A DNA stretch of 63,328 nt, filler included, from Lenisia limosa (taxonomy: Eukaryota; Protista; Breviatea): NCBI GenBank assembly GCA_001655205.1. It is 9 parts of 9 records of this genome, joined end to end, with 100 filler letters (N's around TTAATTAATTAA, not from the genome) between each part and the next. Parts side by side here need not be neighbours in the genome. Positions count along the whole stretch, not along the records: positions 39,226 to 47,929 come from LPNZ01003146.1; 8 more parts are not named here. One strand, written 5' to 3'. This document shows positions 1 through 63,328 of this stretch, in pieces (the stretch's first letter is position 1; each line of letters starts with the position of its first letter). The translations under genes and the position numbers were made by a program. The notes beneath the pieces are model-generated. The model ran no database searches and had not been told where the DNA came from. It saw nothing but the letters and a program-made list of their open reading frames with translations.

Positions 1-3000
1 GTCATCAGTCTTCACAAGTATGCCTGGAACTAAGGTGGCGGACACGGTGTGTGCAACCTGTCTTTCGCGCAAACCGTAACACCCGCATCATATCAATCCA
101 ACGTTCGCGGGAGGGGGGGGGGGCAAAGGTTGATCGTATGATCATATTACGACTGGAGAGAGTCAACATACCACAGTCTGGTGTTCGTATTCGGGGACCT
201 TCTCAATTTGTGCCGTGGATTTCTAGAAGGATAAGTTTAGTAGGTGATAGGCTAATTAGAGGAATAAAAGTTCAGCTAAACAACACAAACATGAGAAATA
301 TCTTAAAGTATCGGATGCTTTCCAAATACCGTGATAAACGAAAACTATATAATCCATAGCCTTGCATCATTTCATTGATTAAAAGCATTTGCTTTCATCT
401 GATAGTAACCCCCCTTGCCAACATTTGCGATCATTTCGGCATGGGAGAGAGACGTGAGGTACGAATGTTGCGTGCAATCCTTCTGTGGAATTTAAGTTAT
501 ATTTTCTAGAGTTCATTGATTAGCGTTGAGAGTGCTGAAAAGACGACCTGCAAACGGAGATACCTCAGCAAACCTTCCAGTTGAAGTAGAGGAAAGTCGA
601 TCCTGCAACTGCTGAGCCATAGACAAGAGCTGCCAAGGCTCCTGCCGCCTTTCTAGACCACTGCATCATCTTTGAATTGTTTTTTCAGAAACCCCAACCA
701 TGCCCCAACCAAACTACACAAAAATGTAAGCTACGCCGGCGGCGTCGGAATCAGTAGATGCTTTATCGGATCCCCAGGTTCTTGGGAATATCAATTATTC
801 CCCGTATATTCCAGGGGCGCCCCGGGTGAAATGAAGGAAGGGACTAAGTTTTCCGAGAATATACCCGCCGGCGTCCGCCAACGAAAACGGGGGTGGCCGG
901 GGTGGTTGTGTGGCTGTTGCAATGTCAAAATCAGAAATCAAGCACCTTATCCAAGATCTTAATTCTGACCCGTCCGACCCAACCACAGCTTGGCAATGAC
1001 TTGTTCAAGGTAGGAGCGGAATACAAGGCTTTTTAATTCAAATGGTGTTCAATTTGGCAAAGGCTCGGCAAAGGTATGTGTGATTACGTTGCGAGCCTGT
1101 CCAGATTCAAACCTGGACCGGTCTCCCATTCTATACACCTCCTTTAATATACTCTTCACTTCGTATTGAGAACAGAAACATTTCATCAGAAATTTTACTA
1201 GTGACGCGGGATAAAGAGGAGGATGTGTGACAGAAGCGACTCCAGTTGAGGCTCAGGACTCAGAGGGACGGGGACGACATGGGTAACACAAGCTTCCAAT
1301 AAGGCAACAATAACAGAATTCCTTTCAAGGCAACAAACATTCCCATAAAAATAATAGTGGGCGCATTGAGAGCCAAGATGCCTCATAAAAATGGGCCAAA
1401 ACTGAAGCATTTAGAGATATCATATATATAGACAAAACATGAATCATATAATACATATGATATATATTAGAAACTATACATATATCGGTATTAAGATAGT
1501 TTTTTTTTCCAATTTCAAAACTTCATTGAGCAAAAAATAATTGTGTCTCGGATGTTGTCAACCCACGCAATTTTCACCATATTCAAAAAAACGTAGAAAG
1601 TTGAATGTTTGATTTGAAAAATTGACTGAACCAAGCCACAACGGATGATGATGGCACTTCTGAATCATAAAAACTCAAATTATTAAAATATGGGAAAAAA
1701 TAATCGAAAATGGTGGTTGTTTCTCGCAGTATTTGCTTGCTTCCTCAAATTGCCTTGCAATATTCACCGCTTATGCAATTTGAATATATTCAATTGCTTT
1801 TTTGCTGAAAAGTAGAGATTTGCAGAATTAAGCACAACAACAACAGAAGCATTAGAGACTGAATTATAATCCAGTCCGAGTACATCACAATTCTATAAAT
1901 GTTTCTCGAACACAACGAGGTGATTTTATCGAAAATTTTCGGTGTTTATCAAGGGAGGAATGAAATTTTGAAAGAAATACCTGGTGCGTGCCTGGAAGTA
2001 AATGTCTCAAATACATCGAATATCAAATCTAAATACATATCATTATGGAACAGAAATCAAAACTGGAACACACGCACACACCATGGAATACACAACGCTA
2101 AAAATTACTCTTCTAAAAGACAGGCTGGGAGAGGGACATAGTCGAGGCCTATCACCCACTGCTCATCATGGTGCTCGAAGTTAGCGTTGATATCCCTCGC
2201 AATTGCCCTGGTTAATTAACATTTGTTCAATAATAATAATAATATAATAGAAAAGACTGTATTCCCACTTCATCCCAAGACAGAAATAAACAATTCAAAA
2301 GTAACCCCCCAAACGAAAATGAATCAAATAATTCATCAGAGGTTTTGTGGAACATAGATCGATTCAGGATTTGACCTAAATCATAAACGCGGTGAGTAAA
2401 AAAGGAGGAAATTTATAAAAAGAAGACCAAAATCAACTCTGCTGGCTAGAAACACACCGGGGTTGATAAAAAACAAAACAAACAAAGCTCAATTTGTCTA
2501 TCAAGGAGCGTGGGCGCGGAAGTACGGTAATTTGTTTATGGTATCCCTATGTATTATATATTTGTTTTAAATTTCTAATGTAGTAACAAAGGAACCCACC
2601 GTCAGTGAGGCGGCGAATGACCAACTTCGATGTTCGTCGCATTTCCTGCTGGGTTAGAGGGATGAACAAGTTTATAAGCTCATACAATACGAGGCAAATG
2701 ATTGGGTAAATTAATTCTATACTATAATCCAATATCTCTTCTACGCGTGATGGTATGGACGGATTCATCCTGATACATCCTTATTTTTTATTTCTCATTG
2801 CTAAATAGGTACGTCACCTGACCTAACCTGACCGTGAACATAACCTGGTGGTGAACATCGGCCCTTTTTTTTTCTCTTTTTTTTTCAATATTACTTGATA
2901 TTGCTAAAGATTTTGTCAAAATTGTATTTGATACAACAAAAATTTTATTGTCAGATACATATATGTATATGTGGGTCCTCAAAGCTCCGGACAGCATTCA

Positions 3001-6000
3001 AAATTCACCGGACACATCAAAACNNNNNNNNNNCCTTGTCTAGGTCAACGGTAGTGTGAAATACAAAACTGGTTCGACAGATATATAGAAAAAAAAAGAC
3101 CTCTTAAAGTTCCCCAACTTTTTTTTCAATTTTGAGCAAGTGTCAAAAATCGGTGAATTTGGTCTCCCGGGGGTGGCCCCTTTTGCCTTTTCAAGGGTTT
3201 TGTTTCTAAATCTATCCCTCTTTTAGTGTTAAGAAACAAAAATTTGTACCCCTCGGAGTAATTGGTTATGGACTCCCCCTTGCTTTGGCTATGTAATGGT
3301 GAATTTTGAGAGAAAAATATTCAAAATGCTTTCTACAAGGTCAAACTTTCCCGGATAGTTGCCGATTATAACGGTTTTGGTTGTTTGTGGCAGTCTAAGA
3401 GCCACAAACGGGTAACCAAGTGACTTAATTTAGATTTGAGCCAAGAATATGTAAAAATCGCATTCTATCCTGTGATTTGACTGAAATTACTTCCGAAAAT
3501 AACGGGAAAATGAAGTTTATAATAGTACTTTTACAGGGAAAATTCAAGCTGTCCGGGAGTTTTGCTGTGTCCGGAAATTTTGAATGATGTCAGGAGCTTT
3601 GACTATATATAAATATGATATATTGAAGAAATAGCAGTTAACAGTACCAAGGTCATTTCCAAATGAGGTATTAAAAAGAAAAACCCGAGTTTTTTTTCCT
3701 GGGAATGGTTTTCTGCTTTTTTTTTTTACTGGAGATTTCTGGCCAGAAAACACAAGTTTACGGCCTTAGTTGAAAAAATGGAGGCAGGCGTCAAAAAAAT
3801 TGCTTCATTTCTAGTGTTTTCCTCAGAAAACTCCGAGTAACAAAAGGAAGACAACCATGAAGAAAAAAAACAAGGAGGAATTTGAATGGAAAACACTGGA
3901 GTAGGGATTTTCCCACTTTTACAGTGGTTTTCCTAAAGAAAACCCCGGGTTTTTTTTCTTGGGAGTGGTTTTCTGATTTTTTACAAGGATTTTTCCTCGA
4001 CAGAAAACTCCGAGTAACAAAAGGAAGACAACCACGAGCAAAAAAACGAGGTAATTTGATTGGAAAAGACTTGAATCGGGATTTTCCCACTTTTCCAGTG
4101 GTTTTCCTGGAAAAATACAGTGAATTTTCTGGAAAATGTTTTTTGCTGGGAAAATACAGAATTTTCAAAAACAAGTTGTTCCAAAATATTTATGTGCTTC
4201 AACAACTCTTCGTAGCACTTCATCTCTATCTTTGATATGCTGAATACTGGAATTGTCAAGAGTCTTTTTCTTTTCGGGGTTCGTCAAAAGTCTACAGTTA
4301 GTTGCTGTACAACAACATCATGCCTAATACTGCTGATTCGTCGCAGAAAATTCTGAAAGTAGTATTATTTTTTTAGTTTGATTGGCTGTAAACCGGTACA
4401 AAATTTCAACGAAACAGACTCATCTGAACCTTCTAGACCCAGAAACTCCAGTGNNNNNNNNNNGCAAGAGTTTCAAACCTATCAAAAAAATTGTTCCGCT
4501 CAAAACAGTATCTGGTTTGAAGCATGACCTTTCCAGTATTCTAAAAACTATTTCAAATTATCTTGACATCGCCTTTATGGATTACAAAACAAAAGAGAAC
4601 CGAGTTTTGTTGAACCAGGGGTAAGGGGAAACGTTTGCGTAAGCCAATTCCACCACTCCCAACGTTTTTTTCAAAAGAGAAATCTAGATCGAGTCGACAT
4701 AAATGGAATAAGTTCAGTTCCGTTCACTTCAGTTCAGTGATTTTTTTTTTGTGTTTTATTATCCCAAGAAATTTTCTTCTTCCCTTATTTAGCAGCCATT
4801 TTTAAATAAAACTGGGCAATTTTTGGATATATGTCGCAATTATGATGAAAAAAACGAAAAAAAAGTCCGATGTTCACGGCCAGGTTATGTTCACGGTCAG
4901 GTTAGTGTTCACGGTCAGGTGACGTACCTTATACTATATGTATGTGTGTTCTAATATATGTGGCAAAATAAGAAAAGAATGAGTATCCTGCGTTTTTAGT
5001 GTTATTCCGTGTAACAAAGAGTACTGGCATATAGTTGTTTTATTTTTTAGGGCTAGAACTACCCAATCCTTCCAAGTACACGATACTGGCGGTGAATTAA
5101 TACTATACTATGATATATACTCCAATATCTCTTCATAGCATAAACTTATTTTATTTCTCATAGATGTCGACCAGATCACATTTATTGAGAATCAATCTCC
5201 AAACTCACCCCCCTCCTCCCCACACATCTCCAAAACTAATACCCCATATATCCAAGAAGTAAGTAGTGATTCACTACAGAAAACTAGCCCTACGTATTTC
5301 TTCTTGAGGACAATATTGGGGAACTGGCGAACAAACGTTTCATCTTTAGCTGACTCCCTGTCTTGAGCATGTGACCGAAGGTCTACCGTCTCCACTTCCC
5401 ATATGAAGGTCTCTTCCAGCCCTGCGGATACGTCAGAATTAGGGCTTCCCTACGGTCCTAAAAAACACTGAATTTCTCGTTAATCCTCGATAAATATAGA
5501 TATATAAACGGGTTTTTTCGGACCGGAGGAAAGCGCTAGTAAGAATAAAAGTCGATTCCAGCGGAGACACTCATATAAATATCTACAATCTTACCTCCTT
5601 ACTCACATATAGATCAATCTGGTCAATAAATCATCGAAATGTTGTCGATAAATCCCCAATCAATAGCGAATGAGTAAAAAAAGCCCACCCATATCTCTCC
5701 AGCACTGTTTGATCACGCCATTTCCGGTACCATAGTAAAGGAGCAGGAGTGTTGTCATAGTTTCCAAGTCCTAAGCGCATTAAATATTGGGAAATTTGGG
5801 ACATCATTTCGGGAACAATAAATATCCAGGTGACATTTCTCAAATTGTTTGCAGTGAAGTCTCTGTTGAAACAAGGATTGTAAAGATAAAGATCCGGCAG
5901 CTGAATGTACACAGTTGCACGAGAATGGCATGTTTAGGCCCGAAAAGAGAACAAATTCCAAAACATCACGTTTATAAATATCGATAAGAATATATATTTG

Positions 6001-6210
6001 AGAAATACTGCAGTTGATCTAAATCTTGATCACACTATCCTCGATCCGCAAATATTACATACAGTGACCGGGGTAAGTCTTGACCGATTTTCCTTGGGAA
6101 TCACAGCAAATCGGTCAAGGCTTATCCCGGTCACTGTATAAACTTTCACCTCTCATCTCTTCCCGTTTCATCCCTCATTTGACTATTTCCCTTCTCTACC
6201 CCTACAATGA
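1..6210 (-). CDS. Probable multi-exon gene (or two genes), product unknown; 3' end outside the window
   Basis: Series of AG/GT-bounded open segments on the minus strand, e.g. DLETMTTLLLLYYGTGNGVIKQCWRDM (~5690-5775), GLEETFIWEVETVDLRSHAQ (~5290-5420), QEMRRTSKLVIRRLTD (~2600-2650), NSVIVALLEACVTHVVPVPLSPEPQLESLLSHILLFIP (~1205-1325), QWSRKAAGALAALVYGSAVAGSTFLYFNWK (~575-670, hydrophobic), RERWIDMMRVLRFARK (~60-110). Not all junction phases were resolved. Confidence 0.4.
2971..3606. mobile_element. Nested TIR element, CCGGACA-motif family (longer copy)
   Basis: Termini GGTCCTCAAAGCTCCGGACAGCATTCAAAATTCACCGGACAC and GTGTCCGGAAATTTTGAATGATGTCAGGAGCTTTGAC are inverted. The internal sequence is shared with the copy at 14791-15131. 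TA-rich flanks. Confidence 0.8.
3680..4135. repeat. 177-bp-period direct repeat (~2.5 copies); related dispersed copies at ~30365-30550 and ~33990-34085
   Basis: CAGAAAACTCCGAGTAACAAAAGGAAGACAACCA occurs at 3824 and 4001, and a GAAAAC(C)CCG(A/G)GTTTTTTT(T)C(C/T)TGGGA(A/G)TGGTTTTCTG block recurs at ~3680 and ~3940. Confidence 0.85.
5440..5538. mobile_element. hAT-type MITE (TAGGGCTTCCCTACGGTCC subfamily)
   Basis: Imperfect TIRs TAGGGCTTCCCTACGGTCC / GGACCGAGGGAAAGCGCTA. 8-bp flanks gtcagaat/gtaagaat (7/8). Confidence 0.75.
6062..6136. mobile_element. Tc1/mariner-type hairpin MITE
   Basis: TA-CAGTGACCGGGGTAAGTCTTGACCGATTT...AAATCGGTCAAGGCTTATCCCGGTCACTG-TA, with ~30-bp TIRs and TA flanks. Confidence 0.85.
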
Positions 6211-7277
6211 CTACCATTATATATGACCCCCCCCCCCCNNNNNNNNNNNNNNNNNNNNNNNNNNNNNNNNNNNNNNNNNNNNNNNNNNNNNNNNNNNNNN
6301 NNNNNNNNNNNNNNNNNNNNNNNNNNNNNNNNCGGGGTTGATTGGCATCACAAACCCATTCTACACGTGATTATTAATCAATATGAGTGATTCAAAAGGA
6401 TAAAGCAACAAAGGACTTTTTCACAATGGGATCTCATAAACCAAAGAACATTTCTATGATGATTCAAAGGATTAGTCACTAAACAATTTAGAAAGTTACC
6501 CCCCCCCCCCNNNNNNNNNNNNNNNNNNNNNNNNNNNNNNNNNNNNNNNNNNNNNNNNNNNNNNNNNNNNNNNNNNNNNNNNNNNNNNNNNNNNNNNNNN
6601 NNNNNNNGCTCATGCTAAAACAAGTCAAAACATGTTATTATTATTATTTTTAATATCGTTTTCAGAAGTATAAACCTGACAAATTAAAAATTCTGATGCA
6701 TATGATGTCGAATTATCTTATGAAACAGTGGTCAAAGGAGAATACAAAATCAAGCTTAACCAAGTCAAAATAATGCTAGATCAAGTCAAAATTCTACACA
6801 TGCTCAATGACTAAAAACAGAAACATTATAGTATAACTAAATCTAGTGAAGAATATTTGAAAAGACTGCTTCATTTTGTACATAATCATCAAAGTATAAA
6901 AAGTTTTTGTTGGTGGACCAAATCAAAGTCATAAAACCACATTATCCCTCCAACATGCGCAGCCCATCTTCTTGACCACTTCAGAAGGCTACATGGATTA
7001 TACATTAAGCTGGAAGCAAGACCCCCACCCCATTTTTGGACAGTGAAACACAGTAAAAAAACAACAGCTGCATGAGGGGATCACAAAATTATTTCCTCAA
7101 CACCCTTTCATATCAAGAGAGCGAAGCACTTCCAAGCATACAATAAGCCATACACACAATGCCATTTAAAAGGGGGATTTAGTATCAGGTTGATGCCGTT
7201 CAAGTTTATAAGATATAACTAAAAGTTCACACTTATGCGTGATACCTATGAAGTTCTAATACTACTTCACTCATAAC

Positions 7278-7361
7278 TAGGGCTTCTCTACGGTCGGAAA
7301 ATTTCCGATAAAATAGCGATAATTATGGAAGATTCATCAAGAAATCCAGTCTTTTTTGAGA
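7278..7361. mobile_element. hAT-type MITE, truncated by gap
   Basis: Starts TAGGGCTTCTCTACGGTCGGAAAA. The internal sequence resembles the other copies. Confidence 0.6.
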
Positions 7362-7405
7362 NNNNNNNNNNNNNNNNNNNNNNNNNNNNNNNNNNNNNNN
7401 NNNNN

Positions 7406-7417
7406 TTAATTAATTAA
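7406..7417. other. Artificial contig linker TTAATTAATTAA inside N run (also 18188, 32105, 34684, 39170, 47974, 50575, 60458)
   Basis: The identical 12-mer, which has stops in all six frames, is centred in ~100-nt N blocks eight times. Confidence 0.95.
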
Positions 7418-7708
7418 NNNNNNNNNNNNNNNNNNNNNNNNNNNNNNNNNNNNNNNNNNNNTCTGCATCATAATTAGGGCGATAGGCTTTCTTATGGTCA
7501 GAATAATACCACTAAGAATCATTTTTCATTCCTCCTCCCCCACCTCAGACGTTGTTTGTTTTGTTGTTTCCAATCCTCGTATGTTCCTCTCTAATTCTGT
7601 TGATTTTTGATTTTTGTGTTTTGTTTCATCAATTGTCTATCTTCACCCTGCCCGCTCTCTGTTTTTGATATCTGGTTGAACCGCACGCACCCAATCTGAT
7701 CATTTAGT

Positions 7709-9834
7709 CATGGGTGTGACATACCTCGGCGCCTTCACTACAATCAAGGGATACGTCGGTGACAGCATTGTTGTGACTGAGGGTGGGGGGAAGGGGGGGA
7801 ATTCTTTATGCATGCTGGGGAGGCACGCAGAAAGCTGTGTGCACAGAGTTTTGGGAGAATTAATATTTAACTATAATCCCATATCTCAAGCGTGTGTGGA
7901 CGGCTTCAGCCAGATACAACCTTTTTTTAATTCTCATTACTATCTATTTATATTTCCTTTGGGGGCGGAGGCCTTGTGTAGTATGCTTTGGTGAGGTTTT
8001 TCGGGAGTATATTGATGTAATAGTTCACGAATAATCCATGAGCATCGTCACTCATCGTTGAAAACGACACATTTACAAAATACCCACCCTCACGGTTCTT
8101 TAAGTCACTTAAGGCCTATTATAAAGGTGTTCCCACCATAGCACCCAGTAACCCAATATTAACCCCACAGAGGGCCGCATTGTGAACCCCCTTGTTTCGA
8201 TCAGCAACGACTACATCGGTATGATGGCCGAAAGGCTTTTTGTTATACCACATTTTGGAAGGGGTTGTATTCTGTTATATGACATCTTGGGGGGGCGTAA
8301 AAGCGCTCCCCAAAAGATCTCAGCTCTGGAATATAATGTAGGACACCGGGCTTTTTGGTTCATTGATACTGTTCTGACTCCTTGCAGCCCCTAGTGGAGC
8401 CTTCAAGAGTAACTCCTTCTCCACCACCCGCGCGGCCTACCTCGATGGCGACGACATTGTTCTGTGCGGTACCTTCTCGGTTGGCACAGGAGGGCACGAA
8501 CTACACTAATACTAAACTGAAGATACTACTCATGCTGTTTATATTCTTGTTTTCCAACCCTTTTGTGTGTCACAATCTGTCCAACTAAATTCAGAGTATG
8601 GGTTTTATTTCATGAATCACCCCCTTTTACCTCTTCCCCCAGGCCACAGCTGAGGAGTTCACAACAGTCTCAGGAGACCACTTCTACAGCACCTACCGTA
8701 ACCTGGCTATTGTCAACGTGGGAGAGGGGTGATTCTGCGCACATGCGATTGCATACAACGGGCTCGTAACCGCGATAGGTCCTGATATGATTTACTAAGG
8801 GTAAAGCTCAATATCCATGTCAGGCCTTATTGTAGAATTGGTCAAAGGATGGATCCCTCAAACTGTTATCTTCAGATTTTTTTTGTTGAGGTTTCGACAT
8901 TTCCTTCCGTTGCCCCTACCCTGACTGGCCTCTTCTTTTTTTCTTTTTTATTTTGTCAAATGTTTAGCCATCAGAGTTGAGATGTGACTTTTCTTTTTAC
9001 ATTTCACTTTTATTCATTTTCACCCACGCCAGCGTGCTGGAGACCTTGTGCGTCCCATCGGTAACGGTGTACCTCACTGCCAGACGTTTGTCCGTTGGGG
9101 TTCTGACTACAATCCCTCTGACGACTCCACCCGTTCCCCTGGTATGATGGGTTCATAACATTCAGTTAGGTGACAGCTTCCAGCGGTTTAATATTGAAGA
9201 CATTCACTGAATACTGTTACTAACTTTGCTAAAACTCCCCAACCGTCGCAGACGATCATTCGTTTTTAAACGGTATCGTTCCAATGTGAACATAGCAGCA
9301 TTCCATTTAAAACATCGTCACACATCCGTTTGGACCGACTAACTGAGTAGTTATTGTTGCTGGTAGCTTCATTGAGCTTGAGAACGGAGATTTCGTTGAG
9401 GGCAACATTACCCAGGTTGGGGGGGGGGGGTCTTGCTGGGTGCAGGTTAAGATACATTACATCATATTAATTGAGGAGGTACGACAACTAAAAGGGTTAA
9501 TAACACGAAATGAGTAGTATAATATGCCTTTTCATCTATTGACGGCAATCCTAACTCTTGGTTTTTTCATATCAGTGGTCAGCATACCGTTTCCCTCTAA
9601 CTGCGCAGGTTTACGTTCGCAACATCGCTATGTTCAACTTTGAGGATGGAGTGGGGCTTCTGGGAATAATAGAAAAACAATATTAGCATGGCTTGGCCTG
9701 CTGCATCCCTCCATTTGCTTGATAATGGCTTGCTTTCTTCGTTTCTGCAACTTCTGGGGGTCTCAAATGAGATTCTATACTAATGTGCTCATAATACACT
9801 CCTATCACAGTTCCACTCATAGTACAATTTACCT

Positions 9835-9871
<37 letters not shown>

Positions 9872-12355
9872 NNNNNNNNNNNNNNNNNNNNNNNNNNNNN
9901 NNNNNNNNNNNNNNNNNNNNNNNNNNNNNNNNNNNNNNNNNNNNNNNNNNNNNNNNNNNNNNNNNNNNNNNNNNNNNNNNNNNNNNNNNNNNNNNNNNNN
10001 NNNNNNNNNACGAGTCTGAAGAGAACCTTTACGTCTACGCGTAAGGGGGGGTAAGAGTCGGGTTTCACTTCGGTTCGAAAAAGATCGATAAAATATCGAT
10101 AGTTTTCGAGGATTTATCGCTATTCAGTCTTTTTTCGAACCGAAGTGAAACCCTAGGTAAGAGTGATGATGGTCTTGATATTGGTGTTGGGGAGGGTCAT
10201 GCTCCACCTTGTTCTCCAATCACCGTTTGACCTGGACAGTTCCGGCCTGACCTACGCTGGAAGCATTAGGTGCACCAAGATGTGCAGGTAAGCCTCACTA
10301 CTTTCTTTTCTTTTTATCGTCTGAAACTAGTAGATATATCGATATATACATATTTTCGAATGGTCTATGATAATACCTATTTTAGTTTTTATTTATTATT
10401 ATTATTTTTATTATTATTATTATACAGAGTTGTAGGCAAATGATTGGGTTAATTAATATGATAATATTGTCCAATATCTCTTATAAGTGTGATGGTGTGG
10501 ACGGCTTCAGATATTACCTTAGTTTTTATTTCTCATTGCGAAATTAAATTATTACTTTGCTCCTGACACCCCAGATACAACTTCGAAGATAAGCGCTGGT
10601 ACTCTCTCGGCAACATTGGAACCATGAACGACTTCACCCTCTCCGGTAACGACGTAGGTGGATCTAGTTTAAGCCCTTTTTGTACCTCGTTTAAGCCCCT
10701 TTTATACCTCGTTTAAGCCCCTTTGTTTTAGCCTCTTTTGTACCTCTTTTTACATACATTTTAGTAGAGCTTCACTTTCGGTTTCAAACCACATAGATAT
10801 CGATTGATACCTATCGACGATTTATCGAGAAATCAATCTTTTTTGAGAACTGAAAGTGAAGCTCTTATATATCATATATATGGTATGGTATCCAAACACA
10901 ACCGTCAAACCCCCCGCACCCTCCCTTACCACCAACCCCGCAGCTCCTTGTCTGGAGGAGCGGTAACCTGTACATTGAGCGTCGTCGCTACACCAGAATG
11001 GCGCGTTACACCGATGGCGAATGGTGGGTCTTGTTGCTTGACAATGCAGTGGTGTTTTGAGCTACTTTTGGTTTTAATTCTTTGATTATTATTTGTTTTA
11101 TGGTGTTTTGAGTCAATTTTGGGTTTGTAAACGTAACCGTAACTCCCTCCCCCCTTAGGGAACCCGTCATTGCCGAACACTTCTGTAACGACATTGACCA
11201 GTGCAATGACAATGAGTTCGATCAGAGTGGGGGGGGGGGGNNNNNNNNNNNNNNNNNNNNNNNNNNNNNNNNNNNNNNNNNNNNNNNNNNNNNNNNNNNN
11301 NNNNNNNNNNNNNNNNNNNNNNNNNNNNNNNNNNNNNNNNNNNNNNNNNNNNNNNNNNNNNNNNNNNNNNNNNNNNNNNNNNNNNNNNNNNNNCTTTATT
11401 TGTTTTGTTGTTATCAACCCGAGTCGATTTGGGGTTTTTTGTGTTCCATAAATTTTCAAATTTTACCCCCCCTCCCCCTCAGCCCTCTACTCAGCAGTCG
11501 GCCACAAGGGCGGCCTTCTCTTCATCGCCTCCAGCGGCCTGGGCTACCTCGATATTGACGGCAACGAGTACACCTACATGAACGGAGGTGGGGAGGGGAT
11601 TATCCCTAATTACGCTTAAGGCAATTTTAATATTATACTTGGTGTGGACGGCTTCGGCCAGATGCACCCTTGTTTTTTTTTATGTCTCATTGCTATCTAC
11701 TTATACAAGGCAAAGGGAGAGGGTATAATGTCTTTTTCGTTGTTGGAATGTTATTTCTAGCTTTATTGCATGCATATTTGATACAGTAGCATGATTATTC
11801 AAAAGGAGAAAAGAATGCCTTCTAATGGTTTAGACGACCACCCCTATGCTGGCGATCCAAACTGGGCTATTTCAAACTGGTAAGCCTTAAGCAATTTTGA
11901 CAAGAACCATCATTCAAAAGCTAGGACTAAAAATGTGGTATATCACCTTCTCTTACGCCACTTCAGTGACCTTGCAATGGGCTCTAACTCAAGTGTGTAC
12001 ATCTACTGTGCCGCGGCAGTCGCAGCCTACAACAGCGAAACTTCCTCCGTTATCCAGGTGAACATTGGGGGGTCTTCTTCTTCTTCTTTTTTTTTTTTTG
12101 TTTTCAGTACTGTGATAGTCTTGTCAATATCTACATGTAGCTAGCAATTTATCCATTCAGTTTATAAGCAGGCACATAATAACAGTATTTGTGGAAATAT
12201 GCAGAACAAATGAATATCAAAGCTGATCCTGCCTGGCTGACCCTTTAGGTTGACGTTTCCGACATTGAGAACCCCGTATACCACCCCCTTGTCAAGCTCG
12301 ACAATGGCGGAAGCGTGAGCTATGTACTTCCTTGCTTGTTCAAGTTCTCTCTTTT

Positions 12356-12390
<35 letters not shown>

Positions 12391-13300
12391 TTNNNNNNNN
12401 NNNNNNNNNNNNNNNNNNNNNNNNNNNNNNNNNNNNNNNNNNNNNNNNNNNNNNNNNNNNNNNNNNGCCAAAACTATTCCATAATAACTCATAATAACTC
12501 ATGAATGATTCTCAATCAAAATCACTTTATATTTTGACGTAATGTGGACCCCCACCTCCGTCCCATCAATTCCCTCTCACCCCCCAGGCCGTCTTTGTTG
12601 TACGTCCCTCTGAAGAGGAAGACTCCTTCCCCTACGCCACTGTAGCGCTTCTCGTTGCCGGCGCGGCTGTTCTTGGTATGCGGCTGGGCCAAGTTTGTGC
12701 TCTTTTTGCCTTCACCACCCCTTGACAATTCGATTTTGCCCAACTAGGGCTCCACTTAGGTTCGAAAAAGACTGATAAAATATCGATATTTATCGAAGAT
12801 TTATCGAGATATACATTCTTTCTTTTTTTTGAACCGAAGTGAAGCCCTACCCACAACCCCTTGACAAGAAAATACCATATGATCGAATTGTTTTGGAGGT
12901 TTTGTTTCAGAATTATTCTTTTCTTTTTTTTACCCTCGGGGTGCTGCGTTGACCTGGGCTTTGTTTTATTTTCTTCAATCATGTAAACAGTGTTGATTCT
13001 AGGTTGTTTTGTTATTTTAATTGGTATTGTTTTTGTTTCCTAAATTTTCCAATTTTCCAATTTACCCCCACTCCCCGAAATAAAAACCATATTTTACTCC
13101 CCCTTACCCCCCAGGAGGAGCCGGTTTCGCAGGCAGCAAGGCCCTGGGTGGAGGAGGCAGTGGCGCTGCTGCCGCCGCCGCTGATAAGGTGGGGTGCTTA
13201 TGGCGCAAACCACATCCTAAGAATTCCTCTATCAATCATCTAATCACCCCAGACCCCCGACTTCTCTACTGAAACTGTGGATATGGAGAGCATGGCCTAG
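7709..13300 (+). CDS. Type I membrane protein with beta-propeller-like ectodomain, ~17 exons; 5' end probably lost at gap
   Basis: In-phase exons include VMGVTYLGAFTTIKGYVGDSIVVTE, VIVAGSFIELENGDFVEGNITQ, VYVRNIAMFNFEDG, YNFEDKRWYSLGNIG, LLVWRSGNLYIERRRYTRMARYTDGEW, then a TM segment YATVALLVAGAAVLGGAGFAG, a Gly/Ala tail and stop TAG at 13298-13300. The VAGSF...NIA..D..W pattern resembles Rax2/kelch-like propeller blades. Confidence 0.75.
7805..7965 (+). repeat. Unclassified ~170-bp dispersed intronic repeat (copies ~2690-2802 +, 10424-10540 +, 11618-11702 +, 16486-16578 -, 45241-45325 -)
   Basis: Shared blocks GGGAGGCAC..AAGCTGTGTGCACAGAGTT, GGCAAATGATTGGGT, TATAATCCAATATCTC, GATGGTGTGGACGGCTTCGGCCAGAT and TTTATTTCTCATTGC. 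No TIR seen. Confidence 0.85.
10058..10155. mobile_element. hAT-type MITE with perfect 8-bp TSD
   Basis: TIRs (TC)GGGTTTCACTTCGGTTCGAAAAA / TTTTTCGAACCGAAGTGAAACCCTA. GGTAAGAG lies on both sides (10050-10057 and 10156-10163). Confidence 0.9.
10676..10750. repeat. Intronic minisatellite, ~21-bp unit x3-4
   Basis: GTTTAAGCCC(T/C)TTTT(G/A)TACCTC repeated. Confidence 0.8.
10765..10866. mobile_element. hAT-type MITE, diverged copy
   Basis: TAGAGCTTCACTTTCGGTTT ... AACTGAAAGTGAAGCTCT, with the same ATCGAT-rich core as the other copies. Confidence 0.7.
11395..11482 (+). repeat. Strand-locked TG-rich intronic repeat (~110 bp; copies ~2420-2505 -, 7545-7650 +, 12950-13075 +, 21925-21982 +, 26495-26590 +, 31315-31445 -, 34080-34135 -, 38120-38208 +, 49337-49365 -, 49800-49910 -)
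   Basis: Consensus CTTTGTTTTGTTGTTATCAACCC..GTGTGTT..CAGCCAACAGAGTTGATTTTGG..TTTCATAAATTTTCCAATTTTACCCCCC. Some copies retain only part of it. Confidence 0.8.
12745..12849. mobile_element. hAT-type MITE
   Basis: TAGGGCTCCACTTAGGTTCGAAAAA ... TTTTTGAACCGAAGTGAAGCCCTA, with degenerate flanks tgcccaac/cccacaac. Confidence 0.85.
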
Positions 13301-13852
13301 GCTGTCTTCGAATGTGTTATGATCATACATGTATTTATGGCTTTTTTTGATTGTGTAATATATTTCTGAATGCCAGCTTCTGTGCGATTCATTGACGTTA
13401 GTAAGACGTGATTGTGAGACCCTAGTTTCAATACTGCCAAAGCTAAGACCTGCTCCTGCTCCTGGCATATCTTGATTCTTGGCCCCTGGCGTTGTGATAT
13501 CAACATTGTCCCATTAGCCCAACAATAACCCAAATATTGGGATTTATTCCGGGCCGTATTAGTTTGGTGGGGGGGGGGGCTCAATCCGCACTCTGAACGT
13601 GGCGAAGCGGGGAGCACCAAACAGCTGTGAACCTCAGAGTGCAATTTTGGTATTTTGGTTTGGATCCTTGCGATCCTTCTCCTTGCTGTCAAAATTAAAA
13701 AAATCATGGGGATGGAGTGTATACCTTTTACCCTTATGCCACCAATGAATGAGAAAAAATCAGCAAATTCAACAAATAAATTTGAAATAACTTTTAAACA
13801 AAAAAACAAAAGGTTAATCAACATATATTTTGAAAAGGAAAAAGGAAGTTGG

Positions 13853-16800
13853 ATGATGTTTCACCTCATACTTCTTCTGCTCTTGGGACTCTCGTCAGGC
13901 TTCCAGCTCAAGTTAGACAATTCAATCGTTGCTAACAAGGATGTTACTATCAGCGGGATGACTGGAGGTTTGTTTATAATGGAGAGATATGTATACTGGT
14001 CCGCTCGAAAGTCATATCATGTCGGGTCGATTTGAGAGTTTCTTAGTTTCCTTATGGGACACGGGCGTATTTTAGGTTGTTTTTCTCTAGAACTAAAGAA
14101 ATTATATTAGGATAATTCAGCATTAGTCTCAATGCTAGGGGATAAAGTTCTTTATATTTATAACCAAATGTATCTCTGATAGTATGTTGTGCGTCATAAC
14201 TTTGAACGTGGTGTTTATTTCAGTGAAAACTGACCCATACAGGTCTCAAATCTTGTATCGAATCCACGCAACAAAACGGTAGGGTGAATTTGCTGTCGTC
14301 TCTGAAGCATAGATATCATTCGGTAATAGACAGTTGACTTTGTGGTGTTCACATTTTGAAGTAAAATTGTTCTCTCAAATAACTTCGAAATTTAGTGGAG
14401 TAACATTTATTGTTTGGTGTAAGTTTTGTCGAATTTTATACTGCCATTTTGACTCAAATTGACTGTATAGTTGTGCGAGACCTTGTGCTGAGGCACAGCA
14501 GCAACGCTGTTGAACTGTCCCGGTCTTTAAACGGCCTGGCTGCTTATCTTGAGGTACGCGTTCTCTTTGCAAATTTTCCTTTTGGGGACTGAAATGACTG
14601 GTCTTGTTGACCCTATATGATATATATATATATACATATGATATGTATTTGAAAGAAAACTATGTCATATACACTGACCAGGATAAGGCTCATACGTACA
14701 GTGACCGGGATAAGTCTTGACTTATTTGCTCTATGATTTCCCAAGGAAAATCGTTCAAGACTTATCCCGGTCACTGTATATTTGATATACGTGGGTCCTC
14801 AAAGCTCCGGACAGCAATCAATATTCACCGGACACAAAACCGGTTCGGCAGATAAAAGAGAAAATGACCTCTTAATGTTCCCCAACTTTTTTTTTCAATT
14901 TTGAGCAAGTGTCAAAAATCCGTGAATTTGGTCTCCCGGGGTGGCCCCTTTTGCCTTTTCACGGGATTTTTTTCTTACTCTATCCTCTTTTAGTGTTAAG
15001 AAATTTGGGTTTGAGCCAAGAATATGTAAAAACCGCATTCAATCTGTGATTATGACTGAAAGGGAAAATTCAAGCTGTCCGGGAGTTTTGATGTGTCCGG
15101 AGATTTTGAATGATGTCCGGAGCTTTGACCATATATATAATATGTATTTGATACTATTTGAGATATTTGAAGGTGGTGGAAATAATAATCTCCTGTTTGC
15201 ATAGATTTGAAAGACCCATGGTTGGATGGTAATATGCCTTCCTTAGCGTTATTCGGTTCCATTATTCGGTTCCATTATTCGGTCTCCAACCAAAACCGCC
15301 ATGTATCATCTTTATCTATGTGATCAATGACAATGGTCATTGCGATATCTAAAACTGTTTTTATCCGATCAGTACCGGCAGTTCGCAGAAGTCAATGCAA
15401 CGACAGTCGCAATCGGCGATGGGGTAACTTCGATCCCGATCTCGGAATATGGCACTTTCTTTGTTCAGGTTGGTGTGGGTCTTAATTGGGAGGATTGGTA
15501 TGGCTAATGGTCATGAGGGACATTGTTGTTTAGTATGCTCTTCGGTGAGTAGTATTTATCGAAGATAAGTGGATGGATTAAAGTACCAACTATAATTGAA
15601 ATGATGGGACGTTCCTATGCTGCTATTTATTTCAAATTCAAAACATATTTATTACCAAATGAGTGTGTGGAATCGATTTGACGCAGTACAAACTCAGGTC
15701 TTAAGAGCTTTTAATATGACTATTTCGCCTATTTCAATATTGATTTCTCAAATTCCCTCATGTTCTCCAACGGAAGGAAACTTATCACCAGGTCTGCGCT
15801 GATTTCAGTGGCGCCGAAATTTGCAGCAACGGCATAGTCATGACGGTTTCTCCCGGATCGTGAGATTTTCATCACTTTTTGAATTATTTTCACACGTGTG
15901 AACTATCATTTTTCACGCACTTATATGATACCTCATATCCACTCGTATGGTAATTGATCTGCAAGTCACACTGATCCTCCGATATACTTGGGATGAACCC
16001 TCGTGCTATTTTCGTTCATTATTTCGACTCGAAAGTCGGTCATATGATCATATCACTTGGGGGTATGGGTCAACATAGGCATACGTCTGGCCTAAGATAA
16101 ATTACCGTTTTTAATATCTTCACAGGCGCTACTATCTGACCAACACGGCATCTGCTCCAGCTTCTGCTTATGTTTCCAATGCCTTGGTTTGGCCACAAGG
16201 TGACTGGACATTTGAGGTGAGCTTATTCTTCTTGTCGTTGTTCTTCTTTTGATGAATGTTTCATAATTAGGGCTTCACTTCGATTCGAAAAAGAGTGAAT
16301 TTCTCGATAAATCCTCGAAAATTATCGATATTCTTTTCGAACCGAAGTGAAGCCTATTCATAGCGTCCTCGAAATAGACTTTGATTAATTATGTTGGTAG
16401 TTCCTGACCAGTTATATATAACAGTACTATAGTTTTACAATAGTCTATAAATATGAACAGTACATGATATTACATGTTGTTCATTGTTAAGAGATATTGG
16501 ATTATAGTATAATATTGATCCACCCAATCATTTGCCTTACAACTCTGTGCACACAGCTTTGTGCCTCCCAAGCATAGTTCATTATTATATTTATGATATG
16601 GTCTAAAGAATTTCAAAACGGTATTTTACAAATACACCATTATACTACGATATCTCTTGTACATATACATATAATATATTGGTTATAATAACAGTGGTAT
16701 TTTCATAAAAAGGGTGTTGTTGTTTGTTTTATCCTCTTTAGTCGTACGTGTACCTATCAGATTTCTCCGACTCATCTCTTTGGGGAACAGGCTCTAACTC

Positions 16801-18044
16801 TTAGTAAGCTGCAGAACAGTGGGTGTTGAACACTTCATGTTACCCTAAGACGTCCATTCCAAAAGCTGTTTTACGTTTTAGTGGTTGCCTTTTCTCTTTT
16901 GACTCGTCACAAGCGGCTGATCAACTCCTCTTTTGTGTATGCTTTGGCTGCTCTCATTGAAAAAACAGGGAGACATTCTTAATGAAAGTGACCTTTTATT
17001 CATATTACCTGATATGATATTGATTTAAGAATCTTTCTTCACTGGAGAAATCATGACTGTTTAGGTGACCACCGCTGGAAATTTGCACTACTGGGCCAGT
17101 GGAACAAGTGCATCAACTGGACTAAGCCCTCCCCGTAAGCTACTTCTCTTGTGCTCTTTTTATTTTCTGATATAATAAATATGCTTAGCATTTTTCAATT
17201 TTCAGCTATTTCTTGCTCTTAATGTACCTTTTGTTTGCGTATTGCTTCATGTAACTTATATGTACCATATGTACTTGTAGATCTGATCCACATGATTTGA
17301 AATAGATATTATGTAGGAGTCCATAATTTCTGCCTTTGTAAACCCCATTCACACTTCACATTTCGCAGAGCAACAGTGGTTCCATTTTGCGGTTGTGGGA
17401 GATCGATCTGCTGCAACAGCCAATATTTACTTTGATGGGGTCTTGAAAACTACCGTGTCCTTTCCCATGACCGATTCCACTCCTGGAGTAGGCAATAGGG
17501 CGAATTCAGTTCTAACCAAGGACTGGCTTTTAAATTTGAGACGTTGTTACTATTTTGCCTCTTTGATCAAATTGACTTAGATTCCCAGTTTTCACCATTG
17601 TTAACCTGCTTGTATTTTTTTTCGGTTTTATTTAAATTTGCAACTCCGTTTGTCCCCTCTATCATTCACCACAAGTCCTTCGCGTTCTTTACTGATGGAG
17701 GAACTGCTGCAGTGAGTTCATCATACTTCCCACCGAAAGGATGCCGCGTTGCCAATGTAGGCCAACAGTGTTGTTTTCCAACACAAAATTTGTCCTTTGT
17801 CCTTCTGTTTGTCCCATTCCAGAACTATTTGAGCGTAGGAACAATCAGTGGTTTTGCTCTTTCAAAGCGGGTTTTTCCGGGGTTCTTTCGTTCCGTAANN
17901 NNNNNNNNNNNNNNNNNNNNNNNNNNNNNNNNNNNNNNNNNNNNNNNNNNNNNNNNNNNNNNNNNNNNNNNNNNNNNNNNNNNNNNNAGTTGTCGCTCTA
18001 TCTGACTCAAATCGGCAGTGTACTGCTGATGTCGGTTCTGAGGT
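13853..18044 (+). CDS. Secreted/surface protein with LamG (concanavalin A-like) domain; 3' truncated at gap
   Basis: Signal peptide MMFHLILLLLLGLSSG. Later exons encode WPQGDWTFE and QQWFHFAVVGDRSAATANIYFDGVL, matching the LamG-like W.H.A....lY.DG pattern. Confidence 0.75.
14699..14776. mobile_element. Tc1/mariner-type hairpin MITE
   Basis: TA-CAGTGACCGGGATAAGTCTTGAC...TCAAGACTTATCCCGGTCACTG-TA. A partial half copy precedes it at ~14672-14690. Confidence 0.9.
14791..15131. mobile_element. CCGGACA-motif TIR element, internally deleted copy of 2971-3606
   Basis: Same termini and internal blocks (GACCTCTTAA..GTTCCCCAACTTTTTTTTCAATTTTGAGCAAGTGTC; TTGAGCCAAGAATATGTAAAAA), but ~300 bp shorter. 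Confidence 0.85.
16268..16356. mobile_element. hAT-type MITE
   Basis: TAGGGCTTCACTTCGATTCGAAAA ... TTTTCGAACCGAAGTGAAGCCTA, with flanks ttcataat/ttcatagc (6/8). Confidence 0.85.
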
Positions 18045-18055
18045 ATGTGCTGAGA

Positions 18056-18143
18056 AAGGCTTCACTTCGGTTCGAAAAAAGAATGAATTTCTCGATAAAT
18101 CCTCAAAAACTATCGATATTTTACCAGTCTTTTTCGAACCGAA
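18056..18143. mobile_element. hAT-type MITE, right end in N
   Basis: GGCTTCACTTCGGTTCGAAAAAA ... TTTTTCGAACCGAA. Confidence 0.8.
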
Positions 18144-18260
18144 NNNNNNNNNNNNNNNNNNNNNNNNNNNNNNNNNNNNNNNNNNNNTTAATTAATTAAN
18201 NNNNNNNNNNNNNNNNNNNNNNNNNNNNNNNNNNNNNNNNNNNTATGTATATGAGGTCAG

Positions 18261-21200
18261 AATTCTTTGAAATGATCTTGGCTGATCTAGAATTGAAGTA
18301 AAACCACAAATCTCGCATAAGGAGCCTTTAATAAACACTACTCCAATTAGGCCCGATTTCTTCTGGTCACACTATAGATTTTGACAGACTATCCCTACGA
18401 CAGCCTTCAGTACTTCCAGGCCTACGATGATTGTCTCGAAATCGTAGAAAAAGAGTATGTGCCTGATTTGTGATTGGAAGGGATATTAAAGCACGTGATG
18501 ATTTCTTGTTCAACAAATGAGCCCCAAGCTTATCCTCTAGTAATCCTGAGAGCCCCGTTATGGTGCATTCCGTTCTGGCTTCTGTCTTCAAATTCATCGT
18601 TATCCAGGCTATCAGAGTGAGGGGGAGGGACACACATTCCACTTTTGTATTGTTCTTCATTGTAACAGTATAATCGGCTTCTTTATCTCAGCATATCTTT
18701 GCCTTTTTATTCACCATTTCAGTGTCGCATTGATGAGCTCGAAGCCATAGTAAAAGACCTGGAAAAGGTGGGCATGCTTTAGAGTACATCATATAAATAT
18801 AACAAATTGTTACTGCCCATCCCCCCCTCCCCTCCCTTCCTCCCTTAACTCTGCCTCACTCCATTTGACGGAGTAGGAGTCTGTGGAAGTAGGTCCCGTT
18901 GGTCTGGAACGTGATGAGCTGTTCTCGCTTCTACAGTGTATGTTTGGGACTGAGGCAATTGAATTCTGTCCTATTGTTTCTGTTATCCATCCTACCTTCA
19001 TTTTGCCTTCCATATCACACTTCTCAGCCGTAACGGGGGTGGAACAGTCACCAAAGCTTGTCACTCGCAAGGCCTTTGCTTCAGGAAAGTTGAATGTGGG
19101 AGGCCGTAGTGCAGGGAGCTTTGTGAAATTGTACATCATATCAGTCATCAAAATCCATCATAAAAGACCACCTTATGGTTTTCTTGCATCATCTCTTAAT
19201 ATTATTGTGGCTCCATTATTTTGTTAACATTCAAGCCCGTTAAGAGAGCAGAAAGCAAATCCCGTATCTTAATGACAGGCATTTCATCAGAAGCCCTATT
19301 TAGCAATATCGCTATGTAAGCTGGTTATTCTATGTGCTCCTTTTATTATCAATTCATTTGACTTTTCGCTTGACATCAATAACATCATGTTATGTGTGTA
19401 ATTTAGAAGCACCAAGGAACTTAAATAACATTCTTTATAACTTCTGTAGGCCGAAAATCGAGATATCAGTTCAGGAGCAAACAGATGAGCAACTGATCCA
19501 ATCCATGGGCCTTTCCATGCAGCTTGAAGACGACTGTATCCAAAACACTGAACAAGGTGAGGGGAAGATGTATGTCATCCCTTGCTTTGGCCAATACCCC
19601 CTCTGATGGACCTTATACAATGAAGCTCAATACATATAAATTGGCACAATAATCCATAAAATTAATAACTTCCCAAAGGCTCTTGATAATATATGCAAAA
19701 ATGAACTTTTGATATGAAGCGCCTTTCTGATCCCCCCTCCCTCCAGAGAGCCAGCCAGATACAATGACCGCCGCTCTCAGGGAAGCCTTGGCCGAAGTGG
19801 TGGTTTCGCCGCCACCTCAAGAAGGTACCTGGGTGACTGTGAGGCTATTATGTTACCTTGGTTTACTGTTGGGGTGTTGGGGTATCATGGAAGATTTTGG
19901 TATTGTTGAGCTACGGAAATCAATAGGTTTCATCTCCTCCGCCCTTTCCTCTTATCCGCAGAAATTGAAGGAATCGATGCCGGCACGGGCAGGCTCCTTA
20001 AGAGTCAGCCGCCTTCAAGGAAAGTGTCACCTTCTCTAGAAGATGTGAGGCGGGGGTTATTGTAGCCCATTTTATAATTTGAAATAAGGTACAGATCATC
20101 TCTTGCAAAACGCAGTATTTTTTTATTATTTTTTATTTTTTTGTATTTTGAGTATGTAATTCCTTTGTTTTCAAGTACTAATTGGGGTTACACTATAGCA
20201 TAAAAGACAAAAGAAGAGTTTTTAATAAACCAACTAACGATCTCATCTTTTAGCAAGAGGAAGGTGCGAGTAGTCCGAATCTGCTGTCCCCAAATTCATC
20301 TAAATTGCTTTTCCAGCCCCCTGTAAGTTTGGTCATGCAATACGGCTCTTTTTATGAACGCAGAATTAGGCACTAATCATTCATCATTCATGAAGCATTT
20401 GGATTGCTACTCTTACACAATATAGAAGAAGGGTCATCGCCGTTCAAACTCTCATGTCAGTAAAAAGAATCGCGGTGTGATGGGGTCCGAGTTTTTTGGT
20501 CATCAATTCATAACACTCCAACATGAAAACAGAAGGCTCAGCTACTTTTTTTATGTAACTATTTGCTATTGTTTTAGGGGGAGTATTATTCAAAAGAGAA
20601 AAAAAAGAGAATACAGACAATTATTCATTTCACTCCTTTCTCACAATTCAGGTCTTCAAAATATTGGTGAACACGGTAAGGCAGAGCTTCTACCAATCAC
20701 TATTTTCGAAATACATTTATAATTAGATGTTACATTCATTTTGCTACTTTGTTTGGTGAGTTCTGTTACAGTTTGACACATTCCTTCTCTAACCTTGTAT
20801 TTACTCAGATGAACTGTCTGTTGGTCCTGGTATGCTGGGCTAATCTTTAGTTTTCCTTATTGGGGGCAAGACATTATAAATATTGAGGAAGATAGAATTG
20901 TAACATGGGCTAGGTACTTAAAAATGATACAGTCCATACTTTTCCTCCCTTTCTTTTTTCCAACTTTCCAATATTCATTCGTGGGGAACAATAAGCTCTC
21001 AAAAAAAGCTATATTGCCTTTATAAAAAGAGATTGATATTTATATTTCGGGCTTTGTACCATATTGTATATTATATGATATACTATCCGTTTTTAGTACT
21101 GGAGGAAAACCTCACCTCAACCCCTTGATATTTCTCACACTTCAGACACGCTATCTCCCAATACATCAGGATGCGTGAACTTCAACCATGGCAGTGGGGG

Positions 21201-24200
21201 GGGGGGGGGNNNNNNNNNNNNNNNNNNNNNNNNNNNNNNNNNNNNNNNNNNNNNNNNNNNNNNNNNNNNNNNNNNNNNNNNNNNNNNNNNNNNNNNNNNN
21301 NNNNNNNNNNNNNNNNNNNNNNNNNNNNNNNNNNNNNNNNNNNNNNNNNNNNNNNNNNNNNNNNNNNNNNNNNNNNNNNNNNNNNNNCATCACCAACACT
21401 GAGGGCCGCGCCGTCTTTCGAAGCCCTTTCATCCTTTGCTGAGGAAATGAGTGGGCAAATGGACGTATATGGCTCTTCCCTTCAGTACAATAACTGGATT
21501 CCACTCGGAAACAATCGATAATTGGCGGTTATTCAGATCATCAGACAATATACAGTTGAATATTGTTAACATTCCCTAGACAACCTTGAGAGTAATGGTG
21601 AACTTGAAGAGGAAGAAATCCCTTTCACGATTCCTGTTGAAGGTAGGATATGGCTGATGAAGGTGGCTCACTTTGTGACAGACAAAATGTGTATCAGATA
21701 TTCCAATGCCTGAGTCCCAAATTGTGTTGGATTGACTACTGTGCTCCTTCCCATGCTTCATTTTATTACCTTCACACTGTCCCAAGTACATTTCTCATTT
21801 CATATTGTTGTATTTGATGATTAAGTTGTCTATTCCGACAGGATCGAATCTCTTTTCACCACTAGCACCCTCACCCCTCCTCCCCTAATATTCGTCATTA
21901 ACTTTGTCTTCTTTTCACCCACACTCCACCCAACAGAGTTGATTTTGGGGTTTTGTTTCTTACAATTTTCCATTTTTATCCCNNNNNNNNNNNNNNNNNN
22001 NNNNNNNNNNNNNNNNNNNNNNNNNNNNNNNNNNNNNNNNNNNNNNNNNNNNNNNNNNNNNNNNNNNNNNNNNNNNNNNNNNNNNNNNNNNNNNNNNNNN
22101 NNNNNNNNNNNNNNNNNNNNNNNNNNNNNNNNNNNNNNNNGTCGGTTCGTGGGGCTTGATAATTAGGCATGATTATTTTCCCATTTTCATGTTTTCATGT
22201 TGGAGGTTTGGTTGGGGATGGGAGGAGTCTTGGAATGACAGTTAGCTGTCTTCTACTGACTGCAAGGTGGTTTTGTTTTTATCATGTAGTTATGTTCTAA
22301 GCCATCATGATTTTTTAATGGTGGTGTACAATCTGACAATATCAGGCCTTGTATCCCCTGGCTAATAGCCATAATAATTAGATTTTTTAGAATCCCACCC
22401 CCCTCAGAAAGACGCGGGCGCTCCAGCAGCACGGGAAATGACGCTCTGCCCACAGACTTTATGGACACTCTGCTTGCAGAACAGAACGAAAAGAAGGCTG
22501 AACTGGACCTGGAGGTACATGAAAATGAAAAGAGAGCTGCTGAGGAGCATCGCAGGTNNNNNNNNNNNNNNNNNNNNNNNNNNNNNNNNNNNNNNNNNNN
22601 NNNNNNNNNNNNNNNNNNNNNNNNNNNNNNNNNNNNNNNNNNNNNNNNNNNNNNNNNNNNNNNNNNNNNNNNNNNNNNNNNNNNNNNNNNNNNNNNNNAC
22701 AACATTTGATTATTATAATTCTTTGCTTTTCTTCTTAAATATTCATCCATTTAGTTAAAGACCTGACTGTTTTAGAAAAGAGGAGGCTGAGAAAGCCTTG
22801 AAGTTACAGGCAGTGCTGGAAGCCGAGAAGAAAAAGAGAGATTTGGAGGATGAGGAAGAAAAGAGGAAAGAAGAGGAACGGAAGAAGGAAGAAGAAATGA
22901 AGAAGAGGGAAGACGAAGAAAGGAGGGTGAAAGAAGAAGATAAAAAGAAGGAAGAGGAAATGAAACGGAAAGAAGAGGCAGAGCAAAAGAAGAAAAAAGA
23001 AGCAGCGGTATTAGCAGAGAAAAAGAAGGAAGAAGGAAAAAGGAAAAAGATGGAAGAAAAGAAGAAGCAAGAAGAAGAAGAGAAGAAGAAGCTGGAGGAA
23101 AAAAAGAAAGAAAAGGAATCAGTTTTTTTGGCAGAAAAGAAGAAAGCAGAAGAGGAAGCGAAGAAAAAAGAGGAAGAGAAGAAGAAACAAGAAGAGAAAG
23201 AGAAGAAGAGAAAAGAGGAAGAAAGGCTTGCGGAAGAGGCTAAACAAAAGCTGGAAGAGGAGGAAAGAAAGAAGAGAGAAGAGGAAGAGAAGAGAGTTAA
23301 AGAAGAAAAGATGGCAAAACGAGCAGAGGAGAAGAGACTACTTCAAGAGAAGGAAGAAGAGAGATTAAAACTTGAAAAGCAAGCTAAAGAAGAAGAAGAA
23401 GAGAAAAAGAGGGCTGAGGAAGAGAAGAAGGCTGCATGGAAAGCCGCGCGACTCAAGATGGAGCAAGAAAGCCAAAATGCCGAGCAAGCAGCACTTGAGG
23501 AGGCTGAACGGAAAAAGAAGATGGAGGAAAGGAAAGCGGAAAGAGCTGCCCGACGCCAAATGATCGCTGATCTTCAGGCCAAGGCAAGAGTGGGGGGGGG
23601 GGGGTTCAACTTTGAAAAANNNNNNNNNNNNNNNNNNNNNNNNNNNNNNNNNNNNNNNNNNNNNNNNNNNNNNNNNNNNNNNNNNNNNNGCTCAAATCAG
23701 TGATTTCTGGGTGTGTATTGTTATAATTTTCAACAGTTCAACACTTGTGTTTCCACACCCCGTTTTGATTATTATTGTTACAATTGTCTTTACATAGCGT
23801 ATCATATGATCGAGACCTTCTCTTCCCAACGAACAACTATCCTTTTCATTGATGATTTTGCTCTTTAGGATGTGGATTCCCAAAAAATGATAGAAGAAGC
23901 AAGCAAGAAGGATGAAGTCAAAAAGGTGATTCCCTTATTCCTAACATACGTTTACACTCTCATACGTTGTTTTCAACATCATTTTTAACCATTCCATTCA
24001 CTCAATAGGAGGAGGTAGCAAAGGAAGAAGAAAAGAACGAAGAGCCCGAGGAGAAGAAGGATGCACCTAAGAAGCTGAACCTTGCTGATAGATGGAAACC
24101 ACAGAATGAGGTATTGGGTTACGTTATTTATTATAATTTTTGCTGTTGTTTTTTTTAAAAAAAAATGAAATATCTCTAATATGATAACAAACAAGCTGTT

Positions 24201-36101: not shown

Positions 36102-39002
36102 ATGAGTTCTGAAAGCTTTCCACCTTCCTTCACCGTGGAAGAAGTGGATTATGTGCCAACAAAGAGAAAGCAACCATGGGGACGATGCTCATGGGTCTTC
36201 CCTCTTCCCGACCAGGTGAAAGGGGATCTTGCCCTCTCTCTTAACGCTAATAGGACGCCACCAAGCACTCTCTCTTAATACATGATCAGCAACAACTTGC
36301 TGAGCTCCAAATGACGGGAACGGTATGTTGCTGCTGGGTCTTTCCGCAGACTTATGTTACCTTTCTGACGATCAGGCTCCGAAACTGTCAAAATCGTTGA
36401 AGAAGTTTTCGAAGAATTACTCAGCTCTAGCAGTCTCTGAAAATGGTATGTTGGTCCTAAAGTGTTGTTCATTTTCTTGGCCTTTGTATACAGGTTTTTC
36501 CCAAGGCGGGCATTTAATAAATCTTCATTACTCTTGGGTTTTTTTGGAACATTAGCTTGATATATACTACGTTTATTTAGATATGAAAAATTACATAGTT
36601 TTCCAAGGGGTGGTAAACTTTGAATAAAGGGTGAAAATGTATCCCAGACTATGCCCCCTGGTAAGAGGACTCTTTGTCGCTTGATTCACTTATCAACAGG
36701 GTGTTTCATTGCCGGCGGTCTGAGTTCGGGTGAGGTTCAAGTCTGGGACAGATCAAAAGATCAGGTTCTTACGGTCACTGCCCCGGAACCGTCAGAGGAT
36801 GTTGACGAGTTCATCAAAACGTTGGATGGAAATGTTGTAAAAAAAAAAACTTCATTTCTGTTGTTTTAGTATAATATAGTATATTATTTCTATTCACCTC
36901 TGATAACATTGTGAAGTCAGACCGCTCCACTCTGTGAGATAGAGACATCCAAACACACACTTATGAATTTCCTAATACCCGAAGTAATACAACTTGTATC
37001 TGACTGAAGCCCATCATTTTCATAAAGGATACAAATGAAAAATGCCATTGCATTAGTGAAATTTTGACCTCTTCAAGGCTGAAGACTACTGGAGCTGTCC
37101 ATGACCTTCTTGCCTCTGTCGTTGACCTTCCACCTCCACAGAAGGCTCACGGTACGGGTTTTTGGCAATAATTAAATATAATATTGGGATACAAAGAATA
37201 GAGTATGTGATATAAAATTTGCACTGAGTTGTGATTGGGTGAATTAATATTTTACTCTAGTCGATTTATGATCCAATGTTGCTGTGATAGTGACACTAGT
37301 CCATCCAACTCGATATTATTGAAAGAACGCCAAACCTTTTTCTGACGTCTCAAGGACGAGGCCCTCAACAACTCTACATTAGTAACGATGGAAGCCACAT
37401 TGTTTACGTCTCGGTCACGGACAAGATTTGGGTGTCAGCAAAGGACGAAGGTAAGGACAGACCATTTTGATTCTAGGATCATAAAGATCCAGTGCTCTTC
37501 TGACATTTCAGGGCCTGGACAGTGGTTTTTAGTCCCGTCCGAAGACTTGGTTATTGAGGGAAAGAATCCTGCCTATTCCGCATGTATCACTGCTGGCTTT
37601 TGTAAATCTGGGGTATCTGGGGGTAATGCTACGCGAACTATTGCTTGACCTTGCCTCATCTCTGGAAATATCGATTATTGTTATATATAGCTATATACTG
37701 GGATATGATTTTCCCAAGAATAATCGGTCAAGACTACCCCGGTCACTGTATACCCCGGTTTATCAAGATATCCCAATACCTCAACGAAAAGAGACACTCC
37801 AAACATCTTACCTTGCAGATGGATGGCGATTCGGTAGTGATCAGTCGGGCTGTTCGGTTCAACGACCGAATATATGTGTCATCTCTCCGACTCCAGTTCC
37901 AAAGTGGGGGGAGGCATGGACAGATTGAGGTATCGAATTTTGACTTCTTTTTCAACCATGGGCTCATTCCGGTTAGTCATGTTACTTTCACGTATTGCTT
38001 AGGTCTCCATGAGGCTTTGGACTATCCCGCACACATCATACCCTCAATTATTAACAGCATTTGCTATTGAACAGTTCTCATTTGTGGTCGCATATAAACC
38101 CCCACACACACACTTCATTTCACTTTGTTTTGTTGTTATCAACCCTCGTGTGTTGTCAGCCAAAAGAATTGATTTGAGCTTTTATGTTTCATAAATTGTC
38201 CAATTTTANNNNNNNNNNNNNNNNNNNNNNNNNNNNNNNNNNNNNNNNNNNNNNNNNNNNNNNNNNNNNNNNNNNNNNNNNNNNNNNNNNNNNNNNNNNA
38301 GTGACCCTGGCAGCCTCTGTGGTTCCCCTCCATCTCTTCTGTGCTAAAGGTTGGCCGAAGGATGTCACTGATGATTAAAGTGCCACAGCTAGAATGACAT
38401 TTATCAGAGGGTCAAATAAAAAATACCTTGAGTTTCTAATATCTAAATACAACAACTCTTAACCTCTTTGATTTTGTTATTACCCGTACCCGATATATGG
38501 TCCCATAAAAGACTGATTTTCTCTCAAAAAAACCACGATAAACACCTAATATATATATTTTACCGTAGGGAAGCCCTAATTATGATCCTCCGAATGCATC
38601 GTTGCTACCATGGCATTTGTCACCAAGTAGGCCACAAAGCCGCAGCGCCCCTTTTCCTGGAAGATGGAGCCCCGCCGTCGATAGTCATGAAATACGGTGC
38701 GGGGCTGAATGTCTAAATCCGCATAATACATGCATATTTCTATTCATATGAATCAAATCTAATCAAGATGTTCCAAAAGTGCTCTTTTTGGCCGCCTACC
38801 ATTTTTTTGAAATCTGTTATTCTCGGCCAAGGCTCCCACTGTCCCGTTATAGTTGTTATTTGCAATCGTTATGGTTGCTTTGACAAGCTAACCTGCATTT
38901 AGACCGAAGCTGTGACCTTTTGGCCCTCGTTTGCAACCCGCTTCCTGTCACCGTGTCCACCTTGAAGACCACTAGACCTGACCCGTCCGAGGCCGCAGTC
39001 TT
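36102..39002 (+). CDS. CPLANE1: CPLANE1 (JBTS17/C5orf42)-like protein, N-terminal WD40-like region; 3' truncated at linker
   Basis: Spliced peptide KRKQPWGRCSW...LLIHDQQQLAELQMTG...YSALAVSENGCFIAGGLSSGEVQVWDRSKDQVLTV...QLYISNDGSHIVYVS...PGQWFLVPSEDLVI...DRSCDLLALVCN is colinear with the human CPLANE1 N-terminus as I recall it (KQKKPWPRVSW; AWLAGVLTTGELFLWNKDQD; LYVSGNGKRIVLIT; GRWSQVIPEEAV; SRDGLTLAVTLN). Confidence 0.7.
37690..37750. mobile_element. Tc1/mariner-type MITE, partial
   Basis: GATTTTCCCAAGAATAATCGGTCAAGACTACCCCGGTCACTG-TA. Confidence 0.7.
38487..38578. mobile_element. hAT-type MITE, degenerate left end
   Basis: Ends TTTACCGTAGGGAAGCCCTA, and the internal AAAAGACTGATTTTCTC block is shared with other copies. 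Confidence 0.6.
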
Positions 39003-39601
39003 AGTGGGGGGGGGGCATGTTTGTTGGGACCCAAAAGATGGTGAACTATACCTGAATAGTATGAATCCAGATTGATAATTAGGGTGGCACTCTGAATCAA
39101 AGCTCTTTCTTTCTGTCTTTTTTTGNNNNNNNNNNNNNNNNNNNNNNNNNNNNNNNNNNNNNNNNNNNNTTAATTAATTAANNNNNNNNNNNNNNNNNNN
39201 NNNNNNNNNNNNNNNNNNNNNNNNNACATTACCCTTATATATTATTAAAATATAATAGATTATATATATGAGTTACACAACCCCCCACCCCCTCTACCAT
39301 GCAAAACAAGTTGGTGTGATCAACAGAATAAAGAGAAAATGGAACAGCCTCCCTGGTGTTTCCATGATTGATGCGCACTTGATTCACGTGACTTGATGCG
39401 TGATGCGACCAGTTATGATACGATCTGCAAGTTGATTAGTAATTTGTTTTAGTAGCTGGATTATCACAATTATATATAAGTACCCCAGTGTTCCTCAATA
39501 CTTTTTTTTTTGCTGAAGCACTACAAGTTGTTAGTGATCTTACTAATAGAATAAATTAATATTTTTAAAACTTATATATAGTTTTGTTTCATTAAAGAAG
39601 A

Positions 39602-42600
39602 ATGATGCGTCCTCCTGTGGTTGTCGCTGTGGTCTTGAGCCTTCTTCTCTTTACCTACTTTCTTGGAAAGCACATGCCTGAACATTATGATGAGGTATTT
39701 TCGCAATGAGCTTATTTTACTGATACCACTATCTTAGGGCAGTTCCAAATCGGGAAAGGTGAAAAGTGAGAACATCAAATGGCACCCAAGCGTTGTATCC
39801 AAAGCAGGTAGGGTAAAAAATACTGTATTATAATGTTGTGATGTTGTGATCTATAATGTTGTGATGTTGTGATCAAAAAATTATATTCAACAGCTTAGGT
39901 TCAGAAAATCAGAAATCATGGTTTCATGGTAGATTGTATATCGTGTGTAGTATTTCACTTTAGTTCGAAAAACAGGTAAAGCATCGATAGTTTTCGAGGA
40001 TTTATCAATAAATTCAGTCTTTTTTGAACCGAAGTAAAGCCCTAATCGTGTGTCTTTTGAGTTTGAGCAATCTGATACAGCAGATCGACAGGAGCTATTG
40101 AGTCAAAGAGGCGCAGTTGTTTGGTTCACTGGTCTGCTTGCAACACTGAGAAATTATCACCACTGGACTAACCTCGGGAGTAAAGATTCTTTTGTTTTGC
40201 TGCTTCCATGCAAAAAGTGCAGTACAGCTTTATAGTCAAAAAAAATTCGATTCTTTTTGAAAATATTTTAAAACTTACTCTGCCAGGGCTTTCAGGGTCC
40301 GGGAAATCCACGATTGCCGTGGAAGTAGAGAAGAAACTTGCTCAGCAGGGTGGGTTAATAGTTAAATTTTCTGTCCCCTCTCTCTCTCTCTCTTTTATTA
40401 TTATTATTATTATTTTGCTTTTGTTGTTTTTGTTGGAGTTAAACTTTTCAGTTTCGATTTTGTAATCTCTATAAAGGGCATGTCAGTTACATTATTGACG
40501 GGGACAACCTACGTTATGGTCTCAATAGAGACCTTGGATTCAGCCCAAGTGACAGGTTAGTGGTAACTACTTTTTTGTAATTGGATTCCATTTTGATTGT
40601 CTTGTTTAGAAATGAGAACATTCGCCGAGTAAGCGAAGTTGCGCGCTTAATGGCAGATTCAGGTAAGATAGTTGGGGTTTTGTTGTTTACTTCAAATGCC
40701 TTTTAATAAACAGGTCTCATCGTACTTGCGTCCTTCATTTCACCTTATCGATCATCACGAGATGAGGCCCGTGAAATGGCAGTAGAAATGTAAGCGTCCA
40801 ACCCTTTTAACCTTTTATATATTTCCCCTGATGCTTAAAAATTTACGTGACTGATACACTCTTAGTGGCTTAGACTTTGTTGAAGTCTTTGTTGATGCCC
40901 CCTTGAGTGTTTTGACTGAAAGAGATCCCAAAGGCCTCTACAAGAAGGCTCTGTAGGATTTTATAGCAACATGAACACAAATCCTTAAATGGCTCATACT
41001 TTTTCATGTTCAGAAAGCTGTTCTAACAGTTGTAGTGATGGCAAAATTAAGCACTTCACTGGTGTTAGCGCACCTTACGAAGCTCCCCTAAACCCTGAAA
41101 TTCACATTGAAACCGATATATTGGTATGTTGCTCTGAAAATCGACATTTTCTTTTTGCAACTGAATCTCTCATAGCTTTTCCCCTTCCTCATATTTTTGA
41201 CAGACAATTGATAAAAGTGCTGAATTGGTCATTGACTTCCTCATTGCCCAAAAGACCTTGATACCAATTGATAAAAAAACAGAAGAGGTTGGCGTTTATA
41301 ATTTTTCAATATTTTTGACTGTTTAGCCATCCCGTGTTGAGGAACCTACCTTCCAAGAGCTTTCACAATCGGAAGAATCCTTGGAAAGTACGTGGCATGT
41401 CAAATGACTGCTTTCATTGTTTTAATATTATTGACTGACGCGAATATGTATCCCTTGCGCTTCTTATTTCTTGTCCTTGTGGTAATCTTTAGATTCGTTG
41501 ATGTTCCGCCACCAAGACTCGGAAGTTGTGGAGCTCTTCATGAATGATGATGAGGTTTGATTCATTTTGTCACGACAGGTATTATATTATACGATATGGT
41601 TAATTCCTACAGGTTTCTTACTTCAAGACAAAGGCGAGTACAATGCCTGTAATTGAACTAACAGATATCGACCTCCAGGTACTGGGTTTGATTGATTTCT
41701 GGACAAATTTTCACTTGTCATTTAGTGGGTACAAGTGCTCTCAGAAGGCTGGGCGTCCCCATTAAAGGGTTTTATGAGGCAAGATGAGTTTCTTCAGGTA
41801 TGCTTGCTGATATAGTGTAGTATTATTTTTCAGTCTATGCACTTCGAGTCAGTTTCCAATGAGGGCATCCTTGAGTCTCTCCCTTTTCCCATTGGTATGA
41901 CTGTTAATAAGTGCTCAGATTCTGGAACACATTTCTACTTGTAAACAAAAAAATAGATCAATTTTGATATCAATTGGGGTTGCCAAAGCAATTCCGTATA
42001 TATCACATCGAGCATTAGTTTCCCTTTGGTCACAATTTAGTTCTCCCTCTCAACAGTACTCAAAAGGCAACCCTAGATGAAGCAAACATTTGTCTTGTGG
42101 GACCGTCAGGTGTGAGTTTCTAAATTGAAAATTGAAACACTCCATGATATGTTTTGGTCAAACTACTATCTGACTTGACTAATCGATCAAGGCGAACTCG
42201 TCGCTGTCTTGATGAACATTGAGATATACCCACACGTTCTGGTATGAGAAGAATAAGCATGTTGAAAAATGGATCTCAAGCTATATTTGTCCTTATATTT
42301 CTGTTTTCATCATTAAGCACGAGAGGAGATGTCGTACATTTGGCTTAGACGATGACAGACACCCCCACCAGGTATGCTTCGGTCCATAAAAAGACTGCCT
42401 TTCTCGATATCAAATTTTTGCTGGTCTATTTCTGAAGTCCTAGGTTTGAGTAACTGTGAAGCGAAGTTTTGTACTGCTTTCTTTCTGCCTTTCTGGTAGT
42501 TAAATGATTAACCTCATAGGCTTTATTGAATAGAGGAGACTGGCTCGTTGGAGGAGACTTGAAAGTGTTTGTTGTTACTCTTGCGACATCGCTACTACTG

Positions 42601-44221
42601 GTTCTTTAAACTAGTTTTATTCGCTAGGTTTTCGCGTATCAAATGGAATGATGGACTTGACAAATACCGTTTAACACCTTTGGAGCTGAGGGATACATTC
42701 ACTGTAAGTAAAGGGTATTCAAGCTTCCCTTTCACCATATGCATATAATGGCTTTTCATTCCTATTTCTTTTGTTGAGAGAGTCACTTCACAGAAACTAA
42801 ATGCGGATGCTGTCTTCGCGTTCCAACTCAGAAACCCGGTTTGCACACCATTCTGCAAGAATCTTCTTTTTTTCAACTATCACATCATGATTAATCTTTT
42901 CCCCATTTAGGTTCATAATGGCCACGCTAAGCTTATGATGTCAACAAAAACAGATCTTCATAAGAAGGGATTTTCTAACCCTGGTATGGGGGACTAATTA
43001 GTTACTCTGTTTCCTCACGATTTGTCTCACCTTTTAGTGTTATGGTTGAGTCCTCTTGGTGGATGGACCAAATCAGATGATGTGCCTCTCTCAGGTAAGA
43101 TGCAATGTGATATAGTAGATGTTTACGTTCATGAATTTCCTAATTTGTAAGGATTGGAGGAATTACACAGAATAACAATATTAATAGTAAATATTCTGAT
43201 TGTTGAAAATACTTGTCTCTCTATTATACAAATATATTTCTTTATCTTTTCAGTGCGTATGAATCAGCATGAAGCCATTATCAGAAACGGTGAGGGCTCC
43301 CTTTATTTGGTTTTATAGTTGTAGAGGTACTTCCCCCCAACACAGTGCTTTCAATTTTCCCTTCCCCAATGCTATATGCTGGACCAACAGAAGTACAGTG
43401 GCACGCCAGAACAAGATGTTTGTGGATATTTACATAATGTTGTCCCTAAAAATAATAATGAACATATGAAAGCATGACATAATTCTCATTTCTAGTGGTC
43501 GGAGGTGCGTCTCACTATATCGTTGGGAGAGACCCTGCAGGTAAGTGGTGATTGTTTTGTTTTTTGCAAGGACTTTCTGATCTTATCCATCAGGAATGAA
43601 GCACCCTGACGGTGGCGATATCTATGACCCTGATCATGGCAAGGAAGTCTTGAGACTTTCTCCTGCGCTGACACATCTCAGCTTTATTCCATTTAGAGTG
43701 GTAAGCTGAGATGGTGACACTCGTGAAAGTCATTTCTAAGATCAGCTTGTTTGATAGGAGAAAAAGAACCACCCAGCTTAATGCCATTTGTTGATCTTTT
43801 TGTGCCAACGTTTACTATTGATGGAGAACAGCATTTTGATAATGGTGACCACTGAAGACTTGACTAACACTTGAATTCACTACTCCATTTTCTTGTGATA
43901 ACGCAACAGGTGGCCTTAGAAAAATCAACGAAGAAAATGGAGTTTGTAGACTTCAGTAGGAAAGATGACTTCCTCTTCATTTCTGGCTCTAAGGTAAGAG
44001 GGAAAAAACCAAAATAGTGCGCTCCTGACTCCTGTTATTTGGCGTTCTTATTGTGACCACTCATCCTTCAGATGAGGGCGTTTGCACGTGATGGTGAAGA
44101 TCCCCCTGAAGGATTTATGGACCCTGAAGGTACGCTTATCCGAAAACTATGTGAATATATTCCAAGTTGATAATATTTAGGTTGGGCGATCATATCCGCG
44201 TACTACAAAAGCTTAAAATGA
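39602..44221 (+). CDS. PAPSS: Bifunctional PAPS synthase (N-terminal APS kinase + C-terminal ATP sulfurylase), ~25 exons, with N-terminal hydrophobic anchor
   Basis: APS kinase motifs [33 protein letters not shown] and RDPKGLY. Sulfurylase motifs [53 protein letters not shown] and ISGSKMR. Stop TGA at 44219-44221. Confidence 0.95.
39948..40044. mobile_element. hAT-type MITE with perfect 8-bp TSD, in PAPSS intron 2
   Basis: ATCGTGTG-TAGTATTTCACTTTAGTTCGAAAAA...TTTTTGAACCGAAGTAAAGCCCTA-ATCGTGTG. Confidence 0.9.
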
Positions 44222-44447
44222 TAGCTGGAGAAGTGAGAGTCGATCGGAGTGGATCTGTGTTTATTTAGTTTAGTGCTTAGTTATCTCATGTGGTCAAATA
44301 GAATGTTTCAGATCAGAGGTGATAATTCCACGCTCCTATCTTCGCTTATATTCATTTTCACAAATATACCTCCCCACTTCTGCCGCTTCATTACCCAAAA
44401 ATTTCCCTCATCCAATAGATTTCTTGGAATGTGTATTAACAATGAGC

Positions 44448-46503
44448 TTAGCACTGCATGTTGTAGTTCTTGACCATATTTTCCATCGATGGGTATGATG
44501 ATTGAGTTCCTCGCGAGAGTACAGATACCGACTAAAAAGAATTACCACAAAAGATGATAGATAAATGACTTGGCCAAAACAAACATAATATCTTTATTAT
44601 TTGTTTTTTATCACCTGATTTATAATCACCTCAATGAGTTTCCCTCCCATTCTAGGCAATAGTCCCCTCACACCGCCACTTTTGAAGCATTGGCACAGGC
44701 CTCTGAAATGGAGAGATTTTTGCAAGTGAAGTACGCGAAAGCTCCGAGGAAACTGTCACCAGCACCTAACCATGTGATTACAAAGCAAAGGGTTGGGGTT
44801 TAATAAAATGTACCATGTATACATAATACATGTAGCACGTTTTGCTTTACCCACCGGTAGTATCAATAGCTTGGACCTTCGGCACCGGGACATGAGTAGC
44901 TTCATCATCGGTGACAACAAGACATCCATTTGACCCCAGAGTAACCTTCAAGAATTACCACTATTACGGATAGAGAAATGCTTGAATGGTGATGCTCCAT
45001 AAGCTTACGATGACTTTCTTGCACCCTAAATCAAGCATCATTTTCGCAGCGCGGGTTGCCTCTTCAATGGACTCTTCTGAAGTAGTGAGAATAAAGCAAT
45101 TCCCTCCATGCCTTTTACCGATAATTTTCACATCAACTCCAGTGATTGCAGCAAGTTCGTTTTCATTTGAGCAAACAACTGTGGCAAATGGGACTGTATG
45201 TTCAGAAGGGAAGGTAGTTCAAAATTAGGACCCCTTATATACAGCAATGAGAAATAAAAAAATAAAAATATCTGGCCGAAGCTGTCCACACCATCACGAG
45301 ATATTGGATTATAGGACCCCTTAAGAATCTCAAACAGAAAGAAATTCCACCTACTGAGCATTCTAATTGCATTCAAATCTGAAGCTGGTGCAGTGTTGAA
45401 TACAGAAACCACTCCTTCTTCTTTAGCCATTATAAGAGCTTCCTTTGTAGTTTCGGGAAGAATCTGTCAATGATGAGTTGGCATTTGAACAAAAATTTAT
45501 AGAAAACAATTGGGTGGAGCACAAATATCTTTAAAAAATCCATTCTTACCTCCATCTGGCACAGCATAACACGGGCATTCTTGATGGCATCAACAGAATT
45601 TCTAACGTCATTGGGCGTTAAAAGACTATTTGCCCCGGGAACAACAACAATGCTATTGCTGCCTATTTCAGGTTAATAAATGGCAAAGCAGAGAACTTAT
45701 AAACATATGATAGTTAAAAAAAATGAAGAAAGGAAGAGAAATGAGAAGAGTGTTTACCATTTGCGTCAACTGAAATTGGAGCCACGCCTGTTGGTGAATC
45801 AGCAGTAGACAAGAGGTACCTGTTTACTTTAGTTAATCAAGAACACCCCCAGCCTCAGTTTACAGTAATAAGATCTTTGTATCTAAAAAGCTGATGTAAT
45901 ATGATACGATGAATAAAAATCTTTTGTATTTCCTTTTTAATTCAAACTCACGTAGTTTCAAGACCAATAGAATTAAACTGTTTTCTCATGTGTTCAGCGA
46001 ACATATCCTCTCCTAAAAACAGTAACAAAATAATCACTAAATCAATTTCTCTGGATCCTGTTCAAACGGACCAAATTTCCTATTGATATTTACATAATTA
46101 CAATCACAAGGTAGTAGAATTACTGATAAGTGTAAGTTAATCTTTCAAAGGCTGATTCCACCATTTGCCAAACCTGTTTTACCGATCATGGAACATCTTG
46201 CACCCAGCTTTGCGGCTTGAACGGCCTTAAATTGTCAGACTCAAACACTAATACAAAAACTCCATGTTTCTGTCTTCTTACCTGGTTGGCACCTTTGCCT
46301 CCACAACCCATCTGAAAATCTTGCCCCATGATTGTCTCACCAATTCGGGGAAGCCTGTTGTGAGGTGAACGTCAAATGTTGAGTGAGCGAAAACCGTCTT
46401 AGCCAGCCATATCCACAATCTTTCCAAAAGCCAACCTTTCAGTGTATGTGATCAGGTCATAATTGGTTGAGCCAACAACAACAACCCCCTTGTTTTCGGC
46501 CAT
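44448..46503 (-). CDS. RBKS: Ribokinase (PfkB family)
   Basis: [33 protein letters not shown]...[15 protein letters not shown]...NTAPA...[12 protein letters not shown]...[12 protein letters not shown]. Stop TAA at 44450-44448. Confidence 0.93.
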
Positions 46504-46788
46504 AATAGATCGGAAAAATGTGTCCAAAGAGCTGAATTCTGATTATTTTTTACGATCAGTTAACCTCGTCAATATACTACTAAAAGCGTAACCTAGCGGC
46601 CTAGCGGGTCTGGGCTGGCATTTGAGACAAACATGGGGGGAACATATTGCTCCTTTATCTCCCCGAATATCCACCACTCATCCTCTTTCATGTTGGAAAT
46701 GAACTCTATAAATACTATAGATTGATTATCGAAAAAATAATAAAGATTTGATCATTAGACCGAATCATCATAACGGATATCCACTAAC

Positions 46789-47760
46789 ATGGCGCAGTCC
46801 CAACGGCCTTCCCTTGAGTGGGCATCTAGAAATCTCCCGAAACCAGATGCTCAGCTTCTAACCAATTTGGAAATTCAGAAACAAGCCCTGTGGGTGAGGA
46901 TAGAACAAACAGATCTACTGGTGTGACTCTTTCCAGTTTCCCTTTCTTACGAAACAGGCACAAACAGCGACAGGAAATTCACTTTTCGTCAACAAATGTC
47001 CAGTTCCTTTCCCGTGATATCAAATATGCCCGATCCGAGCTAAGGAAGTTGGTGGTTTGAAATTCTTTCCATGCAAAAGCAGAACATTCCTTATTTTAGT
47101 GAAAGAGAATTGCCTCTTTATTTTTATTAACCATGTAGGCAAAAACAGGACCGTTTTGCTCTGGAACTACAAAAACAGAAAGAACAAGAAAGAAATATGA
47201 ATTTGGTAAGGGTGATCGAATGCTACACGTCAATCTAAATAAGACTGAATTTCTTGATTTATATCAAGGACAGTTATCTTACTATCATCTAAGCACTGAC
47301 CCCCTTCCCAGCTTGCAGAGAATCTTCGCTGCAGAAAAGGCGTTCTATTCGAGATATTTATGCAAGCGCAGACAGCAAAAAAGAATCAGGCTAGATCTTT
47401 GGTAGGTCTTCTTGGCAACTTACCTTTTTCCATTTTGAGTATGTTCTATTTTTATTAACTTGTAGAATAACTATCGCAACTTCATCACGAACCACATTCG
47501 TCCCAGTATGTCACAATTTCAAGACAACTGTCAAGATAGCATTGATCAAATAAGTAAGCAACTCCGTTATGGAAAGGGGTTGGTGTTCTATTTGCATAAT
47601 CTTAAACTCGGACATTAACGCTATTCAATTTTTTTTAGATATCTTACAATTCGTCAGACAAAGAGACTTTGCAAATAGAAAACCAGCGTCGTGAAATGGT
47701 CCTTCTTTTCAACCAGGAATTGGAGTGGACCAAGCGGATTGAAGCAGCAAAAAGAGGGCG
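46789..47760 (+). CDS. Hypothetical Q/K/R-rich coiled-coil protein; 3' truncated
   Basis: ATG at 46789 followed by AG/GT-bounded exons MAQSQRPSLEWASRNLPKP..., HKQRQEIHFSSTNVQFLSRDIKYARSELR, QKQDRFALELQKQKEQERNMNL and ELEWTKRIEAAKRGREVAR. No recognised motif. Confidence 0.6.
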
Positions 47761-48056
47761 TGAAGTTGCAAGAGGTCGGGGGGTGTATCAACTCTACTGG
47801 AAAGTATTGGAAGGGTATGAGGCTTGTGACAATAAATGAAAAGTAACGAGTCTAAAGTATCCTCCCACACTTACTTCCAATTTCCTTTTATTTTATCATG
47901 TCATAACTCCTTTTTTTTTTTTTTTTTTTNNNNNNNNNNNNNNNNNNNNNNNNNNNNNNNNNNNNNNNNNNNNTTAATTAATTAANNNNNNNNNNNNNNN
48001 NNNNNNNNNNNNNNNNNNNNNNNNNNNNNTATTACATTCTCCAAAAGTATCCGAAA

Positions 48057-48156
48057 AAGGATTTCACTTGGGTTCAAAAAGACCAGCAAAATATATCAAT
48101 ATTTATCGAGGATATATCGAGAACTGAGGTCATTTGGGGACCGTAGGGAAACCCTA
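48057..48156. mobile_element. hAT-type MITE, degenerate
   Basis: GGATTTCACTTGGGTTCAAAAAGAC ... GGACCGTAGGGAAACCCTA. A further partial copy lies at ~49733-49800. Confidence 0.6.
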
Positions 48157-48169
48157 AATTGAGAACTAA

Positions 48170-50517
48170 CCTCAAAATGCGCTGATTCAGGGGTGTACTT
48201 CTGGGTGAGGAATGGCAGGCTGAATCTGGGGGGGGGGGGNNNNNNNNNNNNNNNNNNNNNNNNNNNNNNNNNNNNNNNNNNNNNNNNNNNNNNNNNNNNN
48301 NNNNNNNNNNNNNNNNNNNNNNNNNNNNNNNNNNNNNNNNNNNNNNNNNNNNNNNNNNNNNNNNNNNNNNNNNNNNNNNNNNNNNNNNNNNNNNNNNNNN
48401 NNNNNNNNNNNNNNNNNNNNNNNNNNNNNNNNNNNNNNNNNCAAGGACAAAGACAGGGAGGCCTGTGGCATTAAGTGATTATTTTGACACAATCAAACGT
48501 GTGGCATTAAGTGATTATTTTGACACAATCAAACAATATCATCATCACCATCAGCATCTTGGCCTTCACAACAATAGCGTCATTATTACTATGAGAGAAT
48601 ACCACCCCCCCCCCCACCAAGAGAAAACACCAGGATAGCAGCAACGGATACGGCGACTATCGTCCAGTGGTCACCTTCCCAGCACTTCATCTCAGCATAG
48701 CGCGACAGTACCAACTGTCCGTTGATCTGGGGAGGTAAAGCCAAGGTTTTTATGATATACACTGACCGGGATAAGTCTTGACCAATTTTCCTTGGGAAAT
48801 CATGTAGCAAATCGGTCAAGACTTATCCCGGTCACTGTAATAAAAAAAACCCCAAAATCAGCTCTATTCGCAAGCATACAGAACACCCCCCCCCCCNNNN
48901 NNNNNNNNNNNNNNNNNNNNNNNNNNNNNNNNNNNNNNNNNNNNNNNNNNNNNNNNNNNNNNNNNNNNNNNNNNNNNNNNNNNNNNNNNNNNNNNNNNNN
49001 NNNNNNNNNNNNNNNNNNNNNNNNNNNNNNNNNNNNNNNNNNNNNNNNNNNNNNNNNNNNNNNNNNNNNNNNNNNNNNNNNNNNNNNNNNNNNNNNNNNN
49101 NNNNNNNNNNNNNNNNNNNNNNNNNNNNNNNNNNNNNNNNNNNNNNNNNNNNNNNNNNNNNNNNNNNNNNNNNNNNNNNNNNNNNNNNNNNNNNNNNNNN
49201 NNNNNNNNNNNNNNNNNNNNNNNNNNNNNNNNNNNNNNNNNNNNNNNNNNNNNNNNNNNNNNNNNNNNNNNNNNNNNNNNNNNNNAAGGAAGAGACCCAC
49301 AAAGTCTGTTTGCACAGTGCAGGAACCTTGTTCTGACTGCGGAGGAGTAAAATTGGAAAATAAAATGACCGGGATAAGTCTTGAATGTGATTTCCCAAAG
49401 AAAATCGGCACCCACGCAATAAAAAAACCGAAACAGACTACCAATAGAAACCCCAAATGCCCAAAAGAACCCAAAAAACAAAACAAAACAAAAATATACT
49501 TAGACAAAACCAACGACGTCCACTCCCCAAACCCCAAAGGCATCCATGTTCATGTAGTTGAGGGAACGCACAACGCTGTTTTTCAGGTCAAGCTGGGGGG
49601 GGGGGNNNNNNNNNNNNNNNNNNNNNNNNNNNNNNNNNNNNNNNNNNNNNNNNNNNNNNNNNNNNNNNNNNNNNNNNNNNNNNNNNNNNNNNNNNNNNNN
49701 NNNNNNNNNNNNNNNNNNNNNNNNNNNNNNNNACACTGAATTTCTCGAAAAATCCTCGAAAACTATCGATATTTTACCGGTGTTTTCCGAAATGAAGTGA
49801 TGAAACAAAACAAAAAAGTCCAAAATCAACTCTGTTGGCTGATAACACACAGGGGTTGATAACAACAAANNNNNNNNNNGCGTACGGTAAAATTGGAATT
49901 TTTTTTTAAAAAAAACCCCTCTACCTGGGACAGTAGCTGGAGGTAGGTGATCAAGATCATAATTGCGGCCGTTCCCTTTGGGCGATGTGCAGTTCTCAAT
50001 ACGTACGCTACTAAAAGGACGGTCGCTGCAATGGCAAAGGCAATGAAGACCCAATACTGCGTCTCGGCACAGTCAACGCATTTGCCCTCTCCAGTCTGGC
50101 TGTATTCTAAAGCGGAAAGTAAGACTTTCCCCCAAAATTATACAAGAATTGTCGAAAAAAGTATCATAGAATGGACATTATTTTCGGTAAATATTCTTAA
50201 CTCGTGAATATTGGATTATAATAATATAATATACGATAAAATCAGAATAGTAGGACTCATTTTTCTCAATTTGAGGTATTTGAGTAAACTATTCTAAAAC
50301 AGGAGATGTTTTCAAAATAAGATAAATCATTTTGGTAAATGATTCTCAAACGGTGGAAAATAGTGGAACCGATTTCGCATTTCACATAGCCCTCCCGACC
50401 AGGTTGACAGGCTGAACAGAGGGTGCCCTTGTAGCCCGTTTCACAGCCTCCCGGAACACAGGCCTCAGCAGGAGTACATGCATACGCTTCAGTGCTGTCA
50501 CTCGAGATCCATGATCC
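48170..50517 (-). CDS. Cys-rich ectodomain multipass membrane protein (protist family with C..GY.G.LC..C followed by several TM helices); fragment
   Basis: YACTPAEACVPGGCETGYKGTLCSACQPG, GKCVDCAETQYWVFIAFAIAATVLLVA, AAIMILITYLQLL, LSRYAEMKCWEGDHWTIVAVSVAAILVFSL and FSLPFLTQKYTP. Confidence 0.75.
48760..48837. mobile_element. Tc1/mariner-type hairpin MITE (partial copy also at ~49366-49410)
   Basis: TA-CACTGACCGGGATAAGTCTTGACCAATTT...AAATCGGTCAAGACTTATCCCGGTCACTG-TA. Confidence 0.9.
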
Positions 50518-50630
50518 TGGGGGGGGGGGGNNNNNNNNNNNNNNNNNNNNNNNNNNNNNNNNNNNNNNNNNNNNTTAATTAATTAANNNNNNNNNNNNNN
50601 NNNNNNNNNNNNNNNNNNNNNNNNNNNNNN

Positions 50631-53600
50631 ATTCATATCGCTATGCCAGGCTACGAATTAACGCATTCACAACAAGTATGAGTGGCAAATACACACCTTT
50701 TCTCTTCCAGTGATGTCACCTCGTCGCTCACGCTACTCCCTAGGTATTCCACCCCCTCCTCGTTGATCGACTGTCAAAATTCAAGACAATTAGGTTCATG
50801 AATTGGCAGCGCACGAATCATGTCCATAACAGCACTACTGGTAAGTACATGCTTTCCAGTGTTCTTCACAATGTTTAAACCACTTCAGATTTGTCGTCTT
50901 GCTGTTTTATCAGACTCTTGTTCCAACCTTTTAGCTGCGTGGAGTGTCCCCACTACATCCACGCACATATCGCAGACCATGGGCTTTGGCGTTGCGTTGG
51001 AGCATATGGTTGACCTATGTAATCGTGTTGGGGCCAATTTGTGGCTATCAGTTGCTCAGGAAGAGAGCGATGTGGAAATGAGAGCGGCAGCTGAATATAT
51101 CCTAGTTGGAGGGGGGGGGGGGGTCNNNNNNNNNNNNNNNNNNNNNNNNNNNNNNNNNNNNNNNNNNNNNNNNNNNNNNNNNNNNNNNNNNNNNNNNNNN
51201 NNNNNNNNNNNNNNNNNNNNNNNNNACTCCGGAATTACCCTCAGGCTAACCTGCGTTCCGATGTGAAGGTGTACATTGAATATTCCAACGAAGTCTGGGG
51301 CACCCTATTTCCTGCTGGTGAGACTGTTTTTTGTCTTCATTGTAAGGCAATTATGCTTCTCATACCCGCCCCAGCACACACTGACTTTTACAAAGCACTC
51401 TTTCTGCAATCCCTCAGTCTTGCTTTTGTCAGCTCCTTCCTTCCTCTCTTCCTTGAAACCCTATATATTATACTTTTTTTCTCTCATTTTCCTCTCCTGC
51501 AGGTATTGACGCTCAACAAAAAGGTCTTGAAATGTGGCCAGAAAAGACCTCAACTGAGGTTGGTGTATACCAGACCTTTTCAGTGACTGCCCCCCCCCCT
51601 ACCCTTTCTGGGAAGTTGCTGAAAACCAACACTATTATCCTTATTATTTAAATCCACCACCCTATGACCTTCCGTCAGGCGAGACTTTGCTACTTGGGCT
51701 ATAAGTCCAAGCAAATATTTGATATCTATCATGACGTTTTCGGTGCTGCCAAAGACCGCATTGTGAGAGTTGGAAGGTTGGGGGAGGGGACTACTTGAAG
51801 ATTAGGGTATTTTTTTGAAGCATCCAAATGAACCCTGACACTCACCCAGTTCGATCTTCGTTTACCCTCCCTTCGGTGACATTCTTTTGAGTTGTAATAA
51901 CTTCCACGCTTCTGTGGATGCCTATGTTGGAGGGATGTTACACCTAGCATAGGCACCAATTTCTACCACATACTACTCACTTGGTTTGTTATGTCCTTTA
52001 CCTCCTCTTAAAGGCAATTGCACCGTATCTCGGCCATAAGGTTCTCACCAAGGATGGGTCTGGCAAGGACAGTGAAATTCGTACGGTTGACGAAGTTTTT
52101 GACGCGCTTCCTCAGGTAGAGAGGGGGTTCATCGGACTTTTTAACCAAAAGGAGGGATTCTATGTGTAGAATTTTATGGTAATGCAGCATTTCTATTAAA
52201 TAAAAAGAGATTGCCTTGTGTGGGCAGTTTAAGTGTCCCCCTCTTCTCTTTCTCTTTACTTTATATCCCTGAGTATACATTCTCATTTATCCATGACCGT
52301 CCTCAGTCGCTGTCCGTTATCAACGACACACTCTCGAATCACATGGAGCTTGCAGCAAGGTACAATGTTGATGTCATCACCTATGAAGGAGGCCCAGGCA
52401 TGGTAAACCGCGACAGCCACAAGCAGACACAGTTACAGTGTGCTGGTTGTTATAGATGTACTTTCTATCCCCCCCNNNNNNNNNNNNNNNNNNNNNNNNN
52501 NNNNNNNNNNNNNNNNNNNNNNNNNNNNNNNNNNNNNNNNNNNNNNNNNNNNNNNNNNNNNNNNNNNCCGGATTGAAGACATTATGTATGACTATCTCGA
52601 TGTTCTCTTTACTGCTGGAGTTAAGTCTTATACCCAATTCCTCCATGTTTGTTGGGGAGGTTAGCGTTTCTTCTCTCAATGAAGCAGCCGTAGTAAATCA
52701 AGAACTTCCTTTGCGAGTCACTCACAATCCAGACCTTGAAACCCTCGAAATATGGCAACTATGGTCTACTCCAGGTGGGTGCGTTTGTCACCATATATCG
52801 CCCTTTAGTCATTTAACCATGTTTCATTTAATTTCTCTCAGGCCACTGACCATAATCCCGTTGAAGCGCCGAAGTGGATGGCGGTTTGAGGGGGTGAGTC
52901 TTTCACATGGCATTGTTAGTTTTTATAGGAGTTCATTCAAGACTTATGCGTGGCACCCTTTTAATCTACCTAGATGATGTCATATTTTGAAGACCATTCC
53001 ACTTGCGCTTACCCAGCAGAAAAGGTGGGGCTATGTTGTAATTCTGTTTTTCAAGATTCTGTTTCTTGTATGTTAGCTACAAATTATCCTCTCACTTCCC
53101 TCCCCCATCAGACCTGCATTCCTGATTGTGGTGATAAGGGTACCTGTGTTGATGGAGAGTGTATGTGTTTTTACGGCTACGGAGGTGAAACCTGCAATGT
53201 TTGGGGGGGGGGGGGGNNNNNNNNNNNNNNNNNNNNNNNNNNNNNNNNNNNNNNNNNNNNNNNNNNNNNNNNNNNNNNNNNNNNNNNNNNNNNNNNNNNN
53301 NNNNNNNNNNNNNNNNNNNNNNNNNNNNNNNNNNNNNNNNNNNNNNNNAGACAACCCACTTTACGACAGTGTGACTTTTTAGGTTACATCTTTTATTGAA
53401 CATAAGATATGCAACTACAAGTGCTCTTACCATGGAGTTTGCGTAGTTGATGCTGTGGTTGAGTTTGATAGGTGGGTGGTCTGTCTGTTTCTTATCCCTC
53501 CCTTCCCCTTCTCTTTTGATGTCTCCTCACCCATAAGGTACTGGAAGTGCGAATGTGATGAAGGCTATTCAGGCATGTTCTGTGAAATCTCCAAANNNNN

Positions 53601-56600
53601 NNNNNNNNNNNNNNNNNNNNNNNNNNNNNNNNNNNNNNNNNNNNNNNNNNNNNNNNNNNNNNNNNNNNNNNNNNNNNNNNNNNNNNNNNNNNNNNNNNNN
53701 NNNNNNNNNNNNNNNNNNNNNNNNNNNNNNNNNNNNNNNNNNNNNNNNNNNNNNNNNNNNNNNNNNNNNNTTACCGCAGGATCTTGCAAGGACATGACCT
53801 GTCAATGCTTTGAAGGATTCACAGGACCGGTATGTTGGGAATGATATTAATGAGGTGAACTCTAACTCGGCTTTTGATATGAGATTGCCTCCTCACAGCC
53901 ACAACATATTTAACCCCCTTTTTTCATCAGAGTTGTGCTGTTGACTGTGGTTGCCGAGGACATGGTTCGTGTACTACAGGGAATAAGTAGGGGGTGGGGG
54001 GTTGGGGATACAACTGGAGGGGAGGATGGTGTTCATTCACTCTTTTGTAACACGCAAAATGTTTATTCCGAGAGTTAGTGTTGAAGTTTTTATTATTATG
54101 GTAATTTCGAAGCAATTATATTGTGACAAATTTCTTTCCTATGTATTTCCTTGCCACTCATAAACTCAGATGCCAGTGTGATCCTGGGTATGAGCTCTCA
54201 GCCCATGGCTTCTGCACTCCAACCTGCAGCTGTGACTCGGTAATTATACGTTTGGGATAGTAACTAAACATTTCAATATTTACGAGTGTTTTTTTTGTCA
54301 CGATCAATTCTTCTATTGTTTTGAGGGGAATTGTAATAACCTATTGCATTTTGTATATTATATTTTCCCGTACGCCTATCCCTGATTTAACTCGCTAGTG
54401 CCTTAGCGCAGGTGTATGTAATTGTCCTTGCCAACTTGAAGCAGGAACATGTGTCGCTGCTTCTGGTAGGACAATAACTGCCTGCTGGCATTATATAATG
54501 ATTCTAATTTGCCGCTTAACCCTCCTTAGAATTTTATCATCCACCCCTTTCCTGCTATGTTCATCTTCTAGGCTATGCCCAGGCTGAGACTTCGTGTTGG
54601 AACGGCTTCAGTGGTCAAGATTGTTCAACAAGGGTGGTAAAGGCCAACGATAACAGTCCTATTGGTAGGAGAAAGAGGGATAGCGGGGTGGGGGAGGGGA
54701 CAATAATAAATAGTACCCTCAACATAAGCCATCTTAATATTTTCAATTGTGGGTGACTCTATCGTTACTTTTGAATCGCTTTTGGCTTTACCCCCCCCCC
54801 CTCATTCATATTTTTAAAAACTATTCAGGTCAAAATGTAGCCTCTGTTCATGATTGGAGCACAGAGTGGCCATTTGTTGATCTGATGAAGAGAGCTAGGC
54901 CTTTCTTTACCCAATACCATGGCAAACTGGAACATAGATCCTGGGAGGTTGGGAGTGGGGGGGGGGGNNNNNNNNNNNNNNNNNNNNNNNNNNNNNNNNN
55001 NNNNNNNNNNNNNNNNNNNNNNNNNNNNNNNTTTAAATTCACATGTAGGTCTGGAATACTCAAACTCCCATTGACACACGTCCTGATGGTTACCCTGCCT
55101 CTCTGTCGTATGACCAGGTTGAGGGGTGTGGGTTTTTTTGCCATTTAGTCGATCTATCATTTTGACTACAGTTTATTGTGAGTCTTACCGGACCCTCAGG
55201 CTGTGGTTACTCTTCTGACTCGCGACAACGGAGGAAGATACCCTTCTGGAGAGTGGGATGGGGTTTTACGATGAGGTAATACCAAATGGTATGATAGTGT
55301 TACCCGTGCCGCTCTAGTTGCAGCCTCCTCACCCCCTTCCCATTCTAGTTACACCCTTCTCTACGATGGTGAAGGTGACTTGGAGGTTATGTTTGATGCT
55401 GAAATCAAGGAACGCCACAAAGGGCGATTCATTGTTACTGTTAACCCAACGTTGGTGATGTGTTTATTGTTGAAAAATAGACTTAATTGGTTCATTTTTT
55501 AAAATCAATCTTACGAAAATCTCTTTTTTCGCTTTTTACTGTCGTCATCCTCATCCACTAGACACGAGGATGACAACCGCGACAATGGCATCTTCCTGCG
55601 CATCACACGCACCAACTCTAAAAGTTGGGTAGACCGGGAAGGGGGCGGCGGGGATGGAATTAGCTTGTACAAAATTTTCACTTTAAGGAATGTTTACCAA
55701 ACCTACAACCTGACACTGTATATACACTAGTTCTAACCCCCTCCCCAACGCAGATCCTATCCGTAACATCCGATTCATCATGCCTGGATTTGAGGACTCC
55801 CACCGCCAGTCTCTCTTCCACCCTGACTACGTGGCCTCTCTGAAGCCGTACAGCCATCTTCGTTTCATGCCTATGCAGCACATCAATTATGACCAATATA
55901 AAGCAAGTTTGCTTGGGTTTTTGAAGGTGTTTTGAACTCAGATTAGGAAAGCAGCAACCCTAACGCTCCACTTCACCCTCCCCCTCTTCATTGTTCCGTC
56001 ACCCCCGCAGATGACCTGACATCGCGGTTTGAATGGTCAGATCGTCGCAAGCCTTCCTTCTACACGTATGCTCAAGAAGCCCCCTTGGAAGTCATGTTGC
56101 AACTCGCTAATGAGGTATTGTATGGAATTGACGATGCTTCACTGTTTGTCAAAAAGAAAAGAAGAGTCGAAATTGAAGAATCTCTTTTTTCTACTGAATT
56201 GTTTTGTTTACACCCCCCTCCTTCAGGTTGGTAGCCACCCTTGGTTCAATATCCCCCACCGAGCTGATACACAGTACATTACCAATTTCGCCAACATGAT
56301 TAAGGTTTGAAGGAGGAGAGGTTTGACTGGTTAGTTTATCACAAGTAGCTGTCATCTGTCATCAATGTTGATATAGTCCTCTTCAGTATGCTTATTATTT
56401 CTCACTTCACCAGAAACGTCTGCGTGACGATCTGAACGTGATCATTGAGCACTCCAATGAGTATCTGGGGAGGGGGGTGTGGGATCAATAAATAATAAAA
56501 AATCAATATCACTCTGTAATAGATAGGTTTCATCAATAAACATATATCTTGCTGATATTTTCCCCTCCAATTTTGCAGAATATTGAGATTTTTTAAAAAA

Positions 56601-59585
56601 ACTTACATTATGTATTAGTTTTTAGACTATGGTAGGTCATATTATGATTGGTGGTGAAATAGAGAAGACCAGCCAGTTTAGAAACTCACCGTCTTCAGAG
56701 TCTGGAACCAAGCTTTTCCCCAAGGTCCCTATTCGCGTAAAATGGGGCTGCGGGCTGGCCTCCATTCTGACCCAGTTACTGCGGGACACTATTGGCATGT
56801 TGATCGAACTGAGTTGATCGGACGAATCTTCAAGTAAGGGGGATGATTGGGTTAGTGTCATTTCATACACTTATGAAGATGTCATAGAGTTATTTACAAC
56901 CGATGTTATTCGTTCAATATTTGTTGCTTCTTTGCCCCCACATCAGATGTAGTAACTACTTTTCTCCAGATGAATCGTTTTTTTTTTTGACTAGCCACAG
57001 ATCTATTCCCCTGTGGATTTATCTCTTTCAGGCGCATCCTGGGCGCTGATCGCGTTGTAGTTGTTGTTGGTGCATTTAGTAACAGCAATTATGCTGCAGA
57101 TGTGGGAGGGGGGTTGAAGAACCAATTTTTGTATCACCGAGTGTACCCGTTGCTCTCGGCCATTTGTTCCTTATTGTATCAGTCCTTCAAATGTTCTAAT
57201 TTGTATCAAATTCCTCCTCTCCCTCTACCATCAAATTTCTTGTTGATTGAATCGATACACTAGCTCCCCCTCACCTCCAGGCTGTCATCACTCATGCCAA
57301 GTTGAAGTATTCCATTGATGCTGTTGCGTTTGGTGCATACTTCACCTGTGGAGGTCTCGGCAGTCCTGATAATGCTGGTGCTGCTGCCCTGATGACTGTT
57401 GATGAGGTGATGAGGGTGTTTGTGTATTGTTGTAGCCCAATATCCTCACCTCTCACTACCTGGCACTTTTCTCCCGAATCTGCACTGCTGGTAGTATTAA
57501 CTACTACAGGTATTCGATCAATGTGAACAGGCTGTACCCGAATACATCAATAAACTGGAAGCACTCTCTACCAAGGTTTGAAGGCAATTGTGTATGTTAC
57601 ATATATCTCCCCCCCTCCACTTTTTTCTGCGTCTTTCCTTTAATTATCATTACTCTGCTTTCTATACTTCTTCCGTTCTCGTCTCACTTTCCACCTCCTA
57701 GGCCCATACTGCTGGCTTTGAAGCTTGGATCTACGAGTCAGGACAGGGTCTGGTTGATTACAATGTTGGGAGGGTTGAGCCACTCACTGGTTTGTTTCCG
57801 TAATGGCAGAACCAAGTAGGGGTTCAGTTGTAAATTGCTTCCTATTATTTAGTAATTTGCAAGCTATATTGTAAGCGTCTCCACTTTAACCCCCACACTC
57901 TACACAGGATATGATGGGAGATGTTCCTACTGCTGGATTATCTGACCTTCTTGTGGCTGTCAACCGTGATGATAGAATGGGTTGGGAGGGGGGGGTGATC
58001 TTGAAAGTGAAAGTACCCTCGTCCAAAGGTCAGATAGCTCAGTATTTTAATAAATTTACAACCATCTCTGTCATCTTAAACTTACCCCTCCCCACCTCAG
58101 AGGCACTTTACAAAAATATGCTGACGGCACTTTGGAGTTCTGACTTCGATGTTCTCACTCACTTCATCTCAGGTGGCAAATACTGTGGGCAGGCGGTTCC
58201 TTTACTCTTCTTATACTCACATCTTCTTCCGTGTTTCTTTGTACATGTACATATAATATACCCAACCGCAATCTCATCCCCACCCCCAGCCAAGTATGGC
58301 AGCTGGGGACTTCGTGAGTATCAGGACCAATCCGCCAGCGACAATCCTAAGGTCAAAGCAATGGAAACCTTCATCGCAGATCATAACAAGGTGAGAAGAG
58401 GCATTTTCACAAGTTTGCGTTGAGCGTTTGGGATAATGACTGTTGGAAGGCCTAGTCCATTCCAACAAATTTGACTTAATAAATAGTCTGCTGGGGACTG
58501 GAAATGGTTGCAGTTTATATGTTGTGGTGATCTGCACCAGCCCCCGTTAACTTCGTAGCTTTAATGGATATTTATTTCAGCACCCTTTTCCCTCCCATTT
58601 ACGTACTCTCAGTCTCTGTTTTCTCGGTCGCTCGCTTCGCCCATGTCTTCTTGCACTGCACCCGCTTCTCAATTGTCGAGAAAAATATGGACTCTGAGAG
58701 GTGTGCAAAATGTCGCATGGGTTATGGTTATATTCCTCTTGTTCAAAGAGTGCTATGTTGTTACCCGTCTCACCACCACATTTCAGTATCTGCCGATTTG
58801 GCCACCTTCCAAAAGTTTGTATTTGTACATGACCTTGCCCAACAACTTGGCATCAGTGCGGATAGAATCATAGTTAAAAAGGTATATGCAATTTCTCACT
58901 CGTCTGTTGCAAAGAGAGTTGATTTTGGGCTTTGTTTGTTGCAAAATTTTCCTATTTTACTCACTACACACAACTATTGTCACCTTTTTGTCTTTATTCC
59001 GCTCCACCTTCCCGAGCTGATCATTTTTAACCCCCGCAGCTCCGTTCGGACTCTGCTGTAGCAATTGACTTTGTGATCCTGCCTCCTCCTGAAAACGACC
59101 TCACTGCTCCTGATGTTGATGACGTAAGAATCTTAACTGTTTTGCCATCATTTTATTCTTTGTTTCTGTAATTCTCTTGTTCACTCATTTTTTTCTTAGC
59201 TATTTTTTTTTCCCCACGCTTATCTCATTCTATTTCAGCTCTCCACCACGCTCTCCTACCTAGTTGCCTCTGAGGTTCCTGTAGCGGGCTATACCGCTAA
59301 ATCATTTAAGTTTGAGGATTGCTCAACCGAAGTCAGATTCCCATCCAGCTGTACCACTTCTATATCTCAGTATCCACCTATTTATTCTCATCATAAAACG
59401 TAATTTTCAAAAATCCCTCTCCCACCACGATAAAAGTTAAAATGCTATTGTTAATACCCACCCATAGTGCGTATGCGTCGCCGACCGATGAAGTAGAGTG
59501 CGTGGGGGACGATTGCGAAGGAAGCCCATCATTGCTGCTCACTCCTCTCTATGTATCCATTTTGTTGTTTACGTTTATGTTCTAG
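50631..59585 (+). CDS. GPI-anchored surface protein: two tandem bacterial-type GH-A-like ('cellulose-binding domain protein'-like) domains separated by EGF-like repeats, then a SEA-like domain; 5' truncated
   Basis: Domain 1: IHIAMPGYE..FHPLLVDRLSKFKTIRFMNW..VYIEYSNEVWG..ITYEGGPG..SKYGNYGLLQ. EGF repeats: CGDKGTCVDGECMCFYGYGGETC and CECDEGYSGMFC. Domain 2: GQNVASVHDWSTEWPFVDLMKRAR..RNIRFIMPGFE..LRFM..PWFNIPH..IEHSNEVWNQAF..IYESGQG..KYGSWGLRE. C-terminus EGSPSLLLTPLYVSILLFTFMF* (TAG 59583-59585). Confidence 0.8.
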
Positions 59586-60619
59586 TTAAAAGAACAGTTT
59601 TTTTGATTTGGGGTTTGAACTATTATTCTGGATTGGGTTTGTTTCCAGCTTTAACTGGTTCTTGTTTATTAAACTATTATTTATATATTTCGAGGCTCAA
59701 TGTTTATAATAAACCATGGGTTCATCATACTGGATTTATAACTTCTTTACAAACAGAGGTAATGCAAAAACAATAAAAACAATAACAGGCAGGGGTGCTC
59801 CCGAACTATTTTGGGAGTACTTGGTTACCCCAACCGGAATTTTTATCACAAGGGCCGTTTTTACAAAGAGCAGGTGATATGTTCTCAAAACTCTTCCTAC
59901 TTGTAAATAACAAAAGACTTATCAAAAGTCCATTCTTTTTGAATACCCTTTCTTGATATGGGGTAACTAAAGTTAACCAACACCTAAGTTTACCAACACC
60001 TCACTCCAAGTACAAAAAAGAGTCCCGCGACGATATTTGACACCACAACAATTTTGAAAGTAGTCAGTTAAGCGACCAGTTTTCAATATGGGGAATATAC
60101 ACAATTATATATGGAATTCATTCAATACTACATCTGTGTGATCCGAAAGAGGAATCTGATCAGCAATCCAAATATTCACCTATTACCAACCTTTTCAAGC
60201 AAGATGCAGATCAATATTTGAGGCTTCAGAACGGATAGCTCTTGACGAACAAATGCTCATGTACTTTGGAAAATTCGGTCCAAAAACTGTCCAACGAAAT
60301 AAGCCTGTCAAGGAAGGTTGCATGGTCTGGTCCTTAAATCTTTTGAACGGCTTTATGTATGAGTGTTCATGACGTTGTGGTGGAGTTAACATCAAGGCTT
60401 CCTAATATCAGAGNNNNNNNNNNNNNNNNNNNNNNNNNNNNNNNNNNNNNNNNNNNNTTAATTAATTAANNNNNNNNNNNNNNNNNNNNNNNNNNNNNNN
60501 NNNNNNNNNNNNNTCACATTGCCTTCATTTATACGCACGGTTCCACTAGATATGATATGATATCATATATGGTTAAGGCTCAGTTTGCCTACACATCACC
60601 TAAAATGTTACCTTTCAGA

Positions 60620-63328
60620 GTGTAACTTGTGTACCGGAAGTGGAGAGTATCTCAGCGTACCTTGCTCCCGTATGAGGGAAGGGTGTTGTAATTTTTGTTT
60701 TATGTGAGGGAAAAACGAGTTGAGCAAAGTGAATGCTACACCATCCCTCCTCTCACATTTGCATAAATTTTCCATTTTTTACCTCCCCTCCCCCCTCAGA
60801 TACGGTTACTGGAGTTTGTGGTTCATGTAGTTCAAGGAACCGCGTAGATGCGTCTGGAAACTCCTGTGGCTCCTGTCGCTCTGCTTTTTTCAGCTCCTTG
60901 GGAACGACAGCGGACTATCTACAGGGCAGCACTGTATGTACTGGTAGGACAGAACAATCTACATTAGCGAAGTTATCTTAATATCTCCGATGATTATCTG
61001 TCTGTTTTCATCTACAATTTCAACCACCCTCACAAAATCAAAGTTTCCTCTTTGAACTTTTGATTTATCAATTCATGAAAATATGAAATAAGAAATTGGT
61101 CCCATCACTCAGCGGATATGTTCATTTTTTTGCTTTTCGTTTTGTTGGCAGTTTTTGATTTTCCATTTGATGAAATTTTACTGCCTAAGCGTGTACTCCC
61201 TGCACTTCTTCAGCCACCTACCAATTCGCTGGATGTACAAGTTGGTCAAGGAAGGGTGTTGTTTAGCCATTGCAGCAAGTTGTGTTGGGGGGAGGGGGGG
61301 TTGTATTTCCAGATTTCTTTCTCCCCTCCCCATTTTTTCTTTCNNNNNNNNNNNNNNNNNNNNNNNNNNNNNNNNNNNNNNNNNNNNNNNNNNNNNNNNN
61401 NNNNNNNNNNNNNNNNNNNNNNNNNNNNNNNNNNNNNNNNNNNNNNNNNNNNNNNNNNNNNNNNNNNNNGATTGGGAGCCGCAGGTGCCTCGTGTGGTCG
61501 CTGCAAAGACAACCATTTCAGCTCCATTGGGACAACGGCTGACTATGACTCCGGCACGACAACTTGCCAAGGTGACGCATTGGACTATTCTATTTTTTCT
61601 ATTTTTTTTAAAAAAATTATATTTTTCATGTTTGGTAACAGTTTTTGTGAGTAATTCTGCTAGAGTGTCAGAGCTGCGGAACCGCAGCCTATTTTCCCAA
61701 AACTGCTTGCACTAGTAAGTGGCCTAACTTCTGCCTGTTGTCCTGAAATATGATTGACTATTAGATTGATATTTTAAGATCTTTTTGAGGAACGGAGTGA
61801 AACACCTATGATTATGACAAAATGCTCTTTACGACATTGTATCGTCTTACACCCCCCCCCCCTCAAGGCACAACAAATACAGTGTGCGAGCTTTGTTCAG
61901 AAGTTTTTCGTGGAGGCAAGATCGGGACAATCTGTGGGCAGTGCTTGAGCGGATACTACCACCCCGACGGTGAAGCTAATTTCATCGAAGGCGTGACAGC
62001 TTGTAAAGGTTCGTGTACAACATCTTACTCCTGCTATGCTGCTACACACCGCATATACGTTATATTATGCTGAAATAAGAAAACGAATTCTTTCCCCTGC
62101 AGCTCTGTTTGTTTTATCATTCAGCATGCAATTTGTGTTCAACAAAAACTGAGTACCTTAAAATGCCATGTACAAGTATGGGGATTGGTCTTGTCTTGCT
62201 TGTTTCCTAACAACATTTTCAAAACTGCTGGATGTTGTTTTATTTTTGTTTTGTTAACAACCCATTCGCTCAACTTTCGATGAAAAGGTGTTGTCTTACC
62301 CCCTCCTCTCTTTTCCCAGACACCCAAACGTCTACTTGTGCTTCGTGCTCCTCCCTCAATCGAGCTGGTCAAGTCGGTAACTCCTGTGGTTCTTGTAAGG
62401 AAGAGTATTACAGTGTGGCCGGCACTGAGACGGATTGGAGCGCTGGTTCTACTCACTGTAATGGTGTGTGCTTGGGATACCCGGTTCAATACGGTTTTTC
62501 TCCTCAATCAGGTTCACTTTACAACTTGCTTTTTTACGTAACTCTTGTGCTTCTTGTGGTTTTGTTGGACCTATGAACATCTGATTTGAAATGCGCCAAG
62601 CTGCAAATTATACCCCATCATTACCCATTTTAGCATGCAATGGATGTGATGAAGTCACTGTTGCACTCGAATCTCCCTGTACACGTGTGTTGGGAATTTG
62701 TGATAATAGTTCGTTCACATTTCCGTGCTGGTAAAAGAATAATTTAAACGAATATTATGATACCTTATCTTTCTTATTTCTTAAGATTCCATTTCACTCT
62801 CCTCAGATACTGACCTCGACCTATGTGTGAGTTGTCATTTCCTTAACCGAATGGACAAGGAAGGGGTCTTATGTGGCCAATGCGACTCTTTGCACTATAG
62901 CTCTGTCGGGACTGAAGAAGACTACTTACAGGGATCAACCGAATGCATTGGTAAGGATACTTGTCTCACCCCTCCCTCCTCAACATAATATTGTTCAATT
63001 GTAAAGAAAGATCCAGATCTATTTGCATTGCTGTTGATAAGATATCTTCATTTTTAATACATTTGTATAATCTCGGACCAAAATTGAACCAAATAAGACC
63101 AATCCAGAGATATCCCATACACCAAAGCTCATTTTTAGGATGCTCTGTCTGCGGGAGCAATTACTTTGCTACAACAAGGTGCACAAATGTAAACGATGTG
63201 GAGTGGGTGGGGGAACTACTTGGTATTATTGTCTGGATACAATGCACATAATGGTTTGAATTTTCAGATGATTGGATCTTCTAATTTCACATATTTTACC
63301 CCCCCCCCTCCTACTCAATGGATATCTT
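60620..63328 (+). CDS. Cys-rich CxxC-repeat surface protein (TNFR/VSP/i-antigen-like repeats); both ends truncated
   Basis: Repeated exons VCGSCSSRNRVDASGNSCGSCRSAFFSSLGTTADYLQGSTVCT, SCGRCKDNHFSSIGTTADYDSGTTTCQ, TCASCSSLNRAGQVGNSCGSCKEEYYSVAGTETDWSAGSTHCN and CSVCGSNYFATTRCT. Confidence 0.8.

Follow-up and report, generated by a model that had tools for sequence, protein, structure and literature searches.

In eukaryotes whose Golgi sulfates glycans and proteins, is PAPS always made outside the secretory pathway? To our knowledge, every such organism that has been studied makes PAPS in the cytosol or nucleus and imports it by SLC35B-type transporters. The question is raised by a PAPS synthase gene of Lenisia limosa, which lies in the window analysed here, a stretch of 63,328 nucleotides joined from nine parts of the genome assembly GCA_001655205.1; positions 39,226–47,929 are from LPNZ01003146.1. 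At the sequence level the hydrophobic N-terminal leader of this gene is a real and unusual feature, and we consider it plausible, as a tentative reading, that the leader anchors the enzyme with its catalytic body in the ER-Golgi lumen.

Gene structure and expression

Read from the sequence, the gene is modelled with 30 exons and 29 introns on the plus strand and a predicted bifunctional protein of 666 amino acids (aa) with no internal stops; full-length PAPS synthases (PAPSS) align end to end with this single 30-exon model. Exon 1 (39602–39694, 31 codons) has a GC content of 0.46, like the other exons. Its frame opens just two codons 5′ of the first ATG, contains two adjacent ATGs (39602–39607) and stays open through 39694, where it meets the donor GTATTT, with a leave-one-out score of 5.0 compared with 3.7–12.2 for the gene's other donors. 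Intron 1 (39695–39737) is of the GT..AG type and ends in TTAG at 39734–39737, and its 43 nt fall inside the 35–209 nt range of the RNA-confirmed introns of this gene. A CTGAT stands 14 nt from its 3′ end; this branch-point motif was dropped as support for the intron, being uninformative with CTRAY present in only 10 of the 29 introns.

Exon 2 (39738–39807, 23 codons plus one base) begins the region homologous to APS kinase and matches the conserved N-termini of APS kinase/CysC proteins (NI.WH...V...DRQ.LL). It starts in phase 0 at 39738, has no Met and is directly preceded by an in-frame TAG (39735–39737), so it cannot start translation; exon 1, separated from it by a 43-nt intron of typical length, is the nearest upstream phase-0 exon with an ATG. 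Direct reading therefore agrees with the earlier note on this DNA, which had described an exon 2 without Met joined in phase 0 to exon 1. The in-frame ATG that it placed just past the hydrophobic stretch is also present (39674–39676), as the third in frame given the ATG ATG at 39602–39607.

Intron 2 (39808–40080, 273 nt) holds a very high-copy repeat of ~60 nt at 39983–40045, where the summed contig depth is ~81,000 against 22–37 alongside and where DNA contigs break. Beyond it, exons 3–9 (40081–41123) encode the APS kinase domain, exons 10–12 (41204–41554) its end and an acidic, Ser-rich linker that is longer than in other PAPS synthases, and exons 13–30 (41613–44221) the PUA-like and ATP sulfurylase domains, closing with a TGA stop, after which comes TAG. 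PolyA RNA contigs show expression and splicing of the gene: they contain ten downstream GT..AG junctions, within the part comprising exons 12–30, and RNA supports the junction at the 3′ end of exon 12 (41552/41611, which can be shifted by 2). These contigs join exons 12–14, 20–22 and 24–30, and none of them spans the kinase and sulfurylase halves or exons 1–11.

The encoded enzyme and its relatives

By its sequence the enzyme is a bifunctional PAPS synthase, kinase first and sulfurylase second, with intact catalytic motifs. An exon piece matches Pfam family PF01583 at 28.2 bits (cut-off 21.1), PF01747 matches at 29.2 bits (cut-off 24.3), and PDB chains of APS kinase and PAPSS match the region of exons 3–9. 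The kinase motifs GLSGSGK (the P-loop), DGDN and FISP lie at residues 72, 100 and 144, and the sulfurylase motifs QLRNP, HNGH and GRDPAG at residues 465, 471 and 566, the ATP sulfurylase domain being C-terminal to the kinase in the same open reading frame. With these motifs present, 185 of 213 near-invariant columns kept, and the gene expressed and spliced, the enzyme is probably active.

The metazoan enzymes (human PAPSS1 and PAPSS2, Urechis, Drosophila Papss) have the same order of APS kinase, PUA-like and ATP sulfurylase domains and the same catalytic motifs. Identity to animal PAPSS is 47–53% over the full length, 53% being that of the closest relative compared, and 56–57% over 375 aa of the sulfurylase half; the Lenisia protein differs in its added 24-residue leader, its loss of conserved cysteines and its longer acidic linker. 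The branch leading to it is very long, only two of its 29 introns coincide with the 11 of Saccoglossus, and in its kinase core it lies slightly nearer to the stand-alone kinases of plant and bacterial type. The label "animal-type", which the earlier note had applied, is thus an architectural one that holds for domain order only. With the longest exon (35 aa) as query, an exhaustive HMMER search gave seven weak matches and no full-length relatives; five of the seven are short ATP-sulfurylase exon fragments.

A predicted hydrophobic leader

The predicted leader comprises 24 residues, with an MMRPP head and 17 uninterrupted hydrophobic residues (codons 6–22, 39617–39667) that are followed by a net-acidic flank. 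This core, a putative signal anchor or signal sequence, has a Kyte-Doolittle mean of 2.6 over its 17 residues and a summed value of -2.05 kcal/mol on the Hessa scale, and nowhere else is the 666-aa model hydrophobic over such a length. The N-terminal flank has a charge of +1 to +2, with R3 before the core, and the 15 residues past the core have a net charge of -1. A spacer of only ~19 residues, four of them acidic, separates the core from the conserved kinase domain, which follows directly. The likeness to a type II anchor that had been proposed, a short basic N-terminus plus about 17 hydrophobic residues, is therefore well founded, in that one hydrophobic span of ~17 residues follows a short, positively charged N-terminal segment. 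The -3/-1 rule, applied by hand, gives weak signal-peptidase sites only (after T18 or G22).

Such an N-terminus is absent from the roughly 230 other PAPS synthases examined: none is hydrophobic in 19 full-length environmental PAPSS cDNA-like contigs or in about 120 plus 73 database PAPSS, nor does one occur among 88 N-terminal APS-kinase fragments. One environmental PAPSS (L063) begins MGCVRSKPKSS, which resembles a myristoylation-palmitoylation motif. In addition, literature searches found no membrane-anchored or lumenal PAPS synthase, and the Drosophila Papss paper holds nothing on a membrane anchor.

Is the leader translated?

Four sequence-internal tests favour translation of the leader. 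Over codons 1–24 the coding log-likelihood is +7.9 bits in frame versus -11.3 and -1.8 bits in the other two frames; genuine coding windows have a mean of 11.3 +/- 3.4, and none of 330 stop-free noncoding windows attains +7.9 bits. The GC content of the same codons is 0.49 versus 0.34 in introns and 0.29 upstream. The 184 nt immediately 5′ of the first ATG (39418–39601, GC 0.29), likely the 5′ UTR and core promoter, are AT-rich and contain no ATG where ~3.4 are expected (P about 0.02–0.04), while the preceding 192 nt have eight; this is as expected if the first ATG is the mRNA's first AUG. Finally, an A occupies position -3 of the first ATG, the same as at the inferred starts of three neighbouring genes, and the third ATG (39674) is in a weak context, with C at both -3 and +4.

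These results bear on the leading alternative, an ordinary soluble cytosolic PAPS synthase that starts at the third ATG (Met25, MPEHYDE...), the upstream 72 nt being a 5′ UTR that is open in frame by chance. Transcription would then start at or after ~39605, or the first ATGs would be passed by leaky scanning. Counted from Met25 the P-loop falls at residue 48, close to the median of 51 in about 120 PAPSS, so the leader is dispensable for the enzyme itself, and all the other PAPSS examined do without one. Of the two TATA-like runs in the ATG-free stretch (~39472–39480 and ~39574–39581), the second lies 20–30 nt 5′ of the first ATG and could set the start near 39605, bypassing the first two ATGs, which also counts against the lumenal reading. 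Pyrimidine-rich DNA gives hydrophobic open reading frames by chance, and the leader stretch is 65% pyrimidine; moreover, the RNA contigs (from one polyA run) leave a gap at 39396–39905, the span that contains exons 1 and 2. Frame-specific codon usage together with exon-like GC in codons 1–24, the ATG-free 184 nt and the poor context of the third ATG all argue against a start at Met25, which would also leave the selective loss of cysteines (see below) without explanation. On balance we consider this soluble enzyme somewhat unlikely, if still a serious contender.

Orientation and cysteine content

If the leader is made, its charges bear on which side of the membrane the enzyme would face. By the positive-inside rule, the charges on either side of the core favour a cytosolic N-terminus and a lumenal C-terminus. 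K23, straight after the core, weakens this orientation call.

The cysteine content of the protein is a separate clue that the enzyme may reside outside the cytosol, in an oxidising compartment. It has two Cys in 666 aa, whereas 136 homologues have a median of ten and a minimum of five, and the loss is selective: none of six conserved Cys columns is kept, compared with 255 of 353 other conserved columns (Fisher p = 5e-4). It does not extend to the adjacent ribokinase-like gene, which encodes ~9 Cys in ~310 aa, so the loss is not genome-wide. In a lineage that evolves fast, the depletion could also have a different origin; a leaderless environmental PAPSS (L075) is also Cys-poor, with five Cys and two of the six conserved columns kept.

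The same leader could instead anchor the enzyme to the membrane of the ER, Golgi or another organelle with the catalytic body in the cytosol (N-out/C-in, as in cytochrome P450 anchors). ATP and sulfate are present in the cytosol, and such a tether would concentrate PAPS output beside the PAPS transporter. K23 and H24 abut the core and the head has only five residues, so that the orientation call is soft, and the L063 start hints that tethering at the cytosolic face arose elsewhere. The net charges flanking the core nevertheless favour the reverse orientation and Cys depletion is not expected of a cytosol-facing enzyme, and we judge this arrangement improbable.

The 5′ neighbourhood

We consider it very unlikely that the first exon is mis-modelled, either because another coding exon lies upstream, inside or beyond the contig, or because the hydrophobic part is spliced out. 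Within the piece just two other ATG-to-GT phase-0 candidates exist, at 39268–39309 and 39299–39313 (donor scores 4.6 and 5.7), and there is an RNA contig at 39297–39383, 5′ of the PAPSS gene. Both candidate exons, however, need introns of 424–428 nt, and the RNA contig is unspliced across both of their donors and fits a divergent minus-strand transcript better than an alternative PAPSS first exon. The further 926 nt of contig upstream hold transposon-like remnants only. As for removal of the hydrophobic part, in-frame GTs at 39617 and 39620 with the AG at 39666–39667 could in principle excise codons 6–22, but these internal donors score 0–1.9 bits. The internal acceptor at 39667, which a pyrimidine run precedes, was rejected, as it is outside the eight best acceptors and scores below 1.9.

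The divergent minus-strand candidate has an ATG at 39365, a minus-strand GT donor at 39297 and a signal-peptide-like METPGRLFHFLFILL.

Comparison with known systems

The combination of a signal sequence with an APS kinase-ATP sulfurylase fusion is not unprecedented. The fusion of the diatom T. pseudonana carries a signal peptide and a transit-peptide-like region for import into its secondary plastid, and the T. pseudonana plastid ATP sulfurylase is marked in the table of the same paper as fused to pyrophosphatase (Patron et al. 2008, PMC2275785). The anchor interpretation of the earlier note is partly supported: the leader has the pattern of a signal anchor and is absent from all other PAPSS examined, but a bare signal sequence on such a fusion can no longer be called undescribed. 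A plastid function here, with the leader as the signal-peptide half of a bipartite complex-plastid leader and sulfate activated in the plastid, is nonetheless highly improbable: the diatom precedent, a kinase core that leans towards plant and bacterial-type enzymes, and an organism that is probably not a typical animal, given its long branch and few animal intron positions, speak for it, but the short spacer with its four acidic residues is unlike a transit peptide, a Phe-type motif is missing past a plausible cleavage site, and the open reading frame ends in an RNA-covered exon with no C-terminal pyrophosphatase domain.

A parallel in predicted layout is offered by type II Golgi enzymes, which have a short basic cytosolic head, a span of ~17 residues, a short stem and a large catalytic domain. 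Those concerned with sulfation include the sulfotransferases, tyrosylprotein sulfotransferase and the Golgi PAP phosphatase gPAPP/IMPAD1; they use or clear lumenal PAPS or PAP, and we know of none that makes PAPS.

Known metazoan PAPS synthases are soluble and located in the cytosol and nucleus (PMC3252339). Sulfate activation enclosed by an organelle membrane, with PAPS or APS produced there instead of in the cytosol, is described for Entamoeba mitosomes, Euglena mitochondria and plant plastids. These compartments differ from the one considered here in their endosymbiotic origin, most of their enzymes are separate polypeptides, and they use another type of targeting signal.

Implications for sulfate activation

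The route that we infer for the lumenal enzyme, from use of the first ATG through ER targeting and orientation to the metabolic consequence, would be as follows. Exon 1 would add the 24-residue leader ahead of an otherwise canonical N-terminus, and the signal recognition particle would recognise it during translation. The leader would then serve as a type II signal anchor that stays uncleaved, its removal as a signal peptide being less likely. In both cases the kinase-sulfurylase body would face the ER-Golgi lumen, and PAPS would be made beside the lumenal sulfotransferases instead of being imported. Initiation at Met25 could yield a minor soluble form. This would require a supply of sulfate and ATP in the lumen, which weighs against the lumenal reading. 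That a type II-anchored or secreted, Cys-depleted enzyme makes PAPS in the secretory lumen, and that this bypasses or replaces the cytosol-to-Golgi PAPS transporter, we hold to be possible but rather doubtful.

If the leader is not translated, this is an ordinary, fast-evolving PAPS synthase gene. If the enzyme is indeed lumenal or membrane-tethered, the division of labour between cytosolic synthesis and Golgi import would not be obligatory, and the question would arise of how sulfate and ATP are supplied to the lumen and pyrophosphate is removed from it. It would also mean that there is a naturally Cys-poor, possibly secretion-competent PAPSS, which would have a practical use in view for sulfation systems in vitro and in cells.

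The PAPS synthase gene

The stretch from 39226 to 47929 is AT-rich eukaryotic DNA (GC ~0.38) with very short introns. Reading the three forward frames, with splice sites set by the GT-AG rule and frame continuity, gives a bifunctional PAPS synthase (PAPSS) gene on the plus strand at 39602–44221. It has 30 exons, every intron is GT..AG and 35–273 nt long, and the 666-aa product, an APS kinase followed by an ATP sulfurylase, can be aligned over its whole length with full-length PAPS synthases, with which it shares 47–53% identity. Exon pieces match Pfam APS_kinase and ATP-sulfurylase above the curated cut-offs, as well as APS kinase and PAPSS chains in the PDB. Only two public runs, both of one study, contain this DNA, one of them DNA-like and the other a small polyA metatranscriptome; RNA contigs match ten of the modelled GT..AG junctions exactly, between 41552 and 44179, and thus the gene is expressed and spliced. 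With its P-loop, DGDN, FISP, QLRNP, HNGH and GRDPAG motifs, and with 185 of the 213 columns that are near-invariant among 136 homologues retained, the enzyme looks functional as judged from its sequence.

The earlier note spoke of animal-type PAPSS, a label that is apt for the architecture of this enzyme but not for its lineage, since only two of the 11 intron positions of the Saccoglossus PAPSS gene are shared and the kinase core (residues 41–190; kinase exons 40083–41123) is nearer to stand-alone CysC-type kinase fragments (60–61% identity) than to PAPSS kinase domains (median 52.6%, maximum 57.9%). Unlike the animal enzymes, this core lacks the FRGCT motif. The coding sequence of 2.0 kb is interrupted 29 times, exons average 67 nt, and this extreme intron density, with so few positions shared, points to a lineage that gained introns, or turned them over, on a massive scale. 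Intron 2 holds a ~60-nt repeat (39983–40045) where assembly contigs break and the summed contig depth of the DNA run is ~81,000, vs 22–37 beside it; the repeat probably represents a miniature transposon, or an introner-like element, of very high abundance.

Exon 1 and the start of translation

Exon 1 (39602–39694) has the structure that the earlier note described. It opens with ATG ATG (39602–39607), its frame is ended only by splicing at 39694 (donor GTATTT), and a predicted 43-nt intron whose last base is 39737 joins it in phase 0 to exon 2. Exon 2 shows true homology to the N-terminal end of APS kinases (NI.WH..V...), has no Met and is preceded by an in-frame TAG, and therefore requires an upstream exon that supplies the Met. 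The hydrophobic stretch (residues 6–22) is the sole hydrophobic span in the whole protein, and the in-frame ATG at 39674 (the third counting from 39602; Met25) is present. The leader of 24 residues is a real feature at the sequence level. A 69-aa public protein entry for this contig (P0133, 39602–39811) is an artefact: prokaryote-style gene calling, applied to eukaryotic DNA, translated exon 1, intron 1 and exon 2 without a break and took TGA as Trp.

RNA contigs of the polyA metatranscriptome leave 39396–39905 uncovered. A codon-usage score trained on exons 2–30 against introns and flanks is +7.9 bits for codons 1–24 in their own frame but −11.3 and −1.8 bits when they are read in the other two; for genuine coding windows of equal size the mean is 11.3 ± 3.4 bits, and none of 330 stop-free noncoding windows reached +7.9. 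The 72 nt of the leader have an exon-like GC of 0.49 (other exons 0.46, introns 0.34, the upstream 218 nt 0.29). Ahead of the first ATG lie 184 nt free of ATG triplets, against ~3.4 expected (P ~0.02–0.04), and the 192 nt before them have eight, as would be seen if a 5′ UTR ended at the first AUG. That ATG has A at −3, as have the inferred starts of three neighboring genes. A canonical soluble enzyme started at Met25 would have its P-loop at residue 48, near its usual place in the family (median 51), a TATA-like run at ~39574–39581 could place transcript starts at ~39605, and the leader stretch is 65% pyrimidine; but the coding score, the GC content and the ATG-free run all speak against such a start, as does the C at −3 of the third ATG (which also has C at +4), and we consider it doubtful. 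The leader is probably translated in a major isoform.

Membrane topology and the upstream region

Topology was judged by hand from established rules. The head before the core has five residues with one Arg, the 17-residue core is without a polar c-region, the −3/−1 rule finds only weak cleavage sites, and the 15 residues after the core have a net charge of −1; together these favor a putative anchor that stays uncleaved and lies N-in/C-out (type II). Proteins resident in the ER and Golgi typically have spans of about this length. A cytosol-facing membrane tether would need the opposite orientation, which K23, immediately after the core, makes possible, but the charge pattern around the core favors N-in/C-out and we think the tether unlikely. 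Several indirect lines support a leader that is signal-anchor-like and translated.

A mis-modelled first exon is very improbable. The contig offers only two other ATG-to-GT phase-0 first exons, both of which would need introns >420 nt, and a 115-nt polyA RNA contig at 39297–39383 (positions 998–1084 of L081, the contig that carries this piece and extends upstream) runs unspliced through the donors of both. This RNA contig, 25 letters of which at one end have no match to the genome, fits a divergent minus-strand transcript better than an alternative PAPSS first exon. The minus strand there has an ATG (39365), METPGRLFHFLFILLITPTCFA and then a GT donor (39297). It resembles a first exon, encoding a signal peptide, of a neighbor that is transcribed divergently and has 236 nt of promoter region in common with the PAPSS gene.

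Farther upstream, ORF fragments on the minus strand at L081 300–700 (RFIDDILLIDP, LGYLGIQI) resemble reverse transcriptase by eye and are presumably remnants of a mobile element. Downstream lies a minus-strand ribokinase-like (PfkB-type) gene of many short exons (44640–46520), named by eye and containing GCGGKGANQ, two pieces of which gave no Pfam match at E ≤ 0.01. It is followed on the plus strand by a gene of several exons (46789–47840) that starts MAQSQRPSLEWASRNLPKPDAQ and ends ...YQLYWKVLEGYEACDNK; its product looks coiled-coil-like, and two pieces tested against Pfam had no match.

Comparison with other PAPS synthases

ATP-sulfurylase fragments from an exhaustive search were used to gather 80 metagenome loci, 19 of which are full-length, intronless, cDNA-like PAPSS contigs. 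Two of the 19 served as word-search queries, with 120 matches listed for each, mostly animal enzymes (including annelids, molluscs, echinoderms, tunicates, coral and vertebrates). A hydrophobic stretch before the P-loop occurs in none of ~210 proteins among the matches listed and in none of the 19 environmental enzymes, so the leader is unusual among PAPS synthases. When the first 92 spliced residues were used for a word search, exon 1 turned up in one protein only, which is not evidence because it is the ORF called on this very contig, with TGA taken as Trp; the other 87 matches are APS-kinase N-terminal fragments without the leader. The model's branch is ~3 changes per site long, far from every enzyme compared.

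One environmental PAPSS (L063 321–2423; Ga0307388_10017346) has a 120-residue N-terminal extension. Its opening residues, MGCVRSKPKSS, are similar to the motif at which Src-family kinases are myristoylated and palmitoylated, and this enzyme may be tethered to the cytosolic side of a membrane, as an independent instance of such an arrangement.

In a diatom, Patron et al. (2008; PMC2275785) describe a fusion of kinase and sulfurylase that carries a signal peptide and a transit-peptide-like region for plastid import. The short, acidic spacer between the core and the conserved domain is unlike a plastid transit peptide, making a plastid leader here scarcely credible, and readings beyond those discussed here are less credible still. 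A literature search turned up no PAPS synthase described as ER- or Golgi-anchored or as lying in the lumen of that system, but a signal-peptide fusion as such has the diatom precedent.

Cysteine loss and a possible lumenal location

The model has two Cys in 666 aa, whereas the 136 full-length homologues have a median of 10 and a minimum of five. It keeps none of the six columns with Cys in at least 85% of homologues (C400 adjoins one of these, and that loss may reflect an alignment displaced by one column); of the remaining conserved columns it keeps 255 of 353 (Fisher p = 5e-4). Other long-branch sequences retain three or four of the six, and the adjoining ribokinase-like gene, taken as a cytosolic control, has ~9 Cys in ~310 aa. 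A cytosolic enzyme relocated to an oxidising compartment would be expected to lose its free thiols selectively. The Cys loss supports a lumenal location independently of the leader; it is not proof, because L075, an environmental PAPSS without a leader, also has only five Cys.

Sulfate activation is known inside mitosomes, mitochondria and plastids, according to sources that include PMC2275785. As the earlier note proposed, this PAPS synthase may be lumenal, a reading that we advance tentatively, and PAPS would then be made inside the secretory pathway.
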